Shown here: positions 1 to 64,000 of the stretch, piece after piece
Position numbering within the stretch: the stretch's first letter is position 1
How the letters are laid out: each line of letters begins with the position of its first letter
From: Zootoca vivipara
Lineage: Eukaryota
NCBI RefSeq assembly: GCF_963506605.1
Contig: NC_083279.1
Location: 29,264,001 to 29,328,000, forward strand
DNA: 64,000 bases
Reading direction: 5' to 3'
Translations under genes and position numbers: made by a program
The notes under the pieces: generated by a model
What the model was told of the DNA's origin: nothing
Seen by the model: the letters and a program-made list of their open reading frames with translations, nothing else
The model's database searches: none

Positions 1-279
1 ATTAACTCGGAAGCAAGTGTCTCTGAGCTCAGTGAAACTGGAGTTTTTATCCAGATAAACAGGGCTGCAGTTTATAACTTCTGACAGGTTTAAACAATGG
101 CCCAATAAAGCGACTGCAGCATAGCGTGCCTAGGCATCAGCAGCCCCTTCCAACTCATGTAAGGCTTATTTTATTTACTAGATTTCTGAATAGACCTGCG
201 CGGGGATTGTACTGGTAACAACTCAGTCGCTACCGCATTTACTCAGAAATAAGACCCACGCATGATTCATCGGCTTTAT

Positions 280-1050
280 TGCCTAGTGAGCAACCATTCC
301 GCTCTGCACGTAAGAGAGCCACGCCTTTCTAGAGCCCAGCCGGAAGCGCAAGGCATTCTGGGCCTTGTAGTTTATGGCGCTCACGGCACTGCAGCGACCA
401 CTGTATACTGGTAGCAGTTTTCGCTGGCCCAGGTAGTGCCCCCTTAGTTCAGAAATCGTTGCTTCGTGGGGCAGTAACAGCCGGTGTGGCCTTTCCTCGA
501 CAAAAACAACCCCGACGCGCCATCTCCGAACGTTACCATAGCGACTGATCCCAATTTTAAAAACAACCCGAAGAGCACCTGAGCAAACGTGCTTCAAGCG
601 GTGACGTGCTGCGCATGCGTAACAACGGCCGCGGACTCTGACGATTAATGCCTGCGCCAACAATAGAGTTTCCGGGTGCCTCGCACTCCCTTAAGACGCA
701 GGCGTAAGCGGTCGGCCGGTAGCGGAGTCCGTGGAGAGGCCTGGGAGGCTGTTTTTCGGGCGCTAATTTGCCTCAGGCTTCCGCAGTGAGTATAAGAGCG
801 GGACAATAAAGACCCATTTGTGTTTACACGCGCAGTACGTTTAGGTGCGGCAGCTGCGCTTCCTTCCAAGTCCCGTACTGGGAGTGCGATCTGTGCAGCC
901 CGCCTGAGCAGGCCGTGCTATTCTGTGGGTGGGCGTATCTTTTTGAGTTGCCGGGGCTGTCGTCGTCGTCCTCCCTCCTTCCCCCCACCCCCACCCCTTC
1001 GAAGGATTTCTAATGACAAAAGGACTCAGCTGGCCCTGCTCGTCCCGTGG
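280..1050. promoter_or_regulatory. CpG-island promoter of TXNDC9, including a probable non-coding first exon ending at 785
   Basis: CpG-dense versus AT-rich flanks. NRF1 motif TGCGCATGCG at 610-619, CRE-like GTGACGT at 601, ETS-like CCGGAAG near 340, donor-like GCA|GTGAGT at 785/786. Confidence 0.75.
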
Positions 1051-1083
1051 CTGCCTTTTCTGTGATAGGGAAAGCAGCAGGGG

Positions 1084-1665
1084 ATCATAGAATTTTGGAA
1101 GAGACTCCAAGGGCCATCTAGTGCTAGTCCAATCCCCTTGCAATGCAGGAATTTCAGCTAAAGCATCCATGACTGATGGTCACCCACACTCTGCCTAAAA
1201 AAAACCTTCAAAGGAAGGAGAGCCCGCCGCCACCTCTCGTGGGAGTCTGTTCCACTGCTGAACAGCTCTTACTGTTAGAAAGTTTTTTCCCCTGATCTTT
1301 AGTCGGAGTCTTGGTTCAAGTCCTACCCTCCAGAGCAGGAGAAAACTAGCATGCTGTCTCCTCCATGTGACAGCCCTTAAGATATTTGAAGATGGCTATC
1401 ATATCTCCTCTCAGTCTCTTTTCCAGGCTAAACATACCCAGCTCCTTCAAGCGCTCCTCATAAGGCTTAGTTTCCAGACCCTTGATCATCTTGGTTGCCC
1501 TCCTCTGCACATGTTCCAGCTTGTCAACATCCTTCTTAAATTGTGGTGCCCAGCATTGGACACAGTATTCCAGATGTGGTCTGACTAAGGCAGAATAGAG
1601 TGGTACTACGGTATTAACTTCCCTTGATCTGGACACTATACTTCTGTTGATGCAGCCTAGAGACA
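1084..1665 (-). mobile_element. CR1 LINE 3' fragment (ORF2 C-terminus plus 3' tail)
   Basis: ORF 1346-1786 contains [44 protein letters not shown]...[16 protein letters not shown], the typical CR1 ORF2 C-terminus. The reverse-complemented ATTCTATGAT tail is at ~1084. Confidence 0.9.
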
Positions 1666-2422
1666 CAATAAAGGGGAATGGCCTTTGCCTTGGCTGCAAT
1701 GCACTCTCTGTAAACTGATTTTGAGCCAGGGGGTGCCAACTTGGATGGAATATTGGGGAGGAGAGGGAGTAAGCCCCGCCCCACATAATTGATCACATGA
1801 CATCACACACACACAGCATTTGAATGGCAATGCCCATCAATTTCGGGGGGGGGGGGTTGGCCCTTCAGATATTGCAGGGCTGAATGGGCCTTTGACCCTA
1901 GGAGTTGGCTCCTATGTATTAAGCAGACTTTGTTGTTAATCTTATGTAAGTAGCTCCGGATCCCTGTTTAGCTGAGGAGTGGGGTAAAAATGTTTTAAAG
2001 CAGTAAAATAAAACTAGCTGCTGCAAAATGGGCAGGTGCCTAGAGACAATGCATTTCCGTAATGGCTAATAAAGTTGAGGTTTCTACAGTGCAATGTAGC
2101 AAGTCTTATTAGCCAGCAATATATTATGTCAACTTCAAAGCAAAGTAACATCAAAGTTCGATTGGTTTGCTTTCAACTTTGCATATTACTAATACAGACA
2201 TAGTTTTATGGAGCATATAAGGATACAAACATTTTGTGAGCCCATCTGTCACTTTCAACAGAAGAACTACAGAGGGGGGAAACCATCCAGAAATGGGTTA
2301 AAAGGAGGAAAGCGGAATAGGCTGTACAGTACTGTACTGTCTTTGTCCCTCTTCCGCAGAGTGGGTCAAGACAAAACTGCCAAAGATGCTAGAAGAGACT
2401 GTATACAAGTGTTTAAATGCTA

Positions 2423-2595
2423 ATTCCTGGAGTCTCCAAGCCGAGATAGGTGAACTAGAATACTTGGTCTCAAAGGATGGCGCTGATATTGTGGACATAA
2501 CAGAAACCTTGTGGAATGAAGAGAATCGGGGACATGGTTATCTCTGGATATAAAAGGACAACCTGGAGGTGGTGTTGCTCTAGGGCATAAATGCA
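2423..2595 (+). mobile_element. Degraded CR1 ORF2 endonuclease-region fragment
   Basis: gatattgtggacataacagaaacc...tggaatgaagag and ggaggtggtgttgctct resemble the DIVGITETWW and GGGVAL motifs of the CR1 APE domain. Confidence 0.55.
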
Positions 2596-2693
2596 TGAAA
2601 AGTGGAGCTTTGATATCATATTGCATCCAAGTCTGATTTAAAATATACTCTGTTTTACAGGTTTAATGTGTGTGCCACTTATTTAGGAAGAAA

Positions 2694-5600
2694 ATGTCGT
2701 CTGAAATGTTTTCAAAAGCTCTGGAGGCTCAGTTGCTTCAGACAACAAAGATTGTAGAAGAACAACTTGATGCTGAGATTAAAAAACTAGACAATGTGGA
2801 TGATGATGAATTAGAAATCCTAAAGCAAAAAAGGCTTGAAGGCTTGAAGAAAGCCCAGCAACAGAAACAGGTAAGTTTCTTATAGTGGTGTTAACTGTTT
2901 AATATTAGTTGTTGTTTTAATAGCTGTATCAAATTCACTCTCTTAGCAACAGCCCTGTAAGATACACCACTATTTCCCTACTGCAGGTGAGAATGAAGCT
3001 GATAGAATACTAGCTTGCCTAAAGCTGCAAAGTGAGTTTATGGATGAAGTGAGATTTGAAGTAGCTCACACTCATGCAGTCCAATCCCACTCATACTCCA
3101 CTCCAGAAGAATTAAATGTTATACAGTGGTGCCTCGCTAGACGAATGCCCTGCTAGACGAAAATTCCGCTTAACGAAAGGATTTTCTGATCGGAGGTTGC
3201 CTCGCTATACGACGAGGTTTTCTATGGCCACCGCTTCGTCTTGCGAAAGTGGCCATAAAAACCTCCGATCAGAAAATCGGGGCATTCATCTAGCAAAAGG
3301 GGAACACCGCCACCTCCCGTCTGCCTCCCCCGACACGGAAGGCAAGTTCAGAGACGTCCGATGTTGCCTTACATGTCGGGGGAGGCGGGCGGGAGGCGGT
3401 GGTGGTCTCCCTAGCCCTCCCTAGGTGGGGGACACCTAGCCCTTCGCTGAGAAGGGCGGGCTAGGTGTCCCCCGCTTGCGTTCCCTGAGAAGGCACCCGG
3501 CTTTCTCGGCGAAGGCAAGTGGGGGAAACCTATCCCACCCGCTTGTCTTCGCCGAGAAAGCGCCCGGCTTTCTCAGGGAACGCAAGCGGGGGACACCTAG
3601 CCCGCCCGCTTGCGTTCCCTGAGAAAGCCGAGTGTCGGGGGAGGCAGGCGGGAGGCGGCGGGAGAAGGTGTTCCCCCCCACCGCCTCCCGCCCCGCACCC
3701 CCGGCACAGAGCGCAACTTCAGGCGTCTCCGAAGTTGTGTTCCGTGTCGGGGGAGGCAGGCGCTGCGGGGGGCTTTTTGCCATTTGCCTTCCCCGAGCCA
3801 AGGGGGAGGCAAACTGCGAAAAGCCCCCGGCCGCAGTGCCACACTTCGGCTCTGGCACTGGCTTGGCGGCGGTGGGGGAAAGGCTCAGGATCGTTCCTTT
3901 GCCTTTCCCCCACCCCTCCCGACAGAGCCGGATCCGACGAAGCTTCTGAAGCTTCGCCCGATCCGGCTCTGTCATTGGCAGCAGCGGCGCTTGCTCTCTT
4001 GGCTCGGGGAAGCGCCTGCCTGCCTTCCCCGAGCCAAGAGAGCAAGCGCCGCCGCCGCCGCCAGTTCCCCCGGAGCCCATAGGAACGCATTAATTGACTT
4101 TTAATGCATTCCTGTGGGAAACGGTGCCTCGCTATACGAAATTTTCGTAGGACGAATTGAGTCCTGGAACGAATTAATTTCGTCTAGCGAGGCACCACTG
4201 TAAATACTGTGTTCTTTATTTGTCACTATGTTACACAGCTTGTTGAAACTTCAATCACATCCATTGGTGTGACACTGTATATGCTGCTGGACAATTGTTA
4301 ACGTCACCACCTGATATATTTAAATATATATATAAGGTTAGGAATTGGCAAAGAAGCTGATGTTTAATGTTTTCTAATATTTGCACCCATTTATCTTGCA
4401 TGAGCAGGTAATATATGAAACTTTCTTTGGCCATGAAATTGAATTTTTCAGATTTGTTGGCATTAGTAATTACAGAATAACTGGTGGAATTATGAATATT
4501 CCTGATGCTACATAACATTTCAGGGAATGCTTTACCTCTTATGACAACGCAAAAATACTTAACTTCAAACGTCTAACATTTTATATTCTTATAAACAGGA
4601 ATGGCTTTCAAATGGGCATGGGGAATATGTGGAAATCCCCAGTGAGAGAGATTTTTTTGAACAAGTGAAAAGGAGCAATAAAGTCGTCTGCCATTTTTAC
4701 AAAGATACAAGTTTCAGGTATACTAAACTCCTTAGAACACAAATACGTACCAAAATAGGTTGACTGTCAAACAAATAGCAGAAGCTTTGTTTAGAAAACA
4801 GTCTATAGTGTCCCTGCTGTTATCGATCCACACCCATCTGTTGTCAACTAAGTATAAAAAGCCCTATTCACTGATGAAACTTTCCTTTCCTTAGTGAGCA
4901 CATGGCATGCTTACAGAGTCATGGGTAACAAGTACTTGCTGCTATCTTGTATCCTTGATATACTTACCTAGTGTTAGCTACAGTCCTAAACATGTTTATT
5001 CAGAAGCAAGAGCTTTCTGAGAGTAGGAGCTGATCGACAGTGGAACAGACTCCCATGAGAAGTGTGATTTCAATAGATCTTAAAAATGCAAACCCAAGTG
5101 TGCATTATAGCCATAATTATTCATATTGTATATTGAGTATGGTTGGCTGGGCAGATTAATACTTGATATATTGATTATAGCCTCGACATGGCTGCTAAAG
5201 TCTTTAGAAACAGCATTGTCCTTCAGATCCACTGCTTTATATTTTTACTATGTCCACTCCCTAGTATCAAGGGAAAAGGGAATGGGAAACTTGGTAAAAC
5301 TACCTTTTGAGTTAAATATTTAATAACTTACATGCTAACATTATGACCATTGTAATAACAAACTTACTGACAGGTCAAATGCGTATATTTTAATAATAAA
5401 TTACTCATTTGCGATTTCTACATTTCATCACTGTAAAGCACTTTGTTTTATTTTCTGTTCCTCAGATGCCTGATATTAGATAAGCATCTAACAGTACTGG
5501 CAAAAAAGCACATTGAGACCAGGTTTATCAAATTAAATGCTGAAAAATCTCCATTCCTGTGTGAGAGACTTCGCATTAAAGTACTTCCCACACTAGCACT

Positions 5601-6281
5601 TGTAAAAGATGGCAAAACACAGGATTACGTGGTTGGTTTTACTGATCTTGGTAATACAGATGACTTCACCACAGAGACCTTAGAATGGCGATTAGGTTGT
5701 GCAGATATAATCAACTACAGGTAAATAAAATTATCTCTTTTGTTTTTTAATGTAGCTGGTGCAATATTAAAGGTACTTAAAGCATAGAAAATCAAAAAGG
5801 GAATCACTTTTAAAAATAATGAACTGTTGTTTCTGCCTTCCAACTTCCACAAGAAATTGTGGAAGGTATTTCTGAACGTGTAATACACTTGGTAGGTTAC
5901 TTACACCTTTACTTCACGAAGAATGAGCTAAGTCCCGTCTCTTTTTTGTAATGTTGTTCTAGTGAAGGATTCAGGAAGCAGAGTATGTTTCCCCTCTGCT
6001 GTAGTGAGAGAACTACTCTGCTTCAAGCAGTTGTGCTCCAAAATAACAGAATCTGGCATTGTGCTTTGCAAGACTTATACTATAAAATGCAGGTGTTGCT
6101 TTTGTGGTGTTTCTTTTTAATAATCGATTCACATACAGTATTGAAAGAACTTTTTTCCCCTTTTAGTGGCAACTTGATGGACCCCCCTTTCCAGAGCCAA
6201 AAGAAGTTTGGAACCACTTTCACAAAGATGGATAAGAAAACAAGGGGAAAGAAATATGATTCAGATTCTGATGATGATTAG
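2694..6281 (+). CDS. TXNDC9: Thioredoxin domain-containing protein 9 (phosducin-like protein 3), 221 aa; join(2694-2870,4599-4717,5466-5720,6167-6281)
   Basis: All introns are GT-AG and the frame is continuous (666 nt). The translation [19 protein letters not shown]...[20 protein letters not shown]...[31 protein letters not shown]...[11 protein letters not shown] matches recalled human TXNDC9. AATAAA at 6637-6642. Confidence 0.96.
3124..4200. mobile_element. Non-autonomous Tc1/mariner (Tigger/pogo-like) DNA transposon in a TXNDC9 intron
   Basis: 22-bp perfect TIRs CAGTGGTGCCTCGCTAGACGAA, TA duplication at 3122-3123 and 4201-4202, GC/CpG-rich internal palindromes. Confidence 0.9.
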
Positions 6282-8377
6282 ATATCATGATTCAGATGTT
6301 TGTAAATCATCTTTTCTTTGAAGCTTAATACATTTCTAGGAATGTTTTATAAAGCTGTTTGTTTTCAGTACATTTGCATATAATGCTCATTTTCTAAAAC
6401 AGTTTTATACAACTCATGAAAAGAAACTGAATATTTTTTTTCGCTTGGGGTGACATTTCTAGGTGAAAAATCTGCCCTCTTTTGAACTGCGTCACATGAG
6501 ACATGACTTTAAAGCATTTTGTTAATTATAAAAATTCTCTTTAAACTACATTTTAAGTACTTCATTTGTCAATTGAAATATTAATGAAGGACTTCTGTCA
6601 AGAATTGTCATAAAACTATTCCAGAAGTAGTACATTAATAAAACTGTCGCTTGTCTGACTATGCCATGTGTATGACATGGTATTGCCTAACTTAACATTG
6701 CACTGCATATTATGAAACCATCTTAGCCTCTTTAAAAGAATTAAGTCTACCAGTTGTGTACACTGCACGTTAAAGCTGAATCAGCAGGCAAATAGCACAT
6801 GGCAAAACTATATTGAACTGGAGTACAGACTAGATTTTTTTATTTTAAAAAAATCGGAGTGAAAATTGGTGTTTGCTTTTTCTCTTGATGTGAATGCAGT
6901 TTAATACAATTTATTGCACTGTTGTTCTTCAGTAATAGGCTTATTTTCCAAGAGAATCTCTTTCGTCTAGGAATACTAAAATTCCCTTGGGAATCTGTGA
7001 CAGTCTAGCTCCTAGGTAGGTGAATGAGCTTTTCCTTTGTACTTGTAAATGACCACAGTTGCCAAAAAGTTGAAGTATATCTACATTTGGGGGTGTTGAG
7101 ATAAAGCCCAATTGGTTCAGGAAATAAGAGAGCCTTGCCTGTGAATCTCTACTTGTGGCAAATAAAGAGTCAACTCATTTGAAAGAAAATTGCTTTCTCT
7201 TCTATCAGAGAGAAGTGAGCAATGTTGCAGCATGCTTACTGAATCAGCATGAAGTCACCAGTGTTAAGTTGATAGTTGTGTGCACAAGTCTTGGTTCAGT
7301 AGCTGCTTTCTCCGTTTTTCCTTTTGAGGGAGGTGAGGAAACTGCCTCAGTGAGGGGTGAGTGGACATATTTAATATCCACCATTAACAGGCACACCTTA
7401 TCTCAGTGGAATGCATAGCTGTGCCCCAACATTGCTTGCTTCTCTCTGCTGATAGAAGTAATGGGCAAGCTATTTCTAGAAGTTATAAAAGGAGCATTTC
7501 CTATGAAGATCCAAAGGGAAGGGGTAATGAGAAGGATTTATCTAAGATGGTTTGAAGGCAGGTAAAAGAGGGGGGGGGTTTCAGTGTAGTGTTTTGAGTC
7601 TACTGGATAGGCATAGTTGGTAGGCAGAGTCTCTGTGTCCCAGCAAATTCTGGGTATTAGCTGCCACAGGAGGTGTAAAACCAATCTGGCTCTTTTGCAC
7701 AGTAGGTCAGCAATATTTTTCTCTTAACTAAGTCAGTTGTGTGTTTTTTTTAACGTTTATGTAAAAGAAAATAAAATTATTTGAATTCTAAGGGCTAAGT
7801 GCCTGTGTATGTTTTTGCTCAGCCTGCTTTATTCCTTAGGGGAGTGTTGCTAAGCTTTTTTCACTGAGGCACACTAGTACACCACAGAAAGCCGGGGAGG
7901 GGGGGGGTCTGAATTTTCCAAGCCACTATTCTCGATATGTTCACAGAAATAGGGCTGCAGCAATACTGAATGGGGCCTTCCTGATCCAAACGGCACCAGC
8001 CCTATTTCTGATACTGTATATGGACAGTGATGACACTCAGGACCGGGTAAGGACAGATGATTTCTTGATGAAGCCTGGACTACAACTGACAGGTACGGGA
8101 CACTGCTACATCCAAAATATCAGTCCCATCCTCAAGCCCCGACTGGCCCCTTCCAAAGTTGCAAGGAGGATGTCGTGACTCCTGCCTGTTTTCTGTGGAG
8201 GAAACATTCGGAAATAACTGCACACCAACAATGCAATCTGAAGTGGTTACAGGTTCTACTGCCTTGCTGCATGTGAAGTGTAGAATGGTGTTGTAGTGGA
8301 TGTAGAAATGATGAGAAGAAATTACATTTAAGCTGCCTGTCATTTCCTCATTGTAAATTCCTGTGAAACCTGTAGAT

Positions 8378-8513
8378 CAGGTATCCCCAAACTGCGGCCC
8401 TCCAAATCTTTTGGCCTACAACTTCCATGATCCCTAGCTAACAGGACCAGTGGTCGGGGAAGATGGGAATTGTAGTCCAAAACATCTGGAGGGCCGAAGT
8501 TTGGGGATGCCTG
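8378..8513. mobile_element. hAT-type MITE (URR1-like)
   Basis: TIRs CAGG(T/C)ATCCCCAAACT, perfect 8-bp TSD CTGTAGAT (8370-8377 and 8514-8521). A second copy is at 55255-55382. Confidence 0.9.
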
Positions 8514-10441
8514 CTGTAGATGTTCTAAGGCAGATGGGGGGAGGTAAAACGAATGACCCAAACTACTAGCAATCACCAGCCTGGCTTGGCTTGTTAACAC
8601 GAGCTTAATCCAGGGGTTGTGTTTGGGAGTTTAATTCCCCCCACCTTGATGAATTCTAACACTTATTGGACCCAGGAATTCAGGGTGTCTTGCACTCCAT
8701 GAACTCGTAACAGTAATGAATATTTGCTGAGGTCATATCTCACTTGAAGACTGCAAAAGCAATTCACTTTATCAGATAAGTTACCATATTGACAGATTAC
8801 ACATGGAAACACGGGCAGCTCATCACAAAGATAACCAAATGTTCGAGTCTCTACTACTCACTGATGCTTTTATTTTTAGCCATCATGGCTAACTGCTAAT
8901 GCAGTCATCTCCAACTGATAGCCTCCAGATGTTTCGCACTACAACTTCCATCAGCCCCAGCCAACAGATGTTGGGGAAGTTTGAGCTTCTTTTAAAGATC
9001 TTTATGTCAGGGGCTAACAAATGACAATGAACTCTTTTGCAAGTTTTAGAAAGTGTTTCCTTTCGTCTACTCTGAAGTTAATGCTAATCAGTTTATTGAT
9101 CTCAAGATGTAACACTTAAAAACTCCTTAATTACATACCTCCTAATTTCATCTCTTGCCTTGTCTCCATACAGCTGTTTGTGTACACCAAAAAGACCAGC
9201 TGGTTTGAAGGCAGATGTGCCAACCTTTGTTAATTTAAGTTGCTGTTTTGCCTGGTAGTATTTCCAGGGATAGTCTATTGATTAATACCAAACTTGGCTT
9301 TTGATTACTCTAGCACTGAACACATTTCAGCAAGGTTCTACTATGACTCAATTATCTCTCCCAAGGTGTTTCAGCCCATTTAGACTGTGTATAAAACATT
9401 AGCACAAAAGAATCTTATCAGCCATTCGCACTAATCCAGTCTGCATGTAATGGGGGGGGGACCCTACAGTAAATTAACATGTGCACAATGTTGGTAAATT
9501 CATTGCTCAAAAGTTCCCAGTCATTCTTCCCATGCTCCTGCTGCTGCCATGAGGAAAGAAACCTGAGGCAAGATTTTGTGTTGCATGCAAACCAACACTC
9601 ATGATTTGTTTTCCTCAAACTGCAGTGGTCAAGCCAAGAACCAACCTTGACTTCCATTCTTGGTTTATGAAACAGAAAGCCAGTCTCTGATTTATTTCCT
9701 TCACAGCACAGCAACAGCAACAAGGACTTTTATGAACTTTTGCATGCACTGAAGTCATGCAGTGTATTAGACAAACTGTTACAGGGAACCAAGTTTCTTC
9801 TGGAGTTTATAAAGAATTCCTCATTGAAAAGAAAAATGAAGAGAGTTTGTCCATGCACTGAGTTTCTCCTACAGTATACTGCTGAATAGTACTGGGTTGG
9901 TTTAGGGTACACTTTCTATTAAACATAGAATAATGAGGCCATGCTTCAGGCTACAAACCAAATCCCCTTTATGTTCAGAGCTTGGTAGTGGGACAACCAT
10001 CATTCTCTGCTGCTGCTTGCCTGGAGTTTAGTTTGGCTGGCCTCCCAGTGAGGTGCATCTAAAATGAGAATCCCAAAAATAAACTGGAAGCAGAAGCAAA
10101 ATACAAAGGGGGAGGCAAGAAAGGCTTTTATTAATCTTACACATTTCAGACTCCATTGGTTCTTTAGGGAGTTTCTCAGCAAACAAGTCACTGTGGAAAA
10201 GTGATCCCTGGAGGGAGAAACTTTTGAGACCTACTATGGTGCTTCCAATAGGCAAACAGTAAGGAATTATGTACACATACAGTGAAGCTTGATGAAATGC
10301 TTGTATAATCAGCATTAGTACTAGCCATGTTTGATTAATCAGTCAAATAAAGCCTTGACACAGTACAAGGGATGTGTAGATGAGCTCCCCAATCAAATTT
10401 CAGTTTAAAATTACATTTATTGTACAAAATGGGACTACACA

Positions 10442-13400
10442 TTACAAAGCATCAATCTTTTTCTGTTCCAGTTCTTTTAGACGACGGCGAATTATTAGTT
10501 CACCTTCACTGTTAATATAGGTATCAGACATTTCTTCTTCAGATGGAATTCCGTGGGGCAGCTTTAATGGCTTTATGCTATAGGAGCGGAGGAGGAAGCA
10601 GAAGAGACGAGACAAAATACATTAGTGCTATTCTACAAAAGCAATTTTAAAATGCTTTTGCCAAGAAGAGTTAACTAACCTTATTAGATGTTTAATCACT
10701 TTCAGTTTTTCATTCACAGAAGGGATGTTTTTATGCACTCTTAGCTCATATCTCTGTAGATAAGCAGATTTTATAGAAAAGTTCAGTTTCACAGAAAAGT
10801 TCCATTTCAATCACATGATTGCATACACAAAGAGAGAGCTTGCAGTAGTAGTTGGGGCAAGTATGTTATTCTTTAAATATAACTATGACAATCCTGCATT
10901 ACTTCAGGGGTAGCCAGTGTGATACCCTGCAGATCTAGTTGCACTCCAATTTCCATCAGCTCCAGTAAGACTAGCCAGAGGTCATGGATAACAGGTCTTA
11001 TCCTTGATAACAACATCTGGTGGGCATTACATTTGTTGTTATTGCATTACTTGGTGATTTATATTATTCGCTTACATATTGCCCTTCGTTCTGTGGGAGC
11101 CTAAAGAGGTCAATCCATTCATGAAGATTTAATAAAAATACAGGTGTTATCCAATGTTAGCAATACTCAGAGTAGGAGCACTGAAAGAAATACTCAAGTC
11201 CATTGATTTCAAAGTGTTTACCCTGAGTATCACTAATATTGGATAGAACCCTATGCCAATGAAAGGTATAGTTTAAGAACCAAAGATTAATACAGGGGAA
11301 AATATAAATATTATACTTAATCTCTTCTTATCCTCTAATAAAAAAATTAATGGTTCAGGGGGAAATACATATAGTATAATTCCTTTTTAGCTCACACATA
11401 TTTTAGTACAGTACAGGATCATTTCTGCTAAAGTTCATGGAGCACTGTATATGTGCTACCATATTTAGAATGTCAAAATTGTGCTAAATAGCAACCACTT
11501 AGATAAAGGGGTGAACCAAGATGAATTAACTGACTGCTAAAAATTATGGTTGGATCTCTACACCCCTACTCAGAAAGGGAGAACCACACTCAAAACCAGG
11601 CTTTCATGTGTAGATTCCTTTACAGTACTTAATCAGGGACGCTTGCCAACTGCTGCTGCTTATATGCACTGAGGTAAAATATTCAGGTGCAACGCATCTA
11701 CCTGTCTTGCATGACAGAATGTGAATGTACATTCCCACATGCTCTCAGGCAACTGGTTGCACAACCAACTATACCTAGTATGGCTTTGAAACTGCTTTTT
11801 CATGGATATCTAACAGGTGATTTACAAGCTGAAAACAGGATAATGAAGAAAGGATCTACTACGCAGAAATGAAATGCCTCAGCTGGGTTTTTGGAAAGTT
11901 GCTAGGCAACCTCCACCCCGCTCTCCCAGGTAGTTTAAGCTGCCCACCTGCCACCCAAAGATAAACAGATGCTGCTATGAGTGTGCACTTCTGGGCTCCC
12001 CTCTCCTCCCAATGTAGAAGATGTCAGAGCAGGCATTAGGGCGCCACTGGTGAGAGTTCCTATCTCATTCTGCTCTGCTCAGGAACGTTTGGCTGGCGCC
12101 TTTGTTATACTGTATACCGAATATAAACTGAATATAAAGACAAGAGATATGAAACCCATTTTTAACTATTTACCGTTAACTAATGTGGATCTTCTACAAG
12201 AAGCTGCAAAGGGACTCAGCAGATCACTGAATTTAACACCTTGCCCTTGCCCTGAGCTGAAGTTGTTCTACTCTTGATCTCTGAAAGACTGCAAACCTGT
12301 GCACATTTACCAAGGAGCAAGTCTAATCTAATATAATGGGACTTATATCTGAATAAACATGTGTAGGATTGGGCTGTACGGTATGTTTTAATGCCATAGA
12401 GAGATAATGATTTACTGGGCTTTTCCCCTCTGAAACACAGCGTCCCTGCAAAATGCTAATGTATTTTATACTTTTTCCAATCCAAGAAATTTGATTATCT
12501 CTTTTTCCCAATAAGGACGCCTTCTTCCACTTCTGACTCTGGTCACAAGGTGCAGTTTATGGGGCTGCTGTGGATCACCCCCATATTTTTCATGATCACC
12601 AGGCCGCGGCTGAAATACCTAAAATAAATTCAACAAAAGCAGGCTTCAGTAATACAGTTATCAATAGTTGAATAGTATACTACATCAGTAGTTGGAAAGA
12701 GGTCATTTGTAGCAAAGTAGTTGAAGACAGCAGAGGAATAAGTCTGTATCAATACTTTTTTTTTTAGCAGAAATGATCCTGTACTAAAATATGTGTGAGC
12801 TAAAAAGGAATGAATTGTACTACAGTATTTGTATTTTTACCTGAATCATTAATTTTTTTATCAGAGGATGACAAGAAGAGATGAAGTATCATATTGGTAT
12901 TTTCCCCTGTATTAATCTTTGGTTCTTAAACTATACCTTTGGTATAGGGTGCTATCCAATATTAGTGATACTCAGGATAGAACCTTTGAAATCAATGGAC
13001 TTGATTATTTCTTTCAGTGTTCCTACTCTGAGTATCACTAACATTGGACACTCCTTCATTGCAGGTTTCTAAAGAGAGGTTGGATGGCCGTCTGCCAGCG
13101 ATTCTTCAGCTCTGATTCCTGCATTGCACAGAGTTGGACTTGTTGACCCCTGGGATCTCTTCCAACTCTACAATTCTGTGATTCTATGTGTAGCACAACT
13201 ACATTTAAATTCTTTGTACACTTACCTGGGGGTTAAGCCCCACTGAACACAATGAAACTTACTTCTGAGTAACATGCATGTAAATGCACTGTAAACAGTA
13301 GAACATGAACCTGAATAAGTGTTTTGTTTTGTTTTTACAAGAGAGTTTGATATGTGAATATATGTGGTTAAGGCAGACATACCGATCAATGATTCTTGGA

Positions 13401-14786
13401 ATATCTCATATAAAAGTTGTATGACATTTTACAATTTAGCTTTGAAATCATAGAATCATAGAGTTGGAAGAGACCACAAGGGCCATCCAGTCCAACCCCC
13501 TGCCAAGCAGGAAACACCATCAAAGCATTCTTGACATATGCCTGTAAAGCCTCTGCTTAAAGACCTCCAAAGAAGGAGACTCCACCACACTCCGCTTCTC
13601 TGGAGCAGCAAAAAACAATCTTTCTCCCTCCTCCATATGACATCCTTTCATATATTTGAACATGGCTATCATATCACCCCTTAACCTTCTCTTCTCCAGG
13701 CTAAACATACCCAGCTCCCTAAGCCGTTCCTCATAAGGCATCGTTTCCAGGCCTTTGACCATTTTGGTTGCCCTCCTCTGAACACGTTCCAGATGCTTCT
13801 TCCCAAAAGGTATGAGATGCTAACTATCAGTAGCTCCACTGTATTGTTTACTTTTCTCTCTTTTTATCCTTTTGCTTGTTCTATTTGCCCTTTTTCAAGG
13901 TCTATAACTGCTTTCTCTACTTATAATAATAATAATCTCCCTGTATACAAGTTGTACAAGTGACAATAAAGTACTTCAATTCAATTCAATGTAACAAAAT
14001 GAAATAAAGACATATTTCATGAAAATAAATAAGTGAAAGAAAATGAGATATTAATTCTGCATCCCCACAACACAAAGCTTACCGATTCGGGAATTCTTGA
14101 CCTTGTAAATTTCTGCCTGATCCACACCCTCCAGGTGATTGGTTCCACTTTGTATTTTGCAAGACTCTGGAGCAGGAAGGAAATACAATCTTTATTGCAT
14201 ACAAGTTATAATCTACTAATTCCTTTATGGCACTTTTTGTTTCTTGTTTTACTCTGCTTTTTTAAACAATTTTTATCAATCAATTTTTTTTCTTCCAATG
14301 CAATATAATGAAGGGGGTCAGTTAATGAAATGAGAGATCATATGGGGTCATGCCCCATATACATAGCCTATATATTTGGATAGCGTTCTCCCTGGAGAGA
14401 GGGGGAAGAGAAATGACACCTTGCAGATGTTCAGAAGCACAGCCGTGCTAATTACTACCAACATTTTCCAAAATCAAAACCTGGCATTAGCACCATCAGA
14501 TCTGGGGGGCCAAATGGCGGCCGCCAACGCTGAGGAATACGGAGAACCTGAAGCATTCATAGGATCATAGAACTGGAAGGGATCCCGGGGTTCATCATTC
14601 AATCTAGCCCAACCCCCTGCAATGCAGGAATCTTCACTAAATAATACACCACGGGGCCAAAGTGCGGTTATCGACGCGCAGGACAGCACACTGGACTCGC
14701 CCCCCTTTCCCCGCGTCCCTCACCTGCCAAGCAGCAAAAGGGCTCCCGCCCGCAACTCTACCCAGCAACGCGCCCAACGCCGCCAT
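10442..14786 (-). CDS. MRPL30: 39S mitochondrial ribosomal protein L30 (uL30m), 167 aa; complement join(14724-14786,14083-14166,12472-12618,10680-10753,10442-10577)
   Basis: GT-AG introns, 504-nt continuous frame: [167 protein letters not shown]. This matches recalled human MRPL30 motifs ([32 protein letters not shown]). Minus-strand AATAAA at 10416-10421. Confidence 0.95.
11150..13048. repeat. Long inverted repeat: arms 11150-11432 and 12763-13048, flanking MRPL30 exon 3
   Basis: Exact reverse-complement blocks of 43 bp (11262-11304 vs 12898-12940) and 33 bp (11379-11411 vs 12779-12811), with collinear similarity across the rest of the arms. Confidence 0.9.
13060..13188 (+). mobile_element. 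CR1 3' tail fragment
   Basis: gaggttggatggcc...ttcctgcattgca...gttggact...cttccaactctacaattctgtgattctatg is a typical squamate CR1 3' end. Confidence 0.75.
13447..13793 (-). mobile_element. CR1 LINE 3' fragment with internal deletion
   Basis: ORF 13520-13762 ([37 protein letters not shown]...[11 protein letters not shown]) plus an (ATTCTATG)n tail at the low end. Confidence 0.9.
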
Positions 14787-15077
14787 GTTCCCACACCGCC
14801 ACCGGCCTCATTCCCCCAGCGTCCTAAGCGAGGCAAGGACGTCTCCCGGCTCGACCAATCACCGTCAGCGTCGCGTCCTCGTGGTCCTCATCTCCGCTCG
14901 CCGGGATGCCTTTCGGTTTCCAGTTCTCGGAAATCACGTGACAGGCGGCAGGCGTGGAATCCTGCTAGTTTCAGGTTTGTTTTGGTGACTGGTGTCTCCC
15001 GGACGCTTGCCCCTCTCTCTCGTACGGCGAATCGCCCTGTTAAGCGAGGAACCCGACGCCGTGCTTTCCCAGCGGCC

Positions 15078-19786
<4,709 letters not shown>

Positions 19787-21598
19787 CCCTCAGTTTCCGT
19801 TCCAACCAGTCTCATTGGTGTGTTTGGTTTTTTGAGCAAGAGCTACTCCTTCCACTATGCATTTTTTGTAAAGTAAACTGATTGTATTTTTTTCAATTTA
19901 AAAAATCTGCACATCAGCCCAATAGCTTATCTAAACAAAATGGCATGTTTGCCCCGGAGTAATGAACTGTCGGTGAAGAACACAATTCTGATTTGCTTCC
20001 TTGTGCTAGACTATCTCATTTTCTCCCCATACCATGTGGAAGGATACTCAAGAAAGCCTCTGAAGTAAAACATTTGACTACTGCATTTGTCTCTAAACAG
20101 CTACAATTCAGCAAAACTTGATTGGTGCACAGGAAATAATTGTGCATATAGCTGGAAGATTTATAGCAGTTTTCACTACAGCCATTTGCACTGCGTATAG
20201 ATTTAAGTTTTAAACTGAGAAGTTGGTTGCTTCTTCACCATGTGGTAGAGGTGTCAAAGAAACCCTCTGACAGCATTTTCCTCCTATTTTAACTGGGCTG
20301 GATTCAGACTAAATTAGTTCTTCTTTAGTCCCATACATAGCCATGAGACAAGTTAATCACGGCTAACTTAAACTTGGCTAATTTCAGTTAAACTAAAGCT
20401 GTAATTAGCTTAGTCTGGAAGGATACACCCCATATTAACCTCAGGGACCACAAGTTAAACAGGGATGTTGATGGTTCCCAGACTATATTTTAAGAATCGC
20501 TGAACTAAGCAAGTAGCAAAAATCTTCCAAACTCAGATATTACAGGCATCTTAAACGTGTGAAAAAGCAGCTAACTTCACTGGGGGTCAAAACTGGTAAG
20601 ATGCTACCGCTATGTATAATAAAGCTGTCCACTTAATATGCTCAATGAATTTGGAACCGTACAGGGAGCTTTTGCCTTTTATGCCAATTTACTGAAGAAA
20701 CAGAATTCTGGGGGCAGTCATGCAGCTTCTGTCACAATAACAGGCTGATGTCATCACGCAACAATGGAGTTTCCCACATTAGGGGAACCTCAGACCGGCA
20801 TAATACGGACATGATCACTGTGGATTACCTATGAGAAAAGGCAGAACTCTTGTAAAGGAGAGCAACCCAGACAGACACAGGCTTCGACACTCTATATAGA
20901 GTCTAGAATCAGCACAGCAAAATCGAGCACTATGCCAACCTGTCAACAATGGGAGAAGGAAAGAACATTCCTGTGAACCTCCTTTAAATAGCAGCCTCTT
21001 GGTTAATCCCTATGTTCTAGGTCTCTCTTTTAAAGCCACCTCCTAATAAACTGCTAGGAGGTACATGATCACCAAAGTCTTAAGTACTTTTACATTGATG
21101 ATTGACTTAAATAGAAGTTGCTTTCAAGTAAGGCTCTCAAGCTAACAACGCTTAGCATGATGCCTCTATTTCTTACTAGAACTGGGAATTCAGAAGGCGT
21201 AAAAACCTTAAGATTCTTGTCTTGAATGTCTAGGTACATGTTTTTAATGCTATACTATGCCATGTTTCTTTCTACCAGTATTTTTATTTTGTTTTATACT
21301 GTTTGCAAGCCATTGTGTGATCCATTTGGGCAAGTCTGTAGGATGCTAGCTTTAAGAAATAAATATGTACATTTTAAAAGAGAAGACTTCTAAGGACTGG
21401 TGATAAACATTTTAAAAAACAAAACTGACTTGATTAACAAGTTTGTATTTTTTTAATTTTCTTTGTTTTAATAAAAAGTGAATTTGTTTACATTCAGCAG
21501 TCTATTACTTCACTATTAAATCTCATATTTGGCCAAGTCCTTAAAACCCTCTGCTAGAATAAGACTGTATTGATAAAGGATTGATTATCAAGAATCAA

Positions 21599-22720
21599 CT
21601 ACATTAGAGATACTATATTCTCACACAAGAGACTCCACTTGCCGTGTATCTTATAATCTGTGCATGTTCTCATCAAAGCATCTGCTACTGCAGTGGTTTC
21701 CTTTGGACAGAATTTGCTGCCAATAAGATGGTTTTTCAGTTCATCACACATGATTGGTGGCAACCAGAAAGGAGGCACGTCAATGTTGCAAGTTTCAATT
21801 TTTCCATTTTTTATATCCACATTTATCTTAATTTCAAGGCAAGATTGTTCATCAACTATATTAAAGGATGTGCTAATACTGAACTTTGGTGTTTTGCCAT
21901 ATAGCCAATCCCAGGATTGCAGTTCTTTTGCTTTGTTATTAATTCCAGGGAATTCTGTTTCATCAGCTGGATTTATTTCAACAATATGGTTATCAATTTG
22001 GTGGTATGCAGCATATTCTTCTGCAATGGCATCAATGAGCATCTCACAAGTTAAAGTAGGTTCTTCTTCAAAGAGATTTTTCACTAAGGCAGGTACACTT
22101 GGCGTGGCATTGCTTTTTATCCCATTGTAAGGACTCTTGAGCACAGTTGATAAAATGAATTTATCAGCACTGCAGAGCAAGGTGCAGTGGTGATAAGCAG
22201 CAGTCCTTCCTAATTTTGCAGCAGTTCCTGAGATTTTAAAAATCCCATTTAACAAGAGGTCATATCTCTCTGTAGCCTCCACATCTAATTGGGGCCGCAG
22301 GGCTTTCAATGCTCCAACCACTAGTTTTAAATTTTCCATTCTTTTATACTTCTTCCTATTTGTAAAGAAAGTGAGATTGATGTTGCCAGGATCATGGTAA
22401 ACTGTTCCTCCCCCACTTTTTCTTCTAGCTAGTTTTATACCATTCTGTCTCATGAATCTGAGGTTACATTCCTGCCAAGGATTCTGATGTCTACCAATCA
22501 CTACAGTAGAAGAATTTCTCCAAAGGAAAAGAATGTGTCTGTTTTCCAAATTCATATTATCATGGATCCAATCTTCTAAAGCTAAATTCTGATAAACATC
22601 CTGGGAAACAGACTGCAGGATCAGCCCTCTCGTTGCACATTTGAAGCCAGCAGCTGGAACTTTGAGGACATACCGGTAGTGTAACTGGAAGCATTTCTTC
22701 AGAGATGACTGGATTATCAT
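21599..22720 (-). CDS. LIPT1: Lipoyltransferase 1, mitochondrial (373 aa, single coding exon)
   Basis: Intact ORF with LplA-family motifs [59 protein letters not shown]. The splice acceptor TTGTTTTGTTAG ends 8 nt upstream of the ATG (exon starts at 22728). Confidence 0.97.
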
Positions 22721-23249
22721 GTTTTAGTCTAACAAAACAAAACAGTATAGGCTGATACACGTTTTGCATAGTCTCATTTCAAAAGATCATGTCTGTGTTT
22801 CATTGGAAAATCATTTAAAACAATTCTGTTGAATCAGATTTTTTAAAAGACTTATTTCTGCTTTCTGACAAGTACCGTAGAGTTTTATATGACTGAATAA
22901 TATGCAGAAATTGTCTATTCCAGTTGTTTGTTTTACTGACCACCTAAGGGAAAAAACAGAATTCATTGTTTACTCTCAAATAGCTCGTATGAGGGGATAT
23001 GAAAGATTTGCTAGGGTAATTTGTAGCTTTACGTTAATCATTTTAGTCCTCTGAAATACCAAAAAGGACAATTCGTTATTAGGCCTTAAGCTACAAAGGA
23101 AACAATACATTTCCTCCCACTCGCATTAATTTCACAGCCCAGCCATACATGCCAAACGTGAAGGTCTCAGTGCTGGCGCAAGTGGATAACACTAAATTTT
23201 TATATACCACAGGTTTCCACTCCCTGTAATGGGATAGCACCAAGAATAA

Positions 23250-24490
23250 AGCGTGCGTGGCAAACGTTCTCAGTTTTGCACAGCACCGCAACCACGCTGG
23301 GGAAATTGCAGCAGTTGTTTCTGTGGTTAGAGACTATATTTTTGCAGGTCCTGATGGAGACTAAGGCCAGGCTCTGCACCCGAATAAGCTTTGTTCCATG
23401 CTGGCAGGCCTGGCAATGGAGATAGAAAGGGCACATTCCGCGACCCACCCGCTCGAATTAAACTGAATGCAACCTTGCTAGGACAAAAAAAGGAAACCCC
23501 CGTCGAGCTACATGGGGCTCTGTGTATGGGACTGCCGCCCAAAGGCACCGACCGGATCCTCTCAAGGACAACTTACCGAGCTCCCGCGGGACGCCACCAC
23601 GAAGATGGGAAGAGCATGGCAAGAGAAGTCCCTTCCAGCTTCTCCTAGCGCCCCCCAATACCCGTCGCCCTACTTACTGGGGATCAGCTCCCTTTGCCCA
23701 CGCGGGACGTGCGTTAAGTAGTCAGGCGGTGGCCATAGATCTAGAAATCAGATGTAACGCGCGCAGATCTACATAGATCCAAGAAATAGTGAAGAGTCGC
23801 ACACTGTCTGGATTAGGTTGCTCCCCAAAAAGTGCGCGTCTGTTTCCAAAGGAACTTTTGCCACAGCTGGTACCTTTGGGCGGACACTCTTGCACAACAG
23901 CTACTCCAAAATCCTTTATTTCGCCATTTGTTTTCCATTGAGCAACACACATCCTTGTCAGAAGGTCCCGGAAGTTGCCTATACAGTACAGGATTAGCGA
24001 GGCTACAGTTTTTTTCGAAATGTAGTCGCACAAAATTCCTTCCGGGTGCGCACAATAGTACCCGCCCGTGAGTTCCTATCACGAGTGCTCGCTTCTTACC
24101 GGCAAAAAAGTGGCGTATTTCAGTGAAAAGTGAAAATCCGGACAGAAAAGTTGCTTTTGGCACAATTGTTGAGCTTTTTACTTTTTTGTCCAATATTGCA
24201 AATCGCAAAAAAGTCGTTTTTGAGCTATTTTTATGGAGGCACTGCTGACATGGGCAGCCACGCGTCAGTACTTTCCCGGGCATTTAGATGCATTCCGACC
24301 GGACACTGTTACAGAATGCAGTACTGTACTGTATTGCCTTCCGACCACTGTTGTTCGCTCCCCTGCAGCTGTTTCCATGGCAGTTGACGGCATTTTTCTT
24401 ACTAGCGGGCAGAGGGGCGGGAGTAGATGCTGTGGAAGAGCACTGAAGCGCACGGAAATTTACAGATAAAGGCTGTCATTTGCATCGGCA
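23250..24490 (-). promoter_or_regulatory. CpG-island promoter and non-coding first exon(s) of LIPT1
   Basis: CpG-rich. ETS CCGGAAGT at 23968-23975, YY1-like CGCCATTT near 23922, minus-strand donor-like GTAAG sites near 23576, 23677 and 24099. Confidence 0.7.
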
Positions 24491-24662
24491 CTTCTATGGT
24501 TTTGCCATTCTCTGTTGCCCTGAAGCAGGCAAACCAGCCCGACAACATGAGAATCCGTATCCAAAGATTTGGCTCTTAAACTCTGTTTTTATTTTTTCCT
24601 GAATATAAAATAGTAAAGTCTTATACCATAAATATAAATTGGCAAAAGCATTTTAACAAATG

Positions 24663-24938
24663 TCATTGAACATCCGTTATTTCCAAACCATCATTTTCTT
24701 TAACAAACTTTTGAGAACCGACTACATTATTAGAGCTAGCTTCTGAGGGAGTGCCTACATTATTTTGTATCCCTTCTGGTATATTTTTCCCTGTGTTTTG
24801 GAAAAAGCCAGTCATAGGCCCTAAACTGATTTCCTCAGTGTTTTGAAATAAATGGTCATCTGCGCTTGGAGTTCCAATATTTGCATCTTTCTGTATTATA
24901 GATACTGGTGTCTTCGTTTTACTACAACAGTTGCCCAT
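24663..24938 (-). CDS. C2orf15: Uncharacterized small protein, C2orf15 orthologue (91 aa, single coding exon)
   Basis: Syntenic position between LIPT1 and TSGA10. DDHL, FQNT and the C-terminal VKENDGLEITDVQ match recalled human C2orf15 (DDHL, LFQNT, VKESDGLEMTDVE). Strong Kozak ACCATGG, upstream acceptor (T)nGCATAAG near 25015, minus-strand AATAAA at 24588-24593. Confidence 0.85.
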   Translation of the reverse strand: MGNCCSKTKTPVSIIQKDANIGTPSADDHLFQNTEEISLGPMTGFFQNTGKNIPEGIQNNVGTPSEASSNNVVGSQKFVKENDGLEITDVQ

Positions 24939-25195
24939 GGTGTAGTTACCATGCAGATATCAGAAACAATGCAAAGTCAGTGATGGTGGTCTTCAGGGAG
25001 ACTGCTGCATAAACCTTATGCAAAAAAAAAAAAAAAACAACCAACAAAATACTATTATAATAACTGAAGAAATTCCGTTAACTAACGTGTGATTCTAGCA
25101 ACTATGCATTTTGCTGTTATAATAAATATTAAGATGCAGGAAATTTAACATTCATTCTATTTAAATGAACAAACACAAAGAATATGGCCCCTAAT

Positions 25196-25217
25196 ACACA
25201 CACACACACACACACAC
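25196..25217. repeat. (CA)n microsatellite
   Basis: Run of CA dinucleotides. Confidence 0.9.
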
Positions 25218-25437
25218 AACACTGAAAGTCTGCAGGACAAGTGAACAATATAAATAACAGTGGTTGTTATTAATGGAAATAGCAATACAATATTAACAGC
25301 AGGGTTTTTATTCAACTGGAACTCACTGGAACATAGTACCTATCAGGTGGGTGCCATTGCCATTATAAGAGAACAAGGCAGACATTCATGGTGTGTTCCA
25401 GCACCTCTTTTTATAGGAAAATAACACCGGTTAACAG

Positions 25438-25737
25438 TAAGGTAAAGGTACCCCTGACCGTTAGGTCCAGTCGCAGATGACTCTGGGGTTGCGGCGCTCA
25501 TCTCTCGTTATTGGCCGAGGGAGCCAGCGTACAGCTTCCAGGTCATGTGGCCAGCATGACAAAGCTGCTTCTGGCGAACCAGAGCAGCACACGGAAAAGC
25601 CGTTTACCTTCCTCCTGTAGCGGTACGGTACCTATTTATCTACTTGCACTTTGACATGCTTTCAAACTGCTAGGTTGGCAGGAGCTGGGACCGAGCAAAG
25701 GGAGCTCACCCCGTTGTGGGGATTCGAACTGCCGACC
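25438..25737 (+). mobile_element. Sauria SINE
   Basis: ggtaaaggtacccctgaccgttaggtccagtc...gactctggggttgcggcgctcatctc...ggtcatgtggccagcatgac...gggattcgaact. The same family recurs several times in the window. Confidence 0.85.
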
Positions 25738-27408
25738 TATCATCTGAATATTTAGTATACCCGCGTCCCTATCATCTGAATATTTAGTAAGTAAAATACT
25801 ATTCTGTGCCTAAGTTCTGTGTCTTAGTCTTTTCAGAAACAAGAGAAATGTTGATTAATATTGTTAGATATACTGTATATTAATACTACTATTCATATAC
25901 TATAATTAATATCCAGCAACTCAGTTAATTGTGTTCACTGAAATAAGGCATCAGTTTATTGCTTTGTTTGTATCATTTAAATTATTTGCATAGATGAGCA
26001 CTTTGTTGCCACATTTTTTAGCACAATAGACCATCCTTATTTCTGTCATGAAAGGAGCCAGTTATCACATGTTCTTGTTAAACCCCGTTATATCACTCTT
26101 TGTGAAGCGCTTCTTTAAGAAGGAAAATTATATTCTGCTGCATTTCCCCTCAATTCAGCTGATACCTTTTATTTACAAAGCATGTTGCTATTCTCCTATG
26201 TCTCCAGAATCTGTTAGATGCTCTACAGATGAAAACCAACTTTTGATTATCTGAATCCATGTATAAAACCTGTTGTTTAGTATATATTTGATATCAGTTC
26301 ACCCATCAGCTCAGCCTGTAAGATACTATGTCTATAAAATGTTGCTTGATTTATAAAAATATTTAAAAGTACAATACTATGTCCATAGTATTGCTGTTTA
26401 ATGTGCCTTGAAATTACAATTACTGTGCAATGTGACTTGAAATCCAGCCTCTATTTGTGAGATAAATGCCACAGAGCACCTCATTTTTCTATTGCATCTG
26501 AGAGCGGTAAGAGCAAGCTGTAATTGCTACTAACCTGTCAGAGATAAGCATCAAGAATGCAAGATAACTTGGGGGCGTCATGGAAACAGAGTTAATCTCT
26601 TTTCTCCATTATTTGATGAGCAGATTGCTGGTACTGGAAGCCAATCCCCAATGAGCATGTTCTCTCTAAACTGAGTTGTATGTTTATATGAGATACTTTG
26701 TGTTGACTAGCAGCAAGGAGAGTCTCCTGGATACAAATTCCCTCTGCTAAAACCTACAGGATGTGGAAAGGCATGAAGCATATTTCTCATCTTCCTTCAG
26801 CCATCTGTTTTGCAGAACTCAAGAAGGAACTTTCATGATTTTAAAGTGCTTATTATTTACCAATAAGTGGGATCCACAACAAAGCTGTCCATCTAATTGG
26901 GCATGCCTTCTGCTGGAACTCTGCTGCCCCTTCCCCTCAGTTTTCTGTTTCCATCCACCCGCCAATATGCTGAGCATGATAGTAAGTCCTCATTAGGCTC
27001 AAGGGAGGGGTTGCCACCCTTAAGCCTTTTCTTTTCTTAAAAGTTGTTATTTCCATGTGTATTTGCAAACCTGGTGGTTACCTAAAGCGTGCTAATACCT
27101 CCCTCTTGTTTGTGAGTAGTGCTGTTTTGCCTGCATCAAGAGTGGCACTTGGATAAACCAGTCTACAATCAAGAGAGACCTGAACGAAATGTTGCAGTGC
27201 TGTCTGTACTGGCTGAAAAAACAAAAGTTATAGTCATAGAGAAGACTCCCTGAGTCTTAATTCACGTGCATTTAAAAAAAAGTGCCCCCAAGTTTGATTT
27301 TACCTTCCTCTTTGTGCATAGGTGCTGCCATTTTGGTTACATTATGACAGGCACACAGCCCTAAAGTTGAGAGATAACATATAAACTGATGGTGGTACAG
27401 TATCTTTG

Positions 27409-27832
27409 GTTGTTTAGTAGTTTAGTTGTGTCTGACTCTTCGTGACCCCATGGACCAAAGCATGCCAGGCCAGGCACTCCTGTCTTCCACTGCCTCCCGC
27501 AGTTTGGGCAGACTCATGTTGGTAGCTTCGAGAACACTGTCCAACCATCTCGTCCTCTGTCATCCCCTTCTCCTTGTGCCCTCCATTTCCCCCAACATCA
27601 GGGTCTTTTCCAGGGAGTCTTCTCTTCTCATGAGGTGGCCAAAGTATTGAAGCCTCAGCTTCACGATCTGTCCTTCCAGTGAGCACTCAGGGCTGATTTC
27701 CTTAAGAATGGATAGGTTTGATCTTCTCACAGACCATGTGGGACTCTCAAGTGTCAAGTCTCCTCCAGCACCATAATTCAAAAACATCAATTATTCAGCG
27801 ATCAGCTTTCTTTATGGTCCAGCTCTCAGCTG
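27409..27832 (-). mobile_element. BovB/RTE LINE 3' fragment
   Basis: ORF 27560-27790 contains EISPECSLEGQIVKLRLQYFGHLMRREDSLEKTLMLG...RRRG, an RTE/BovB C-terminus. 9-bp TSD GTATCTTTG (27400-27408 and 27833-27841). Confidence 0.9.
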
Positions 27833-28713
27833 GTATCTTTGAAAATCACCCTAAATCTTGCGCTGACTCTGCATGTCTTTAATTTCCCTGAAATAAAATA
27901 AAAAATACCAAGGGCTAAAGAAAATTAATATTCGAAACACCTCGTGCGATAGCCCTGCGAGCCTTAGTACCCAAGAACCTGTCGTCGTCGTCGTCCCCTG
28001 CCCGCGCCTCCGCGATAGAACTAGGCGCAGCGCGCCCTTCCTTCCAGCAAGGCGGCTCTTCCCCCCGCCCACCGCCCGCGAGAACGGCGCGAGCGGCGGT
28101 TGACGCGGCCGGACGGAGTGCGCCGCGCGCTAGGGCGCCAGATGAAGGGGGCGGGGTCAACAAGAGGAGCGCGCCCCTTGCCCGGTTTTGTCTAACACAG
28201 GTAGCGAGAGAGCCGGAGGGGAGGGGGAGCGTCGCGGCGCCGTTGCCAAGGAGACGCCGCGAGGGGCTAGGGAGGCACGTTCATTGTGCCAAGCGCGGCC
28301 GAGGGCGGGTGGGGAGTTTACAAGCGCTCAGGGCGTCCTGGCTGAGGAGAATAATCAGAGGGGCCTTGAGAGACGCGGACATTAACTCCACCCCCCGCAG
28401 TTATTATTTATTTTTTTGCTATGGGGGCGGGCATGACAGCTGGCTGGCTGTCATCCCCTTCCTCACTAGGTAAACCCGCCCGTCACACGCCCCAAGCCGT
28501 GCGGCCGTTAAGGTGAAGCAGGAGGCGGAGGATTGTTGCCTCCGAGGCGTCATCGCTTGCGCTGGCCGCTCATTGGTCCGCCGGGATTGAGAGGGAAAAG
28601 GTGGCGAAGGAGCGGGCGAGGCTGAGAAAGCTGAGCGGAGGAGCGACCGAGTGAGAGAGAGAGTGTGGGGGAAAGGCAGGAGTCTTTCCGAAGCCGACAG
28701 CTTAGCTGCTGTC

Positions 28714-62902
<34,189 letters not shown>

Positions 62903-64000
62903 CTGAAGAAGATAATGAAAAAAAGTATGATATCTATTATAGAAATGCAAATGCCAAATTGAACTCAGGGTTTACTAAAACGATTGTTTTAATCCAATTG
63001 ATGGTGGATAAGGTTCAGAGTACTTCTTAAAAGGAGTGTGCACACACAAATATTTTATTTTAGCCACTGGAATATAAGTTTTAATATGCTGTTTTATGCA
63101 ACCAATACCCACTCTTAGTACATGAAACTGAAAAGAAATGTGAAGATGACTTCAGCTGCGTGCTGTCAAAGAAACATTATTAATGAACCTATCGCTGTAA
63201 AGATGAAAACAGAAAACAGTTTATCCTTTCTTTTATCTGTTGTAGCTTGATTGTATGCCTGCTAAGTTACGACACATTTTCAGGAGGAAAGACATTTTTA
63301 AGATTAATTATATTTAATATATGTGGTTTAATTTTGAATACAAATCTGATGTTAAATCAATTAGTGGCTTGGATCCTAACTTCCATTCTGTGAACACCAT
63401 TCACATTCACTGAACAGAGCTGTACAACCGCCTCACAGAAAATCTGGTTCTGGAGATTGCGGAACCCTTAGGAAACGGGTCAGATATCGTATGGCAGAGC
63501 TGCAGGTGGAGGGGGAGTTTATGGAAATCACACTCATCCCTTGTGTGAACAGAAAAGTAACTTAGGATTCAATCCAAAGTATCAAAAAGCAATTATTATT
63601 GTTTTACGTTAAACAAGCAACAGTCTATGTACTTATAGAAATAATAGTGTCAGCTCCTATTTCATATATATCCATTAACAGCGATGTGCTGGCTCTGCAG
63701 CTATATAACCCATTCTAAGCATTAAGTATTTTGGGGATACAGCAGGCCTTCATCAGGCTGTAACTGGGTAACATATTTAAATTCTGAATAATGTCACATT
63801 CTGAATAATGGCCATTAAATATGTCATTTGTAAATAATAAAAAACACCATGAACACTTGTTTTAATTTGCAGTTTACAAAAATACATACTGACAATAACA
63901 CATACTAAGCTATGAAAATTGCATTATTTAAAGTACAGACATTGCAAATGTTATTTAACACTCTATAAAACATTCATTTAATAAGAATTTTTCCAATTTT

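Follow-up and report, generated by a model that had tools for sequence, protein, structure and literature searches.

A lizard ortholog of C2orf15 with a predicted N-terminal lipid anchor and a conserved C-terminal tail

Introduction

The C2orf15 protein is raised in invasive pituitary tumors, and its knockdown reduces invasion, with no mechanism given in the consulted parts of that report (PMC11731147); its accession is also listed in an endothelial proteome (PMC13752542). Judged by title and the start of the abstract, none of the publications naming C2orf15, mostly non-subscription literature, concerns lipidation or a tail motif. A search combining C2orf15 with terms on lipids or TPR gave no match naming the gene among the matches listed, and a search by the identifiers of the family found nothing further in mostly non-subscription literature.

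The closest described systems concern the two ends of the protein separately. Myristate-plus-palmitate N termini are described for a heptapeptide variant of G-alpha-o (MGNC-Nt7) and for flotillin-2 (PMC9018777). In the engineered MGNC heptapeptide, Cys4 is palmitoylated and the peptide is targeted to the plasma membrane, and the model peptide is palmitoylated poorly on Cys5; the same source gives the N-myristoyltransferase (NMT) motif as M-G-[^DEFRWY]-X-[^DEKR]-[ACGST]-[KR] (PMC9018777). PLGRKT, a 147-aa protein that is reported at mitochondria and the cell surface and starts MGFIFSKS, is myristoylated according to labeling and mass spectrometry of myristoyl-GFIFSK (PMC4200515, PMC10752898, PMC10696250). 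The pair S6-K7 is described as compensating for an unfavorable residue 3, in that case Lys3 (bioRxiv 2021.06.22.449375). With respect to C termini, the ligands of dicarboxylate-clamp TPR proteins include HSP90 (MEEVD) and HSP70 (IEEVD) as well as TOMM20 (EDDVE) (PMC6212638, PMC3534021). AIP structures show the MEEVD Met sitting in a hydrophobic pocket and the terminal Glu of TOMM20 being accommodated (PMC3534021), and ligands ending in Glu (Tom20 and p23) are weaker in competition assays, with p23 not being pulled down (PMC6212638).

Identity and gene structure

The initial annotation of the window, which is the whole 64,000-nt stretch of Zootoca vivipara DNA analyzed here, described a 91-aa ORF at 24663 to 24938 that starts MGNCCSKTK and contains two pairs of repeated motifs, and it assigned this ORF to C2orf15. 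The ORF and both repeat pairs were recovered when the sequence was read again, with the protein ending VKENDGLEITDVQ; the frame runs from 24938 down to 24663 on the minus strand, the strand not being given in the annotation. The assignment as an ortholog stands. The protein matches Pfam PF17701 (DUF5547) with an E value of 7e-11 and 42.5 bits (cut-off, 25) over profile positions 32 to 121 of 122, aligns end to end with human C2orf15 (CB015_HUMAN) at 40 identical positions of 96 (42%), and gives a single match in the genome (G000). The lizard gene is a single-copy ortholog of C2orf15, a known gene without known mechanism, and what had been called an undescribed functional module is a known, named, and uncharacterized family. 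The human protein had been described in the annotation as 91 aa long, with the start MGFSLS and a particular end, and the database entry agrees (MGFSLS...VKESDGLEMTDVE). The human and lizard proteins share this length, an MG...SK start, three conserved blocks, and LIPT1 as the neighboring gene. They differ in that the lizard protein has Asn3-Cys4-Cys5 where the human protein has Phe-Ser-Leu, lacks KKIRLE, carries a 5-residue insertion, and ends in Gln instead of Glu.

The homology search across amniotes that had been proposed earlier found relatives in lizards, turtles, marsupials, and placentals. The profile search gave 86 relatives among 317 candidates, including named C2orf15 proteins from turtles, marsupials, and placentals and Podarcis entries without a gene name. 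Bird, crocodilian, monotreme, and amphibian names were absent from these 86, which does not prove loss since the search was seeded by words. The 89 proteins in total correspond to 86 distinct cores after the trimming of N-terminal extensions. A tree built from 48 selected full-length rows groups P0003, P0005, and P0006 with Podarcis at a support of 100/99. Squamate-like proteins are defined here as those of Podarcis together with P0003, P0005, and P0006 and the fragment P0007, which was outside the tree, the P entries having no species assigned; all rows left after the squamate-like and turtle ones are set apart count as mammalian, even if unnamed. A search of the ESM Atlas gave best matches of 0.83 and 0.84, both unnamed and taken as leads only, and a search of solved structures with the C2orf15 protein gave one match with an E value of 0.93.

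The coding sequence occupies a single exon. Its putative start codon is the first in-frame ATG after a stop and lies in the context ACACC-ATG-G, with A at -3 and G at +4. The surrounding open frame comprises just 98 codons; therefore, no longer in-frame N-terminal form is possible. Two upstream ATGs are present in the predicted coding exon, one at 24950 to 24952 (minus strand, out of frame, 14 nt before the ORF start), which has T at -3 and opens an 18-codon frame overlapping the ORF, and a second that opens a 5-codon frame. A splice acceptor of the exon, a T tract with AG at 25015 and 25016, is predicted at 25015 to 25037 (minus strand). The X1 contig spans 24592 to 25014 plus 160 nt from elsewhere, which matches the predicted acceptor, although 25015 to 25054 was skipped by the comparison. 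A candidate poly(A) signal, AATAAA, lies on the same strand at 24588 to 24593, about 70 nt past the stop codon.

Probable start site and predicted N-terminal lipid anchor

Codons 1 to 7 (MGNCCSK, 24918 to 24938, minus strand) form a predicted N-myristoylation signal with palmitoylatable Cys4/Cys5, on the basis of the sequence, the published motif (PMC9018777), and conservation. Among the 87 ATG-initiated ORFs of at least 60 aa in the window, the C2orf15 ORF alone has the full NMT motif. The pattern MG-x-x-x-S-K is found, among rows with an aligned start, in 66/70 mammalian, 7/7 turtle, and 4/6 squamate-like proteins; the squamate-like exceptions are MGNCCGK, which still fits the NMT motif, and MGNCCNT (P0003), which has lost Ser6 and Lys7 and does not fit it. 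Since the pattern is kept across clades, N-myristoylation of C2orf15 is likely family-wide. Phe occupies position 3 in all seven turtles and in 92% of mammalian rows, where it is mainly replaced by Tyr, and Ser6 and Lys7 are 96% conserved in mammals. The lizard MGNCCSK fits the NMT motif, whereas the turtle and mammalian orthologs with Phe3 do not. The exclusion of Phe3 is not absolute because PLGRKT, with GFIFSK, is myristoylated. The start of PLGRKT is nearly that of turtle (MGFCFSKS) and mammalian (MGFSLSKS) C2orf15, but in the comparison of the first 30 residues, the signal alone is comparable. Likewise, the MGNC start is common to the lizard protein and MGNC-Nt7, but C2orf15 has no homology to MGNC-Nt7 or flotillin-2 beyond the signal, and mammalian C2orf15 lacks the cysteine.

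The lipid-anchor claim of the initial annotation survives in part. A myristoylation signal is likely, but dual acylation is not a property of the family: Cys occurs at positions 3 to 6 in 6/6 squamate-like and 7/7 turtle rows and in 0/70 mammalian rows. Myristoylation would thus probably be the ancestral state, with dual acylation restricted to reptiles. C2orf15 was not found in the accessible supplements of two human myristoylome studies (PMC4200515, PMC10696250), where low expression could explain its absence, and the main text of PMC4550359, as far as consulted, has no C2orf match.

N-terminal extensions of 12 to 58 aa are present in 31 of the 89 entries (P0009, P0019-P0086, and P0188), and human C2orf15 has database entries of both 125 aa and 91 aa. 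These extensions seem to change reading frame, their identity is 49%, compared with 81% for the core, and they look like translated 5' untranslated regions. The reptile orthologs place the true start of C2orf15 at Met-Gly, as we infer, and the extensions in the database entries would mask Gly2 from predictors.

Conserved blocks, internal repeats, and predicted disorder

The conservation of C2orf15 across amniotes that had been claimed is borne out by the alignment, in which the protein is kept in reptiles and mammals and conservation is concentrated in three blocks (residues 1 to 10, 28 to 52, and 77 to 91). Identities over five successive blocks are 0.46, 0.23, 0.43, 0.19, and 0.59 between squamates and placentals (P0006 left out) and 0.69, 0.22, 0.46, 0.33, and 0.75 between turtles and placentals. 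Residues 77 to 91 (24666 to 24710, minus strand; KFVKENDGLEITDVQ) are the best-conserved block between clades, in agreement with the conserved C-terminal motif proposed earlier, and show an identity of 0.67 between squamates and turtles (P0006 left out). In the central block, T43, F46, and Q47 are invariant in 48/48 aligned rows. At alignment columns 50 to 56, mammals have KKIRLE and most turtles have KIKF, and the segment is absent from the squamate-like proteins; we take KKIRLE to be NLS-like (c-Myc type) and KIKF to be RVxF-like.

The two repeat pairs noted in the initial annotation have different histories. The pair LFQNTEE/FFQNTGK, within residues 28 to 57 (24768 to 24857, minus strand), is an old tandem duplication with a period of 15 residues, as judged from self-match statistics on the aligned sequences. 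In all four clade profiles, the strongest self-match falls at an offset of 15 residues (turtle, P = 0.014; placental, P = 0.007; marsupial, P = 0.095; squamate, P = 0.32), as it does in 74 of 89 cores, which are related and non-independent; in the lizard protein alone, the pair is not significant (P = 0.48). The pair NIGTPS (residues 20 to 25, 24864 to 24881) and NVGTPS (24744 to 24761), both on the minus strand, is the best self-match in the lizard protein (P = 0.033, 1,000 shuffles). It was rejected as a repeat of the family: the alignment has the pair in Podarcis alone, and its codons have diverged, with 11 of 18 nt identical and Ser encoded by AGC in one copy and TCA in the other. The pair is probably incidental.

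The protein is predicted to be disordered, as had been proposed. AlphaFold2 with an input of 48 sequences gave a low pLDDT throughout (55.1, with zero residues at or above 70) and a pTM of 0.12. The lizard protein has a net charge of -5 and no hydrophobic segment, with no 19-residue window of positive hydropathy, and its charge-hydropathy value lies at the boundary between order and disorder (0.437 versus 0.433).

C-terminal tail and a possible TPR-clamp ligand

Turtle and mammalian C2orf15 proteins typically end MTDVE, and the lizard protein ends ITDVQ. Nearly all rows share the position of the stop codon, suggesting a motif that depends on a free C-terminal end. A PDZ ligand, which needs a hydrophobic last residue, was set aside because that of C2orf15 is not hydrophobic, and the dynein-light-chain motif TQV was set aside for the Pro found in most reptiles. 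Published criteria for clamp-TPR ligands are a terminal Asp or Glu, a bulky hydrophobic residue at -1, two acids, and no Lys or Arg in the last five residues (PMC6212638). Tails of this kind are found in 7/7 turtles, in 64/72 mammals, and in 0/7 squamate-like proteins, the lizard ITDVQ included, compared with about 0.8% of random C termini as computed with assumed residue frequencies; the idea was formed post hoc, once the alignment had been seen. Of the eight mammalian exceptions, three end DME, and the ends of the other five are truncated, extended, or unrelated. Like HSP90, MTDVE carries Met at -4, and like TOMM20 it ends DVE, at a conserved free C terminus; it differs from the described ligands in having Thr at -3, while the lizard tail lacks the terminal acid. 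Since the Met pocket and the accepted terminal Glu are both seen in AIP structures, MTDVE is, by analogy, a plausible hybrid ligand of the HSP90/TOMM20 type. Neither C2orf15 nor TDVE was found in the accessible contents of Table S1 of PMC6212638, in which no length of 91 or 125 was visible.

Two further observations concern tails and TPR sequences. The squamate-like P0006 and P0007 end KKVIAWQ, in a frameshift-like manner and without the conserved tail, which may be lost in one lineage. Elsewhere in the genome, TPR exons are near-identical on two contigs, C18 and C19 (L002-L009), and may represent a sex-chromosome pair or a haplotype duplicate; these exons are presumably OGT-like.

Proposed mechanism and alternative explanations

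Taken as a whole, C2orf15 is on balance probably a disordered, lipid-tethered protein whose conserved C-terminal motif is offered to a partner, which upholds in outline the anchor-and-tail model of the initial annotation. Translation would initiate at Met-Gly, and NMT would myristoylate Gly2, a step that is very likely for the lizard protein and likely in mammals. In reptiles, a DHHC enzyme would then palmitoylate Cys4, which is reasonably probable and would result in plasma-membrane or endosomal residence, and mammalian C2orf15 would have a weaker, exchangeable anchor consisting of myristate alone. A flexible linker of about 65 residues would extend the last 15 residues to the partner. The best candidate for the class of partner in turtles and mammals is a dicarboxylate-clamp TPR protein, although we hold this assignment at low confidence; such binding would be weaker or redirected in lizards because of the terminal Gln. 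A more specific version, also speculative, is that C2orf15 may be a myristoylated mimic of the HSP90/HSP70 C terminus whose MTDVE recruits or sequesters clamp-TPR co-chaperones at membranes, possibly in ciliated cells, with both ends rewired in squamates through the gain of a stronger myristate-palmitate anchor and the loss of the terminal acid. If the tail is a TPR-clamp ligand, C2orf15 would give the HSP90 co-chaperone network a minimal membrane adaptor or decoy, and the lizard variant would be a natural control. What is new here is a testable reading of the sequences, namely, likely family-wide myristoylation combined with an HSP90/TOMM20-like tail altered in squamates.

The lipid anchor could instead be a reptile refinement of an ancestral G-F-x-x-S-K start that is mostly unmyristoylated and acts as a Gly N-degron or acetylation site in a soluble, short-lived protein. 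We consider this unlikely, although the Phe3 of turtles and mammals, with Tyr next, would suit such a start, as the NMT motif excludes both F and Y. The receptors ZYG11B and ZER1 favor an aromatic residue in second position. Starts with an unmyristoylated Gly undergo degradation via ZYG11B/ZER1 or DCAF10 (PMC12775124). However, the conserved Ser6 and Lys7 are NMT determinants not obviously needed by a degron, and PLGRKT is myristoylated with the same Phe. A working part in the central duplicated block, with the protein being soluble or shuttling and its basic motif serving as a nuclear signal or a phosphatase-1 docking site, would agree with the three invariant residues of that block, but the basic motif is missing in the squamate-like proteins, its turtle and mammalian versions differ, and both termini are more conserved, which makes this explanation quite improbable.

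The probability is lower still that the ORF acts in cis, modulating LIPT1 as a conserved upstream frame or as a read-through unit, with the peptide being secondary. The ORF is on the LIPT1 strand, about 0.7 kb above the first exon of LIPT1, and LIPT1-orientation reads (24214 to 24615) and contigs (24272 to 24554) extend beyond the first AATAAA. Against this, LIPT1 has its own first exon and is covered in runs with zero depth at the ORF, the conservation is that of a protein and is block-wise at both ends, and the human protein gives a signal in tumor proteomics, according to the consulted parts of that study (PMC11731147). The least probable explanation, and a highly doubtful one, is that the frame is decaying or nonfunctional in lizards. 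It would account for the zero depth of raw reads in three same-species runs, the longer squamate branches, and the different C terminus of P0006 and P0007, but three Podarcis-type sequences as well as P0003 and P0005 keep an intact frame with a common start and stop, and a good start context, the acceptor, and the AATAAA are present.

Neighboring genes, promoter, and expression

The downstream neighbor is a lipoyltransferase gene whose coding sequence lies at 21599 to 22720 on the minus strand (Pfam PF21948, E = 6.5e-53), with a first exon at 23678 to about 23964 supported by reads and a splice joint between 22728 and 23678. An exon of a neighboring coiled-coil gene lies on the plus strand at 28540 to 28773, with a GT donor at 28774, and the pieces of the X1, X3, and X4 contigs all end at 28773. 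Pfam detects MIT/MIT_C domains in the neighborhood, and the plus-strand gene gave just weak coiled-coil matches. From the human gene order, we take the neighbors to be LIPT1, MITD1, and TSGA10 (the plus-strand gene), which would place C2orf15 between LIPT1 and TSGA10.

A CpG-island-like region at 27851 to 28800 is a candidate shared promoter with a putative link to the ORF, and a promoter shared by C2orf15 and TSGA10 is plausible; no join between the ORF exon and this island, 3 kb away, was seen in the reads and contigs examined. The island contains an X-box-like site, GTTGCCAAGGAGAC (28242 to 28255, plus strand), found with relaxed patterns only. This site is the only exact match to a post hoc pattern, which has 8 strand matches at one mismatch or fewer versus 1.87 expected. 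A tighter relaxed pattern gave three sites (532, 23842, and 28242; 6 strand matches versus 0.47 expected), all inside or beside CpG islands, and two strict consensus patterns miss the site at 28242. No consensus string was found in the consulted part of PMC5024701. A second X-box-like site (23842 to 23855) lies inside the first exon of LIPT1, and a further site is at 61841. An RFX2 ChIP peak is present at mouse Tsga10, for which the knockout data consulted list no change in expression (PMC4498915). Human C2orf15 belongs to the motile-cilia coexpression cluster of 1/4 tissue groups (fallopian tube/endocervix), not testis, and human TSGA10 belongs to that of 4/4 (PMC7331728), so the case for a ciliary or sperm-membrane role of C2orf15 is weak.

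Raw RNA reads labeled as the same species (X11 to X13, about 6% of each run) have zero depth at 24616 to 25285 and cover LIPT1 up to 55-fold, and X13 contains neither the plus-strand exon nor the ORF. Contigs of runs X1 to X4, from relatives and presumed to be RNA, cover the ORF at a depth of 2 to 6; these four runs are a biased choice, found because they contain the ORF stretch. X1, X3, and X4 contain the plus-strand exon and nothing at 25764 to 26354 or 27931 to 28521, which fits an RNA origin. Between the AATAAA of the ORF and the first exon of LIPT1 (24214 to 24615), low depth in LIPT1 orientation may reflect a longer 3' end or read-through. High-copy repeat fragments, which we take to be SINE/LINE-like, lie at 25338 to 25738 and about 27400 to 27830, in the interval from the ORF to the CpG island, and are swamped by repeat reads. 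The plus-strand gene carries in its first intron, at 29287 to 29521, an exact 118-nt tandem duplicate with a period of 117, which may be a recent duplication or an assembly artifact.
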